A stretch of DNA of 40,843 nucleotides from a virus: UHGV virus genome UHGV-1472163. One strand, written 5' to 3'. The notes under the pieces were generated by a model that did not search any database, had not been told where the DNA came from, and saw only the letters and a program-made list of their open reading frames with translations. The position numbers were made by a program, and so were the translations under genes. The number at the start of each line of letters is the position of its first letter. Positions within the stretch are counted from its first letter, which is position 1. This document shows positions 1 to 40,843 of the stretch, piece by piece.

Positions 1-60
1 ATAAAACATCATGCAGACATATTACCAATATTAATATAAGGTAATAAAAATATAATTTAC

Positions 61-90
61 AAAAAAGCCCGTTGGAAGCGACGGGCATTA
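61..90 (-). terminator. Putative Rho-independent terminator downstream of int
   Basis: Hairpin GCCCGT-N8-ACGGGC preceded on + strand by A6 (T6 on - strand), about 150 bp 3' of the int stop. Confidence 0.4.
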
Positions 91-237
91 ACCGCGGTAA
101 TGGATAAATTATTAATGTTTTTAGATTGTGAACGATATCATATTGTGCGGAAGTAGTGAAGTAACCATGTAGAATGATTGTTTCATAGCCTATGAGACAC
201 ACAAGGCTTTGTGCTCTTCGATAGTTGTTAAGGCGGA

Positions 238-1395
238 TCACTCTACCTTCTCATCAAGCCAATCCGCCCACCACTGCATCATTTCTCTGCGCTTATCGAG
301 ATACTGAGCATGGTTGTAAATCCCACGCACAGATCCGCCGTTGGCATGTGCCAGTTGCACTTCAATAGCGTCAGCAGGCCATTCGTGCTCGTTCATAATC
401 GTGCTGAATTCATGCCTGAATCCGTGACCGCTTTCCAGACCTTCATAGCCGATTTGTTTGATCACAAGCAATACCGCGTTCTCGCAGATTGGTTTCTTCT
501 TATCGTTGCGCCCGGCAAAAACAAACTCTGAGACTGGTTTGGTGATTGAGCTTAGCGTAGTAAGAAGTTCAACCACTTGGTCTGACATAGGAACCACATG
601 AATTTTGCGTCCCTTCATCACACTGGCGTCGATGGTGATAATCCTGTTTTCAAAATCGACGCTCTTCCATTGCATGGAACGAAGCTCTTTCGTTCTTAGG
701 GCTGTGTAGCGTAAGACTTTGGTCGCAATGAGCGATACGATACTTCCTGAAAATGTTGCCAGTGCTTTGTTGAATGCAGGGATCTGGTCTGCTGGAAGAA
801 ACGGGAAGTTCTTCTTGCGGTATCCTTTCATGGCGTCTGCAAGGTCAGGTGCCGGGTTATATTTAGCCCTTCCGGTGACAATAGCGTAACGAAAAACCTC
901 GCCGCATCTTCTGCGGGCTTTATTGGCTCGTTCCATTGCACCGCGATCTTCAAATCTGCGGATTACTTCCAGCAGTTGCATCGGCTCAATATCCTGAATC
1001 TCAAGACCGCCGATGATAGGTAAAATGTCGTCATCAAACATTTTTGCAAGTTCAGTCGCATACCCTACTGACCATACTTGCTTCTTGTGCTCGTACCATT
1101 CTTTGTAAATCGCACTAAAGGAATTGTTGTTAGACGAAGCCTTTTTCGCCTTTACCGGATCGATGCCAACCGAGATGTCTTTCTTCGCGGTCCATGCTTT
1201 ATCTCTTGCCTCCTGCAAAGTCATTAGCGGATATTTTCCTACGGTCAGTATTTTTTCCTTACCGTCAATCTTGTAGCGAAGCTGCCATACCTTTTTCCCT
1301 GATACAGGGACATAAAGATACAGGCCATTACCGTCGAGAAGGCGGTATGGTTTTTCTTTCGGCTTTGCTGCTTCAATCTGCTTAACGGTGAGCAT
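238..1395 (-). CDS. int: Phage integrase, tyrosine recombinase (P4-like family)
   Basis: Track ORF 238..1431 trimmed to in-frame Met13 (MLTVKQIEAAKP...); N-terminal arm-binding-type motif YRLLDGNGLYLYV, C-terminal catalytic region (GHGFRHEF, NHAQYL); sits next to xis at the prophage end. Confidence 0.85.
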   Translation of the reverse strand: MLTVKQIEAAKPKEKPYRLLDGNGLYLYVPVSGKKVWQLRYKIDGKEKILTVGKYPLMTLQEARDKAWTAKKDISVGIDPVKAKKASSNNNSFSAIYKEWYEHKKQVWSVGYATELAKMFDDDILPIIGGLEIQDIEPMQLLEVIRRFEDRGAMERANKARRRCGEVFRYAIVTGRAKYNPAPDLADAMKGYRKKNFPFLPADQIPAFNKALATFSGSIVSLIATKVLRYTALRTKELRSMQWKSVDFENRIITIDASVMKGRKIHVVPMSDQVVELLTTLSSITKPVSEFVFAGRNDKKKPICENAVLLVIKQIGYEGLESGHGFRHEFSTIMNEHEWPADAIEVQLAHANGGSVRGIYNHAQYLDKRREMMQWWADWLDEKVE

Positions 1396-1651
1396 GGGTA
1401 AAAATCCGGTGGGTAAAATTATTTTATCCACTTTTTACCCGTCATGGAGTGCGGCTGTCAACGATCTGACGCGAACCATTACGAACTGTGAATCTACGGA
1501 AGGCTTGATATTCAGGGGATTTTGCGGACTGTTACGGATGGGAGCGAACTGATAAATGGTGTCCCCTGCAGACATCTACTTGAAGCGGCAGGGGATTGAT
1601 TGGAATGGTGTTTTTTAGATGTGAAAAATATTTTACCCGCTATTTTACCCA
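1396..1651. repeat. Five copies of octamer GGGTAAAA/TTTTACCC in the int-xis intergenic region (candidate Int/Xis binding sites)
   Basis: GGGTAAAA at about 1396 and 1411; TTTTACCC at about 1433, 1631 and 1644; all non-coding once int starts at 1395. Confidence 0.4.
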
Positions 1652-1860
1652 TTGGCGCGGCTTAAGAGCTTATTTTTGAATTCACAATGGTCACGATATA
1701 ACCATCTTGCTCGCCCGTGGATAACTTTGGCTTTAGGCAGGTCCCCGGACTTAATCCGGTCATAGATGAAGGTTTTACCAAAGCCAGTATCAGCCATGAT
1801 GAATTTCAAATCAACCAGTGAATCAGGCTGTAGTTCGTGTTGCATGAGTGCTATCTCCAA
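1645..1860 (-). CDS. xis: Excisionase / AlpA-family small DNA-binding protein
   Basis: 71-aa ORF directly upstream of int on the same strand; AlpA/Xis-like helix-turn-helix (ADTGFGKTFIYDRIKSGDLP...ARWL). Confidence 0.7.
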   Translation of the reverse strand: MEIALMQHELQPDSLVDLKFIMADTGFGKTFIYDRIKSGDLPKAKVIHGRARWLYRDHCEFKNKLLSRANG

Positions 1861-1888
1861 ATAGGGAATCGAACCTGCAAATCAGGCA

Positions 1889-1912
1889 ATAAAAAACCGC
1901 CATCAGGCGGCT
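1889..1912 (-). terminator. Putative Rho-independent terminator between ea-region genes and xis
   Basis: Stem CCGCC/GGCGG followed on - strand by T6; overlaps stop of the small ORF 1903..2070. Confidence 0.35.
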
Positions 1913-2070
1913 TGGTGTTCTTTCAGTTCTTCAATTCGAATATTGGTTACGTCTGCATGTGCTATCTGCGCCCATATCATCCAGTGGTCATAGCAGTCAT
2001 TGATGTTCTCTGCTTCGATAACTCTGTTGAATGGTTCTCCATTCCATTCACCTGTGACTCGGAAGTGCAT
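1903..2070 (-). CDS. Hypothetical small protein (55 aa), ea region
   Basis: ORF below the track cutoff, translated by hand: MHFRVTGEWNGEPFNRVIEAENINDCYDHWMIWAQIAHADVTNIRIEELKEHQAA. Confidence 0.35.
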   Translation of the reverse strand: MHFRVTGEWNGEPFNRVIEAENINDCYDHWMIWAQIAHADVTNIRIEELKEHQAA

Positions 2071-2142
2071 TTATCATCTCCATAAAACAAAACCCGCCGT
2101 AGCGAGTTCAGATAAAAGAAATCCCCGCGAATGCGAGGATTG

Positions 2143-2427
2143 TTATTCATTGCTGATATTCACCTTTATCGCGAACACCTTTACCGGTTTATCGCCGAAG
2201 TGCGGATGTGTGATTGTCTTGATTTCATATCCGTCATACGGAACATCAATTCTACGGCTGGAATCGTCGCGCTTCGGATATCCCTTTGTGATAATCAGGC
2301 GGTCATACTCGCGGAACATAATTCGCTTATTCCAGTAGTCATTACACAGGCGATACTCTTCCGTTTTCTCTCCGCGAATCATGGCATCGAAGTATTCACC
2401 TTTAACGGCAAGTTGCAGGTTAGCCAC
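2143..2427 (-). CDS. Hypothetical ea-region protein (94 aa)
   Basis: Track ORF, co-directional with neighbours, start overlaps stop of upstream gene. Confidence 0.55.
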   Translation of the reverse strand: MANLQLAVKGEYFDAMIRGEKTEEYRLCNDYWNKRIMFREYDRLIITKGYPKRDDSSRRIDVPYDGYEIKTITHPHFGDKPVKVFAIKVNISNE

Positions 2428-2707
2428 GACCTTCCTCCTTTGGCTTGTGAATTTGTATCGTCATGCCGCTTTGAGTGGTGACTACAACGACAGAACCAGG
2501 CTGAAGACTGTTAAGATTGAATGCTTCGTAAAACGAAGCCAAGGCCAGCGCTTTTTTATTCTTTCGGTTCCACCAACGCCATCCATTGCTACAGGCTACA
2601 CTGACAATCCACTGCCCACTCCTGTAAGCCATATAAAACCAGATGAGCAAAACCTGAATGAATGCTATCCAGTCAATAATCGTATATTTCGCGAAGGAGT
2701 CCATCAC
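2420..2707 (-). CDS. Hypothetical membrane protein (95 aa)
   Basis: Track ORF with hydrophobic segment IIDWIAFIQVLLIWFYMAY; 4-nt overlap with flanking genes. Confidence 0.5.
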   Translation of the reverse strand: MMDSFAKYTIIDWIAFIQVLLIWFYMAYRSGQWIVSVACSNGWRWWNRKNKKALALASFYEAFNLNSLQPGSVVVVTTQSGMTIQIHKPKEEGRG

Positions 2708-3291
2708 TTCACCTCCTGCGGCGGTTCCGGTAGCCGCATCCAGTCGGTTACATTACGACTCTGTGTTTCGAAAAATTCATCACCATTGCGGACAATATCG
2801 AAAAACTCTCCGTCTCGATATTGCGCATAAAGAACGAATGCGCCATCACATAAAATAATTACGTGCTGACCATCATCTGGCATTCGCTCACTACAGCTTA
2901 TCCAACCATCCGGAGTTACCGGATAGTTGCCCGACAGCTCGTTCAACTTGTAAGTTTGGCTTACAGGTTCGGCTTCCAGTTCTGCAATGCGCTTCTCTGC
3001 AGCTTCCAGCTCAACGCGCAGCCTCCCAACCGTTAGCGCAATATCCTCGTTCTCCTGGTCGCGGCGTTTGATGTATTGCTGGTTTCTTTCCCGTTCATCC
3101 AGCAGTGCCAGCACGGTTTCTGGTCCGGTCAGAAATTTGAAGGCGTTGAGCGCATCAATATCCACACCGTAATCTTTAAGTTCCTGTTCACTTAACAAAT
3201 CATCATCAACTGGCAACATTAGCAGGCGATCCATTGCCGGAATTGCACGCTCTGCCTCCTCACGCAGTGCCTGATAGTCAATCTTGCTCAC
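2704..3291 (-). CDS. Hypothetical ea-region protein with DUF551-like C-terminal domain
   Basis: 195-aa ORF; C-terminal CSERMPDDGQHVIIL...DGEFFD pattern resembles DUF551 as I recall it; not searched. Confidence 0.6.
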   Translation of the reverse strand: MSKIDYQALREEAERAIPAMDRLLMLPVDDDLLSEQELKDYGVDIDALNAFKFLTGPETVLALLDERERNQQYIKRRDQENEDIALTVGRLRVELEAAEKRIAELEAEPVSQTYKLNELSGNYPVTPDGWISCSERMPDDGQHVIILCDGAFVLYAQYRDGEFFDIVRNGDEFFETQSRNVTDWMRLPEPPQEVK

Positions 3292-3881
3292 TGGTTGCCT
3301 CCTTTGCGAAGCTGGGCAGCAAAGTCAACTAACCACTCAGTCATTTCAACCTTCCCTACCAGGTCTGAACCAGGGTGCATACAGCAATCACTCTGCGCCG
3401 CTTTGAAATCCTTATACTCATATTCTTGGACCACCAGATTTTTTGCAGCTTCTATAGCAGCATCCACCCCCTGCGCCCGCACTTCAGACAGGAAAGCATC
3501 AGTGGCTGGAATGGGCTTTTGTGGTGATATAGCAATGCGAATTGTCTCAAGGTCTGGATCTGTTTCCGCTGCTGGCACCTTGATATAACCCATCTGCACC
3601 CCATTCATGATGAACCTGCGACGGTCATCACATATCGCCTTTAGCCCCGCACTCTCCGCTGCCAGCGCCGCGCACTTGGCCTCAAGGTTATCAATCGTGA
3701 TTCCAGCAGAACGACACTCCCGCAACGCCGTTTCCAGTTTTGATTCAAGCTCACCGAACTTACGCACCAGATATTCAGCGTTTGTTTCGTTAACCTTTAA
3801 ATCTCGTGGGATGCATTTACCTTTCAGAAATCCATCCATCTCAATTAGTGACATTTGTTTCATTTCTTCCCACTCCGCCAC
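3288..3881 (-). CDS. Hypothetical ea-region protein (197 aa, apparent GTG start)
   Basis: Track ORF; 4-nt overlap with downstream gene suggests translational coupling. Confidence 0.55.
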
Positions 3882-4024
3882 ATCGCATTCAGATATTTGT
3901 TTTGATTTACTGAAGGAAAAGAATTTCTCTTAAGCAATTCCTCTCTCGATGGCATTGGCTTTACTCGTTGGCGAATAATCATTTCTGCCGGAAGAATGCC
4001 GGGATTGTATGCAAGTCCTCTCAT
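3860..4024 (-). CDS. Hypothetical small protein (54 aa)
   Basis: Hand-translated [57 protein letters not shown] filling the gap between track ORFs; ATGA start/stop overlap with upstream gene. Confidence 0.3.
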
Positions 4025-4302
4025 GATTTACTCTCCACTAACTGGTCAATAGCCATGCTAAGTGACATACCTAAAGTTTCGATATGCTGCTGAATATCCT
4101 GTAGCGTCTGCGCCTGAGATAACAGGATTTCACGGTTGCATAACTCTTTAACCAGATGCTCAAACTTGCTGTAATAACCGATACGACTTAGTGTTTCTTT
4201 CCCTGCATTCTCGCCTTCTTTGATAATTCCTCTTTCACTAAGAATCAGGTCGTGTTTGGTTCCGGTAATAACGTATTTTCCGAGGTCGATGTTTAGCTTC
4301 AT
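4021..4302 (-). CDS. Hypothetical protein (93 aa)
   Basis: Track ORF in leftward operon. Confidence 0.55.
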
Positions 4303-4318
4303 TGTTAATTACTCCATG

Positions 4319-4633
4319 TTAATTTATTCGTATGCCTGCTCTTTCTTCATCGAGTTTTTTTAGCTTGTATCGCATAGCTCTTACTGAATAAATTGAGCGG
4401 CAGGTTGCAATTGCTATTTCTTCTGCGGAGAACTTACCGAAAAGTGATACTTCGGCTCTTGTCCAGCGTCTTCCACGAAGTCGGCTAACAATGTCAGCGC
4501 CAATCCTTGTTGCTTTTGCCATTACTGCTTTTTCAGTCCTTTCCAGTTTTTCAGCGATAACTTGAACTGGCATTGTCGCCGCTACTTCGCGCAAGAAATC
4601 GACTTCCCATTTCTCCCATGGAGTCTTTTTCAT
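4319..4633 (-). CDS. Hypothetical protein (104 aa), basic
   Basis: Track ORF in leftward operon. Confidence 0.55.
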   Translation of the reverse strand: MKKTPWEKWEVDFLREVAATMPVQVIAEKLERTEKAVMAKATRIGADIVSRLRGRRWTRAEVSLFGKFSAEEIAIATCRSIYSVRAMRYKLKKLDEERAGIRIN

Positions 4634-4644
4634 AGTCGATACCG

Positions 4645-5133
4645 TTATTTGATAAGAAGTGAAGGTTTCCCAACCTTGAGTTGAGCGCCGGGGATATTTA
4701 TTCCTGCTTTTAGTTGGTGCTTGATTGCCAACTTGTCGGCTTTAATTGTCGTTTCGAACTCAACGTATTCAGGAGGAAGGGCGCTTGAGTCGATGATTTC
4801 TACAGTTTCTGACGGTTTGCGGATTGTTACCTGGTGAATACCTGCTCTAATCTTTTTCTTGCCAACCATTTCAAGCGATGACGCTATATATGATTTGATG
4901 CTGTCAATCTTATTTTGAATTACTGCGGCTCGCTCATTCAGCGACTTTGCCTCTTCCTTGAGGCGTTCAGCATAACCAGATTCATTTTTAATGACGGAAA
5001 GAAGTTGCTCTATTTTATCGGTAAATTCTCCTTCCATGCCTTCTATTGTGTCAGCAATCATCTCTGGTTCTAAATCTGAATCCATCAATTTTGCGTATTC
5101 ATTGGCAATTTCATACAGTTTGCTCACTGGCAA
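4645..5133 (-). CDS. Gp157-like protein associated with RecT recombination modules
   Basis: 162-aa acidic coiled-coil protein immediately downstream of and overlapping recT; family assignment from memory only. Confidence 0.45.
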   Translation of the reverse strand: MPVSKLYEIANEYAKLMDSDLEPEMIADTIEGMEGEFTDKIEQLLSVIKNESGYAERLKEEAKSLNERAAVIQNKIDSIKSYIASSLEMVGKKKIRAGIHQVTIRKPSETVEIIDSSALPPEYVEFETTIKADKLAIKHQLKAGINIPGAQLKVGKPSLLIK

Positions 5134-6013
5134 CCTCCAGTTTCGCTTTGCATTCTGCGTAAATGGCTTGTACGTTCTGCTGCAATTTCATTCCAGATGT
5201 CAGGCGATATGCTTCTGCAAAATATCGCTTCAAATCATCCATGTTTTCTGCCTGAGCCATTTCATCGCAAAGAAGTTGTGCTTTATCCATTATTTCCTGC
5301 TGGCGTTTCCGTTCATCTTCGCGGATATCTTCCTCTGATTTGTGCGGCATAACTGGTTCCTGATGCATACCTTCATCTTCGTTAAGAAGGTGAATGGCAT
5401 TATCCAGTCGCTGGGCTTTAGGCCAGTATTTGCTGGCGCGTTTAACTATTGTTTTACGCGCCATCTCTTCCCAGAATGTTTTCCACGGTCCATTCTTTGC
5501 CTTGCTCGTTGCTTCCACAGCTTTAATTTCTGCCAGACTCATTTCTTCAGTCAGGTAGTCACCATCTGCTGTTTTAACCGTGCAATAACCTCCAACAATA
5601 GAGCCTCGCTCACCAAATGCGTTGTATTTGTGGGTTGGTGCTGAATCAAGGCCATTTGATTCATAGGTGTCGTTTGAGTACACCAGTTTGCATTGCCCCC
5701 ACTTAATAGAACCTGTCGATTGCGCAAGGTGAAGTAATCCCATATAGCTGATATCAAGGCAAACCATGCCGTCGCGCGGAACTAGATAAGCAAGTTTGCT
5801 GGCCGGGTTTAAGGTGATGCCGATCGCCGCAACATTGATGATGGCGTTCTGTGCGCTGGTTGGGTTTGCCAGTGCTGTTTTAGCCAGGTAATCGTTTTTC
5901 TGGAAATACTGAATTGCAAACTGGCTTTCCTTAGCCCATGTCACCGTCTGTTCAGTCAATGCTCCGCAGAATAACTGCTCCTGCTGTTTAACGAATTCAA
6001 CGATATTGCTCAT
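5111..6013 (-). CDS. recT: RecT-family single-strand annealing recombinase
   Basis: 300-aa ORF with RecT/Bet-like core; sits in the recombination-module position of the pL operon. Confidence 0.85.
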   Translation of the reverse strand: MSNIVEFVKQQEQLFCGALTEQTVTWAKESQFAIQYFQKNDYLAKTALANPTSAQNAIINVAAIGITLNPASKLAYLVPRDGMVCLDISYMGLLHLAQSTGSIKWGQCKLVYSNDTYESNGLDSAPTHKYNAFGERGSIVGGYCTVKTADGDYLTEEMSLAEIKAVEATSKAKNGPWKTFWEEMARKTIVKRASKYWPKAQRLDNAIHLLNEDEGMHQEPVMPHKSEEDIREDERKRQQEIMDKAQLLCDEMAQAENMDDLKRYFAEAYRLTSGMKLQQNVQAIYAECKAKLEVASEQTV

Positions 6014-6321
6014 GCTGCTTCTCCATAAATGTGTCTGCGTTTGAATATTGCGAAGGCATATTCAGCCTTAACTCTTTCGGTTATTGCATCCCAGAACCAT
6101 TCAGCGGCTTTTTCCTGATAGTTACAGTCAGCATCTTCCAGCCAGTCGATAGCGTCCTTAGTGTGTTCATCTGGTTTATATGAGCGAAGCATTTCGCTTA
6201 TTGGGTCGCAACGTTTGCAGAGGCGATCAACTTCACTGTTGATTCGTTCGTAATCTTCATCAGTAAAACTTGCGATTATTTGCGATATTTCACGCTTATC
6301 ATTCAGAGTCAGAATCATCAT
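6010..6321 (-). CDS. Hypothetical protein (103 aa) upstream of recT
   Basis: Track ORF; occupies the gam/abc-like slot; no motif recognised. Confidence 0.55.
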   Translation of the reverse strand: MMILTLNDKREISQIIASFTDEDYERINSEVDRLCKRCDPISEMLRSYKPDEHTKDAIDWLEDADCNYQEKAAEWFWDAITERVKAEYAFAIFKRRHIYGEAA

Positions 6322-6402
6322 CTTTCTCCTGTTCTTTGTGCTGATTGAGCATTTTGTTCATCTGACGAATGAACTCTTCGTCTGACCAGTTATCTGTAAA
6401 AC

Positions 6403-6555
6403 TCATTTCCTGCGATACCATGGAAGGTTGATAGCTGATTTCATCGCTTTATTTGCTTCAAGCCACATTTTGGAATCACCAATAAATCTGGCTATTACTG
6501 CTTTGTTTTGTGCAGCACGAAGCATCTGGTGATTAATGGCTATTTCATTGCGCAT
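6403..6555 (-). CDS. kil: Kil-like host-killing / cell-division inhibitor protein (50 aa)
   Basis: Hand-translated ORF MRNEIAINHQMLRAAQNKAVIARFIGDSKMWLEANKAMKS...; IARFIGDSKMW resembles lambda Kil IATFIGDEKMF as I recall it; position directly downstream of cIII as in lambda. Confidence 0.5.
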   Translation of the reverse strand: MRNEIAINHQMLRAAQNKAVIARFIGDSKMWLEANKAMKSAINLPWYRRK

Positions 6556-6671
6556 AAGGCCTCCAGTTGTTTCTTTGCTGCTCTGATTAATTGTTTAACT
6601 CGGCGTGATAATTCAGATTCGTGCGGGTAGAAAGCGGACATGACGCCGCTACCCGCGAGCTGAAAGTGCAT
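6540..6671 (-). CDS. cIII: CIII-like FtsH protease inhibitor
   Basis: Track ORF 6540..6728 trimmed to MHFQLAGSGVMSAFYPHESELSRRVKQLIRAAKKQL; matches lambda CIII pattern (MQYAIAG...SESLLERITRKLRDGWKRL). Confidence 0.6.
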   Translation of the reverse strand: MHFQLAGSGVMSAFYPHESELSRRVKQLIRAAKKQLEALCAMK

Positions 6672-6749
6672 CATGGGTAACTCCTTCTGTTTGATTGCAT
6701 AACGAAAATGCCTCTGGTGAAGCATCATTGGTATGCGATAAAGCCGCGC

Positions 6750-7118
6750 TCAGGCGGCTTTGATAGTCATATCATCTGAATCAAATATTCCTGATGTATC
6801 GATATCGGTAATTCTTATTCCTTCACTACCATCCATTGGAGGCCATCCTTCCTGACCATTTCCATCATCCCAGTCGAACTCACAAACAACACCATATGCA
6901 TTTAAGTCTTTCGAAATTGCTATAAGCAGAGCATGTTGCGCCAGCATGATTAATACAGCATTTAATACAGAGCCGTGTTTATTGAGTCGGTATTCAGAGT
7001 CTGACCAGAAATTATTAATCTGGTGAAGTTTTTCCTCTGTCATTACGTCATGGTCGATTTCAATTTCTATTGATGCTTTCCAGTCGTAATCAATGATGTA
7101 TTTTTTGATGTTTGACAT
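6750..7118 (-). CDS. Hypothetical protein (122 aa), AT-rich moron
   Basis: Track ORF; acidic C-terminus; lies between cIII and the N-proximal morons. Confidence 0.55.
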   Translation of the reverse strand: MSNIKKYIIDYDWKASIEIEIDHDVMTEEKLHQINNFWSDSEYRLNKHGSVLNAVLIMLAQHALLIAISKDLNAYGVVCEFDWDDGNGQEGWPPMDGSEGIRITDIDTSGIFDSDDMTIKAA

Positions 7119-7136
7119 CTATTCATATCCTCATAG

Positions 7137-7163
7137 ATAAAAATCGCCCTCACATTAGAGGGC
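7137..7163 (-). terminator. Putative Rho-independent terminator (tL-like)
   Basis: Stem GCCCTC/GAGGGC followed on - strand by T5. Confidence 0.3.
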
Positions 7164-7267
7164 AAAGAAGATTTCCAATAATCAGAACAAGTCGGCTCCT
7201 GTTTAGTTACGAGCGACATTGCTCCGTGTATTCACTCGTTGGAATGAATACACAGTGCTTATTCGTA

Positions 7268-7738
7268 CTAATAAAATACCCAATTTTCTGTTTCTTGGTT
7301 GTGTCCAAAGTTATATTCAATATCTGATGTTGATGTATCAATATTTTTCATCCCATCAACAAGAGTTGATACAACAGCCAAATCTTGTTTTATTCTCATT
7401 AAATGGTATTTCTTCCGGCGCAATAAACTTTCAATAGCAAGTTTCTTCGTTGGGAATGCAAAAGATCTTTCTGCATTTTTTGCTACTTTCTTAATTGCAT
7501 ATCTATTTCTCCTTTGTTTCCATTCCTGTAACCACTGATTTGGTGCTGGTTTAAAATTAACAATCCAATGCGCAGGAACCAACCATGCATAATGCTCTGT
7601 CTGATGAAAAGCTATATATTGAAGTGCGAATATTTTGATTCCATCTTCTTCAACTGTCGCTTGGAATCTCCAGAAAACAGGCATTCCCTCATGTTCAGTT
7701 TCTGATTCAGGAAAAGGTACGCTCCATGATTTTGTCAT
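7268..7738 (-). CDS. Hypothetical protein (156 aa), AT-rich moron in the sieB/ral position
   Basis: Track ORF; low GC; preceded by TTATTTGAGGTGAGAT-ATG, identical to the leader of the next gene. Confidence 0.6.
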   Translation of the reverse strand: MTKSWSVPFPESETEHEGMPVFWRFQATVEEDGIKIFALQYIAFHQTEHYAWLVPAHWIVNFKPAPNQWLQEWKQRRNRYAIKKVAKNAERSFAFPTKKLAIESLLRRKKYHLMRIKQDLAVVSTLVDGMKNIDTSTSDIEYNFGHNQETENWVFY

Positions 7739-7851
7739 ATCTCACCTCAAATAATTCAGTGCAGTGTTTATTCTGTTGTTTATGCCAAAAGAAGGCAGAC
7801 TATGCGGCCTGTGATGTTAGATTTACTTTCATTTTTGAACGGCAGCTACAA

Positions 7852-8115
7852 TTATGATGGAATGTACAAAACCTCTTTCCAGTTCATAGAAGTGGATGAT
7901 GGCATAAAATAATCCCACGACTCGTTAGCTACTAACTCTTTATTAACTGTGGTGGCAGCAATTTCGGCACCACCTTTATTATTAAAAATGTCGTTCGAAT
8001 ACTGACATTTTCCATCTGCATGCACATATAAAATATCATATGTCTCTGTATCGTAATCACCACTTATGTCTCTGATAACAATTCCTGGCTTCAATGATTT
8101 AATTTTCTTGTCCAT
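7852..8115 (-). CDS. Hypothetical protein (87 aa), AT-rich moron
   Basis: Track ORF; same 19-bp leader as 7268..7738; directly downstream of the N-like gene. Confidence 0.55.
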   Translation of the reverse strand: MDKKIKSLKPGIVIRDISGDYDTETYDILYVHADGKCQYSNDIFNNKGGAEIAATTVNKELVANESWDYFMPSSTSMNWKEVLYIPS

Positions 8116-8123
8116 ATCTCACC

Positions 8124-8423
8124 TCAAATAAGTGGTTTGCTGCCTAATTTCATTTTCTGGCGACCAACACAAGTAACACCCATTTCACTGCGTGGCTTGC
8201 GGTAGTAAATACGGTTCTGTTTACGCTCGACTTCTTCTGCCTTCTTGCAGCGAAGGCTTCCGAGTGATGCTGCTTTGTCTGCTCTGACGCAACCAGAGAG
8301 CTTTAGCGCAATTTTTCGCGCCAGTCGCTGCTCTTGCATTGCCTGTTCACGTTGAGCCTGTCTGCGTGCTCTGCGGCGATTTCTGGCGTTATCGTCAGCC
8401 AGATATGTAATGACTACTGTCAT
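8124..8423 (-). CDS. N: N-like transcription antiterminator
   Basis: First gene of leftward operon downstream of nutL; N-terminus MTVVITY... with arginine-rich motif NARNRRRARRQAQ; resembles P22 gp24 N-terminus as recalled. Confidence 0.55.
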   Translation of the reverse strand: MTVVITYLADDNARNRRRARRQAQREQAMQEQRLARKIALKLSGCVRADKAASLGSLRCKKAEEVERKQNRIYYRKPRSEMGVTCVGRQKMKLGSKPLI

Positions 8424-8529
8424 GTTGACCTCCGATGATTGACTTTGGCGGTGACGCGCCGGGTGCTTATCTTCCGGTTGCCGTCGTGCAGCTGCACTTC
8501 ACGCCACCCCAAAGCCAACTACTCTTTGG

Positions 8530-8571
8530 TTCCCGCATTTCGGCGGGACAATCCCATCAATGTTAAAGAGC
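8530..8571 (-). promoter_or_regulatory. nutL: boxA (GCTCTTTAACA) plus boxB hairpin
   Basis: On - strand GCTCTTTAACA followed by hairpin TCCCGC-CGAAAT-GCGGGA; same boxA/boxB pair recurs on + strand after cro. Confidence 0.5.
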
Positions 8572-8599
8572 TTGCCAACCTGTTCCGTTTGGCTACCAG

Positions 8600-8700
8600 C
8601 GTCCTGCTGATGGCTTAAATTTAAGATCTCTTTAATTAATGGTCAAGAGTGTTTTTGAAGAAAACTTAAATTTTCTTTCGTAACTTAAGTTTGGCTTTGA
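8600..8700 (-). promoter_or_regulatory. Putative PL promoter and OL operators
   Basis: On - strand TTGACC-17 nt-TAAATT; flanking AAGA/TCTT half-site-like motifs (TTTGAAGAAAACTTAAAT) resembling the OR operators. Confidence 0.35.
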
Positions 8701-8710
8701 TTTTTAAAGG

Positions 8711-8737
8711 AAATAAAAAAAAGGGGCGAATGCCCCC
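8711..8737 (-). terminator. Rho-independent terminator after c2
   Basis: GGGGGCATTCGCCCC hairpin immediately after c2 stop followed by T8-9 on - strand. Confidence 0.5.
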
Positions 8738-9388
8738 TTATGGAAGGTTTGCTAGTTTTGCATCGACAACTACGCCGATGATTTTGCAGTTTCCGTTGAT
8801 CTCGATCATCGGATATTGTGGGTTAAGTGGTTTTAGAAACTTCCTGCCTGCATCAATAACTAACTTCTTGAAAGTTGCCTCGTTTTCTCCTTCGAGCTTT
8901 GCAACTACCAGTTTCCCGTTACGCGGCTCTACTTCAGGATCGACGAGTATTATCATTCCTTCAGGGATACTGAGACCGGCCGGAGCCGTCATTGAGTCTC
9001 CCTTCACGTCCAACCAAAACGAATCTTCTGAACAGTCTACGGTTGTATCGTACCAGTTATCTATTGCACGCTTATGATATGGTTCTACAGCTTCCATCCA
9101 GCATCCTGCGCTCACCCAGCTAATCAGAGGGTATGACCCTCTTGGATCATGCCTACTGTGATAGGCAATGTTTGAAAGACTTTCCTCTCCTTTCATCAGA
9201 TAGTCAGGGGAACACTTCAACGCATTAGCCAGGGCGAGAAGATTCTCTCCATTTGGCTCTGTCTCAGAGCGTTCCCACTGAGATATGGCAACATTAGACA
9301 CGCCGACCATCTTTCCAAGTGCGGCCTGCCTGATCTTGAGTTCTTTTCTCCGAGCGCGAATGCGCTCTCCCATCAATTGAGTTTTCAT
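8738..9388 (-). CDS. c2: Prophage repressor, P22 C2 type (HTH plus S24 LexA-like peptidase domain)
   Basis: 216-aa ORF closely matching P22 C2 as recalled (MKTQLMGERIRARRK...GVVVDAKLANLP); divergent from cro across operator region. Confidence 0.9.
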   Translation of the reverse strand: MKTQLMGERIRARRKELKIRQAALGKMVGVSNVAISQWERSETEPNGENLLALANALKCSPDYLMKGEESLSNIAYHSRHDPRGSYPLISWVSAGCWMEAVEPYHKRAIDNWYDTTVDCSEDSFWLDVKGDSMTAPAGLSIPEGMIILVDPEVEPRNGKLVVAKLEGENEATFKKLVIDAGRKFLKPLNPQYPMIEINGNCKIIGVVVDAKLANLP

Positions 9389-9468
9389 AGTTAAGACATC
9401 TTAAATAAACTTGACTTAAGATTCCTTTAGTGGATAATTTAAGTGTTCTTTAATTTCGGAGCGAGTCT
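9389..9468. promoter_or_regulatory. OR operator region with PR (rightward) and PRM (leftward)
   Basis: P22-type operator palindromes (TTAAGACATCTTAAAT; ATTTAAGTGTTCTTTAAT); PR TTGACT-17-GATAAT upstream of cro ATG. Confidence 0.6.
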
Positions 9469-9654
9469 ATGTACAAGAAAGATGTTATCGACCACTTCGG
9501 AACCCAGCGTGCTGTAGCTAAAGCGTTAGGCATTAGCGACGCAGCAGTCTCTCAGTGGAAGGAAGTCATCCCAGAGAAAGACGCCTATCGACTGGAAGTC
9601 GTTACAGCTGGCGCCCTGAAGTATCAAGAAAGCGCTTACCGCAAAGCGGCATAA
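9469..9654 (+). CDS. cro: Cro repressor (P22 type)
   Basis: 61-aa ORF MYKKDVIDHFGTQRAVAKALGISDAAVSQWK... matching P22 Cro as recalled. Confidence 0.85.
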   Translation: MYKKDVIDHFGTQRAVAKALGISDAAVSQWKEVIPEKDAYRLEVVTAGALKYQESAYRKAA

Positions 9655-9661
9655 GCAAATT

Positions 9662-9705
9662 GCTCTTTAACAGTCATGGTCCTCATTCCCGCCGAAATGC
9701 GGGAA
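9662..9705 (+). promoter_or_regulatory. nutR: boxA (GCTCTTTAACA) plus boxB hairpin
   Basis: GCTCTTTAACA then TCCCGCCGAAATGCGGGAA hairpin downstream of cro; same elements as nutL. Confidence 0.55.
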
Positions 9706-9762
9706 TACAACGCGCATAAGTTGATGCGCATAACTTCTTATTTGTTAAGGAAATACTTACAT

Positions 9763-10059
9763 ATGGTTCGTGCAAACAAACGCAACGAGGCTCTAAGAAT
9801 CGAGAGTGCGTTGCTTAACAAAATCGCAATGCTTGGAACTGAGAAGACAGCGGAAGCTGTGGGAGTTGATAAGTCGCAGATCAGCAGGTGGAAGAGGGAC
9901 TGGATTCCAAAGTTCTCAATGCTGCTTGCTGTTCTTGAATGGGGTGTCGTTGACGACGACATGGCTCGATTGGCACGACAAGTTGCTTCGATTCTCACCA
10001 ATAAAAAACGCCCGGTGTGCAAGACCGAGCGTTCTGATCAAATACAAATGGAATTTTAA
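9763..10059 (+). CDS. cII: CII transcriptional activator (lambda type)
   Basis: Track ORF 9676..10059 trimmed to MVRANKRNEALRIESALLNKIAMLGTEKTAEAVGVDKSQISRWKRDWIPKF..., matching lambda CII as recalled; upstream extension would read through nutR. Confidence 0.85.
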   Translation: MVRANKRNEALRIESALLNKIAMLGTEKTAEAVGVDKSQISRWKRDWIPKFSMLLAVLEWGVVDDDMARLARQVASILTNKKRPVCKTERSDQIQMEF

Positions 10060-10081
10060 CAACATCCAACGAGGTAATTAT

Positions 10082-10354
10082 ATGCGAAACAAAGGCTTTA
10101 ATCCACCTGATACACACAAAGAAGCTAAGCGTTTGCGCTTCCTTCGTTCCATTGATGAAAGAACTCAAATCTCTTTTGTGAAAGTTGCCAGAACTGAGCT
10201 TCTGAAGGCTGAGGCGAGGGCGTTGCTCCCGTCTCTACCAAAAGAGGAGGGATATACGTTCATTCCAAACGCATTTCTGGAAAAGCTTCTCAAAGAAGAC
10301 ATATCCGTAAGTCAGTTTAACGATGTTCTTAAGGTCTTTCGTCAAGGCAGGTAG
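10082..10354 (+). CDS. Hypothetical protein (90 aa) between cII and the replication genes
   Basis: In-frame Met93 of track ORF 9806..10354 (MRNKGFNPPDTHKEAKRLRF...); stop overlaps next start. Confidence 0.5.
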   Translation: MRNKGFNPPDTHKEAKRLRFLRSIDERTQISFVKVARTELLKAEARALLPSLPKEEGYTFIPNAFLEKLLKEDISVSQFNDVLKVFRQGR

Positions 10355-10356
10355 TT

Positions 10357-11304
10357 ATGAGCAATACAGCAAAAATCTACGATTTCAGCGCCGCACACGA
10401 GCGCAGGAGCAACAGGATGGAGAACCAGAAAACTGGTTACATTCCGTTGTACCGGAGCATTCTGAAACAGTCATGGGCGAAAGATGTTTATCTTCGCACC
10501 CTGTGGGAAAACCTTCTCCTGAATGCCGCCAGAAAGCCATACAAAGCGAATTTCAAAGGTCATGAATGGCATCTGCAACCCGGTCAACTGGTTGTGACAG
10601 CAGCTGATTTAGGTCTTCAGTTATGCGACAGGCATGGCAAGCCAGCAAGCCGCGATCAGGTTGAGCGGATGCTTCAGGTTTTTGTGAAAGAGGGGATGAT
10701 CTCCATTGATGGAGAGAAGCAAAAAGGTCGTGTGATCACCATCACAAATTACCATGAATATGCTCAAAAAATGGACAATTCACCCGCACATGAAGCCGCA
10801 CAAACAACCGCACATGATGCCGCACATGATGAAGCCAGTAATGGCGCGGCTTTCAGCGTACATGCCACACATGAAAGCGCACATGAAGCCGCACAAACAA
10901 CCGCACATCATGAACAAGAAGGTATTAACAAGAATATAAATAATACCCCCCTACCCCCCAATGGGGGAGGCGATGGGCAGGTTAAACCTGAACGTCGCAA
11001 GGCAGAACGAATCGACTACGAATCCTTCCTGAACGCCTACAACACCGAAGTCGGTGACAGACTTCCACATGCTGTTGCGGTCAACGAGAAACGCAAACGC
11101 CGCCTGAAGAAAATCATCCCGCAACTGAAAACGCCAAACGTGGACGGTTTCAGAGCGTATGTCAGGGCGTTTGTGCATCAGGCCAAGCCGTTTTACTTCG
11201 GAGACAACGACACGGGCTGGACGGCAGATTTTGATTACCTGCTGAGGGAAGACTCGTTAACGGGAGTTCGGGAAGGGAAGTTTGCAGACAGGGGGATTGC
11301 ATGA
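10357..11304 (+). CDS. Replication initiator, lambda O-like
   Basis: 315-aa ORF in O position upstream of helicase; contains internal iteron repeats and an AT-rich tract; repeated [10 protein letters not shown] linker. Confidence 0.7.
10783..10946. repeat. Putative origin of replication: iterons (CCGCACATGA-type) plus AT-rich tract inside the O-like gene
   Basis: At least five CGCACATGA/CGCACAAAC units in two blocks (about 10783-10838, 10877-10915), then GGTATTAACAAGAATATAAATAATAC. Confidence 0.55.
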
Positions 11305-12677
11305 GACAGGATATCGAAGCGAGCGTTATCGGCGGTCTGCTGATTGGTGGATTAACACCAACCGCCAGTGACGTTCTGGCAACGCTGGAGCCGGAAGCGT
11401 TTTCAATTCCGCTCTACCGGAAAGCCTTCGAGGTTATCCGCAAGCAGGCGCGAAACAGAAACCTAATCGACGCGCTGATGGTTGCCGAGGCGTGCGGAGA
11501 GGAGCATTTCACGTCAATCCTGATGACCAGCAAAAACTGCCCGAGTGCCGCAAACCTGAAGGGATATGCCGGAATGGTCGCGGATAACTATCACCGCCGT
11601 CTGGTGCTGGAAATCATGGATGAAATGCGTGAACCAATCCAAAGCGGAACCATCGACGCATCGAGTCAGGCGATGGATGAACTTGTAAAGCGTCTCTCAG
11701 CCATCAGAAAGCCCCGTGACGAGGTTAAACCGGTACGCTTAGGGGAAATCATCACTGACTACACCGACACACTTGACAGGCGTCTGAGGAACGGAGAAGA
11801 GTCAGATACCCTGAAGACCGGAATCGAAGAACTTGACGCCATCACCGGAGGGATGAACGCAGAAGACCTGGTGATAATCGCTGCTCGTCCTGGTATGGGG
11901 AAAACCGAGCTGGCGCTGAAGATTGCCGAAGGCGTTGCAAACCGCGTTATTCCTGGTTCTGACGTCCGGCGCGGAGTGTTGATTTTCTCGATGGAAATGA
12001 GCGCATTGCAGATTGCAGAGCGAAGCATTGCCAACGCCGGGAGGATGTCGGTTAGTGTGCTGCGAAATCCTGCAGCGATGGATGACGAAGGCTGGGCGCG
12101 CGTTGCTAACGGCATGAGTCAGCTTGCGGATTTGGATGTATGGGTAGTCGATGCCTCGCGGTTATCGGTCGAAGAAATACGCTCAATCGCAGAACGGCAC
12201 AAACAGGAAAATCCAAACCTGTCACTCATCATGGCGGATTATCTTGGACTGATTGAGAAGCCGAAAGCAGACCGCAACGACCTCGCAATTGCTCACATCT
12301 CCGGAAGCCTGAAGGCGATGGCGAAAGACCTGAAAACGCCTGTTATCTCCCTGAGTCAGCTTTCGCGCGATGTTGAGAAGCGACCAAACAAACGCCCGAC
12401 AAACGCAGATTTGCGTGATTCAGGAAGCATTGAACAGGACGCAGACTCAATCATCATGCTCTATCGGGAAGCGGTATATGACGAGAACAGTAGCGCCGCG
12501 CCATTTGCTGAAATCATCGTGACGAAAAACCGTTTTGGCTCGCTTGGTACGGTTTACCAGCGATTCTGTAACGGACACTTTGTTGCATGTGACCAGGATG
12601 AGGCCAGACAGATTTGCACAGCATCAAATGCACCTGCTGCGCGTGGCAGACGATATGCACAAGGGGCTGACGTATGA
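11301..12677 (+). CDS. Replicative DNA helicase, DnaB family (P22 gp12-like)
   Basis: 458-aa ORF with Walker A GMGKTE and DnaB-like C-terminal RecA fold; start overlaps O-like stop. Confidence 0.9.
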
Positions 12678-12943
12678 ATAAAAAACAATTAGCCATTCTC
12701 GAAAAGGCATGGGATGCACAAATATCATGCGCTTTGAAAGAACAGGCACTACCAATAATCCAGACCAAATCGAAAATAGCCAGGCAGTTATGCGATGACG
12801 GATTCCTGAACGAAGTTGAGATTACGCGCCAGATGGTAACGTTCAAAGGGTATGAGATAAATCATCATGGTATAGCGGCGTATTGCTCCCATCTTCCTGA
12901 TGACGTTGACATTGATGAAATGGAAAGGGAGATGAAGCAATGA
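12674..12943 (+). CDS. Hypothetical nin-region protein (89 aa)
   Basis: Track ORF, start overlapping helicase stop. Confidence 0.55.
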
Positions 12944-12968
12944 CCATCTACATTACTGAGCTAATAAC

Positions 12969-12999
12969 AGGCCTGCTGGTAATCGCAGGCCTTTTTATT
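12969..12999 (+). terminator. Rho-independent terminator
   Basis: Perfect 8-bp stem AGGCCTGC/GCAGGCCT with 8-nt loop followed by TTTTTATTT. Confidence 0.5.
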
Positions 13000-13015
13000 T
13001 GGGGGAGAGTAAATC

Positions 13016-13222
13016 GTGGTTGAGTTGATTTTCTCTGCATTGAGGATTCTCGGTGCTATGTGGATGGTGTCGACGTTCATTGTGGTTGTCGGAAGTTTTG
13101 TCCGGTTGGTAGGCGAAGGTAAAGACCTGGTGGGTGTGCTTTTCGGTAGCATTTTCCTGTGGGTGATTATCGGTGTTATGCCTGTTGTCGTTGCAAAAGT
13201 GGCGTTTTGTGAGTTGAACTGA
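13016..13222 (+). CDS. Hypothetical small membrane protein (GTG start)
   Basis: Track ORF; two predicted hydrophobic helices; GGGGGAGAG Shine-Dalgarno upstream. Confidence 0.4.
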   Translation: MVELIFSALRILGAMWMVSTFIVVVGSFVRLVGEGKDLVGVLFGSIFLWVIIGVMPVVVAKVAFCELN

Positions 13223-13234
13223 GGGTAAGTATCG

Positions 13235-13597
13235 ATGGACGAATCAAGAAAGCAGTTTGAAGAAAGTTGGTTGCGACGTGGAGGCGAATCCTCAGACCTT
13301 ATCCGTTACCCTGAAAATCACCATGAAATTGGCAGTGGTGATATTGGTGGTCAATACGTGATGGACGATGTTCAAGGCCACTGGCAAACGTGGCAGGCAT
13401 CGCGAGCAGCTATTGAACTGGATATCGACTGGCCCGAATCGAATGACGACTTTTGGAAAGATGGTGAAGAAGGTGCTTATGCGATGGGTTATGAGGATGG
13501 GAGAGACAAAACGGTAATTGCAGTAATGAAAGCTATCAGAGCCGCTGGAATTAAAGAGAAGAATTTCGATGAAGCAAACAATCTTCCTCCGAACTAA
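13235..13597 (+). CDS. Hypothetical acidic protein (120 aa)
   Basis: Track ORF in nin region. Confidence 0.55.
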   Translation: MDESRKQFEESWLRRGGESSDLIRYPENHHEIGSGDIGGQYVMDDVQGHWQTWQASRAAIELDIDWPESNDDFWKDGEEGAYAMGYEDGRDKTVIAVMKAIRAAGIKEKNFDEANNLPPN

Positions 13598-13979
13598 GCA
13601 ACAACAGCAAGCCGCAATCAACGCCATCCTCGCAACACCACTCGATAAAGACAAGCCAGTCACCATCCGCATTACTGACTACAAGCGCAACCTTGACCAG
13701 AACGCAAAATTTCACGTGATGCTGGCGGATATCGCTCGTCAGGTTCAATGGTGCGGCAAATGGTTAAAACCGGAACAATGGAAGGTTTTGTTGATCAGCG
13801 GTCATGCAGTGGCAACAAACCTGGAAGCTGATGTTTTGCCCGGGCTTGAAGGCGAATACGTCAACATTCGCGAAAGCAGCGCGCAGATGAGCGTGAAGCG
13901 CATGGCAAGTCTGATCGAGTACACAACAGCCTGGGCTATTGGTCAGGGTGTCAGATTTACCGACAGGAGGTACGAATGA
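13569..13979 (+). CDS. ninB: NinB recombination protein
   Basis: 136-aa ORF resembling lambda NinB as recalled (TI.ERNRSLDQN.K). Confidence 0.8.
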
Positions 13980-14152
13980 GACGACAGCGACGAAGTATCA
14001 CCGACATAATCTGCGAAAACTGCAAATACCTTCCAACGAAACGCTCCAGAAATAAACCCAAGCCAATCCCAAAAGAATCTGACGTAAAAACCTTCAACTA
14101 CACGGCTCACCTGTGGGATATCCGGTGGCTAAGACATCGTGCGAGGAAATGA
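13976..14152 (+). CDS. ninE: NinE protein
   Basis: Hand-translated 58-aa [61 protein letters not shown], near-identical to lambda NinE as recalled. Confidence 0.75.
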
Positions 14153-14556
14153 CAATGCTTTTAATTCAACCTGGATTTGGCCTTAGCATCAAAAAAGGGC
14201 ACATGTTCGGCGAGAAAGAGTCTCAACGAAAAATGGTGTCTATCCGGTTGCCATTTATCAGTATTTATTGGCTAAACAGGGAGGCAACAAATTATTGGTA
14301 TACATGCGCCAGAGCAGCATTTAACGACCCTGAGTGGTTTGTAGAAAACCATCACGCTGTTCGTCAGGCAAAGAGAAAGGCCGAAACGACATACATGAAG
14401 GCGTATCGAAAAGCATGGAAAGAACACAGCGATCGATACCAACAAGACATGGAAAAGCTTGAATCAGAAAACATGGAATTAAGACGAAAGCTTGGTGAAG
14501 CAAAACGAGATATTGATGCTTACAAGCGACTTTTTAATGGTGAAAGCCATGCTTAG
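14149..14556 (+). CDS. Hypothetical nin-region protein (135 aa)
   Basis: In-frame Met13 of track ORF 14113..14556; ATGA overlap with ninE stop. Confidence 0.5.
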
Positions 14557-14725
14557 TCCATCCCAATCCATTCAATACCAGAAAGAAAGCGTCGAGCGGG
14601 CTTTAACGTGCGCTAACTGCGGTCAGAAGCTGCATGTGCTGGAAGTTCACGTGTGTGAGCACTGCTGCGCAGAACTGATGAGCGATCCGAATAGCTCAAT
14701 GTACGAGGAAGAAGACGATGAATGA
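14549..14725 (+). CDS. ninF: NinF protein
   Basis: Track ORF 14492..14725 trimmed to [44 protein letters not shown]..., matching lambda NinF as recalled. Confidence 0.7.
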   Translation: MLSPSQSIQYQKESVERALTCANCGQKLHVLEVHVCEHCCAELMSDPNSSMYEEEDDE

Positions 14726-15440
14726 GTTAATAAATGGCAATGCCATCAAAATGACAAGCATTGAAATCGCTGAGTTGGTGGGAAGTCGTCATGACAAGGT
14801 GAAACAATCTATTGAACGACTGGCGGCTCGAGGTGTGATCCGAAATCCCCCAATGGTGGTTTTCGAAAAAATCAATAACTTAGGATTACTTCGTGGCGTA
14901 GAGGCTTACGTTTTTGAGGGCGAACAAGGTAAGCGAGACAGTATTGTCGTTGTAGCCCAGTTGTCGCCGGAATTCACCGCTCGTCTTGTTGATCGTTGGC
15001 GAGAGCTTGAAGAAACTACGGTTAATATCCCCAAAACGCTACCGGAAGCGTTGCGCCTTGCTGCTGATCTTGCTGAGAAGAAAATGCAACTGGAAAACCA
15101 GCTCGCAATTGCCGCACCTAAAGTTGAGTTTGCCGATCGCGTTGGCGAGGCCAGCGGAATTTTGATTGGAAACTTTGCAAAGGTTGTTGGAATTGGTCCA
15201 AACAAACTGTTTGCGTGGATGCGCGATCACAAAATCCTTATTGCTTCAGGTTCCCGGCGCAATGTGCCAATGCAGGAATATATGGATCGCGGCTATTTCA
15301 CAGTGAAAGAAACAGCGGTCAACACAAATCACGGAATACAGATATCGTTCACCACAAAAATCACCGGGCGTGGTCAACAGTGGCTGACCAGAAAGCTGCT
15401 CGATAACGGAATGCTGAAAGTAACAGGGGAGGCTGCTTAA
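14718..15440 (+). CDS. Phage regulatory/antirepressor protein (Rha-like N-terminus, KilAC-like C-terminus)
   Basis: 240-aa ORF; domain pattern recognised by eye, not searched. Confidence 0.6.
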   Translation: MNELINGNAIKMTSIEIAELVGSRHDKVKQSIERLAARGVIRNPPMVVFEKINNLGLLRGVEAYVFEGEQGKRDSIVVVAQLSPEFTARLVDRWRELEETTVNIPKTLPEALRLAADLAEKKMQLENQLAIAAPKVEFADRVGEASGILIGNFAKVVGIGPNKLFAWMRDHKILIASGSRRNVPMQEYMDRGYFTVKETAVNTNHGIQISFTTKITGRGQQWLTRKLLDNGMLKVTGEAA

Positions 15441-15730
15441 TGGCTAATCTACGCAAAGAAGCACGCGGCAGAGAATGCCAGGTACGTATTTACGGCGTAT
15501 GCAATGGCAATCCTGAAACTACAGTTCTGGCACATTACCGGATGGCTGGAATTTGCGGAACGGGAATGAAGCCTGACGACCTGATCGGCGCATGGGCTTG
15601 TAGCGCGTGTCACGATGAAATCGACCGACGCACCTATAATCTCGACAACAAAGACGCCAGACTTTACCACCTCGAAGGCGTGATCAGGACGCAGGCGATA
15701 CTGCTGAAGGAGGGGAAGATTAAGTCATGA
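15440..15730 (+). CDS. ybcO: YbcO-like protein (DUF1364; putative nuclease)
   Basis: 96-aa ORF MANLRKEARGRECQVRIYGVCNGNPETTVLAHY...ACSACHDEIDRR, similar to E. coli DLP12 YbcO as recalled. Confidence 0.65.
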   Translation: MANLRKEARGRECQVRIYGVCNGNPETTVLAHYRMAGICGTGMKPDDLIGAWACSACHDEIDRRTYNLDNKDARLYHLEGVIRTQAILLKEGKIKS

Positions 15731-16251
15731 ACGGTAAAAGATATCCAACACAAAAAGAAATCAATGAATTGTATGAATATAATAGCGAAACAGGTTTGTT
15801 TATATACAAGAGAAGAGAAAGTGTAAGAGAGTGCTGGAATTCAACATATGCCGGTAAGATTGCTGGTTCTATAGATGAAAAAGGATACGTTCGTATATCT
15901 GTAAATAAAAAAGTTTGTCGAGCTCATAGAATCGCATGGATATCCTTTTATGGAAGTGAACCTGATGGGGAAATTGATCACATAAATGGAATTAAAAGCG
16001 ATAACAGAATATGCAATTTGCGCGTTGTAGATGATAAACAGAACTCAAGGAACAGAAAAAAGCCTATTAATAATCGCTCTGGAGTAATGGGGGTTGCCTA
16101 CTATAAGAAGAATAAAAAGTGGGGCGCATATATAAACAGTGATAATAAAAAGATATTTCTTGGATTATACGATGACATATCTCTAGCCGTTAATGCCAGA
16201 AAATTGGCGGAATCACGATTGGGGTATCACCATAATCATGGGAGAGGATAA
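15727..16251 (+). CDS. HNH endonuclease (homing-endonuclease-like)
   Basis: 174-aa ORF in an AT-rich segment; HNH motif region (EIDHINGIKSDNRICNLRVV..QN) and AP2-like C-terminus (GVAYYKKNKKWGAYI). Confidence 0.7.
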   Translation: MNGKRYPTQKEINELYEYNSETGLFIYKRRESVRECWNSTYAGKIAGSIDEKGYVRISVNKKVCRAHRIAWISFYGSEPDGEIDHINGIKSDNRICNLRVVDDKQNSRNRKKPINNRSGVMGVAYYKKNKKWGAYINSDNKKIFLGLYDDISLAVNARKLAESRLGYHHNHGRG

Positions 16252-16614
16252 ATGGCAGAATACAGATTCACACTTCCGTACCCACCGTCGCTGAACACCT
16301 ACTGGCGAAGAAGGGGAAGCCAATACTACATCAGCGATAAAGGCCAGAAATACCGAAAAGATGTACAGCAAATAATCCGCCAACTCAAGTTAGACATTTT
16401 CACCAAATCACGACTCCGCATCAAAGTCATCGCAGACGTTCCAGACTCCCGCCGCCGCGACCTCGACAATATCCTGAAAGGTTTACTCGACTCCCTTATC
16501 CACGCCGGATTTGCGGAAGACGACGAGCAATTCGATGACATTCGCGTAATTCGTGGCGTGAAAGTACCAGGCGGAAGGCTTGGAATAAAAATCACCGAAC
16601 TGGAGAACGCATGA
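16252..16614 (+). CDS. rusA: RusA Holliday-junction resolvase
   Basis: 120-aa ORF with RusA-family pattern (LPYPPSLNTYWRRRG...DLDNILKGLLDSL). Confidence 0.8.
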   Translation: MAEYRFTLPYPPSLNTYWRRRGSQYYISDKGQKYRKDVQQIIRQLKLDIFTKSRLRIKVIADVPDSRRRDLDNILKGLLDSLIHAGFAEDDEQFDDIRVIRGVKVPGGRLGIKITELENA

Positions 16615-16799
16615 ACGCCACAATTCAAACGATACCAGAGCTTCTTATCCAGACACGAGGCAATCAGACCGAAGTGGCGAGGATGCTTTCCTGCGCAAGA
16701 GGAACAGTGCTCAAGTACAACCGAGACAGCAAAGGCGAGCGTCACGTAATAGTTAACGGCGTCCTGATGGTCACGCCAGGCAAAAAGGGAAGACGATGA
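16611..16799 (+). CDS. ninH: NinH protein
   Basis: 62-aa ORF (YGNQTEVARMLSCARGTVLKY) resembling lambda NinH as recalled. Confidence 0.7.
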   Translation: MNATIQTIPELLIQTRGNQTEVARMLSCARGTVLKYNRDSKGERHVIVNGVLMVTPGKKGRR

Positions 16800-17419
16800 G
16801 ACTCGAAAGCGTAGCTAAATTTCATTCGCCAAAAAGCCCGATGATGAGCGACTCACCACGGGCCACGGCTTCTGACTCTCTTTCCGGTACTGATGTGATG
16901 GCTGCTATGGGGATGGCGCAATCACAGGCCGGATTCGGAATGGCTGCATTCTGTGGTAAGCACGAACTCAGCCAGAATGACAAACAAAAGGCTATCAACT
17001 ATCTGATGCAATTTGCACACAAGGTATCGGGGAAATACCGTGGTGTGGCAAAGCTCGAAGGAAATACTAAGGCAAAGGTACTGCAAGTGCTCGCAACATT
17101 CGCTTATGCGGATTATTGCCGTAGTGCCGCGACGCCGGGCGCAAGATGCAGAGATTGCCACGGTACAGGCCGTGCGGTTGATATAGCCAAAACGGAGCAG
17201 TGGGGGAGAGTTGTTGAGAAAGAATGCGGAAGATGCAAAGGTGTCGGCTATTCAAGAATGCCAGCAAGCGCCGCATATCGCGCTGTAACGATGCTAATCC
17301 CAAACCTTACCCAACCCACCTGGTCACGCACTGTTAAGCCGCTGTATGACGCTCTGGTGGTGCAATGCCACAAGGAAGAGTCAATCGCAGACAATATTTT
17401 GAATGCGGTCACACGTTAG
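16796..17419 (+). CDS. Q: Late-gene antiterminator Q (lambda type)
   Basis: 207-aa ORF matching lambda Q as recalled along its length (MRLESVAKFHSPKSPMMSD...NILNAVTR). Confidence 0.85.
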   Translation: MRLESVAKFHSPKSPMMSDSPRATASDSLSGTDVMAAMGMAQSQAGFGMAAFCGKHELSQNDKQKAINYLMQFAHKVSGKYRGVAKLEGNTKAKVLQVLATFAYADYCRSAATPGARCRDCHGTGRAVDIAKTEQWGRVVEKECGRCKGVGYSRMPASAAYRAVTMLIPNLTQPTWSRTVKPLYDALVVQCHKEESIADNILNAVTR

Positions 17420-17461
17420 CAGCATGATTGCCACGGATGGCAACATATTAACGGCATGATA

Positions 17462-17495
17462 TTGACTTTTTGAATAAAGTTGGGTAAATTTGACT
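17462..17495 (+). promoter_or_regulatory. Late promoter pR' with qut region
   Basis: TTGACT-17 nt-TAAATT directly downstream of Q; sequence closely resembles lambda pR'/qut as recalled. Confidence 0.6.
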
Positions 17496-17496
17496 C

Positions 17497-17690
17497 AACG
17501 ATGGGTTAATTCGCTCGTTGTGGTAGTGAGATAAAAAGAGGCGGCGCTTACTACCGATTCCGCCTAGTTGGTCACTTCGACGCATCGTCTGGAACTCCAA
17601 CCATCGCAGGCTGAGAGGTCTGTAAAATGCAATCCCGAAACAGTTCGCAGGTAATAGTTAGAGCCTGCATAACGGTTTCGGGATTTTTTA
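17497..17690 (+). ncRNA. Short late leader transcript (lambda 6S-like) ending at tR'
   Basis: Interval between pR' start region and tR' terminator; inferred by analogy with lambda, boundaries approximate. Confidence 0.4.
17631..17690 (+). terminator. tR' Rho-independent terminator
   Basis: Long hairpin CCCGAAAC...GTTTCGGG followed by ATTTTTTAT. Confidence 0.6.
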
Positions 17691-18086
17691 TATCTGTGCA
17701 ACAGGTAAGAGCATTCTCCTTTATGGGGCTTGGTTTAAATGCATTGAGTGCTCTTTCCGTTGTGCTGAATTAAGCGAATGCCGGAAGCAGAACCGGATCA
17801 CCAAATGCGTACAGGCGTCATCGCCGCCCAGTAACAGCACAACCCAAACTGAGCCGTAGCCACTGGCTATCCTGAACTCATCAGTGATAGTTACGCTGCG
17901 GCCTTCTACACATGACCTCGTGAAAGCGGGTGGCAAGAGGTTGCGCTAACAACCTCCTGCCGTTTTGCCCGTGCATATCGGTCACGAACAAATCTGATTA
18001 CTAAACACAGTAGCCTGGATTTGTTCTATCAGTAATCGACCTTATTCCTAATTAAATAGAGCAAATCCCCTTATTGGGGGTAAGAC

Positions 18087-28898: not shown

Positions 28899-29599
28899 TG
28901 GCTGATTCGAATCTCAACACCCCTGTTATTGTGCAGGCGACGCGGCTCGATACATCAATCCTTCCACGCAATATATTCAGCCAGTCTTACCTGCTGTATG
29001 TCATTAATCAGGGGGCTGATGTCGGCGCAATTGCCGGGAAAGCAAATCAGGCTGGTCAGGGCGCTTACGATGCTCAGGTGAAAAACGATGAACAGGATGT
29101 CGAACTGGCTGACCACGATGCAAGAATCACCGCAAACACAAAAGCGATAAATCTCCTTGAGGTCAGGTTAACAACCGCCGAAGGGAAGATAGTTGTACTG
29201 CGTAGCGATGTTGATTACTTGCTGGATGAGGTTATCGATATTCAGGCGCATCTGGTCACTGTTGACCAAAGACTGGATGGCGTAGAAAGCGATATATCTG
29301 ACATTAAGAGTGATTACGTATCGAAAACCGTAACAGAATCGCAGTCTCTTGCGTCACCGCTGGATGTAAAAACATCATATTCAGTTGATGGAATTCAGGT
29401 CGTTGGAGCAAGGCAGACCGGATGGACAGCGGCCACAGGCACACCACTTCTTGGCTCATTCAACGCTAACCAGTCATACACGGTCGGCACTACGTACACA
29501 CAATCCGAAGTCGCAGCTATCGCTACAGGTTTGGAGCAGGCGCGGCAGCGTATTCTGGCGCTTGAAACAGCACTTAGATTACATGGGCTGATTGACTGA
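28898..29599 (+). CDS. Tail needle (P22 gp26-like)
   Basis: 233-aa ORF from Met35 of track ORF ([18 protein letters not shown]...), trimeric coiled-coil heptads, C-terminal ALRLHGLID as in P22 gp26. Confidence 0.8.
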
Positions 29600-30054
29600 T
29601 GATTACATTCAAACCAACGCGAAACATCGACCTGATCGAAGCAGTAGGAAATCACCCTGACATCATCGCCGGGAGCAACAACGGTGATGGATACGACTAC
29701 AAACCTGATTGCCGTTACTTTGAGGTGAACGTGCACGGTCAGTTTGGCGGCATTGTTTACTATCAGGAGATTCAGCCGCTTACATTCGATTGCCACGCCA
29801 TGTACCTGCCAGAGATTCGCGGCTTCAGCAAGGAAATAGGGCTGGCGTTCTGGCGATACATTCTGACTAACACCACCGTTCAGTGCGTCACATCGTTCGC
29901 CGCACGCAAATTCCGCCACGGTCAGATGTACTGCGCAATGATTGGCCTTAAGCGTGTAGGAACCATCAAGAAATACTTCAAAGGCGTGGATGACGTGACT
30001 TTTTACAGCGCCACACGCGAAGAACTAATCGACTTCCTGAATCACGGGAGATAG
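29599..30054 (+). CDS. P22 gp14-like virion protein
   Basis: 151-aa ORF in conserved position after needle gene. Confidence 0.65.
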   Translation: MITFKPTRNIDLIEAVGNHPDIIAGSNNGDGYDYKPDCRYFEVNVHGQFGGIVYYQEIQPLTFDCHAMYLPEIRGFSKEIGLAFWRYILTNTTVQCVTSFAARKFRHGQMYCAMIGLKRVGTIKKYFKGVDDVTFYSATREELIDFLNHGR

Positions 30055-30056
30055 CC

Positions 30057-30749
30057 ATGTTATATGCATTTAAGCTGGGCAGAAAACTGCGCGGCGAGGA
30101 ACCTTATTGCCCTGAAAAAGGCGGGAAAGGTGGCAGTTCTGATAAAAGTGCAAAGTATGCCGCAGAAGCTCAGAAGTATGCCGCAGACCTGCAAAATAAG
30201 CAGTTCAACACCATCATGAACAACCTGAAGCCGTTTACTCCTCTGGCTGATAAGTATCTCGGCAGCCTCGAGAACTTATCGTCTCTGGAAGGGCAAGGTC
30301 AGGCGCTTAACCAGTATTACAACTCTCAGCAGTATAAAGATCTTGCTGGTCAGGCTCGCTATCAGAGTCTGGCGGCAGCGGAAGCAACAGGTGGATTGGG
30401 TTCCACCGCAACCAGTAATCAGTTAGCAACAATCGCACCAACGCTTGGTCAGCAATGGCTATCTGGACAAATGAACAATTACAACAACCTGGCAAATATC
30501 GGTCTTGGCGCTCTTCAGGGACAGGCAAACGCCGGGCAAACATATGCCAACAACATGAGTCAGATTTCGCAGCAAAGCGCAGCACTGGCGGCGGCAAACG
30601 CCAACCGACCGTCAGCATTGCAGCAGGGTGTTAGTGGTGCTGCATCCGGTGCGCTTTTGGGTGGTGGCATAGCCAGTGCTCTCGAGCTATCAACTCCGTG
30701 GGGGGCTGGTATTGGTGCTGGTCTTGGTCTGCTTGGTTCACTGTTTTAA
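30057..30749 (+). CDS. Ejection/internal virion protein (P22 gp7-like)
   Basis: 230-aa ORF, Gln/Ala/Gly-rich; position-based. Confidence 0.7.
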   Translation: MLYAFKLGRKLRGEEPYCPEKGGKGGSSDKSAKYAAEAQKYAADLQNKQFNTIMNNLKPFTPLADKYLGSLENLSSLEGQGQALNQYYNSQQYKDLAGQARYQSLAAAEATGGLGSTATSNQLATIAPTLGQQWLSGQMNNYNNLANIGLGALQGQANAGQTYANNMSQISQQSAALAAANANRPSALQQGVSGAASGALLGGGIASALELSTPWGAGIGAGLGLLGSLF

Positions 30750-30759
30750 GGGTTAATCA

Positions 30760-32103
30760 ATGGCTACGTGGCAACAGGGTATTAATTCTGGTGGTTTTCT
30801 GGCTGGCATTGGTACGCAAAATGAGAATGCACCAAAGGCAAGCGACATTAACGCAACGCTTGGTCTGATTCGCGAAAACAATGAACTGGCTCGATCAGGT
30901 GCAAATAACGTTGGTCTGACCGCGTTACGTGGTCTGGCTGGAGTTGCTGATATTTATAAGCAGGAACAGCAACAGAAAGCGATTAGTGCGTTCAATAAGG
31001 TTCACGCTGATGCATGGGCTTCTGGTGATCCATCGGGACTATTTAAGTTTGCCCAGGAAAATCCAGCGTTTGTTGCACAGGCACAACAGGCATTTTCCGG
31101 TCTTAATGAGCAGCAACGCAACGATATGGGCGATTTAGCCATGAGGGCTAACGTCGCTCTTTCTCAGGGACCGGAAGCCTACAGTAAATTCATTACTGAT
31201 AACAAGGACAGGTTAAATCGCGTGGGGGCGAATGCTGACTGGATGATTCAGACAGGTATTCAGAATCCAGAGCAGCTATCACACATGCTGACTACTATGT
31301 CTCTCGGTGCACTTGGGCCAGAAAAGGCGTTTGCTGTTCAGGACAAGATAGCTGGTCGTGAAATTGAGAAAGGGCGATTGGATGAAAGCATCCGTCAGGC
31401 TGACATGGAGAACGAGAGAGGATGGGCAAATATCCAGAACGCTCAACTAGACAGGGCTCAGCGGGCACAAATGCACTCAGATGAGATGGGATTGAAGCTA
31501 ATGGAGCTGGGGCAAAAAGGTAAGCCGTCAGCAGAATTAATTAAGGGATTAAATTCTGACATTACCAATTTTGGTAAAAATTATAACTCTGTCAGAGCGG
31601 CGGCAAACTCTCTGCAAGCCCTTAGCAAGGTAAATACTGGCGCTGCCCAACTTGGGATTATCTTTAATTACATGAAGTCTCTCGACCCTCAGTCAGTTGT
31701 TCGCGAAGGTGAACAGGTTCAGGTTATGCGCTCTGATGGCATATGGGGGCAGATAAAAGGATATGTAGACCAGCTTAATGCAGGGAATGGCTTGTCACAG
31801 GAAGCGAGGGATAACATTGTTAACGCAGCAAAAATTAACGCCAACGCTATGGGGCAGCAGTTTAACCAGCAGGTAGACGAATATCTGGATACGTATGGAG
31901 ATACTATTCCTCAGGGGCTGAAAAAAAGCTTAGGGAGAAGGAAGGCCAAGCTATTTGACGATGTCCCAGCGCAGCCTACACCACAAGGTGGTAATGGGCA
32001 GACAAAAGCTGCGCCAAGTGGGATATCAGAAGGCGCGACGGCAACGAACCCTAAAACTGGTCAGAAACTCATTTACAGGAACGGACAATGGCAACCGATG
32101 TAG
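30760..32103 (+). CDS. Ejection protein (P22 gp20-like)
   Basis: 447-aa ORF; position-based. Confidence 0.65.
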
Positions 32104-34211
32104 GTTTACCCGAAGGCTTTGTTCTCGATAATCAGCCTGATAACTCACAGCTTCCTGATGGCTTTGTGCTTGATGCCCAACCAGAACAGCAGCAATCTCC
32201 TTTGGTTTCACCAGAGGAAAATTCCAGACAGGAAAATGTTGTTAATAATGCTAACGGCTTCGACCGTTTTATGTATGGCGTTCTCAGTGGATTGATGGAT
32301 GTTGGTAAAGGTGTTGGCCTGTTTCAGGATATGACACCAGAAGAGCAAGCCGCAATTCAGTCTCTACAGCAGAAGTTAGCGGCAAAACCATCAACCGCAC
32401 AAGATGTTGGTGAGTTTGTTGGACAAGCCGCGCCATTTGTTAGTGGTGGTGGGATTATTTCTCAGGTTCCGAAAGGGGCGGCAAGGCTGGCTGCCGCCGC
32501 AGGGCTTGGTGCTGGAGAAGGGGCTATTGTAGCCAATGGAACAAATAGCGATGTTGCTTCCGGCGCTGCTATTGGCGCTGTGGCTGGCCCTGTAGCCGAG
32601 ATTGTTGGTCCAGCGCTTGGGAAGATTGCAGGAAAAATTAAAAATAGTGCCGGGGATATTTATCGCTCATCCGTAGGGATGGGGAGTAAATCATCTAAAG
32701 CAACGTTAAAGAAAGCTGCTGGCGCAATGGATAATAAATTTATTGGCGGGCAACGAGCTATTCAAGGTTTCGCCGATGAAGTTAATCCTGATTTTAACGC
32801 GATAAATGCCATCCGTGAGCTAGAACTGGAAAATTATGCCACTCCAGGAATGATCTCTAATAATCCTGCTGTCAGGGCTCTTGATAATGCAGTGGCAAGT
32901 CTTCCTGGAACAGAGATTAGTGAGGCGCATAAGCGCTTTATTACTGAATTAGGAAGAAAAGCTGATGAAATGATAACTTCATTTGGGGGAAACCTTGATA
33001 AGCAACTGGTTTCTGACAGGCTTGCAGATAATTTTGATAAAACCATTTCATCATTACAAAATCAGTCAGATAACATCTACAACAAAATTGCCGAAAAGGT
33101 TCCAGTAAGAGACCGTATTGAGGCAACCAATACATTGAATTTTTTAGAGGATTTTGCTGATGACATAGGTGGAATTGATGAATTATCTCCAATAATGAAG
33201 CGGACATTGAACCGACTTGATCCAAACACCTTGCCAACGTATGGGCGTTTAGATCTCGCCAGAAAGCAGGTTGGGCAAGCTATTGGCAAAGGCTCTGGCC
33301 CATTCAAGGATGAAGAAACAGGTGTTCTTAAAAAGTTATATGCAGCTATAACAGATGACCAACAGGCTGTCGCAGAAAAATATGGCGCAGGGGAGTTATG
33401 GACGCTTGGTAAGGAGTTGGTAAAAAAACGAAAATCCATTGAAGATGATGCCGTAACCGTTTTGGGTAGAAAACTTCAGCAATCAGCAATTCCAAAAGTT
33501 GAAAGTGCCGTTGTTAATATGGCAAAAGGAAACGGTGGTGACTTTAGGCAATTAATGAAGTCAATTCCAAAGGATATGCGGCAGGAAGTTGTGCTCACCT
33601 CAATGAATAAAGCATTTACCAGCTATGCTAAATCACCAGGTCAGCAATTAGGGGTTGATGGATTTGTAAAATGGTATAACGGAATATCACGCAATGGGGC
33701 CAATATGAAGACTCTCCGTGATGCTATTGGCACAGATGCATCAAAGCGCCTTGATACGATTTATCAAGCAGCCAAGGCTATGAATAGACTCAATACTGGT
33801 AAGCAGTATGCTAGCAGCCTTGTGGATCAGCAAGTTAATAACTTTCTGAAGGAAAAGGGTAGTCTAGCAAAAATTTATGGAATAGCCTCAAAAGCTGCTG
33901 CGGCGGAAGGTATTACAAGCTTATCTGGTCTTCCTGGTGTAGGTGCAACAGGGGTGATAACGTCCGCATTGATGTCAGGGAAAACAAGCAGGATAAAGGC
34001 TGCTGATGCTCTACTGTCTTCTCCTGAGTTTAAATCAATGCTATTTCGCCTGCAAAACGCACCAGTAGACAGAGCAGAAGTGAGACGCGCAATAGAAAGG
34101 AAACTGATGCAATCTGGGGCATTTAAGAGATGGGAGAAAACCCTATCAACAGATGAAGCAAAAACCATTGCCCGCACGGGGATTATTACATGGCTCGCTA
34201 GTGACAGTTAG
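32088..34211 (+). CDS. Ejection protein (P22 gp16-like)
   Basis: 707-aa ORF; position-based. Confidence 0.65.
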
Positions 34212-34435
34212 TCAACTTTGGTTATTTTGCCTTCTTTTTCTTGATGAACTTTGCATCCATCATCTTTTGATAGCCAAACTAAAAACTTTAAAACCTTAAA
34301 CACAAGTACGGATACTGTAATGAAAGCACCAATTGCAATTATTGCTAGTGAAATTATTTGCATTGGTGCTTTTAATGCAGGGAAAATAGCGTAAATGATC
34401 GCGAAAACAGTAATTATGAGGAACCATCGCTTCAC
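34208..34435 (-). CDS. Hypothetical small membrane protein (about 75 aa, GTG start)
   Basis: Track ORF 34208..34651 trimmed to GTG after AGGAGG; two hydrophobic helices; sieA-like position but much smaller. Confidence 0.4.
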   Translation of the reverse strand: MKRWFLIITVFAIIYAIFPALKAPMQIISLAIIAIGAFITVSVLVFKVLKFLVWLSKDDGCKVHQEKEGKITKVD

Positions 34436-34465
34436 ACCAACCTCCTTAGTTTTGAGCAGGATACC

Positions 34466-34831
34466 ATGAAAAAAGTTAACATTGGAAACGTACCAAAGAT
34501 GCTCGTTCCGCTCTTTGAGAGCGGTACAATTGTGTTTTGTAGAGACTTTCCAGAATGGCAACGCCTGCATCAAAAACTTGGTGTGGACGTGCAGGACTCG
34601 GATGCCAACGGAGCGTCTCATACAATGAGCAGCGAGAATGGTGTTTTGCATGTGATAGGCGTGTTCAATGGCAAACTATCTACTATTGCCCATGAGTGCG
34701 CTCACATGGCATTCGATATCTGCTCAAGGGTCGGTGTTGATGTTGAACCAGGAAGAGCCAATGAGACTTACTGCTACTTAATGAGCAGGCTTGTTGAGTT
34801 CTGCGAGCGACATATCAAAAAGCCGGAGTGA
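34466..34831 (+). CDS. Hypothetical protein with HExxH zinc-metallopeptidase-like motif
   Basis: 121-aa track ORF containing IAHECAHMAFD with downstream Glu (ANETY). Confidence 0.55.
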   Translation: MKKVNIGNVPKMLVPLFESGTIVFCRDFPEWQRLHQKLGVDVQDSDANGASHTMSSENGVLHVIGVFNGKLSTIAHECAHMAFDICSRVGVDVEPGRANETYCYLMSRLVEFCERHIKKPE

Positions 34832-34844
34832 CCCGGCTTGATTA

Positions 34845-35024
34845 TTACTTTTTGCTGTCTGGAGTTCGCTTATCCAATACCCAGCCATGACCTGGCTTTG
34901 TTGTTGGCGGAAGCCTTTCGTTGTCCTTGACGGTGGCAAAATTGTCTTTCTTACCGCCGCGTGGGCCAACTTCTTGGTATATTCCGCCGTTTTTTCCTGT
35001 GTTTTCACCTGGTTTTTTCGCCAT
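34845..35024 (-). CDS. YjzC-like small protein (59 aa)
   Basis: Track ORF trimmed to MAKKPGENTGKNGGIYQEVGPRGGKKDNFATVKDNERLPPTTKPGHGW...; pattern resembles YjzC-family small proteins as recalled. Confidence 0.45.
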   Translation of the reverse strand: MAKKPGENTGKNGGIYQEVGPRGGKKDNFATVKDNERLPPTTKPGHGWVLDKRTPDSKK

Positions 35025-35109
35025 GATATACCTCAACATACACCCGTTATTGGGCGATTAAATATTGATCTCATTTTATGAGTAGTCAATATGGTCCAAA
35101 AAAGGCAAA

Positions 35110-35137
35110 AATTAACCCACCGTCAGGTGGGTTTTTT
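35110..35137. terminator. Putative bidirectional Rho-independent terminator
   Basis: Stem CCCACC/GGTGGG followed by T6 on + strand; overlaps stop of the Mnt-like gene. Confidence 0.45.
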
Positions 35138-35497
35138 GTTGTCATCACCAAGATATTTCTGCTTATATTCCTCTGAAAGAGGAATTGATCTTTCAACCAT
35201 GCTAATAAGTTTATCTACTTGTTTTTTCTGTTTTTCTATGATTTCTAAAAGTTGAGGTATAAGTTTTTCATGCTCGATTTTATCATATTTTCTGTTTATC
35301 GCATCTAGTTGTTCTTTAAACTGCTGAACGATAGGACCATCCTCCGGCCCAAAATCACGACAAACACGAATCGCCAACTCAAGCAGAGTGACAATCTCAG
35401 CATTCATAGAACGATTATTTTGTTTTGATGACGCTTCAATTATTTTTTTTAATTCAACAGGAAGCCTAATCCGAAGTTGAGGGTCTTCTCTACTCAT
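35123..35497 (-). CDS. Mnt/Arc-family ribbon-helix-helix repressor with extended C-terminal coiled coil
   Basis: 124-aa ORF; N-terminus LRIRLPVELKKIIEASSKQNNRSMNAEIVTLLELAI fits RHH pattern; divergent from arc-like gene across palindromic operators. Confidence 0.65.
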   Translation of the reverse strand: MSREDPQLRIRLPVELKKIIEASSKQNNRSMNAEIVTLLELAIRVCRDFGPEDGPIVQQFKEQLDAINRKYDKIEHEKLIPQLLEIIEKQKKQVDKLISMVERSIPLSEEYKQKYLGDDNKKPT

Positions 35498-35537
35498 ACC
35501 ATTAGTCCAAACAGGAAAAATTCACAATAAGTAAATT

Positions 35538-35605
35538 ATGCCCCACGGTGGGGTTGACTTCAATGACGCACGGTGTGACAATTTCAATTGCCCCACAGTG
35601 GGGCT
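35538..35605. promoter_or_regulatory. immI-like control region: two 13-bp palindromic operators flanking a rightward promoter
   Basis: CCCCACGGTGGGG (about 35540-35552) and CCCCACAGTGGGG (about 35590-35602); TTGACT-17-GACAAT with TG extension between them; AAGGAG SD before arc-like ATG. Confidence 0.55.
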
Positions 35606-35619
35606 ATTTAAGGAGTGGA

Positions 35620-35787
35620 GATGGAAAAAGCAAAAGACATGTATCAACGCAAGGTTCGTTTCCCAGAGGATGTAAGGAAGGCGATTGAAAGAAATGGAGA
35701 AAAAGAGTGTCGACAGTTCAACACGGAACTTATTTATCAATTGAGAAAAGTGTACGGACTGATTGGAGAGAAGAATGCTAGGACATA
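35620..35787 (+). CDS. arc: Arc-like ribbon-helix-helix regulator (55 aa)
   Basis: Hand-translated ORF MEKAKDMYQRKVRFPEDVRKAIERNGEKECRQFNTELIYQLRKVYGLIGEKNART; RHH pattern; first gene of rightward immI-like operon. Confidence 0.6.
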
Positions 35788-35861
35788 AAAATAGTGAAGC
35801 CCGGCAGTGCGCGAACACAAACCGGGCCTCTATGTCAGTAACCGTATGCAAGGAAACTAAC

Positions 35862-36488
35862 ATGAATATTGTAGCAAAATCAGATTACAACTTCCACGGA
35901 GTTGAGTTGGTGCCCACCCGTGATATGCATGGTGTTTGGTTTACATCATCTAATATTGCATCTGCACTTAAATACGCAAATAGTCGTGCAGTAACAATGA
36001 TTTATAACAAGTATAGCGATGAGTTTAGCGCCGGAATGACTCAGGTACTCGAAGTGAGTACCTCAGGAAATTATCGCAAAAAAGTGCGAGTTTTCTCACT
36101 ACGCGGTGCCCACCTAATCGCGATGTTTGCTCGCACTCCGGTAGCCAAAGAGTTCCGCCGCTGGGTGCTGGATATTTTGGATCGGCAGGCAGAATGCTCA
36201 CCGATTGCAAAACAGTTTACTGACGAAGAACTGGTTAATCTCTGCTACTTACAATTGTGGATGGAGAAGAGTCAACAAATGTGCAAACACATCTACCCAG
36301 GAATGAAGCAAATTTGTTCTGAGCTTTCAGGAAGGATTTACGATATCGCATATGAGACTCGCTATATGTCAGAAGAAACCAAGAAATCACTTCTTCGTGA
36401 AATGAAGAATCTTGATACCAACAATTTTGTCGTAAAGAACGCTCAGCCAATGCTGGCAAAACTGCGCGGCGAGGAATGGATTCATTGA
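35862..36488 (+). CDS. ant: Antirepressor with Bro-N/KilA-N-type domain
   Basis: 208-aa ORF from Met34 of track ORF (MNIVAKSDYNFHGVELV...); AAGGAA SD; position after arc as in P22 immI. Confidence 0.7.
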   Translation: MNIVAKSDYNFHGVELVPTRDMHGVWFTSSNIASALKYANSRAVTMIYNKYSDEFSAGMTQVLEVSTSGNYRKKVRVFSLRGAHLIAMFARTPVAKEFRRWVLDILDRQAECSPIAKQFTDEELVNLCYLQLWMEKSQQMCKHIYPGMKQICSELSGRIYDIAYETRYMSEETKKSLLREMKNLDTNNFVVKNAQPMLAKLRGEEWIH

Positions 36489-36576
36489 TTGGTGCGCCGG
36501 ACGGCGCAAAAAGAAAACCGCCAGTGTGCTGCTGGCGGCCTATGTCACACCCTTACTACCACATAAGGAATGCCTA

Positions 36577-37305
36577 ATGACTTTTAAGAATGTAGCAAAC
36601 ATCGGATCCGTTGTCACGGATAAAACCATTGACAGCCAGCGCCTGCTTGAGATGGTAAATCAGGCTCGTAGACAGTGCGGTGAGCCGGAGGTTCGTAATA
36701 ACAAATTCATCGAGAAAATTGAAGATGAATTGGATGGAGAGCACTACACAAAAAGTGTAGTGCAAAAAGCGAACAAAACTTCGATGGTTATCATTGAGAT
36801 GTCAATCAAGCAAGCATTGCGAGTTGCCGCTCGCGAGTCAAAAGCCGTTCGCCGCTCACTGGTAGACCAACTTGAAAGTATGCAAGAAGCGCACATTAAA
36901 AGCGGTAAATCAGCGAGTGGACTTGTTGAGTATCGTCAAGCGCGAACATTGAAAATGACGGTTGAAGCTGTTACCAATCTGTTCGATCTGATGCCAAATC
37001 TTGCGCCTGAGGCAAAGCAGACAGCGGCAGCAAGTATAATCAACCCGCTTGTTGGTTTTAATGCAATACCTCTTCCGGCAATAGAAGAGCATTACTACTC
37101 AGCAGGGGAGGTTGCAGAGCAGCTTGGAGTAACGGCCAACAAGATTGGTCGCATTGCTAACGCAAACAACCTCAAAACTGAGCAGTACGGGAAGTTCTTC
37201 CTGGATAAATCGGCGCATTCCAGCAAACAGGTAGAGGCGTTCCGTTACAATTCTGAAGGCGTTAAAGCACTACAACACCTGCTACATGGCTCAAATGTGG
37301 CGTAA
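36577..37305 (+). CDS. Second antirepressor-like protein (KilAC-like C-terminal domain)
   Basis: 242-aa ORF from Met18 of track ORF (MTFKNVANIGS...); C-terminus YYSAGEVAEQLGVTANKIGRIANANNL... KilAC-like by eye. Confidence 0.55.
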   Translation: MTFKNVANIGSVVTDKTIDSQRLLEMVNQARRQCGEPEVRNNKFIEKIEDELDGEHYTKSVVQKANKTSMVIIEMSIKQALRVAARESKAVRRSLVDQLESMQEAHIKSGKSASGLVEYRQARTLKMTVEAVTNLFDLMPNLAPEAKQTAAASIINPLVGFNAIPLPAIEEHYYSAGEVAEQLGVTANKIGRIANANNLKTEQYGKFFLDKSAHSSKQVEAFRYNSEGVKALQHLLHGSNVA

Positions 37306-37321
37306 CATTTTATAATGAAAA

Positions 37322-37350
37322 CTAAACCCGCTTAATCGCGGGTTTTTTCT
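37322..37350. terminator. Bidirectional Rho-independent terminator
   Basis: AACCCGC-TTAAT-CGCGGGTT hairpin followed by T6; overlaps the convergent stop of the Mnt-like gene. Confidence 0.5.
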
Positions 37351-37589
37351 TTCCTTAGAATTTCAGCCGCAACTTCTTTTACTCGTTCCGAGATTAATGA
37401 GGCCAGCCTCTCTTCTTCATCACGATACCCGCTTACAGGTGATGGTTTGGAGAGTGATTCTTCCATCGTAGCCACAATTTCGGAATTGATAGACCTGTTA
37501 TTCATTTTTGCACGCTGCTTAATCTTAGCGTGCAACTCGTGTGTAAGCCTCAAGTGGAACTGCGCCTCATCGTATTTGCTGTACATCAT
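37332..37589 (-). CDS. mnt: Mnt-like repressor (P22 Mnt type)
   Basis: 85-aa ORF (C-terminal part of track ORF 37332..37985): NNRSINSEIVATMEESLSKPSPVSGYRDEEERLA matches P22 Mnt NGRSMNSELLQIVQDALSKPSPVTGYRNDAERLA as recalled. Confidence 0.7.
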   Translation of the reverse strand: MMYSKYDEAQFHLRLTHELHAKIKQRAKMNNRSINSEIVATMEESLSKPSPVSGYRDEEERLASLISERVKEVAAEILRKEKTRD

Positions 37590-37721
37590 CAATGCCTCAC
37601 CAAATGGGTGGAATGGCATCGTAAAACCTACTGTACAAATCAACAATCGTACCGTTTCGGTATGTAATAAATGCCAACCGTAGCCATGCTGCGGCGATTC
37701 CTTGTATCTGGAGCAAATTAA

Positions 37722-40667
37722 ATGACAGACATTACAGCCAATGTTGTAGTGAGTATGCCTTCGCAACTCTTCACTATGGCGCGTTCTTTTAAAGCCGTAG
37801 CTAATGGCAAAATTTATATCGGTAAAATTGACACTGACCCGGTAAATCCTGAAAACCAGATTCAGGTCTATGTTGAGAACGAAGATGGTTCTCACGTTCC
37901 TGTTTCGCAACCAATCATCATTAACGCCGCTGGATATCCGGTATATAACGGACAGATTGCCAAGTTCGTAACCGTGCAAGGCCATTCTATGGCTGTTTAT
38001 GATGCGTATGGTACACAGCAGTTCTATTTTCCGAATGTGCTGAAGTATGATCCTGATCAGTTACGGCAGCAATTAGAAGACCCAGATGGAGCGAATAAAT
38101 ACCCAAAACTTCAGATAGCAAGATGGAGAGACAGTTATGATGTAAGAGGTTGGGGGGCTATTGGTGATGGTGTTCATGATGATACATCAGCTCTATCAGA
38201 ATTACTTTCTGTTGCAACAGGTGGTGAAAAGATAGATGGGCGAGGGCTTACTTTTAAAGTATCAACTCTTCCAGATGTCAGTCGATTTAAAAATGCTCGT
38301 TTTTTATTTGAGAGAATACCGGGTCAGCCTCTTTTTTATGCTTCTGAAGATTTTATCCAGGGAGAGTTATTTAAAATTACAGATACACCGTGGTACAACG
38401 CCTGGACGCAGGATAAAACGTTTGTATATGACAATGTCATCTATGCGCCTTTTATGGCTGGAGACCGCCATGGTGTAAATAACCTCCATGTTGCATGGGT
38501 TCGCTCAGGAGATGACGGGAAGACCTGGACAACGCCGGAATGGCTTACAGATTTACATGAAAACTATCCCACAGTTAACTATCACTGCATGAGTATGGGG
38601 GTTGTCAGAAATCGCCTTTTTGCTGTAATTGAGACGCGGACCGTGAGCGGAAATAAACTGCAGGTTGCAGAGTTGTGGGATCGCCCAATGAGTCGCAGCC
38701 TTCGCGTTTATGGTGGTATAACGAAAGCAGCAAATCAGCAAGTCGCTTATATTCGCATTACTGATCACGGATTATTTGCTGGTGATTTTGTCAACTTCTC
38801 AAACTCTGGTGTTACAGGTGTTACCGGGAATATGACGGTGACTACTGTTATTGATAAAAATACTTTTACAGTTACGACGCAAAATACCCAGGATGTGGAT
38901 CAGAATAACGAGGGTAGATACTGGAGTTTTGGTACATCATTTCACTCGTCACCATGGAGAAAAACCAGTCTTGGAACTATTCCTTCTTTTGTTGACGGAA
39001 GCACTCCTGTTACTGAGATTCACAGTTTTGCGACGATTAGCGATAACAGTTTTGCTGTTGGCTACCATAATGGTGATATTGGCCCACGCGAGCTTGGGAT
39101 ACTCTATTTCTCTGATGCTTTCGGTTCTCCTGGTAGCTTTGTTCGCAGACGCATACCTGCAGAATATGAGGCGAATGCATCTGAGCCATGTGTAAAATAT
39201 TATGATGGCATTCTGTATCTGACGACCAGGGGGACATTAAGTACTCAACCCGGTAGTTCATTGCACAGAAGCTCTGATTTAGGTACATCATGGAATTCTC
39301 TTCGCTTCCCAAATAATGTTCATCACTCAAACCTTCCTTTTGCCAAAGTTGGCGATGAGCTGATTATTTTTGGCAGTGAGCGCGCATTTGGTGAGTGGGA
39401 AGGAGGAGAACCTGATAACCGTTATGCAGGAAATTATCCAAGAACATTTATGACCAGAGTTAACGTCAATGAGTGGAGTCTGGATAATGTAGAGTGGGTT
39501 AATGTTACTGATCAGATTTATCAGGGCGGAATAGTTAACTCTGCGGTTGGTGTTGGTTCAGTTTGTATCAAAGACAACTGGCTGTACTACATTTTCGGTG
39601 GGGAAGACTTTCTAAACCCATGGAGCATAGGGGATAACAACAGAAAATATCCTTATGTTCACGATGGTCACCCGGCTGATTTGTATTGTTTCAGGGTGAA
39701 AATTAAACAGGAAGAATTTGTTTCAAGGGATTTTGTCTACGGAGCCACTCCTAACAGAACGCTTCCTACTTTTATGTCGACGTCAGGCGTGAGGACGGTT
39801 CCTGTACCCGTTGATTTCACAGATGATGTTGCCGTCCAGTCACTGACTGTCCATGCAGGTACATCAGGACAAGTTCGCGCGGAAGTCAAACTTGAGGGTA
39901 ATTACGCCATTATTGCGAAGAAAGTACCGTCTGATGATGTTACCGCTCAGAGATTAATCGTTAGCGGCGGTGAAACAACGTCTTCAGCAGATGGTGCAAT
40001 GATAACGTTGCATGGTTCCGGAAGCAGTACTCCACGTCGCGCGGTATATAACGCACTCGAACATCTTTTTGAGAACGGAGATGTTAAACCTTATCTTGAT
40101 AATGTAAATGCTCTTGGTGGTCCGGGAAACAGGTTCTCGACAGTTTATCTTGGCTCCAATCCTGTGGTTACCAGTGACGGAACATTAAAGACAGAGCCGG
40201 TCTCTCCTGACGAAGAATTGCTGGATGCCTGGGGTGACGTCAGGTATATCGCTTATAAATGGCTGAACGCTGTCGCTATAAAGGGGGAAGAAGGGGCGAG
40301 GATACATCATGGTGTAATCGCGCAGCAACTTCGTGATGTTCTTATTTCTCACGGACTCATGGAAGAAGAAAGCACAACATGCCGCTATGCCTTTCTTTGC
40401 TATGACGATTATCCCGCAGTATATGATGACGTCATTACTGGCCAAAGGGAAATGCCGCTGACTGATAATGACGGGAGCATCATTGTTGATGAGGATGATA
40501 ATCCAGTGATGGTAATGGAAGACATCATTGAGCGCGTTGAAATAACGCCAGCAGGATCTAGATGGGGGGTCAGACCTGATCTCTTATTCTATATCGAGGC
40601 GGCATGGCAGCGCAGAGAAATAGAAAGAATAAAAGCTAGGTTAGACTTAATAGAAGGGAAGCACTAA
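37722..40667 (+). CDS. Tailspike: P22-type head-binding N-terminus fused to endosialidase-like domain with C-terminal chaperone domain
   Basis: 981-aa ORF; N-terminal about 125 aa match P22 gp9 head-binding domain as recalled; two sialidase Asp-box motifs ([16 protein letters not shown]); C-terminus with SDGTLK Ser-Lys region resembling S74 chaperone domain. Confidence 0.85.
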
Positions 40668-40820
40668 ATGTTTCGTTGGCGTCAAAAATATGAACTGCTC
40701 ACATAAAGAAGTAAGTACATTGGCAAAAAACATTGACGTCAACGAAATTAAATATAAAAATTTAAATGCTTTTTAATGACAAGAAAAGTAACTAGTGGTA
40801 AAATAACGTAGGATACTAAT

Positions 40821-40843
40821 ATGTCAAGACTCAAGACTCAAGA
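40821..40843 (+). CDS. neuO: 5' end of neuO-like phase-variable polysialic acid O-acetyltransferase gene (truncated by window end)
   Basis: ATG followed immediately by tandem AAGACTC heptads, downstream of an endosialidase tailspike; only 23 nt visible. Confidence 0.5.
40826..40843 (+). repeat. AAGACTC heptanucleotide tandem repeat (two full copies plus partial third, continues beyond window)
   Basis: Read directly: AAGACTC AAGACTC AAGA starting 3 nt after ATG. Confidence 0.6.

Follow-up and report, generated by a model that had tools for sequence, protein, structure and literature searches.

Stacked cassettes in a variable slot between N and a PreS homologue in the pL operon of a lambdoid E. 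coli prophage

The stretch of DNA analysed here, below called the window, comprises the 40,843 nucleotides of the virus genome UHGV-1472163. Positions 6750-8131 make up the accessory section of the early leftward (pL) operon in a lambdoid E. coli prophage of the HK620/P22 type. An earlier note, made from the bare sequence, had described three minus-strand ORFs of 87, 156 and 122 aa between an N-like gene and cIII, and had taken the region for the N-to-cIII accessory slot of a P22-like phage. The ORFs are present at the positions given there, the gene before them is N-like by PHROG, cIII was identified by Pfam, and the assignment of the slot stands. Read leftwards, the order is pL, nutL, N, cassette 1 (the 87-aa gene with a 3' linker), cassette 2 (the 156-aa gene), PreS/tL2a, ea10, cIII and kil:

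8618-8646, minus strand: pL-like promoter (TTGACC, 17 nt, TAAATT), from a consensus scan
8531-8571, minus strand: nutL-like site, boxA GCTCTTTAACA (8561-8571) and a boxB-like hairpin (8531-8549), read by eye
8124-8423, minus strand: N-like antiterminator gene, 99 aa (PHROG 271, E 4.8e-37)
8108-8177, minus strand: 5' boundary block, the 3' end of N and the junction, 70 nt, conserved
8113-8131, minus strand: 19-mer copy 1, consisting of TT ATT TGA (the end of N), the ribosome-binding site GAGGTGA and the ATG of the 87-aa gene
7852-8115, minus strand: 87-aa ORF, cassette 1 (phrog_33140)
7755-7815, minus strand: 3' cassette linker, a weak hairpin (7796-7811), a T-run and then GGCATAAACAACAGAATAAACACTGCACTG
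7736-7754, minus strand: 19-mer copy 2, here only ribosome-binding site and ATG of the 156-aa gene
7268-7738, minus strand: 156-aa ORF, cassette 2 (phrog_1636)
7226-7253, minus strand: perfect inverted repeat, a 12-bp stem as RNA, immediately 5' of the PreS homologue
7139-7226, minus strand: predicted PreS (LPR1) homologue, 86 of 88 bases as in lambda, its 5' end placed by the length of the lambda sRNA
7137-7165, minus strand: intrinsic terminator, stem 7144-7165 (8 bp, 5 G-C pairs) and T-run 7137-7143 (TTTTTAT)
6750-7118, minus strand: 122-aa ORF, ea10 (DUF2528)
6540-6728, minus strand: cIII (PF08134, E 4e-30, residues 20-56 matched)
6403-6555, minus strand: kil (PF06301, E 1.7e-20; phrog_2055)

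The region is mostly ordinary, two stacked cassettes followed by a known sRNA and the lambda gene ea10. All the sequence features in the earlier description are real and most of them are already-known elements; of the five features noted, three belong to the standard equipment of lambda, namely the 122-aa gene, the inverted repeat and the terminator. The segment had also been called AT-rich, which is borne out, but the difference is moderate: GC is 35.2% in the 87-aa gene, 35.0% in the 156-aa gene and 37.9% in the 122-aa gene, as compared to 49.3% in N and 46.2% in the whole window.

The pL-like site lies just downstream of the cI terminator (8720-8739); in a simple consensus scan of the minus strand, no other promoter-like site came up from cI to cIII. 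The position of the nutL-like site, between pL and N, agrees with the nutL annotations in HK620, 933W and phi24B. The N-like protein has an arginine-rich stretch, NARNRRRARRQ, read by eye, and a conserved C-terminus, ...VTCVGRQKMKLGSKPLI, and Pfam N_peptide scores 20.2 bits on it, under the cut-off of 27.9. Its gene is about 98.5% identical in DNA to N of phage vB_EcoP-611R6. E. coli SCU-124 is 99.5% identical to the window over 5000-8143 and then diverges into another N allele, and the 70-nt boundary block is 97% identical in 933W and in HK97, in both of which it comes after the stop codon of a different N allele. At the other end of the region the true start of cIII is probably an internal Met at 6674, and the RefSeq call at this position in related genomes is a 44-aa product.

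By its sequence the 122-aa protein is lambda Ea10 (DUF2528). It matches PF10800 at 158.1 bits, against a cut-off of 22, over 104 of 104 model positions (E 1.1e-46), as well as phrog_646 (E 2.4e-70), and 120 of its 122 residues (98%) are identical to those of lambda Ea10. The gene is located directly downstream of PreS/tL2a and upstream of cIII, outside the variable part of the slot, and can no longer be counted as a moron without a name. Of the claim that none of the three proteins holds a recognisable domain, only the part on the 87-aa and 156-aa proteins survives, as the searches with these were negative. In lambda, ea10 is non-essential, and its product, made early and in abundance, has no assigned function (PMC10695390, PMC3961180).

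The inverted repeat, GTGTATTCA (7226-7234), 10 bases and TGAATACAC (7245-7253), and the terminator hairpin are both found where they had been reported. They had been read as parts of the cassettes, but they belong to the conserved lambda PreS/LPR1-tL2a region. The inverted repeat is invariant in the window, lambda, 933W, HK97, 611R6 and mEpX2, and the PreS/tL2a block has 136 of 141 aligned bases (about 96%) in common with the ral-ea10 intergenic region of lambda. In lambda, LPR1 is an RNA of about 88 nt encoded between ral and ea10, with tL2a as its end, and PreS is an Hfq-dependent sRNA that is expressed in the lytic cycle and up-regulates dnaN; conservation of PreS was there defined as at least 92% identity and at most 3 gaps (bioRxiv 10.1101/2024.10.31.621285). 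The 88 bases at 7139-7226 align without gaps to the lambda sRNA (98%), with both differences in the terminator loop, and are accordingly assigned to a PreS (LPR1) homologue on the strength of this alignment. The terminator aligns with those of lambda, 933W and mEpX2 and is equivalent to lambda tL2a, upstream of ea10. Folding of the intergenic RNA gave z = -6.2 and of a 91-nt stretch at PreS z = -4.9; an Rfam scan of 6300-8800 gave no match, and PreS has no Rfam family.

The 19-mer TTATTTGAGGTGAGATATG is present exactly twice on the minus strand, identical before the 87-aa and the 156-aa gene just as the earlier note had it, and the window has no further match with up to 3 mismatches (0 expected in 100 shuffles). 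Copy 1 is not an independent leader, as had been assumed, but the end of N running into a ribosome-binding site and an ATG: bases 1-8 supply the final codons and the stop of N (..CTT ATT TGA), and the stop codon overlaps the ribosome-binding site of the 87-aa gene. Copy 2 is joined to the 3' linker of cassette 1 as GCACTG-AA-19-mer. In other loci this joint is found before the 156-aa gene with 7 different cassettes upstream of it, and in one of the loci (L097) it occurs twice.

The suggestion that the 19-mer is a reused cassette junction is confirmed by other phages. In public viral contigs it follows ...SKPLI* or short remnants of it (125 occurrences), it is adjoined by several N alleles, and at least 12 ORF families come directly after it; most loci carry a single copy. 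Among the loci listed, the next ORF is the 156-aa gene 65 times and an orf28-like gene about 40 times, and the others are ORFs of 83, 107, 121/149, 118, 62, 60, 56, 53, 52 and 87 aa. These frequencies are biased, since the IMG/VR sample of at least 120 loci was chosen by an exact match to the 19-mer.

The cassettes also have a common end. The 3' linker has its homologue directly after ral in lambda, its core TTTTGGCATAAACAACAGA is found in 65 of 130 sources (the fetched loci and the window), and the linker segment has matches in 386 E. coli genomes, with various genes before it. After the core comes PreS, the 19-mer or another cassette. The loci listed showed more than 35 different arrangements of ORFs from the 19-mer to PreS. 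The identifiable slot-mates elsewhere are Ral and an Nmad5 nucleotide-modification-associated protein, and a further one of 149 aa (phrog_3054), in which there are two hydrophobic segments, may be an exclusion protein.

A comparison of the slot across related phages, which had been proposed as a check for exchange at the 19-mer, thus showed a combinatorial content with breakpoints at the 19-mer. Phages 933W, HK97 and 611R6 match the window from 7137/7163 to 7754 and resume at 8108; because they skip 7755-8107, the 87-aa cassette is, relative to them, an insertion bounded by the 19-mer repeat. The 19-mer is a mosaic boundary, the genes that adjoin it are unrelated and the breakpoints fall at 7754/8108 and 8143. 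The stretch from the end of N to PreS is a hypervariable slot with fixed 5' and 3' edges.

The comparison with lambda, whose region reads N, sieB, orf28, ral, PreS/tL2a, ea10, cIII, kil, shows the same operon, with the same orientation and the same order of the conserved parts. N ends in ...PLI* in both, the linker is like the post-ral sequence, ea10 is 98% and PreS/tL2a 96% identical (the sRNA 98%), but the lambda slot holds sieB, orf28 and ral whereas the slot in the window holds the 87-aa and 156-aa genes, and the fetched lambda region has no exact copy of the 19-mer. HK97 (N, gp45, tL, cIII) and 933W/phi24B (N, p19, ea10/'ssb', cIII) carry a 98% identical 156-aa gene that, like here, has the 19-mer and the 70-nt N-end block before it and PreS after it. 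They have a single cassette, to which the window adds the 87-aa one, and an H-19B-type N with its stop upstream of the vestigial N-end block; HK97 also lacks ea10, unlike the window.

These breakpoints suggest how the slot may work, and the recombination mechanism is one that we infer from them. The 5' edge is the conserved 3' end of N running into a strong ribosome-binding site and an ATG, that is the 19-mer, and the 3' edge is the conserved hairpin, T-run and linker abutting PreS. Cassettes could then be swapped through homologous recombination at these common edges, by a phage recombinase of the RecT, Erf or Red type or by that of the host, and be stacked when the 3' linker of one is occasionally joined to another copy of the 19-mer. 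Such joining of linker to 19-mer would explain the two copies in the window. Nineteen bases are short for efficient homologous exchange, which speaks against this mechanism, though copy 1 lies within the 70-nt conserved block.

Conserved boundary or linker sequences at the junctions of lambdoid modules are reportedly part of the modular theory of Susskind and Botstein, and 'boundary sequences' are said to have been reported for HK620 by Clark et al. 2001. The likeness to these lies in short conserved sequences at gene boundaries with differing genes on the flanks and breakpoints at them; the difference is that there are here both 5' and 3' adaptors and that the 5' one is duplicated, giving tandem cassettes. 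No description of this particular pair of adaptors was found in the literature searched.

The 87-aa protein is acidic (pI 4.75) and belongs to a rare family, its gene being present in 8 of 5426 complete E. coli genomes. A confident fold prediction supports that the gene is real. A homologue is encoded downstream of N in another prophage, and a full-length one was found in a phage of the Vequintavirinae, which are taken to be strictly lytic. The only match in a Foldseek search against viral models was the KB57 homologue. Two long repetitive proteins from the homologue search (P0047 and P0048) were discarded as low-complexity tandem repeats, and two more from the same search (P0041 and P0049) are probably long repetitive proteins too.

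The 156-aa protein belongs to the family of HK97 gp45, 933W p19 and phi24B vb_24B_11c (phrog_1636, E 8.3e-111, 156 of 156 positions) and is 98% identical to HK97 gp45 and to 933W NP_049479. A second homologue search with the family profile added one new member. The family has 40 invariant columns across Enterobacterales, which supports a real gene, and in Cronobacter and Pectobacterium as well it is located in the leftward operon. Its gene is present in 593 of the 5426 genomes (about 11%), about 98% identical across many Stx and other prophages and in up to 4 copies per genome. Literature searches on HK97 gp45, L0079, vb_24B_11c and the protein accessions gave nothing on this protein, and the supplements of an accessory-gene screen (PMC12373910) contain no sequences of the cassette proteins.

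Searches of Pfam, PHROG function labels, NCBIfam and PADLOC gave nothing for the 87-aa and 156-aa proteins, as single proteins or with every member of their family alignments, and sequence and profile searches of the PDB gave no match for either of them. The profile and structure checks that the earlier note had called for thus revealed no defence or other functional domain in the two.

By the anatomy of the operon, pL would drive both cassette genes under N antitermination, at an early time after infection or induction, and the 87-aa gene would be translationally coupled to N. The proteins are then most likely dispensable early factors that aid lytic growth in particular hosts, by counter-defence or by host takeover, as Ral does. 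Ral of lambda and P22 is found in the same slot, behind the same junction via orf28 and followed by the same 3' linker, and it is a small protein that phages can do without and that benefits them only in certain hosts. It has no sequence similarity to either cassette protein and its anti-restriction role is an analogy only; the Ral model (PF11058) matched none of the window proteins, and it detects Ral in other occupants of the slot with E 7e-48.

An early-lytic accessory role would fit better than a defence expressed in the lysogen, because the cassette genes run in line with pL and lack a promoter-like site of their own. Early expression is also supported by the co-direction of all genes with pL, the overlap of the N stop with the ribosome-binding site, the place of the 156-aa family in the leftward operon of Cronobacter and Pectobacterium, the homologues of the 87-aa protein after N in another prophage and in a Vequintavirinae phage, and the slot-mates Ral and Nmad5. 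The function of the two proteins is the weakest step of the explanation. The promoter result comes from a simple consensus scan, and lambda sieB, an occupant of this slot, is transcribed from a promoter of its own and is active in the lysogen. As a whole, it is fairly probable that the slot holds swappable cassettes of the pL operon, expressed early and coding for accessory proteins that aid lytic growth.

The region had been put forward as a candidate for an exclusion or defence function, and the 87-aa and 156-aa genes, with or without the 122-aa gene, would then be a superinfection-exclusion or anti-phage module protecting the lysogen. The company they keep is in favour of this: sieB in lambda and the putative exclusion gene hkaP in HK620 occupy the same slot, the genes are AT-rich accessory genes, the 156-aa gene is conserved over many prophages, and a gene at the ea10 position in E. 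coli K71-77 is annotated as a superinfection exclusion protein. SieB has a membrane segment and its own promoter inside the pL operon. Neither cassette protein is like it in this respect, as no hydrophobic segment was seen (maximum Kyte-Doolittle 19-residue scores of 0.56 and -0.03), no promoter-like site was found between pL and cIII on the coding strand, and no SieB family was met in Pfam and PHROG scans of the window proteins. PADLOC-DB 2.0 had no family at E <= 1 for the 87-, 156- or 122-aa protein, and no Pfam, NCBIfam, PDB or fold match points to defence. Nor do the 87-aa and 156-aa genes behave as the pair they had been proposed to be, they are not co-inherited (8 against 593 genomes) and the 87-aa gene occurs without the other in one locus (L053). 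The presence of the 87-aa family in a Vequintavirinae phage and the identity of the 122-aa gene as ea10, whose product is early and lytic in lambda, are also difficult to combine with a module for the lysogen, and we regard it as unlikely.

A second alternative makes the 156-aa protein a nucleic-acid-binding regulator that acts on the early programme of the phage itself (recombination, replication or transcription, for example) and not an accessory factor directed at the host. The net charge of its central 80 residues is +12, a long helix is predicted at residues 98-130, and the gene is always found in the early leftward operon beside regulatory and recombination genes. There are also weak DNA-binding matches in the family, zf-H2C2 in 8 of 21 and Put_DNA-bind_N in 5 of 21, but with a best E of about 0.05 they are far under the cut-offs, and the structural model has low confidence (pLDDT 61). 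Furthermore, lambda, mEpX2 and many other lambdoid phages whose early operons are otherwise similar lack the gene, and it is therefore not a core regulator; we find this alternative very unlikely. That the 19-mer is itself a regulatory element, an sRNA target or a translational operator co-regulating both genes, and no recombination scar or boundary, is hardly credible, for even though the two copies are exactly identical between differing bases and have an unusually long anti-Shine-Dalgarno match (GAGGTGA), copy 1 is nothing more than the end of N, unrelated genes follow the 19-mer in other phages, most loci have one copy, and the predicted pairing of PreS with the leaders is no better than with shuffled sequences (-19.0 against -19.2 and -21.1 against -21.3 kcal/mol).

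The slot of swappable early cassettes illustrates cleanly how small early genes are exchanged among lambdoid phages at fixed junctions, and it leaves two conserved proteins for which the searches gave no function. It is possible, if doubtful, that the stretch from N to PreS is a dedicated locus for plugging in and stacking genes, with fixed adaptors between which early-expressed counter-defence genes are swapped by short-homology recombination, and that the acidic 87-aa and the basic 156-aa proteins are new inhibitors of bacterial immune systems. If this were true, the 156-aa protein would be the more consequential of the two, being in most 933W-like Stx phages. Its gene comes right after N in the 933W-type Shiga-toxin phages and in HK97, and since it is carried by Stx phages and by about a tenth of the genomes, a role in overcoming defence or in induction would bear on the spread of Stx phages.

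The adaptor sequences offer a simple way to harvest all the cassettes of the slot from genome data for functional screening. When species-representative genomes were scanned for the 19-mer there were 8 matches, of which only the one in E. coli is relevant; those from Listeria, Clostridium and several metagenome-assembled genomes seem to be ribosome-binding sites that match by chance.

The stretch between the N-like gene and PreS in the early leftward operon is a combinatorial slot, in which small gene cassettes are placed between a common 5' and a common 3' adaptor. Every convincing gene in window 6300-8700 is oriented leftward, and the gene order around the slot is as follows.

8738-9388, leftward: cI
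8720-8739, minus strand: strong intrinsic terminator directly after cI (8-bp stem, 5 G-C pairs, T8)
8618-8646, minus strand: pL-like promoter
8124-8423, leftward: N-like gene (PHROG 271, E 4.8e-37)
7852-8115, leftward: 87-aa ORF
7755-7815: 3' element, slightly degenerate copy, downstream of the 87-aa gene
7268-7738, leftward: 156-aa ORF
7137-7165: terminator at the PreS 3' end
6750-7118, leftward: 122-aa ORF (ea10)
6540-6728, minus strand: cIII (62-aa ORF, PF08134)
leftward: kil (PF06301)
6299-6421, minus strand: 40-aa ORF
6010-6321, minus strand: 103-aa acidic ORF (phrog_3486, function label unknown)
leftward, beyond kil and the 103-aa ORF: RecT recombinase

The 87-, 156- and 122-aa genes have 35-38% GC as compared to 46% for the window, so they are AT-rich as the earlier note had described, and its framing of the prophage as P22-like is right, since in its structural half the window resembles HK620, a P22-like Lederbergvirus. 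The terminator after cI has its counterpart in tIMM of HK620, but the 122-aa ORF found between cI and pL in mEpX2, S87, 611R6 and HK620 is missing in this prophage. The position of lambda gam, the kil-RecT interval, is taken by the 103-aa and 40-aa ORFs, neither of which has a Pfam match. The Pfam match of the cIII ORF spans residues 20-56 and related genomes have a 44-aa RefSeq product; the start of cIII is probably the internal Met at 6674.

Two exact copies of the 19-mer are found, at 7736-7754 and 8113-8131, where none is expected by chance. Copy 1 reads ..AAA CCA CTT ATT TGA GGTGAGAT ATG on the coding strand. Its first 8 bases are the final codons and stop of N (...KPLI, stop), GAGGTGA is a long Shine-Dalgarno match overlapping this stop, and the ATG is the start of the 87-aa gene. 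An exact scan of IMG/VR gave at least 120 loci, and the tally comes to 125 occurrences when the IMG/VR matches listed, other loci in hand and the window are counted. In nearly all of the 125 the 19-mer is preceded by the conserved N C-terminus, ...VTCVGRQKMKLGSKPLI and stop, or by short remnants. At least 12 unrelated ORF families directly follow it, which shows that the idea of a reused cassette junction was correct. Among the listed matches the 156-aa gene comes next in 65 and a lambda orf28-like gene in about 40, the others being ORFs of 83, 107, 121/149, 118, 62, 60, 56, 53, 52 and 87 aa. The junction is the boundary of N with whatever comes next. In HK97 (locus L125) and 933W (locus L126) the N is of a different type and stops 58 nt earlier, yet the boundary block is kept; window 8108-8177 matches 2439-2507 of both loci at 97%, which implies that the 5' boundary is a conserved element of about 70 nt with the 19-mer as its last part. 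The annotated N of these two phages is H-19B-type, and in the gap ahead of gp45/p19 the 3' terminus of the other N family (...VTCVGRQKMKLGSKPLI, stop) is still present, a vestigial N end retained as boundary block.

Many cassettes have a common 3' end as well, consisting of GGCCGCATAGTCGGCC, a 5-bp G+C hairpin, followed by TTTATTTTT and then GGCATAAACAACAGA. After this element comes either ATAAACACTGCACTG and PreS, the ribosome-binding site of another cassette, or AA and the 19-mer. The copy at 7755-7815 resembles the sequence just downstream of lambda ral, and has matches in 386 E. coli genomes, where different genes precede it. The composite joint GCACTG-AA-19-mer lies ahead of the 156-aa gene in the window and elsewhere behind seven upstream cassettes (the 87-, 107-, 101-, 62-, 140/149- and 207-aa genes, and ral), and is present twice in one locus, L097.

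When the interval between the 19-mer and the PreS hairpin was taken from each locus and its sense ORFs were listed, more than 35 different line-ups were obtained, each holding 1 to 6 ORFs in 230 to 1495 bp. In pairwise comparison, the match of the window to 933W, HK97 and 611R6 covers the 156-aa gene, breaks off at 7754 and starts again at 8108, which makes the 87-aa cassette (7755-8107) an insertion relative to these phages, bounded by the 19-mer repeat. The 87-aa, 156-aa and ea10 block is shared by E. coli SCU-124 at 99.5% identity, with divergence at 8143 into another N allele. The 87-aa and 156-aa genes, previously treated as a pair, are not fixed as one; of the 5426 complete E. coli genomes, 593 have the latter and 8 the former, and one locus (L053) has the 87-aa gene alone. 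Alternative cassettes in the slot include a 207-aa Nmad5 protein with a nucleotide-modification-associated domain (PF18757, E 7e-72), a 149-aa protein (phrog_3054) that has two hydrophobic segments and a 62-aa DUF7167 protein; L049, L075, L118 and L145 (E. coli UPEC_U013) are among the loci with such cassettes. Cassettes are probably swapped by homologous recombination at the common adaptors, and stacks would form when the 3' linker joins another 19-mer. That lambdoid modules meet at conserved boundary sequences is well established as an idea, and the explicit adaptor pair with tandem stacking is a tidy instance of it, not a new kind.

The 156-aa gene has long been catalogued, as a hypothetical gene, in HK97 and the Stx phages. 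Its product is HK97 gp45, 933W NP_049479 and phi24B vb_24B_11c, occurs also in H-19B and BP-4795, and is about 98% identical across 83 phage records, where every annotation is hypothetical. Family members in Pectobacterium, Brenneria, Cronobacter and Rosenbergiella have 54-70% identity with 40 invariant columns. Both in Cronobacter, where the gene lies between N and cIII, and in Pectobacterium, where it is just upstream of xis-int, it belongs to a leftward operon. The protein is soluble; its ends are acidic and its centre is basic (+12, residues 53-130). It had no match in Pfam, NCBIfam, PADLOC or PDB, and a literature search turned up no publication that deals with it.

The 87-aa gene is rare and belongs to a small, uncharacterised family. 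Only four clusters were found in a collection of 5.8 billion proteins, and about ten more proteins, 77-117 aa long and with the common motif KPG..VRDIS..YD...DVL....G.C.YS.DVF, came from an exhaustive HMMER search. One homologue is downstream of N in another prophage, and another is KB57_201 of a Klebsiella phage of the Vequintavirinae, a presumably strictly lytic group, confirmed by its fold (TM 0.77-0.81, 39% identity). The protein is acidic, pI 4.75. Repeated stretches matching its N-terminal half were seen in two very large proteins, 21 in P0041 (5511 aa) and 5 in P0049 (2986 aa); two shorter repeat-type hits were plain low-complexity repeats.

Both cassette genes would be read from pL with antitermination by N, soon after infection or induction. 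They run in the same direction as pL, the N stop overlaps the first ribosome-binding site, terminator-like hairpins lie between the units, and no other promoter-like site was found on the strand between cI and cIII. The two proteins are likely to serve lytic growth as accessory factors specific to certain hosts, to which the Vequintavirinae homologue of the 87-aa protein also points. The nameable slot-mates are the Nmad5 protein and the anti-restriction protein Ral, which is required solely on hosts that carry type I restriction (PMC10695390). The defence role suggested in the earlier note is improbable for the cassette genes, although the same slot in lambda houses sieB, an exclusion gene expressed in the lysogen, and the 149-aa slot-mate has its hydrophobic segments. 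The observation in that note was thus confirmed, while its interpretation is supported in part. The main value of the slot is as a well-defined set of early accessory genes that can readily be collected for functional screens, together with the unexplained, widespread 156-aa protein of Stx phages.

The 122-aa gene, like the inverted repeat and the terminator, is a known, standard component of lambda. The 149 bp that separate the 156-aa gene from ea10 are identical to the lambda ral-ea10 gap at 136 of 141 aligned positions. In lambda this interval encodes LPR1, renamed PreS, an Hfq-dependent sRNA of ~88 nt with terminator tL2a as its 3' end; it is a lytic-cycle product that raises dnaN translation and supports phage DNA replication, and is conserved in many lambdoid phages and prophages (10.1101/2024.10.31.621285). 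Counted back 88 nt from the U-tail, the homologue would span 7139-7226, a stretch identical to lambda in 86 of 88 positions, both differences being in the terminator loop. The 9+9 inverted repeat (7226-7253) and the terminator-like hairpin (7137-7165) noticed earlier are both present, the former as a 12-bp RNA hairpin immediately 5' of the PreS homologue. The intergenic RNA as a whole has a much stronger fold than its shuffled controls (z = -6.2), and no Rfam model matched the PreS region. Lambda, 933W, HK97 and mEpX2 show next to no variation from GCACTG through the terminator stem; the block in common with 611R6 stops just short of the terminator.

The 122-aa protein, in which no domain had been recognised, matches DUF2528 with 158 bits and is lambda Ea10 (120/122 identical). 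In lambda, Ea10 is non-essential (PMC10695390) and an abundant early protein of unassigned function (PMC3961180). A single strongly hydrophobic stretch, SVLNAVLIMLAQHALLIAIS, at residues about 49-69 (Kyte-Doolittle 19-residue mean 2.05) may form a buried helix or anchor the protein in a membrane, which is surprising in a protein that once carried the label 'ssb'. What occupies the ea10 position also differs among loci; the position is empty in HK97, and is taken by a 103-aa 'superinfection exclusion protein' in E. coli K71-77 (L146, 894-1205) and by a different 77-aa ORF in 611R6 (L004, 1865-2098).

Follow-up and report, generated by a model that had tools for sequence, protein, structure and literature searches.

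Left part of a P22-type 'ant moron' read as three separately evolving units, one of them encoding a predicted minimal zincin

Genes and features of the locus

The window analysed here is the whole 40,843-nucleotide stretch of the virus genome UHGV-1472163, and between its ejection protein genes and its immI-like region it carries three short genes in alternating orientation. These had been noticed in a sequence-only reading of the DNA, and all three reading frames, the HExxH motif with a downstream Glu in the second product, the YjzC likeness of the third and the hairpins were found where that reading had placed them. From left to right, the features are:

30760-32103: gp20 Inj_translocase gene, ahead of the gp16-like gene
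32088-34211, plus strand: gp16-like ejection protein gene (context), without a Pfam match, recognised by its place downstream of the gp20 gene and by synteny with HK620 and P22
34208-34435, minus strand: gene for a 75-aa predicted inner-membrane protein with two helices (phrog_7294); an ORF-only cassette, one of the variable occupants of the sieA/hkcB slot
34433-34465, minus strand: shared leader, GGAGG Shine-Dalgarno sequence and GTG start codon (34433-34435), where the P22-conserved module has its left edge
34466-34496, minus strand: position matching the annotated P22 PsieA promoter, within the first 10 codons of hkcC
34466-34831, plus strand: hkcC, for a 121-aa soluble, predicted minimal zincin-like protein
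34691-34705, plus strand: HExxH codons of hkcC, H76-E77-C78-A79-H80
34763-34765, plus strand: codon of E100, the predicted third metal ligand; the residue is part of 'G-x-A-N-E-T-x-C' and lies at the N-terminal end of helix 3
34820-34839: hairpin common to the 3' ends of hkcC and orf59a ('tORF59A' in HK620, 't mnt' in P22)
34845-35024, minus strand: orf59a, for a 59-aa basic, predicted all-beta protein of the YjzC family
35061-35089, minus strand: TTGACT-17-AATATT, a site resembling a promoter, with the orf59a ATG 36 nt downstream
35114-35133: intrinsic terminator, bidirectional, at the Mnt-like gene's 3' end
35123-35497, minus strand: gene for a 124-aa Arc/Mnt-family ribbon-helix-helix protein (context), where the immI-like region begins

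The stop codon of the gp16-like gene overlaps that of the 75-aa membrane cassette. In the alignment with P22, the DNA from 34433 to about 35139 is 98% identical, the homology starting exactly at the GTG start codon of the 75-aa gene and ending near 35139, and in both P22 and HK620 the gene order, the orientation, the hairpin and the upstream leader are the same as here. The HK620 record AF335538 (Clark 2001) names the same genes hkcC and HkcD and shows hkcB as the occupant of the slot, and for P22, hkcC and 59a are listed among those 'ant moron' genes whose function is unknown (Villafane 2008, PMC2629481). Sf6 is without the whole region, and L and ST64T are without hkcC at this position (PMC2629481, PMC8022706), so that the region is dispensable in nature. 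Compared with P22 and HK620, the slot gene here encodes a 75-aa hairpin protein instead of SieA (164 aa) or HkcB (109 aa), and the rightward immI variant also differs: the 124-aa Mnt-like protein is accompanied there by an Arc-like one, by a Bro-N/P22_AR_C antirepressor and by a further, second ribbon-helix-helix gene.

The earlier description of the three genes as lying where P22 carries sieA therefore holds for the 75-aa gene but not for the 121-aa and 59-aa genes, which are ~98% identical at the nucleotide level in P22 itself. Similarly, the bidirectional terminator said to bound them is present at 35114-35133, ~90 nt beyond the start of orf59a, whereas the trio itself contains the hairpin at 34820-34839, placed between hkcC and orf59a; this hairpin includes the hkcC codons K-P-E-stop, and its U-tract is good in the leftward and weak in the rightward direction. 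The view of the trio as a single unit had to be given up, the locus being made up of independently exchanging pieces of the P22 'ant moron' (PMC2629481). Our preferred interpretation, held with modest confidence, is that the region represents the left-hand portion of the 'ant moron' found in P22-like phages and consists of three separately evolving units.

The 75-aa membrane protein and the sieA slot

The slot after gene 16 is the same as in P22 and HK620, and the two-helix membrane protein that the first reading had seen in the sieA position is indeed encoded there. Its hydropathy profile has two hydrophobic segments, at approximately residues 4-21 and 27-54, followed by a Lys-rich tail, and the ORF begins with a GTG located 5 nt after the GGAGG Shine-Dalgarno sequence. 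The Shine-Dalgarno sequence, the leader and the GTG are identical to those of P22 sieA, with the identity running through 'taaggaggttggtGTG'. The position of PsieA was mapped from P22-pbi 13861-13891 through the alignment of the window with P22; the annotated promoter gave no match in a consensus promoter scan, and 85 bp upstream of sieA have been found to be enough for exclusion (PMC10883804).

Among 80 IMG/VR loci with hkcC at least 99% identical, the gene upstream of and divergent to hkcC belongs to 11 unrelated families, every one of which carries a TM segment, a signal peptide or a lipobox. These slot cassettes match nine different PHROGs, SieA being the only one with a name, while a 149-aa cassette has no PHROG match, and homology to the other cassette types is lost at 18-37 nt upstream of the ATG of hkcC. 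The 75-aa gene is one of at least 11 unrelated and interchangeable envelope-protein cassettes, of which SieA alone has a known function. Its family is narrow and ORFan-like, its polymorphic codons are amino-acid-changing in six cases and synonymous in three, and the cassette is paired with a single type of gp16 C-terminus in 8/8 loci.

The 75-aa gene has the slot, the orientation, the upstream region, the Shine-Dalgarno sequence and the start codon in common with SieA types A-C (PMC10883804), and its product, like SieA, is a predicted inner-membrane protein. Unlike SieA, it has two TM helices and not three or four, and it is without sequence similarity: the protein matches phrog_7294 instead of the SieA family (phrog_7745), the FxRYPxEAxxFNK motif is absent, and the PADLOC search for defence systems gave no match to it. 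DNA entry is blocked by small proteins of the inner membrane with two TM segments, T4 Imm and HK97 gp15 among them; the 75-aa protein resembles these in size (~75-85 aa), in the predicted two-TM hairpin and in its presumed prophage or moron expression, although no homology to them was detected.

It can be proposed that the 75-aa protein is an N-in/C-in helical-hairpin protein of the inner membrane, which the prophage would make by means of the GTG, the ribosome-binding site and the promoter region used for sieA in P22, and that it would most likely have an envelope function of the superinfection-exclusion type, stopping DNA delivery by incoming P22-like phages. Such an exclusion role for the cassette is plausible, and we infer it from position only. 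The protein might instead be no injection blocker at all, but serve in lysogenic conversion or the modulation of a host membrane protein, or be a small membrane toxin or an anti-holin-like factor, which we regard as possible but somewhat unlikely. The lack of homology to SieA or to any defence model and the narrow distribution of the family would be in keeping with such roles, and the ten other unrelated cassettes in the slot, which include lipoproteins and secreted proteins, are not necessarily all exclusion factors. The slot, however, directly adjoins gene 16, and both the restriction of the cassette to one gp16 C-terminal type and the entry-blocking activity of the two-TM proteins named above argue for exclusion. 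Moreover, only one occupant of the slot has been characterised, and it is an exclusion protein directed against gp16 and gp20 (PMC10883804).

HkcC and its family

The 121-aa protein corresponds to HkcC of HK620 and is 100% identical in both P22 and HK620. The gene is conserved or under purifying selection, with 24 polymorphic codons that are synonymous-only versus three that are amino-acid-changing across 79 copies. A profile search with HkcC gathered at least 526 clusters of a phage family, nearly all of them 110-130 aa in length, and we consider the reality of the gene and its membership of this family as established. At this position the P22 reference records, BK000583 and NC_002371.2, annotate a promoter and a terminator but no CDS. 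An older P22 record, AF217253, matches at 72% only, which may be part of the reason why the CDS is missing from the reference records.

The HExxH motif and the downstream Glu of the first reading proved to be a property of the whole family, in that H76, E77, H80 and E100 are the sole invariant columns among 85 members of 23-73% identity. In the AF2 model (pLDDT 88.6), four beta strands precede the two motif-bearing helices, with the HExxH on helix 2 (residues 71-88) and E100 opening helix 3 (residues 100-116). The alignment and the model together suggest a zincin-like fold and a genuine family-wide zincin signature, in which H76, H80 and, as third ligand, E100 are predicted to bind the metal and E77 is predicted to be the general base. 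HkcC (~13.6 kDa, net charge -2) would be a soluble cytoplasmic zinc metallopeptidase-like protein with a minimal beta-beta-alpha-beta-beta-alpha-alpha zincin fold, and it would act on some protein substrate in the infected cell. We take the invariance of the motif and the predicted fold class as established, whereas we infer the catalysis and the existence of a substrate.

Three metallopeptidase families had been named as candidates for HkcC, and none was matched in the profile checks. Neither HkcC nor its 85 relatives matched Peptidase_M78 (PF06114), the profile of ImmA/IrrE, at E<=0.1, and at the same threshold there was no match to WLM (Wss1-like) among the 85 family members. HkcC itself had no Pfam match to SprT-like (PF10263) and did not reach its gathering score; matches in 15 of the 85 relatives at E<=0.1, the best at E 1e-4, were counted as sub-threshold. 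The PDB sequence matches of the HkcC profile were weak and to zincins only, with thermolysin aligned across its HExxH and E166. Comparison of the model with BFVD gave 24 fold matches at E<1e-3, with TM mostly 0.55-0.82; the named neighbours were 'SprT-like' at E 1.6e-4 and 3.7e-4 (TM 0.55-0.67), a 'Metalloprotease' came just above E 1e-3, and the IrrE-named proteins held ranks 37 and 41 (E 0.025-0.044, TM 0.20-0.41). There was no IrrE or ImmA among the PDB structure matches, of which the one with the top probability was SPRTN 6mdx (E=0.14, probability 0.51, TM 0.31). Thus, as far as profiles and predicted folds go, the nearest named neighbours of HkcC appear to be SprT-like proteins and not ImmA/IrrE.

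With the SprT-like, Spartan and Wss1 proteins (PF10263), HkcC shares the HExxH helix placed after a small beta sheet. The third metal ligand of SprT and Spartan is a His, whereas the candidate in HkcC is the invariant Glu100, and the HkcC family, confined to phages, consists of stand-alone proteins of 110-130 aa without an accessory Zn-ribbon or DNA-binding domain. The comparison with the thermolysin-type gluzincins (HExxH + NExxSD) rests on an invariant Glu 20 residues on, which follows an Asn ('ANET') and opens the next helix; both motifs fall within the weak profile alignment, which covers thermolysin residues 134-179 and has an E of ~1.6 that is not significant. HkcC is, however, one-third the size of these enzymes and without their C-terminal helical domain.

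The genomic architecture we likewise take as established. In the HkcC family loci, 91.6% of the flanking coding bases are co-oriented with the gene, and 58 of 60 loci are majority co-oriented. A P22-type portal gene lies downstream in 29 of these 60 and an Rz-like gene upstream in 21, and Pfam assigns the neighbours to lysozyme and Rz on the upstream side and to terS, terL and portal on the downstream side. Orf129 of ST160, which belongs to a paralogue clade, is found between gene 15 and gene 3, and other relatives are located in tail operons, or in the interval from lysis to terminase genes, away from any repressor. No promoter of hkcC's own was found by the consensus scan, the same scan that missed PsieA, and the conserved 30-nt leader of the gene leaves no room for one. 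Being co-oriented with the late operon and without a promoter of its own, hkcC would be made in lytic growth by read-through from PLate, and HkcC is thus probably a product of late infection. Polymerase initiated at PLate is known to read on across the ant moron and into the gene for the tailspike (PMC2629481); the hairpin at 35114-35133 is strong as a terminator in the rightward direction, and late read-through would need gp23 antitermination to get past it.

Orf59a and the functional readings of the convergent pair

The 59-aa protein is that of P22 orf59a, at 98% identity, and the gene is conserved or under purifying selection (12 synonymous-only versus three amino-acid-changing polymorphic codons in 66 copies). 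Its likeness to YjzC was seen here too, Orf59a scoring 19.4 bits (E=1.3e-3) against Pfam YjzC (PF14168), under the gathering cut-off of 25; homologues that carry PF14168 were found at E 1e-6 to 5e-4, and UniRef gives the name 'YjzC family' to those closer to Orf59a. The motifs 'KPG', 'GxYxExGPRGG' and 'LPPT' are common to Orf59a and members of PF14168, at 44-53% identity, while the C-terminus of the Orf59a phage clade is distinct ('W..(K)RTPDSKK'), and the protein is modelled as all-beta with a pLDDT of 86. Upstream of orf59a, the -35 and -10 hexamers are conserved in position in five of six diverged loci, siphovirus contexts included, with a spacer that varies; the gene has a leftward terminator, and it is absent or disrupted in some relatives. 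With a putative promoter of its own, a terminator and a presence/absence polymorphism, orf59a has the marks by which a moron is defined, and it would be an autonomous one made up of promoter, ORF and terminator; hkcC, for which no own promoter was found, does not have this set. Being antisense to the late operon, orf59a is presumably expressed in the lysogen.

The convergent arrangement of hkcC and orf59a, with a gap of 6-25 bp and a shared hairpin, was present in 103 of 203 collected family loci. It occurs in P22-like phages of Escherichia, Salmonella and Morganella, in Rosenbergiella and Klebsiella within siphovirus tail operons, where the tape-measure gene lies on one side and the tube/YdaY genes on the other, and after the lysis cassette in Xenorhabdus. 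An HkcC of ~60% identity is paired with an Orf59a of ~78-81%, and one of 41-45% with an Orf59a of 55-66%; in Xenorhabdus, a very divergent HkcC-family protein (24% identity, 46 bits) stands beside a 76%-identical Orf59a.

It can be hypothesized that the two proteins form one functional module split between the phases of the life cycle, where the late-made HkcC removes, or is restrained by, the prophage-made Orf59a, as an effector with its self-immunity protease or as a protease with its small inhibitor. This would refine the explanation given above without contradicting it, and we hold it to be rather unlikely. The recurrence of the pair and its common hairpin across several phage contexts fits such a module, but about half of the collected HkcC family loci, the Orf129 paralogue clade included, are without Orf59a, and Orf59a-like genes are found without HkcC too. 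The two proteins appear to diverge together; nevertheless, some P22-like loci carry hkcC without orf59a, the right boundary falling at +363 or +385 in 13 loci, and a disrupted orf59a lies next to an intact hkcC in HK620 and in two IMG/VR contigs. The opposite strands and the conserved promoter of orf59a count in favour of a split module, and a phage-derived pair of a metzincin and an inhibitor-like protein provides a precedent (PMC8235301), yet the linkage could be due simply to a compact mobile unit in which one terminator serves both genes.

Clearly less probable is that HkcC acts as a DNA-associated protease of the SprT/Spartan kind, clearing bound or cross-linked proteins from replicated DNA for packaging by terminase. 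The proposal draws on the SprT-like proteins as the nearest named relatives, with SPRTN as the PDB match of top probability, but that similarity is sub-threshold and the third ligand candidate is the Glu in place of the His. The 121-aa protein, with its negative net charge, has no extra DNA- or zinc-binding domain. Furthermore, while terS, terL and portal genes follow closely downstream in about half of the distinct family members, the hkcC clade itself is far from terminase genes, and the sites upstream of terS are general hot spots for morons as well.

The sequence-only reading had suggested, but left unassigned, an ImmA-like antirepressor protease or an exclusion function, and an ImmA-like protease we consider very improbable. 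On this account HkcC would cleave the neighbouring Mnt-like and Arc-like repressors and so act as an antirepressor at prophage induction, and it does have, as in ImmA/IrrE (Peptidase_M78, COG2856), an HExxH with a downstream Glu in a mobile element, here with an Arc/Mnt-family gene ~300 bp away. However, neither HkcC nor any of its 85 relatives gives a Peptidase_M78 signal, the IrrE-named proteins in BFVD are poor fold matches (E>0.02, TM 0.2-0.4 only), and ImmA/IrrE folds are mostly helical, whereas the HkcC model contains four beta strands. A repressor partner is also lacking family-wide: HK620, with a 100% identical hkcC, retains only remnants of mnt and ant and has no mnt, arc or ant gene, and in the siphovirus, Xenorhabdus and lysis-terminase contexts no repressor is adjacent. 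Because hkcC has no promoter and is oriented with the late operon, its product would be made after, and not before, the induction decision. Weakest of all, that the HExxH is fortuitous or the 121-aa ORF not a gene, as the missing CDS in the two reference records and the overlap of the ORF with the annotated PsieA and a terminator could be taken to mean, is effectively refuted by the 526-cluster family with H, E, H and E as its sole invariant residues, by the codon polymorphism and by the confident fold prediction.

Beyond the preferred reading of three separate units, the convergent genes could constitute a previously unrecognised module in which a YjzC-family protein of the lysogen is destroyed by, or keeps in check, a zincin of the late operon, an idea that we put forward as unlikely. 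If it is true, the prophage could encode a defence factor or effector whose self-immunity switch is based on a protease, and hkcC and orf59a would have moved as a unit into at least three different late-operon positions in podoviruses and siphoviruses. In that case the YjzC family would gain its first function, as would HkcC and its relatives, which, with at least 526 clusters, represent a candidate family of phage mini-zincins absent from Pfam.

Setting of the locus and its identity in P22

The window is an E. coli phage or prophage of the P22-like kind (Lederbergvirus-type). In it, the gene for a gp20 homologue (Inj_translocase) and a gp16-like gene encoding 707 aa precede three small ORFs, each confirmed at the position and with the character that the sequence-only reading had given it. 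On the other side lie, in order, an Arc/Mnt-family gene, an Arc-like gene, a Bro-N/P22_AR_C antirepressor, a 259-aa ORF and a second ribbon-helix-helix gene, after which comes a CUS-3-type endosialidase tailspike gene. The interval from gene 16 to gene 9 is the "ant moron" of Villafane et al. (PMC2629481).

Features of the interval in the window
34208-34435, minus: 75-aa membrane gene, GTG start 5 nt past GGAGG
34466-34831, plus: hkcC, 121 aa, with H76-E-C-A-H80 and E100
34820-34839: hairpin between hkcC and orf59a, spanning the hkcC codons K-P-E-stop, -12.6 kcal/mol
34845-35024, minus: orf59a, 59-aa basic protein
35114-35133: stronger, truly bidirectional terminator
35123-35497, minus: Mnt-like gene, 124 aa, long C-terminal extension
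35615-35788, plus: Arc-like gene, 57 aa
35763-36488: Bro-N/P22_AR_C antirepressor
36526-37305: 259-aa ORF, no match in Pfam
37332-37589, minus: second Mnt-like gene, 85 aa, divergent from the tailspike gene
37722-40667, plus: endosialidase tailspike, with P22 head-binding domain, endo-N domains and Peptidase_S74 chaperone

The immI-like region thus has three ribbon-helix-helix genes in the window. A search of the whole window against Rfam at the gathering threshold gave zero matches, sar RNA included, and the current view of immI regulation is unchanged by these results. The hairpin at 34820-34839 has a U-run for leftward transcripts only. In the window (34817-34831) and at homologous loci, its left arm coincides with the KKPE/KKPA C-terminus conserved in the hkcC clade, and a constraint on RNA structure may be partly behind the protein conservation there.

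By megablast, the window from 34433 to ~35139 is ~98% identical to P22 and ~60 other phage records. P22 encodes a 100% identical 121-aa ORF as well as orf59a, and the HK620 annotation has hkcC, a possible HkcD and, at the sieA position, hkcB. Only the first, 75-aa gene thus substitutes for sieA; the other two belong to a conserved module. Both "hkcC, 59a" have been listed as P22 genes of unknown function (PMC2629481). The P22 references (BK000583 / NC_002371.2, 13861-14223) carry no hkcC CDS, just the features "sieA promoter" and "mnt terminator". In the first P22 record (AF217253, 37336-37698) the HkcC protein match is only 72%, which sequencing errors probably explain and which may, in part, be behind the missing CDS annotation. 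The hkcC/orf59a genes occur in ~6% of complete E. coli genomes (319/5426); carriage on plasmids was dropped, because the eight matches look like phage-plasmids or prophage DNA. Neither gene is deleted in the iScience set of P22 deletions, and we found no functional studies in the literature on hkcC/orf59a, YjzC, SprT-like phage proteases or phage zincin anti-defence.

HkcC as a predicted minimal zincin

A word-indexed homology search returned only 32 close relatives of HkcC, and a full HMM search expanded the family to 526 clusters (E<=1e-3), of which nearly all are 110-130 aa long. Across 85 members, at 23-73% identity, the sole invariant columns are H76, E77, H80 and E100, and among 79 near-identical copies of hkcC the polymorphic codons are 24 synonymous-only to 3 with replacements. 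The AlphaFold2 model (pLDDT 88.6) has the order beta-beta-alpha-beta-beta-alpha-alpha, with the HExxH on helix 2 and E100 opening helix 3 inside a "G-x-A-N-E-T" sequence, which we take to be reminiscent of the NExxSD motif of thermolysin.

Neither the HkcC protein nor its profile had a significant match in Pfam or PDB, PDB sequences compared with profiles from the close and the broad HkcC alignments gave nothing significant, NCBIfam held nothing relevant, and Foldseek with the model against PDB returned nothing at E<1e-3. The weaker matches point in one direction: SPRTN is the highest-probability Foldseek match in PDB, all the weak PDB sequence matches to the profile except one are zincins, and 15 of the 85 family members have a sub-threshold SprT-like match. 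In BFVD, 24 phage proteins match the fold at E<1e-3; the few that are named include "SprT-like" and, just above the cut-off, "Metalloprotease", and the "IrrE" proteins match poorly. The metallopeptidase-like nature proposed for the 121-aa protein is supported by the invariant HExxH plus Glu and the zincin-type weak matches. Among the families proposed as relatives, SprT has the sub-threshold matches just named, and Peptidase_M78 (ImmA/IrrE) and WLM are matched by 0/85 members. In our reading HkcC is a minimal zincin in its own right, restricted to phages; it is nearest to the SprT-like proteins, from which its predicted Glu third ligand sets it apart, and it lies outside ImmA/IrrE.

Expression of hkcC and its pairing with orf59a

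For 60 distinct HkcC members, the flanking coding sequence is 91.6% co-oriented. About half of the distinct members lie between the lysis genes and the terS, terL and portal genes; in P22-likes the hkcC clade itself follows the ejection genes, and it is also found within siphovirus tail operons. At the lysis-terminase position the family is represented, for example, by Orf129 of ST64T and ST160 (ST160 NC_014900.1 22883-23272, corresponding to 3384-3773 of the fetched locus L202), a second paralogue, ~38% identical, which stands between the lysis genes and terS in many P22-like phages, including many IMG/VR loci (L125-L169). Some phages carry both types of copy; no second paralogue was found in the window, where hkcC is the sole copy. 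A dedicated hkcC promoter was considered and dropped, as none is conserved upstream and the conserved hkcC leader is too short for one. Transcription from PLate crosses the ant moron to reach gene 9 (PMC2629481). From the co-orientation, the lack of a promoter of its own and this read-through, we infer that hkcC is expressed late. Such late expression, together with the retention of hkcC in HK620, which is without mnt, arc and ant, argues against an antirepressor protease acting at induction. The ImmA-like character and the link to Mnt that the sequence-only reading had put forward are not supported.

Orf59a is a YjzC-family protein with a predicted three-stranded beta domain (pLDDT 86), and its profile found no match in PDB. 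The gene is under purifying selection (12 synonymous vs 3 replacement polymorphic codons). A TTGACT-17-AATATT sequence 36 nt upstream of its ATG is individually unremarkable, but in five of six diverged loci, siphovirus contexts included, the site keeps its position while its spacer varies. With this putative promoter and the leftward terminator, orf59a qualifies as a classical moron lying antisense to the late operon.

Wherever both genes are present (103/203 loci), orf59a is convergent with the HkcC-family gene and 6-25 bp from it. That arrangement recurs across contexts as unlike as P22-likes, Morganella, siphovirus tail operons and the region after a Xenorhabdus lysis cassette. In the Xenorhabdus pair the HkcC-family partner is only 24% identical to HkcC and Orf59a 76%, and elsewhere the divergence of HkcC runs parallel to that of Orf59a, all of which suggests that the pair is a functional module. 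Nevertheless, half of the HkcC family is without Orf59a, Orf59a-like genes are also found without HkcC, and orf59a is missing or disrupted in some P22-likes, HK620 among them. The disrupted copies comprise a stop at codon 18 in HK620 and frameshifts in two IMG/VR contigs (L024, L027); hkcC is intact and identical beside all three.

Two of the pairs have further neighbours. In Logan metagenome contigs (L086-L088), a 212-aa PF18894 "PhageMetallopep" gene, a second and unrelated putative metallopeptidase near hkcC, stands beside a 43%-identical pair, ~200 nt past orf59a. In the Xenorhabdus hominickii prophage (L209/L210) the hkcC-like gene and orf59a come after a lysis cassette of holin, lysozyme and Rz genes. 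Within a few kb on the upstream side of the holin gene lies a Tad2-like (anti-Thoeris-type) gene, joined in L209 by one for an N6_N4 methyltransferase; the neighbourhood may be one of accessory or counter-defence genes.

The sieA slot and what the locus means

We extracted the divergent gene upstream of hkcC from 80 IMG/VR loci with hkcC at >=99% identity. These slot genes sort into 11 unrelated families (62-164 aa), all of which have an N-terminal TM segment, signal peptide or lipobox; they match nine different PHROGs, of which SieA is the sole named one, and one cassette has no PHROG match. In every locus with a different cassette, ungapped comparison with the window shows a sharp loss of identity 18-37 nt before the hkcC ATG. 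P22 is the same as the window through "taaggaggttggtGTG", beyond which the two slot proteins diverge. The junction falls at the initiation codon, with the Shine-Dalgarno, spacer and GTG in common and divergence from codon 2 (window 34433-34465 vs 2490-2540 of the P22 locus L001). The slot thus behaves as a site where ORFs alone are swapped, while the promoter, leader, RBS and start codon in front of them stay fixed. PsieA, as annotated, lies within codons 1-10 of hkcC, and sieA plus 85 bp of upstream DNA is enough for exclusion (Leavitt et al., PMC10883804).

The 75-aa protein of the window is hydrophobic in two segments and ends in a Lys-rich tail. Its cassette is found in E. coli and Salmonella only, at 84-99% identity, and has no name in any source examined. 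It pairs with one gp16 C-terminal type only; the idea that cassette type strictly follows gp16 type was rejected, because the P22-type gp16 accompanies five cassettes. No homology of the 75-aa protein to SieA was found, and PADLOC gave 0 matches for the three proteins of the locus, SieA and two other cassettes, so that an exclusion role for this membrane cassette is plausible by virtue of its position.

The locus is thus built of a cassette slot, a predicted zincin in the late operon and an autonomous YjzC moron. While hkcC and orf59a were already catalogued, what is new here is the family assignment, the architecture and a testable hypothesis for the pair; the assignment of the HkcC family also corrects the reference annotations that have no hkcC CDS. 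The sieA slot, with at least 11 unrelated envelope proteins, offers a ready set of candidates for superinfection exclusion or lysogenic conversion, and is a natural place from which to express genes in engineered P22-like phages. The two genes beside it belong to the last few still unassigned in P22, one of the best-studied phages, and the place of hkcC in a large phage-restricted minimal-zincin family with an invariant HExxH...E gives a testable biochemical hypothesis.

Follow-up and report, generated by a model that had tools for sequence, protein, structure and literature searches.

Flanked by the genes for DNA ejection and by a tailspike gene with the P22 head-binding domain, a region of this phage has five open reading frames, all of them intact in the window (the whole stretch of 40,843 nucleotides that was analysed). 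The initial annotation described it as one immI-like module with two Mnt/Arc-family repressors, which raises the question of how many control units are present and what they control. The analysis indicates that the region is a genuine variant of the phage P22 'immunity I' (immI) region, though an ordinary one. More specifically, the 2.6-kb region is most probably the 'ant moron' of a P22-like (CUS-3-like) prophage with two immI-type control units, an explanation to which, as a whole, a probability of roughly 0.7 is given. The immI-like reading is upheld by the P22 immI slot and by the same logic, i.e. a leftward Mnt-type ribbon-helix-helix (RHH) repressor, a rightward Arc-like gene and then an Ant homologue, while the idea of a single module is abandoned, since two units are found. 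Unit A is a portable, self-contained antirepressor cassette, and unit B, based on alignment, appears to be the remnant of a second P22-type immI, next to unit A and ahead of the tailspike gene. In the prophage, small DNA-binding repressors and probable antisense RNAs would keep the two antirepressor genes silent. High variability of the ant moron between genes 16 and 9 has already been documented, with ten types among sixteen genomes (PMC2629481), and the present region adds another variant.

Gene content, folds, homologies, repeats with their conservation, and positional homology to P22 were computed directly. The initial annotation was right on the location of the genes, the two 13-bp palindromes, the promoter and the common terminator (Table 1).

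Table 1. Features of the two control units and of related genes in the window
Feature	Coordinates	Strand	Description
nin-region ANT protein	14718-15440		ANT/KilAC and Phage_pRha matches
Unit A	35114-37345		RHH124 leftward; three operators, two back-to-back promoters; then arc-like gene, Ant1 and Ant2; one sar-type unit per ant gene
Terminator hairpin 3' of RHH124	35114-35133	both	Bidirectional, terminator-like calls; RHH124 stop codon in loop
RHH124	35123-35497	-	Mnt-position repressor; N-terminal RHH domain, long C-terminal helix
Predicted leftward RHH124 promoter	35535-35563	-	TTGAAG-17-CATAAT, O1 in spacer; consensus scan 9/12
O1	35541-35553		Perfect 13-bp palindrome CCCCACGGTGGGG, inside leftward promoter spacer
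Pant-like rightward promoter	35554-35582	+	TTGACT-17-GACAAT, extended -10 TG
O2	35566-35578		Degenerate operator copy ACGCACGGTGTGA, in rightward promoter spacer (P22 Oarc position)
O3	35591-35603		Perfect 13-bp palindrome CCCCACAGTGGGG, just 3' of -10 hexamer (P22 Omnt position)
arc55	35621-35788	+	Small Arc-like RHH protein, first gene of ant operon
sar1	35786-35876	-	Predicted sar-type antisense unit versus Ant1 ribosome-binding site and start codon
Ant1	35862-36488	+	Antirepressor, Bro-N N-domain and P22 Ant C-terminal domain
sar2	36505-36597	-	Predicted second sar-type antisense unit versus Ant2 ribosome-binding site and start codon
Ant2	36577-37305	+	Second antirepressor-like protein, two domains, uncharacterised family
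Terminator common to Ant2 and Mnt85	37324-37345	both	Bidirectional, terminator-like calls; Mnt85 stop codon in loop
Unit B	37324-37721		Apparent remnant of a second P22-type immI
Mnt85 (85 aa)	37332-37589	-	P22 Mnt homologue including C-terminal tetramerisation region
Inverted repeat, Mnt85 leader	37592-37619		ATGCC-TCACC-N5-GGTGG-AAT-GGCAT; overlaps Shine-Dalgarno; conserved
Predicted Pmnt85	37618-37646	-	TTGTTG-17-TACGAT, relaxed promoter scan; aligns with P22 Pmnt TTGAGA-17-TATCAT
Candidate Mnt85 operator	37650-37662		TACCGTTTCGGTA, arms TACCG/CGGTA; palindrome call
Tailspike gene	37722-40667	+	Pfam Head_binding and endosialidase domains; downstream of unit B Pant-type region

The 124-aa protein RHH124, which had been assigned to the mnt position, indeed appears by alignment to sit exactly in the mnt slot, with its last codons and terminator (35081-35139) being 88-92% identical to the mnt 3' end and terminator of the P22-like phages P22, ST160 and SE1. 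An RHH fold, the lack of which had been named as evidence against the earlier reading, was found: the AF2 model has helices at residues 14-26, 31-49 and 55-116, the best PDB matches in Foldseek are AmrZ, Arc and CopG, and the Pfam Arc match (3.1e-7, 30.6 bits) exceeds the cut-off of 20.4. A profile of the RHH124 family matched AmrZ (2.2e-10), Mnt (2.4e-7) and Arc (4.7e-5) in the PDB. Of the 'long coiled-coil tail' described for this protein, the long helical tail (residues 55-116) stands, the coiled coil itself corresponding to one predicted helix only (pLDDT ~60-85).

The rightward promoter of unit A is flanked by the two near-identical 13-bp palindromes reported initially, but the number of operators has to be revised to three related sites, with O2 in the spacer. 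CCCCACGGTGGGG and CCCCACAGTGGGG are the sole exact pattern matches in the 40.8-kb window, and the CAC-N-GTG cores of O1, O2 and O3 are spaced exactly 25 bp apart. CACNGTG has 8 copies in the window, and three copies within 60 bp were obtained in 0 of 2000 shuffles. The -35 hexamers of the leftward and rightward promoters overlap by 2 bp. A promoter scan of the region returned 6 promoter-like sites versus 5.3 expected by chance, the calls being consensus matches, so that support for the promoters comes from position and conservation only. The rightward promoter is placed like P22 Pant relative to the operators and is conserved across cassettes, and related cassettes have the leftward element as TTGATG...CATAAT. 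Cassettes from Salmonella, Citrobacter, Klebsiella and E. coli, in which O1 is identical, retain the operators and the two promoter elements, as does phage TL-2011b at 75% identity. O3 has variants (CCTCAC/TCTCAC-G-GTGGGG) at the equivalent place in related cassettes, and O2 is invariant in all cassettes carrying an RHH124-type RHH N-terminus; since the cassettes compared are mostly close relatives, this invariance may partly reflect promoter constraint or recent common descent. Depending on the cassette, O2 and O3 are 24 to 26 bp apart, a variation that argues against strictly phased cooperative binding.

The product of the next gene, arc55, is tentatively considered an Arc-type protein. Its Pfam Arc match (0.0011, 19.2 bits) lies slightly under the 20.4 cut-off, phrog_228 'Arc-like repressor' was matched at 1.3e-5, and a profile of 7 homologues retrieved P22 Arc first from the PDB (0.003, colinear over residues 1-42). 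For Ant1, the proposed Bro-N type was confirmed by Pfam (1.8e-10), together with a P22_AR_C domain (5.3e-13); the protein also matches phrog_245 'anti-repressor Ant' (4.6e-52) and is 29% identical to the C-terminus of P22 Ant. The predicted sar1 unit consists of an extended -10 TGCTACAAT, a transcript of ~75 nt, a terminator hairpin (35796-35830) and a T run. Its promoter element corresponds to P22 Psar in form and position, and its two-hairpin fold (-33.8 kcal/mol, z -5.5) has the same architecture as P22 sar (z -5.6), with a terminator stem preserved across 8 loci through compensatory changes. For sar2, minus-strand promoter and terminator calls gave an extended -10 TGCTACATT, a terminator (36515-36541) and a T run, with a fold z-score of -1.85 that is not significant. 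The TGCTA(C/A)A(T/A)T element with hairpin and T run is kept 5' of the second ant gene in 6 cassettes, among them some whose second ant gene is of a different type. A good -35 is absent from both sar promoters, and an Rfam search gave no family match for the sar units. Such sar-like antisense units on both ant genes did not figure in the initial annotation.

Ant2 resembles antirepressors by fold likeness only and is regarded as a putative antirepressor. Its Foldseek matches are viral proteins named antirepressor or KilAC (E 3e-9; range about 1e-9 to 1e-7), and its C-terminal domain resembles winged-helix DNA-binding domains (RacA, BldC) at non-significant E-values. It also matches phrog_1726 'anti-repressor' (7.3e-101). 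The family has more than 2100 homologues in Enterobacterales with many invariant residues; homologues with a source name are called 'hypothetical protein', and a Pfam domain is present in 0 of 120 among the matches listed. The KilAC type initially assigned to Ant2 is not borne out by sequence, as Pfam and NCBIfam gave no match and profile comparison gave no similarity to the nin-region ANT protein or to P22 Ant. The terminator between the converging Ant2 and Mnt85 genes is bidirectional as proposed, with hairpins called on both strands.

In unit B, the second Mnt-like gene is as canonical as was suggested: Mnt85 matches the P22 Mnt structure 1MNT over 72 residues (7-78; 9.4e-16) and Pfam Arc (3.2e-15), and is 45% identical to P22 Mnt and 51% to ST64T/L Mnt. 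However, a role as an additional regulator in the same module is made unlikely by alignment, which gives it a decayed mnt/Pmnt/Omnt unit of its own, joined to the tailspike gene. Between Mnt85 and the tailspike gene, the intergenic sequence aligns with the mnt control regions (Pmnt/Pant/Omnt) of P22 and ST64T, and the -10 hexamer of its Pant-type promoter has decayed. With arc-ant missing from unit B, the gene in front of this decayed Pant-type region is the tailspike gene, an arrangement also present in ST64T, L and Sf101. The candidate operator TACCGTTTCGGTA, assigned by positional homology, aligns column for column with P22 Omnt GGTCCACGGTGGACC and with the ST64T palindrome AGACCACCGTGGTCT; VSe13, E. 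coli 55989 and Sf101 retain its TACC...GGTA arms, and the inner arm bases vary between phages. Positions 37605-37653 match Salmonella phage VSe13 with 100% identity, against 77-90% in the coding DNA on either side. The inverted repeat in the Mnt85 leader might be either an operator or an mRNA hairpin. It is present in VSe13, E. coli 55989 and Sf101, has inner arms altered on both sides in ST64T (CACTT...AAGTG), and its RNA fold z of -1.45 is not significant.

Compared with P22 immI, the slot between the ejection-protein genes and the tailspike gene is the same, as are a leftward RHH repressor of the Mnt type with a C-terminal tail, here presumably for oligomerisation, and a homologous mnt terminator, a rightward small Arc-like RHH protein heading the ant operon, and an Ant homologue (P22_AR_C). 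Like P22 sar, the predicted sar1 unit has its extended -10 within the opening codons of ant and its terminator between arc and ant. In both phages, one operator lies within the promoter spacer and another just 3' of the -10, and the core CCAC-G-GTGG is common to the unit A palindromes and the P22 mnt operator AGGTCCACGGTGGACCT. In contrast, there are three related operators here and two unrelated ones in P22, and the leftward promoter, which in P22 overlaps Pant fully, lies back-to-back with it here. The tail of RHH124 (124 aa) is longer than that of Mnt and shows no sequence relationship to it, the N-domain of Ant1 is Bro-N and not P22_AR_N, and a second ant-like gene with its own antisense unit and a downstream second Mnt unit are present.

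Unit B is closest in layout to the mnt-only ant morons of ST64T, L and Sf101, with a leftward Mnt homologue, a region of ~130 bp to the tailspike gene that aligns with P22 Pmnt/Pant, and a palindrome at the Omnt position; phage L has an mnt-like gene without arc or ant (PMC8022706). Unlike in these phages, unit B lies downstream of a complete antirepressor cassette, its palindrome is TACCG-TTT-CGGTA versus GACCAC-C-GTGGTC, and its reading residues are Q-H-R versus Q-N-R. In E. coli 55989-type prophages and JEP4, the right half (sar1, Ant1, sar2, Ant2, Mnt85 and tailspike leader) is 92-99% identical, and it occurs in ~635 of 5426 complete E. coli genomes. The left cassette differs, with a 106-aa RHH protein, a 57-aa Arc protein and ACCAA-G-TTGGT-type sites in 55989 and a C2-type repressor in JEP4, and both have, between Ant2 and Mnt85, a further 73-aa ORF that the window lacks. 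CUS-3 has an endosialidase tailspike with 98.9% nucleotide identity and more than one Mnt-type gene beside its antirepressor gene, but its cassette, with two tandem mnt genes divergent from one ant gene, is different, and homology with the window begins only in the tailspike leader. The CUS-3 ant moron has no recognisable arc gene (PMC2629481).

What follows on protein-site pairings, on whether the promoters are active and the sar RNAs exist, and on the targets of the two Ant proteins is inferred. In the lysogen, the weak leftward promoter would supply RHH124 as the Mnt analogue, probably a tetramer joined via its long helical tail, which would shut the rightward Pant-like promoter from O3 (over the transcription start) and O1, and at O1 would limit its own promoter. 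After infection or loss of RHH124, the Pant-like promoter would fire and yield an arc55-ant1-ant2 transcript, and arc55, as the Arc analogue, would bind the same operator family, most likely O2, and end the burst. Natural domain swaps favour this reading. One related cassette (L098) keeps the RHH N-terminus and CCCCAC-type operators with a different C-terminal tail, and another (L096) keeps the tail with a different RHH N-terminus, Arc-like protein and operators (AGTCAA-T-TTGACT) in unchanged geometry. In three specificity types, the divergent RHH pair has the same or nearly the same beta-strand reading residues (Q-R-R/Q-K-R, Q-K-R/Q-K-R and K-T-R/K-T-R). RHH124 and arc55 always co-occur, so that comparison does not assign sites to proteins. 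The sar units might give cis-antisense RNAs that start inside the first codons of ant1 and ant2 and pair with the ribosome-binding site of their target, so that leaky transcripts would stay untranslated. The expected targets of Ant1 and Ant2 are CI/C2-type repressors, encoded by the phage itself or by other prophages in the same host, which they would inactivate by binding. Mnt85 most likely controls the local region only, i.e. its own synthesis and any rightward transcription into the tailspike gene.

Another possibility, unlikely though worth weighing, might be a bistable switch in which RHH124 and arc55 take the roles of CI and Cro, bind three common operators with opposite affinity orders and shut off each other's promoter. 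Lambda OR comprises OR1-OR3 between PRM and PR, with CI and Cro. As a working analogy only, unit A likewise has three related palindromic operators ~24 bp apart (24-26 bp; O1 and O2 lie within the spacers of the leftward and the rightward promoter, respectively, and O3 at the rightward start) and two back-to-back divergent promoters with a repressor gene each. The likeness is one of architecture, affinities and cooperativity aside: the RHH proteins are unrelated in sequence to the helix-turn-helix proteins CI and Cro, and the genes under unit A control are antirepressors instead of the lytic operon itself. In favour of the switch, the reading residues of the paired proteins match in three independent specificity types, and RHH124 and arc55 are 30% identical over the RHH core. 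However, Knight and Sauer reportedly found in 1989 that P22 Arc and Mnt, despite likewise similar N-termini, recognise different operators, the outer arm positions of O2 differ from those of O1 and O3, which fits two specificities as well as one, and the leftward promoter is a consensus prediction only.

More doubtful is a single integrated circuit with Mnt85 as the true maintenance repressor of the Pant-like promoter and RHH124 as an auxiliary or unrelated regulator (e.g. of leftward genes or superinfection). Mnt85 is the closest P22 Mnt homologue in the region (9.4e-16 to 1MNT versus 2.4e-7 for the RHH124 family profile), and the two mnt genes beside one ant gene in CUS-3 make several Mnt proteins on one promoter conceivable. 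However, in JEP4 and 55989 the left cassette is exchanged but Mnt85 and the region upstream of it stay constant, the sequence 5' of Mnt85 has no second copy in the window, and its Q-H-R reading residues differ from those of RHH124 and arc55. Cassettes of the unit A type are inserted among the tail genes of prophages that are lambda-like or of other siphovirus or myovirus types, where RHH124 and arc55 occur without Mnt85, and Mnt85-like units without any ant gene are found in Sf101 and ST64T. A decaying, largely non-functional remnant, whose palindromes and small ORFs persist by descent and not by selection, is very improbable: ant morons are in rapid flux and often have degraded genes (PMC2629481), the RHH gene of TL-2011b is frameshifted with a degenerate O1, and the unit B -10 hexamer has decayed, but the ORFs are intact, an assembly collection has the exact RHH124 protein indexed in 643 blocks, with identical neighbours in the four places read, the Ant2 family is large with many invariant residues, and operators, promoter hexamers and sar elements are kept across genera and unrelated phage backbones.

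Outside the two-unit region, the Rha/KilAC protein noted earlier in the nin region was recovered, with an ANT/KilAC match of 9.1e-33 and a Phage_pRha score of 27.1 bits.

The module occupies the interval from the ejection-protein genes to the tailspike gene in the genome of a P22-like temperate phage (or prophage). The window also encodes an integrase, a RecT protein, replication protein O, NinB, antiterminator Q and a C2/CI-type repressor. Its flanks are homologous to P22 and HK620, the neighbouring genes in sister loci match P22_gp7, Inj_translocase and Phage_P22_gp16, and a domain search places the P22 Head_binding domain in the tailspike. This is the position of a P22-type immI, between gene 16-type ejection genes and the tailspike (the ‘ant moron’). 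All open reading frames called here in the initial annotation were recovered, and its description of an immI-like module is supported by gene content, position and comparison with P22. The timing of exits from lysogeny that do not involve RecA-mediated cleavage of the repressor is set by antirepressor modules, for the prophage itself and in some cases for its neighbours. The textbook example is P22 immI, whose Arc and Mnt proteins serve as the reference ribbon-helix-helix (RHH) repressors. Most likely, the module works by the logic of P22: the antirepressors would be controlled by a maintenance repressor of Mnt type, a shut-off repressor of Arc type and translational brakes in the form of antisense RNAs. 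The carrier of this logic would be a portable cassette (unit A, 35114-37345) that has two antirepressors and three related operators. Next to it, what remains of an mnt unit faces the tailspike gene (unit B, 37324-37721).

Features of the immI-like module and of related loci in the window (promoters, operators and antisense units are predictions)
Feature	Position	Strand	Description
C2/CI-type repressor	8738-9388		S24 peptidase domain
Rha/KilAC protein	14718-15440		nin region
HNH endonuclease gene	15727-16251		nin region
147-aa ORF	34208-34651	-	
Terminator-like hairpins	35114-35133	both	RHH124 stop codon in loop
RHH124 (124-aa RHH protein)	35123-35497	-	Pfam Arc above cut-off
Leftward promoter candidate, unit A		-	TTGAAG-17-CATAAT
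Rightward promoter, unit A		+	TTGACT-17-GACAAT, extended -10 TG
O1	35541-35553		CCCCACGGTGGGG; in leftward promoter spacer
O2	35566-35578		ACGCACGGTGTGA; in rightward promoter spacer
O3	35591-35603		CCCCACAGTGGGG; 8 bp downstream of -10 hexamer
arc55 (55-aa Arc-like protein)	35621-35788	+	weak Arc signal
sar1, extended -10	35876-35868	-	TGCTACAAT; against Ant1
sar1, hairpin	35796-35830	-	followed by T run
Ant1	35862-36488	+	Bro-N + P22_AR_C
sar2, extended -10	36597-36589	-	TGCTACATT; against Ant2
sar2, hairpin	36515-36541	-	followed by T run
Ant2	36577-37305	+	phrog_1726 “anti-repressor” only
Terminator-like hairpins	37324-37345	both	Mnt85 stop codon in loop
Mnt85 (85-aa Mnt homologue)	37332-37589	-	1MNT, 9.4e-16 over 72 residues
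Inverted repeat, Mnt85 leader	37592-37619		
Palindrome, unit B	37650-37662		TACCGTTTCGGTA; exactly at P22 Omnt position, where ST64T has AAGACCACCGTGGTCTT
Tailspike	37722-40667		P22 head-binding domain + complete endosialidase (beta-propeller, beta-barrel, tail-spike domain, S74 chaperone)

RHH124 is an RHH repressor of the Mnt type that is transcribed leftward, away from the ant operon, and the 3′ end and terminator of its gene are homologous to those of P22 mnt. The RHH fold proposed for this protein was borne out. Besides the Pfam match, its family profile finds AmrZ (2.2e-10), Mnt (2.4e-7) and also Arc in the PDB, and the AF2 model has two RHH helices at pLDDT 85-90 followed by a single long helix (residues 55-116), with AmrZ, Arc and CopG as the closest structural matches. 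An alignment of RHH124 against species-representative genomes returned only distant RHH domains, mostly from Alphaproteobacteria, which were useless for operator comparison; the loci used for that comparison came from exact-protein look-ups.

The size and position of arc55 fit the small Arc-type first gene of an ant operon, and its sequence signal is weak, with 19.2 bits against Pfam Arc (below the cut-off of 20.4), 1.3e-5 against the PHROG Arc-like family and 30% identity to the RHH124 core. A profile built from seven homologues gave P22 Arc as the best PDB match, colinear and with an E value of 0.003. A recently solved ‘Arc family DNA-binding protein’ of 79 aa (PDB 9pio, chain G) is among the matches of RHH124, arc55 and Mnt85. 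DNA is read by residues Q9/N11/R13 in Arc and H6/N8/R10 in Mnt, and by analogy the alternate beta-strand positions before the R-x-P motif were assigned as reading residues. These are Q-R-R in RHH124 and Q-K-R in arc55, Q-K-R in both the long RHH protein and the Arc-like partner of a Salmonella cassette (L100), and K-T-R in both proteins of another related cassette (L096), which suggests that the two RHH proteins of one cassette may read the same operator family.

As for the palindromic operators, both palindromes of the initial annotation are present, but their number is three instead of two. The 13-bp sites O1, O2 and O3 are spaced exactly 25 bp from centre to centre, a clustering of CAC-N-GTG that was matched in none of 2000 shuffles. 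In the P22 sequence, which was read directly, Oarc lies within the Pant spacer and Omnt (AGGTCCACGGTGGACCT) 6 bp downstream of the -10 hexamer. Since O2 and O3 are placed in the same way, they can be regarded as the positional counterparts of Oarc and Omnt, and the core CCAC-G-GTGG is common to the new sites and P22 Omnt. Judged from sequence, these candidate operators are conserved, correctly placed and co-vary with the N-terminus of the RHH protein. Reading the palindromes as hairpin terminators or REP-like repeats was rejected, as the 1-nt centre precludes a stable loop and the sites lie inside promoters. Across the whole window, no further RHH124-type operator copies that might serve as distant targets were found beyond chance.

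A consensus scan of the region gave six promoter-like sites against 5.3 expected by chance, which alone is not significant; the weight of the promoter calls therefore comes from conservation and not from scan numbers. The leftward promoter candidate of unit A is back-to-back with the Pant-like promoter and overlaps it only at the -35 hexamers, whereas Pmnt and Pant of P22 overlap fully, with the -35 of one over the -10 of the other. This full overlap is absent from unit A, where a relaxed promoter scan gave no candidate for a P22-style leftward promoter fully overlapping the Pant-like one.

Ant1 is an antirepressor homologous to P22 Ant, with a P22_AR_C match of 5.3e-13 (Pfam) and 29% identity to residues 206-274 at the C-terminus of P22 Ant. 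Unlike in P22 Ant, its N-domain is Bro-N, in agreement with the type first proposed (PF02498, 41.7 bits against a gathering score of 25.6, residues 23-105). The assignment of Ant2 to the KilAC type was not upheld. The ANT/KilAC match (PF03374) is absent, searches against Pfam and NCBIfam gave no match, and hhalign comparisons were negative both with the window’s own ANT protein (probability 0.5%) and with P22 Ant (no profile similarity). The Ant2 family comprises more than 2100 enterobacterial proteins, of which those given a name by their source are called ‘hypothetical protein’, and none of the 120 listed members carries a Pfam domain. The Ant2 model (pLDDT 69) has two domains, with Foldseek matches to viral proteins named antirepressor or KilAC (E ~1e-9), and a PDB fold search with the C-terminal domain gave weak winged-helix matches only. 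The label “antirepressor-like” is reasonable, while “KilAC type” is not demonstrated.

In P22, the sar promoter is an extended -10 element within the first codons of ant, and the transcript ends at the arc-ant spacer hairpin (primary work cited in PMC2629481). Both ant genes of unit A have a putative antisense-strand extended -10 and terminator at P22-like relative positions, the predicted units sar1 and sar2. The sar1 fold has two hairpins like P22 sar (z -5.5 versus -5.6), and that of sar2 is weaker (z -1.85). Such elements recur before both ant genes in other cassettes, even where the second gene belongs to another type, with a few compensatory changes in the stems. An Rfam scan of 34000-38200 with E up to 1 retrieved no curated family; the sub-threshold chance matches were RyhB and isrK on the terminator and SymR on the sar1 region. 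As no T run follows the sar2 terminator on the plus strand, ant1 and ant2 are probably co-transcribed.

In unit B, the second, canonical Mnt-like gene that had been proposed was confirmed. Residues 7-78 of Mnt85 align with residues 3-74 of 1MNT, including SKPSPV(S/T)GYR and the following helix; its linker reads SKPSPVSGYR, the matched C-terminal helix is the tetramerising helix of Mnt, and identity to annotated Mnt proteins is 45-56%. Mnt85 belongs to the P22 Mnt orthologue group, with homology that covers the RHH domain as well as the C-terminal tetramerisation region. The bidirectional terminator it was said to share is likewise present as hairpins on both strands. The 132-bp gap between Mnt85 and the tailspike gene aligns with the P22 mnt-arc control region and the ST64T mnt-tailspike region. 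In this alignment, TTGTTG-17-TACGAT corresponds to P22 Pmnt and the overlapping Pmnt/Pant arrangement of P22 is kept, with the Pant -10 hexamer position decayed to CAAATC. Block 37605-37653 matches Salmonella phage VSe13 at 100% identity, against 77-90% in the adjoining coding DNA, and is largely retained in Sf101, a phage with mnt-like and tailspike genes and no ant gene. Because Mnt85 is constant while the left cassette is exchanged, and because the unit B region is conserved, Mnt85 is read as the regulator of its own residual unit rather than of the Pant-like promoter, which lies 2 kb away. The Mnt85 leader contains a second conserved inverted repeat, which may be an operator or an mRNA hairpin. 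As a hairpin masking the Mnt85 Shine-Dalgarno, its fold is no better than shuffles (z -1.45), and elsewhere in the window no further copies were found beyond chance.

Of 5426 complete E. coli genomes, about 635 carry the right half of the module, from ~35785 (sar1 region, Ant1, Ant2, Mnt85 and tailspike leader), as does phage JEP4. In E. coli 55989 the architecture is the same and the left cassette is another one. The left cassette is rare, with two occurrences at 99% identity among the same 5426 genomes, in both cases flanked by lambda-like tail genes L and K and accompanied by a P22-type Ant. None of the complete RefSeq E. coli genomes contains the whole module (35080-37720). In the assembly collection, 643 indexed blocks contain the exact RHH124 protein, and the four places read have the same neighbours and different tailspikes. 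In two E. coli lambda-like prophages (L106 and L108), an RHH124-arc55 block of 98-99% identity lies between tail genes L and K and drives a single full-length P22-type Ant of 306 aa (P22_AR_N + P22_AR_C), and this different cargo indicates that the controller is combined with different antirepressors.

Homologues with 50-90% identity were found in Salmonella, Citrobacter, Klebsiella and E. coli, where the gene set interrupts the tail gene clusters of myovirus-type or siphovirus-type prophages. The order of RHH gene, 55-aa Arc-like gene, Bro-N Ant and a ~250-aa gene is kept in all places except one (L087, Salmonella), where a single 261-aa Bro-N gene follows the Arc-like gene. O1, O2, O3 and both promoters are conserved across these cassettes. 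The operator and promoter region is also conserved, at 75% identity, in the Stx-phage relative TL-2011b, where O1 is degenerate and the RHH gene is frameshifted. There, codon 9 is followed by an additional G (frame lost after MSREDPQLR; locus L003, ~3075-3095), which explains why the annotated gp40 starts downstream; either a decaying copy or a sequencing error could account for it. In locus L098 the RHH N-terminus and the CCCCAC-type sites are retained with a different C-terminal tail. In L096, the tail is retained and the RHH N-terminus, the Arc-like protein and the operators (AGTCAA-T-TTGACT) differ, with the same 13-bp geometry and position. From these swaps, the DNA-binding domain, the operators and the Arc partner appear to form one specificity block. 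In the intergenic region of the Salmonella cassette L100 (locus 2895-3000), TGGACC-ACTAC-GGTCCA lies downstream of the cassette promoter, i.e. both P22 mnt operator half-sites in everted order with a 5-bp centre, and CAC-N-GTG-type sites are also present.

A further reading, unlikely as a whole at perhaps one chance in four, is that RHH124, arc55 and O1-O3 would form a portable, lambda OR-like bistable switch built entirely from RHH proteins. Divergent repressors with matching reading residues would compete for three related operators between back-to-back promoters and gate two antirepressors, each with its own antisense RNA guard and perhaps able to induce co-resident prophages. In nature, the switch would then be re-programmed by exchange of a single block made up of the RHH N-terminus, the operators and the Arc partner, irrespective of the oligomerisation tail.

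These results extend the accepted picture of immI without changing it. The cassettes provide a naturally occurring set of Mnt-type proteins paired with operators that share one 13-bp geometry and differ in sequence, which is useful for deriving rules of RHH recognition. They also present the repressor-operator-Arc block as a portable controller, placed before different antirepressors and within the tail clusters of unrelated phages, and a design in which two tandem antirepressor genes would each retain their own antisense brake. In the searched literature, no paper was found on this cassette, its operators or the doubled sar units. Modules of this kind are well known; what appears to be undescribed in that literature is this particular operator family, the doubling of sar and the occurrence of the cassette in tail regions of unrelated phages. 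The variability of the locus itself is already documented (PMC2629481, PMC8022706); Villafane et al., who named it the “ant moron”, found it to be changing rapidly, sixteen genomes containing ten types (PMC2629481).

The tailspike shares 98.9% identity with its counterpart in the K1-specific phage CUS-3. Despite this near-identity the ant moron is unlike that of CUS-3, and the same ant moron occurs in sister loci with pectate-lyase-type or other tailspikes. The Rha/KilAC protein noted earlier in the nin region was found as described (ANT match, 9.1e-33), with an HNH endonuclease gene (HNH_3, 1e-16) directly downstream of it. Only the C-terminal 75 residues of the 147-aa ORF match a phage family (phrog_7294), and as sister loci call a 75-aa gene at this position, the real gene is probably the short form.

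Follow-up and report, generated by a model that had tools for sequence, protein, structure and literature searches.

For module exchange among tailspikes, the protein of phage CUS-3 serves as the standard example. Its N-terminal domain is common to CUS-3, HK620, Sf6, and P22, and its catalytic domain is the same as that of K1F, in which the N-terminus is of the T7 tail-fibre type. A 2017 review regarded this arrangement as clearly due to the horizontal exchange of modules and listed the CUS-3 protein (CAJ29292) as a 109-kDa endo-N-acetylneuraminidase (PMC5380687). The chimera of a P22 adaptor and a K1F-type endosialidase is thus already known from the published CUS-3 tailspike, and its occurrence at the locus described here offers nothing new for biology. 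On the adaptor side, the tailspikes P22 gp9, epsilon34 gp19, and Sf6 gp14 have the head-binding domain, the YDPDQ motif at its end, and the genome position after the immI region in common with the protein studied here. Their receptor-binding parts differ, being right-handed beta-helix O-antigen endoglycosidases without an S74 chaperone domain. On the enzyme side, the K1F endosialidase endoNF (gp17; PDB 1v0e, 3gvl, and 3gw6) shares with it the active-site residues, the Asp-boxes, the stalk, the chaperone domain, and the cleavage site. It differs in its N-terminus, which is a T7-type tail fibre (Phage_T7_tail plus Tail_spike_N) without a P22 head-binding domain, and in small insertions and deletions elsewhere.

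The window analysed here is the whole 40,843-nucleotide stretch of the UHGV virus genome UHGV-1472163. At 37722..40667 on the plus strand it carries a single intact open reading frame of 981 codons, with an ATG start and a GGAG sequence about 10 nt upstream. The encoded precursor has a calculated mass of 109.3 kDa, which matches the mass given for the CUS-3 protein. The gene was 98.9% identical in nucleotides and 99.2% identical in amino acids to CUS-3 siaK1 (CP000711, ABQ88383), which likewise encodes 981 residues in an equal domain order. Eight amino acid substitutions separate the two proteins (V9I, P43T, T98A, P121T, A207V, G767R, T807I, and E832T), none of which affects a catalytic or cleavage residue. 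The siaK1 record is annotated as “endosialidase tailspike protein” with the GO term endo-alpha-sialidase activity under the evidence code IDA (PMID 16689790). The earlier note had proposed polysialic acid, the K1 capsule, as the receptor, and the near-identity to an orthologue with this annotation supports that proposal.

The reading frame was accordingly annotated as an endosialidase tailspike precursor gene and siaK1 orthologue. With a probability of about 96%, its product is the tailspike that both binds and destroys the receptor for a temperate E. coli K1 phage of the P22 type resembling CUS-3. This identification draws on four direct observations: the domain architecture, the conservation of functional residues, the near-identity to siaK1, and the genomic context; no result spoke against it. 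The gene was also 99.4% identical in DNA to vB_EcoP-720R6, and a comparison with 5426 complete E. coli genomes found at least 80% of it in 154.

Domains were assigned with Pfam at curated cut-offs and with a sequence search of chains from solved structures in the PDB. Six Pfam families matched above their cut-offs: Head_binding, End_N_terminal, End_beta_propel, End_beta_barrel, End_tail_spike, and Peptidase_S74. The four endosialidase families were each covered over the whole model, their E-values ranging between 1e-233 and 9e-37. The protein begins with a P22-type head-binding (virion-attachment) domain at residues 1-113 (37722..38060, PF09008, E 6.2e-67), followed by a neck or linker at residues 114-145 (38061..38156), which aligns to K1F residues 214-245 and is where homology to other endosialidases begins. 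A complete endosialidase extends from residue 146 to 817 by both Pfam and the solved structures. It consists of an N-terminal extension at residues 146-212 (38157..38357, PF12218, E 9e-37), a catalytic six-bladed beta-propeller at residues 213-662 (38358..39707, PF12217, E 1e-233), a beta-barrel nested in the propeller at residues 324-406 (38691..38939, PF12195, E 1e-46), and a stalk (tailspike) domain at residues 663-817 (39708..40172, PF12219, E 7.5e-78). The C-terminal residues 818-981 (40173..40664) form the intramolecular chaperone, or self-cleaving, domain, as assigned from Peptidase_S74 (PF13884) and the chain 3gw6. All of these features lie on the plus strand. Crystal chains of K1F endoNF (1v0e, 3gvl, and others) matched residues 145-817 at E = 0. 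Solved relatives cover the entire protein except residues 128-144, which align to K1F residues 228-244.

The head-binding domain was matched over the full Pfam model, from position 1 to 113 of 113. Among the PDB chains, P22 gp9 matched residues 1-127 (E 1.5e-50) and Sf6 gp14 matched residues 1-118 (E 6.5e-65). DNA homology with CUS-3, 720R6, phiv205-1, P22, and epsilon34 begins at position 37677 in each case, 45 nt upstream of the ATG. The resulting leader on the plus strand (37677..37721), which contains the GGAG ribosome-binding site, forms the left edge of a tailspike module common to P22-like phages. It lies within the “bsq1 boundary sequence” of the CUS-3 record, directly upstream of siaK1. 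At the other end, the P22 DNA is homologous up to 38059 and that of epsilon34 up to 38064. Identity to P22 gp9 drops there from 77% over residues 1-113 to 23% over residues 114-145, while residues 1-113 are 90% identical to epsilon34 gp19. The alignment to K1F endoNF starts at residue 114, just after the YDPDQ motif that ends the head-binding domain at residue 113. It is 56% identical over residues 114-145, 63.9% over residues 114-980, and 70% in the propeller. Because the DNA homology to P22 and epsilon34 stops, the protein identity to P22 drops, and the K1F homology starts at one and the same place, the sequence comparison puts the module-exchange junction at residue 113/114, near nucleotide 38060. 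A local protein alignment carried the P22 gp9 homology on to residue 237; this was dismissed as alignment drift, as identity past residue 113 was only 23-32% and the DNA homology ends at 38059.

The earlier note had described a match to the P22 gp9 head-binding domain over roughly the first 125 residues, with an exchange junction near residue 125. The match itself was confirmed by PF09008 and the PDB chains, while the end of the domain and the junction had to be moved about 12 residues towards the N-terminus. Its view that the remainder is unrelated to the P22 endorhamnosidase was confirmed, and the alignments it had suggested, to K1 phage endosialidases and to P22 gp9, recovered the two homologies on either side of the junction. 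From sequence alone it correctly recognised how the protein is built, its receptor, and roughly where the junction lies, which makes the gene a useful positive control.

Functional residues were mapped by a pairwise alignment of residues 114-980 to full-length K1F gp17. Five endoNF residues, H350, R549, E581, R596, and R647, were key and intolerant to substitution in a deep mutational scan (PMC12632334). All five are conserved in the active site of the protein described here, as H250, R456, E488, R503, and R554, respectively, and the residues equivalent to endoNF Q330, D331, K585, and N699 are conserved as well. The endosialidase-specific propeller model PF12217 was matched in full with 775 bits. 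Together with the structural matches, these results support the central region as a bona fide endosialidase, beyond the sialidase-like propeller that had been described earlier. Differences from endoNF within the enzyme include a 7-residue insertion at 423-429 and, in the stalk, M760 at the position of endoNF Q853, both of which also occur in CUS-3. Q853 belongs to the sialic-acid-binding site of the endoNF stalk. In the stalk segment 700-749, identity to K1F is just 40%.

These stalk differences bear on the specificity of the enzyme, which might be shifted relative to the classical K1 enzyme so that O-acetylated polysialic acid is tolerated or preferred, or the K92 alpha-2,8/2,9 polymer is cut as well. 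The divergent segment at 700-749 and M760 would fit such a shift, as would the 59.6% identity to the endosialidase of phage phi92 and the position of the gene directly upstream of neuO, the product of which O-acetylates the same polymer. However, endoNF has the very same active-site residues, and the CUS-3 orthologue, only eight residues apart, is annotated as an endo-alpha-sialidase on direct-assay evidence. A shifted specificity is therefore considered unlikely, and the classical K1-capsule endosialidase is retained as the reading of the enzyme.

The C-terminal domain follows the stalk. Peptidase_S74 (PF13884) scored 41.2 bits over residues 818-878, above its cut-off of 22 (E 2e-10), and 3gw6, a crystal chain of the endoNF stalk plus chaperone, matched residues 698-979 (E 4.2e-94). 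In the K1F record the mature protein ends at residue 910 and the chaperone domain starts at 911, which aligns to 817|818 here. The alignment around this site reads ...GSNPIVT|SNGERK in K1F and ...GSNPVVT|SDGTLK in the present protein, and it is at the aligned ...GSNPIVT that the endoNF crystal chain terminates. Cleavage is thus predicted at the bond T817|S818 and would be expected to give a mature subunit of 90.5 kDa and a released domain of 18.7 kDa. The Ser-Lys dyad, described together with its role as a folding sensor in PMC3742443, is present as S818/K823, equivalent to S911/K916 of endoNF, and G864 is equivalent to endoNF G956. D819 occupies the position of endoNF N912, as it does in CUS-3. 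Aspartate is native at this position in MYRF, where an alanine change lowered processing (PMC3742443). An 8-residue insertion in the chaperone domain relative to K1F endoNF is also found in CUS-3. The earlier suggestion of a C-terminal domain resembling the self-cleaving chaperone of endosialidases is borne out by the S74 match, the 3gw6 match, and the dyad. Both the sialidase fold, seen in the endoNF chains at E = 0, and the S74 domain, above its cut-off, were therefore recovered.

Upstream of the gene, the window carries P22-type genes for the portal, major head protein, head-tail adaptor, head closure, tail needle, and ejection proteins. PHROGs assigned the portal, the head-tail adaptor Ad3, the head closure Hc3, and the tail needle at 22470-29599. 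As these virion genes are of the P22 type, the genome also encodes the partner to which the head-binding domain would dock. An immI-like region lies between the virion genes and the tailspike and consists of a Bro-N/P22_AR_C antirepressor, an unassigned 259-aa open reading frame, a terminator that works in both directions (37324-37345), and, on the minus strand, an Arc/Mnt-like repressor. A longer minus-strand frame at 37332-37985 (217 aa), which overlaps the tailspike start, was rejected as a gene, since only its last 83 codons, at 37332-37583, match the Arc/Mnt repressor; the corresponding Mnt genes of 720R6 and SCU-124 measure 252 nt each.

The downstream end of the window (40821..40843, plus strand) holds the 5' end of neuO, the hallmark gene of CUS-3, which reads ATG-TC-AAGACTC-AAGACTC-AAGA and is cut off by the window end. 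It was a 100% match to the start of an acyltransferase gene in E. coli SCU-124, and a phase-variable heptanucleotide repeat two bases past the start codon has been described for neuO (PMC3046976). At the opposite end, window positions 1-1571 were 97% identical to CUS-3 from just past the neuO stop codon, through intS, to the attL core, at which the window diverges from the CUS-3 attL. This identity rules out an HK620-type integrase or a non-CUS-3 backbone at that end. Taken together, the neuO start and the segment from intS to the attL core indicate a genome of the CUS-3 kind whose permutation is the joined (attP) one and in which the body of neuO falls outside the window. The markers of a CUS-3-like prophage were thus found: siaK1 followed by neuO with its AAGACTC repeat, and an attachment module of the intS/argW type. 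CUS-3 and the window share the boundary sequence upstream of the tailspike and the neuO repeat downstream of it, whereas the surrounding genome is mosaic: the immI-like region differs from that of CUS-3, and the best CUS-3 match covers only 51% of window positions 1-25000. Through its tailspike gene the window can be recognised as a CUS-3-like phage of extraintestinal pathogenic E. coli with a K1 capsule.

The same context speaks to whether the gene could be a decaying remnant in a cryptic prophage from which a working tailspike is no longer made. Decay does occur among relatives, as an insertion sequence breaks the phiv205-1 copy just past residue 70 or so, and in 720R6 neuO was missing and no more than a short stretch of the integrase region matched. 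In the window, however, the reading frame is full-length and of CUS-3 size, without frameshift or stop and with catalytic and cleavage residues intact, and it is accompanied by complete P22-type virion genes and by the integrase with attP in joined form. This makes a remnant very improbable, and a functional tailspike gene is the preferred reading.

Two Asp-boxes were located in the propeller on the plus strand. The first, SGDDGKTW at residues 262-269 (38505..38528), aligned to SGDDGQTW of endoNF, and the second, SSDLGTSW at residues 517-524 (39270..39293), aligned to SRDIGQTW. Both motifs had been pointed out before, the second with exact coordinates and the first one base off. Across 20,000 shuffles of the sequence, S.D.G.[TS]W had a mean count of 0.0016 per protein and was never present twice; the motifs are therefore not due to chance. 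While the two Asp-boxes and a weak BNR_2 match might suggest a generic BNR/Asp-box exo-sialidase (neuraminidase) instead of an endo-acting capsule depolymerase, this has next to no probability, as BNR_2 reached only 17.4 bits against a cut-off of 31.4, far from the score of the endosialidase propeller model, and the protein has both the nested beta-barrel and the stalk, two features specific to phage endosialidases.

For an endo-acting tailspike of this kind, catalysis, self-cleavage, and docking can be proposed by analogy with K1F endoNF and CUS-3. Following the established work on endoNF and P22, the 109-kDa precursor would trimerise and fold its stalk under the guidance of the C-terminal chaperone domain (818-981). 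Once the trimer has folded, S818/K823 would cut between T817 and S818, freeing the 18.7-kDa domain and leaving the 90.5-kDa subunit, a step suggested by the conservation of these residues. Also on the strength of residue conservation, the head-binding domain (1-113) would dock the trimer onto a P22-type tail hub of gp4-, gp10-, and gp26-like proteins encoded upstream. In line with the established work again, the propeller, with H250, R456, E488, R503, and R554, would then bind and endo-cleave the alpha-2,8-polysialic acid of the K1 capsule, allowing the virion to tunnel to the outer membrane, while the beta-barrel and the stalk may serve as polysialic-acid-binding surfaces.

A further relative was found in vB_EcoP_ZX5, a temperate Uetakevirus. 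Its tailspike was 99.2% identical in amino acids over residues 174-971, corresponding to 99.5% DNA identity over window positions 38243-40635, and it likewise carries the endosialidase and S74 domains. It differs in about 190 unrelated N-terminal residues without a P22 head-binding domain and in its last 10 residues, which are also unrelated. The paper on ZX5 noted the endosialidase domains and does not mention CUS-3. There are even odds that a cassette made up of the endosialidase and chaperone core (residues 174-971, nt 38243-40635) moved very recently between temperate podoviruses of two genera, the P22-like Lederbergvirus described here and the Uetakevirus ZX5. If so, K1 specificity would have been swapped by recombination at sites within the folded receptor-binding module. 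The comparison defines a second, non-canonical pair of junctions, at nt 38243 and 40635. Both breakpoints lie off the canonical hinge between head-binding and receptor-binding parts, the one within the endosialidase N-terminal extension and the other 10 codons before the stop, and they form a small addition to a known theme.

The endosialidase and chaperone core of the window tailspike (37722-40667) was also found in the Uetakevirus vB_EcoP_ZX5, where positions 3123-5515 of the comparison sequence (L004) were 99.5% identical at the DNA level to window 38243-40635. Both breakpoints of this match were sharp, with one lying within the End_N_terminal domain (the endosialidase N-terminal extension) and the other 10 codons short of the stop. 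The near-identity of the shared core, together with its sharp ends, suggests that phages of different genera recently exchanged it at a non-canonical junction.

In phiv205-1, a prophage of avian pathogenic E. coli, the CUS-3 tailspike is present in decayed form (L005 344-5739), as the gene is interrupted past residue ~70 by an insertion with two transposase genes. The relative vB_EcoP-720R6 carries the identical tailspike, but precisely without neuO: window 40781 is fused to window 26 at the junction (L002 7060/7061). Beyond this junction the match extends as far as window 321, where it breaks off within the integrase gene at its 3' end; host bio-region genes come next.

Window 1-1571, which contains the integrase gene intS (238-1431, minus strand), was 97% identical to the segment of CUS-3 that stretches from just past the neuO stop through intS to the attL core, and identity was lost past TGGTGTCCCCTGCAG at ~1571. 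This match and its break identify the window as the excised (attP-joined) permutation, with the body of neuO lying outside it. Only the first 23 bases of neuO, a polysialic acid O-acetyltransferase gene, occupy the end of the window (40821-40843), and they read ATG, TC and 2.5 copies of AAGACTC, a phase-variable repeat. A TG-extended promoter-like site (40776-40804) lies directly 5' of the neuO start. The stretch that separates neuO from the tailspike stop contains a long inverted repeat (40672-40750), imperfect, with arms TTTCGTTGGCGTCAA and TTGACGTCAACGAAA located ~45 nt apart; it was not among the calls of the terminator scan.

Upstream of the tailspike, the immI-like region (35123-37583) is unlike that of CUS-3. 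It comprises an Arc-like repressor (35123-35497, minus strand), a Bro-N/P22_AR_C antirepressor (35862-36488), a 259-aa ORF (36526-37305) with zero matches in the Pfam search, a bidirectional terminator (37324-37345), and a second Arc-like repressor, an 83-aa Mnt/Arc-like gene (37332-37583, minus strand). A 217-aa minus-strand ORF overlapping the tailspike start (37332-37985) was rejected as a gene, being an artefactual upstream extension of this 83-aa gene.

Follow-up and report, generated by a model that had tools for sequence, protein, structure and literature searches.

The 5′ end of a neuO-type gene and its heptad repeat tract at the right edge of a CUS-3-like phage genome

The last 23 nt of the window, by which we mean the whole 40,843-nt stretch of phage DNA analysed here, very probably form the beginning of neuO, a cargo gene that encodes the polysialic-acid O-acetyltransferase in a CUS-3-like, P22-like temperate phage of E. 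coli K1. Read directly, positions 40810-40843 consist of AGGATACTAAT followed by ATG, TC, two AAGACTC units and a final AAGA at the window edge. The sequence-only reading had placed a neuO-like start codon at 40821 with tandem AAGACTC units behind it; the coordinate is exact, with the ATG occupying 40821-40823, and after the TC two full units and AAGA indeed run up to the edge. A tandem AAGACTC tract that begins two nt past the start codon is how the variable-number tandem repeat (VNTR) of neuO has been defined (PMC3046976), and this arrangement is what is found at 40821-40843, where 18 nt of repeat (about 2.6 units) can be seen and the sequence translates, in the frame of the ATG, as M S R L K T Q (D/E). 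The accompanying caution about repeat number and reading frame also holds for the window, which displays two full units and 4 nt. The features at this end of the window are given below.

37722..40667, plus strand: endosialidase tailspike gene of siaK1 type, 981 aa (ORF list and Pfam; annotated as siaK1 in CUS-3)
40668..40820, plus strand: siaK1-neuO intergenic region, 153 nt, 100% conserved in three relatives (L019, L020 and L021)
40776-40804, plus strand: promoter-like site with ATGACA, a 17-nt spacer, TAAAAT and a TG motif (consensus scan, a pattern match only)
40810-40813, plus strand: Shine-Dalgarno-like AGGA, 7 nt 5′ of the ATG (direct reading)
40821..40825, plus strand: neuO ATG and the TC that precedes the repeat tract (direct reading)
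40826..40843, plus strand: start of the neuO poly(psi) VNTR, namely the first two full AAGACTC units and AAGA, the rest being cut by the window edge (direct reading)

The product of the ORF at 37722..40667 is an endosialidase tailspike whose head-binding domain is of P22 type. It matches the Pfam families Head_binding, End_N_terminal, End_beta_propel (E 1e-233), End_beta_barrel, End_tail_spike and Peptidase_S74, and an exact-protein look-up finds the identical protein in 178 blocks of public assemblies. An endosialidase-type tailspike directly upstream had been part of the sequence-only reading, and this ORF, 153 nt away from the start codon, agrees with it. The likeness to neuO of CUS-3, proposed on the same occasion, is borne out by the phage record (CP000711.1), which matches the last 1 kb of the window at 99.3% identity and is annotated with siaK1 and then, exactly at the window end, with a repeat_region carrying gene=neuO and described as a poly(psi) domain of 19 copies of AAGACTC. 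An identical phage record was not found in INPHARED, where the best match is phiv205-1 with 99.7% identity over 1 kb. Among complete E. coli genomes, 194 of 5,426 match the last 501 nt, 15 of them at 100%, and the gene order in the matching genomes is tailspike, acyl/acetyltransferase, intS, tRNA-Arg and yfdC. The gene at the window end thus lies between the endosialidase tailspike and int of an argW-integrating CUS-3-type phage, the same order as in CUS-3 and in these E. coli genomes. In addition, the terminal 39-mer of the window is carried by 15 IMG/VR contigs.

By itself a repeat of 2.6 copies would be weak evidence. The two-unit string AAGACTCAAGACTC, with at most one mismatch allowed, occurs once in the window against an expectation of 0.02 from shuffles, and 2 of 100 window shuffles contained one match to the two-unit pattern; with 18 nt of repeat in view, the ATG and heptads might on these figures be a chance match devoid of function. 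Against this, many genomes have neuO loci that agree at 100% with the ATG, the tract and the 153 nt upstream, and the placement with respect to the tailspike and int is canonical. We regard the probability of a chance match as practically nil, and the identity data rule it out. It is the genomic context that, judged from sequence, makes the assignment to neuO secure, because the flanks are identical to those of relatives in which the tract extends into a long array of AAGACTC units.

The last 8,122 nt of the window (32722-40843) are 100% identical to the corresponding stretches of L019, L020 and L021. Two of these relatives, the E. coli assemblies L019 (ENA ERZ1743289) and L020 (GCA_045109025.1), were reached by the exact-protein look-up of the tailspike; both are in prophage form, and both are also 100% identical to window positions 1-1571. 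Between the two identical stretches they hold an intact neuO, with 3 heptads in L019 and 12 in L020 and with ORFs of 223 and 244 aa, respectively. The rightward extension and heptad count that the sequence-only reading had put forward as a check were in this way carried out on relatives with 100% identical flanks, and the acetyltransferase that it expected past the tract is there. The 648-nt post-repeat bodies of L019 and L020 are the same, and differ at 2 nt from the CUS-3 body and at 1 nt from that of a further relative, L002. The 30-unit allele of L002 specifies a product of 286 aa that begins with MS(RLKTQDS)x10 and matches Pfam Hexapep above its cut-off. In the PDB its match is 3JQY (‘Polysialic acid O-acetyltransferase’; E 2.5e-160), from which it departs by one conservative change in 242 aligned residues; it also matches OatWY of N. 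meningitidis (2WLC) at E 7e-31 and many further hexapeptide acetyltransferases. The body 3′ of the tract in these relatives is accordingly identified as the hexapeptide-repeat acetyltransferase NeuO, and we infer that the molecule from which the window derives likewise carries an intact neuO past the window edge. There, n AAGACTC units would be followed by GTTTTCCGTTGATG and then by a NeuO body of 216 codons, with 2 nt between its end and window base 1.

P22-like phages are mosaic, any single relative shares only about 50-70% of the window length, and cargo genes are known to occupy the slot between tailspike and int. The visible heptads could on these grounds be a poly(psi) leader that has been recombined onto a different cargo gene 3′ of the tailspike. 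We consider this exceedingly improbable, since the neuO body comes next in all 16 loci, drawn from three collections, that have a complete tract at this anchor, and a query that contains the neuO body aligns over its whole length with each of the 60 E. coli genomes listed. Moreover, the first 237 nt of the window are the 3′ flank of neuO itself, 100% identical to L019 and L020. At the opposite end of the window, base 1 is the third base past the neuO TAA stop (2 nt lie between), and by BLAST positions 1-1571 directly follow neuO in L001, L002, L003, L019 and L020. This end carries the following features.

1..237, plus strand: neuO 3′ flank (BLAST)
67-86, minus strand: terminator-like hairpin with its T-run on the minus strand, downstream of int (terminator scan)
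238..1395, minus strand: integrase of IntS type, 385 aa from its ATG, convergent with neuO (phrog_1, E 3.5e-80; intS in E. coli genomes)
1557..1571, no strand assigned: attP core, 15 nt equal to the 3′ end of tRNA-Arg (argW) (alignment; L002 tRNA-Arg coordinates)
1645..1860, minus strand: xis-like gene (PHROG excisionase match)

The mechanical integrase ORF runs on to 1431. The attP core comprises the last 15 nt common to the window and the integrated prophage; past 1571 the window goes into phage DNA, with the xis-like gene, RecT and further early genes, and not into host chromosome. Scanning the window for tRNA genes gave no match, in keeping with an attP that holds only the 3′ 15 nt of argW. 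The same attP junction is present in the IMG/VR contig L010, which carries neuO with 8 units between the tailspike and the 3′ flank. Across the window, PHROG matches were obtained for an integrase, excisionase, RecT, repressor, DnaB-like helicase, large terminase, portal, major head protein, DNA transfer protein and anti-repressor. The combination of P22-type morphogenesis and ejection genes, a tailspike head-binding domain, a lambdoid early region and an integrase is that of a Lederbergvirus, and the best DNA matches of the window are CUS-3, HK620, Sf6 and Kapi1. None of the complete RefSeq E. coli genomes covers more than 71% of its last 25 kb. Because base 1 lies just past the neuO stop and the order runs int, attP, xis and onwards to the tailspike, the window is a circularly permuted, excised-form CUS-3-like P22-like genome, missing only the rest of neuO (630 + 7n nt).

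The same geometry can be read in another way: the window could be a complete and circular phage genome that has lost neuO by deletion and retains the ATG and 2.6 heptads, a natural phase-locked OFF variant. Both edges flank neuO exactly, the left 2 nt past its stop and the right 23 nt from its start, and the order of the window is that of an attP (excised or circular) form. If its ends were joined directly, they would read ATG TCA AGA CTC AAG ACT CAA GAA TAA, an 8-codon ORF. The 30-nt head-to-tail junction that such a molecule would contain is absent from IMG/VR and JGI metagenome contigs, a negative of little weight, since a circular contig, once linearised, lacks the junction of its own ends. 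neuO is, however, present in all relatives whose flanks are identical, and the points at which a deletion would have begun and ended are read to share no bases. Further short-read contigs, moreover, end in the same tract: L021 stops 2 nt past the window end and L022 at ATG+1, and the IMG/VR contigs L005, L008 and L013-L016 end in the AAGACTC tract after 9-13 units. We therefore think a deletion very unlikely. Since other contigs stop in the same tract, the right edge of the window looks like an ordinary assembly break at the VNTR, and an intact neuO cut by that break remains our preferred reading.

The argW site itself yielded further observations. A complete genome, NZ_CP082824.1 (H133, H198), matches window positions 1-1700 across an attP-type junction (intS, then torI/xis) at 96.8%, which suggests that this strain may carry tandem or adjacent argW prophages. 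Exact look-up of the xis-like protein returned ubiquitous argW prophages that adjoin D-serine utilisation genes. In L146-L149, L152 and L154 the xis-like end of the argW prophage (the attR side) adjoins genes for a LysR-type regulator, a GntP-family permease and a PALP-family enzyme, which we take to be dsdC, dsdX and dsdA. DsdC, a regulator reported to activate neuO (PMC9659370), would be encoded beside the opposite prophage end from neuO.

The mechanism by which such a locus switches has been described in detail. Slipped-strand mispairing in replication adds or removes heptads, mostly one unit per change, and only multiples of three units give full-length, active NeuO (ON), while other counts lead to an early stop (OFF) (PMC3046976). 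Only when n is a multiple of three does the acetyltransferase body stay in frame, because 7 is not divisible by 3. Each three units encode one RLKTQDS heptad in ON alleles; the resulting poly(psi) domain is disordered in the NeuO crystal, and the catalytic efficiency of NeuO grows linearly with heptad number (PMC3046976, from which the enzymology is taken as cited there). The switching of K1 capsule O-acetylation between ON and OFF at high frequency is an experimental result, from fragment analysis and mass spectrometry, and O-acetylation shields the cell from K1 phage and neutrophils and raises its serum sensitivity (PMC13001214).

Phase variation by heptad number, which the sequence-only reading had claimed for this locus, fits what the relatives display and what the literature describes, in that strains differ in count and the frame is open only at multiples of three. 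Among the IMG/VR and GenBank alleles read directly, which have 8 to 32 units, a full-length ORF was found only at n = 9, 12, 18 and 30. In every such allele the full-length ORF is thus present only if n is a multiple of three, a rule that is read from relatives and not from this molecule. The full-length neuO ORF has 216 + 7n/3 aa, n being the unit count, and other counts give 22-94 aa.

Tracts were also sized with a repeat-less query, composed of the upstream region, ATGTC, the neuO body and the 3′ flank, from the span of its match in 60 complete E. coli genomes. The insert is an exact multiple of 7 nt in 59 of the 60, corresponding to 5-53 units with a median of 20, and the unit count is divisible by three in 20 of these 59. 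Over the 59 complete genomes and about 20 loci, the tract ranges from 3 to 53 units. These counts agree with the published survey of 64 genomes, which gave 3-53 repeats and 65.6% OFF (PMC13001214), and for strain MS7163 the 21 units counted here equal the 21 confirmed by Sanger sequencing and fragment analysis in that study. Three isolates of the poultry outbreak strain 729 (L143, L144 and L145; NZ_CP160125/121/116) have 19, about 32 and 14 units, respectively, the tract of about 32 units being interrupted and 225 nt long. These isolates appear to illustrate fast tract change, and would thereby lend indirect support to switching. The tracts of SCU-123 and SCU-108 differ as well, with 35 and 25 heptads.

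Annotation pipelines label OFF alleles inconsistently. Out-of-phase neuO appears in RefSeq as a 111-aa ‘acyltransferase’ from an internal start in L003, L143 and L145 and as a partial pseudogene in L144, whereas in-phase alleles are given as a full-length ‘acetyltransferase’; the CUS-3 record has no neuO CDS and marks the repeat_region only. Short-read assemblies break at the neuO VNTR, and the phase state is therefore usually unreadable from such contigs.

The heptamer is not confined to this setting. A scan of GTDB species representatives found exact (AAGACTC)x4 in at least 120 stretches (L023-L142) from very diverse phyla, often several per genome, with no neuO among the matches listed. Holders of such arrays among these matches include Planctomycetota, Acidobacteriota, Bacteroidota and Balneolaceae; a Methylococcales sponge symbiont has them on at least 10 contigs and the Acidobacteria MAG SZAS-13 on at least 13. 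The listed arrays mix the related heptamers AAGACTA, AGGACTC and AAGGCTC, many are not within an ORF of at least 80 aa, and 17 of 121 arrays among the matches listed stop no more than 30 nt from the start of a downstream ORF. One match in an ‘Enterobacteriaceae’ MAG (L064) was considered as a possible neuO and rejected, being GC-rich and having no acetyltransferase after the tract. We conclude that the GTDB heptamer arrays listed are unrelated to neuO by descent. In the searchable literature AAGACTC was found as a repeat only in the context of neuO, the other match being an unrelated cell-biology paper.

In biological terms neuO is a textbook mobile contingency locus, through which the phage gives its K1 host a stochastic, graded switch for capsule O-acetylation. 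O-acetylation influences immunogenicity, killing by neutrophils, sensitivity to serum and the susceptibility of the cell to K1-specific phages (PMC13001214, PMC9659370). The presence of neuO at the window end identifies the window as a converting phage of CUS-3 type, with a host from an E. coli K1 lineage, and adds nothing new about the neuO locus itself.

The locus at the window end can be compared with neuO of CUS-3 in E. coli K1 RS218 (Deszo et al. 2005, as cited in PMC3046976). The two are alike in the intergenic region, the start codon, a tract that begins two bases past the ATG, the place of the gene between siaK1 and int, and the use of argW as integration site. They are also alike in the inferred mechanism, in which the frame is set by heptad number. 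The second codon of neuO is TCA (Ser) in the window (40824-40826) and in many genomes, but TTA (Leu) in RS218 CUS-3 (L001 3982-3984) and in several IMG/VR contigs. In RS218 the CUS-3 tract numbers 19 units (OFF). Outside this locus the phage is a mosaic when set against CUS-3: of its first 25 kb, about 51% aligns, at 97% identity. The window is in attP order, whereas the CUS-3 record is in prophage order. Taken together, the window end is very probably the already known neuO contingency locus of CUS-3-type prophages, with the same sequence, position and inferred mechanism, and the departures from the RS218 reference are limited to Ser or Leu at codon 2 and the mosaic remainder of the phage.

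Related phages fill the same slot beside the tailspike and int/att with other cargo. Sf6 oac and P22 gtrABC modify, from that position, the surface polysaccharide that the phage's own tailspike recognises. They belong to other families than NeuO, Sf6 oac being a membrane acyltransferase-3 and P22 gtrABC a glucosyltransferase module, and they are not known to be under VNTR control in the coding region. At the level of the enzyme, the comparison is with OatWY of N. meningitidis serogroups W-135 and Y (2WLC), which like NeuO is a left-handed beta-helix hexapeptide acetyltransferase acting on a sialic-acid capsule. Unlike neuO, the OatWY gene lacks a poly(psi) VNTR leader, and it is chromosomal, lying in the capsule locus and not carried as phage cargo. 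Active-site residues are conserved between NeuO and OatWY (PMC3046976).

At the level of the switch, neuO follows the same logic as the contingency loci of Haemophilus influenzae and Neisseria, although its repeat unit is 7 nt. Those loci carry tetranucleotide or homopolymer tracts in the 5′ coding region, where slippage shifts the frame and toggles a surface-modifying enzyme. In neuO, in addition, translation of the in-frame repeats yields a functional N-terminal extension by which activity is tuned, and the locus is phage-borne (PMC3046976).
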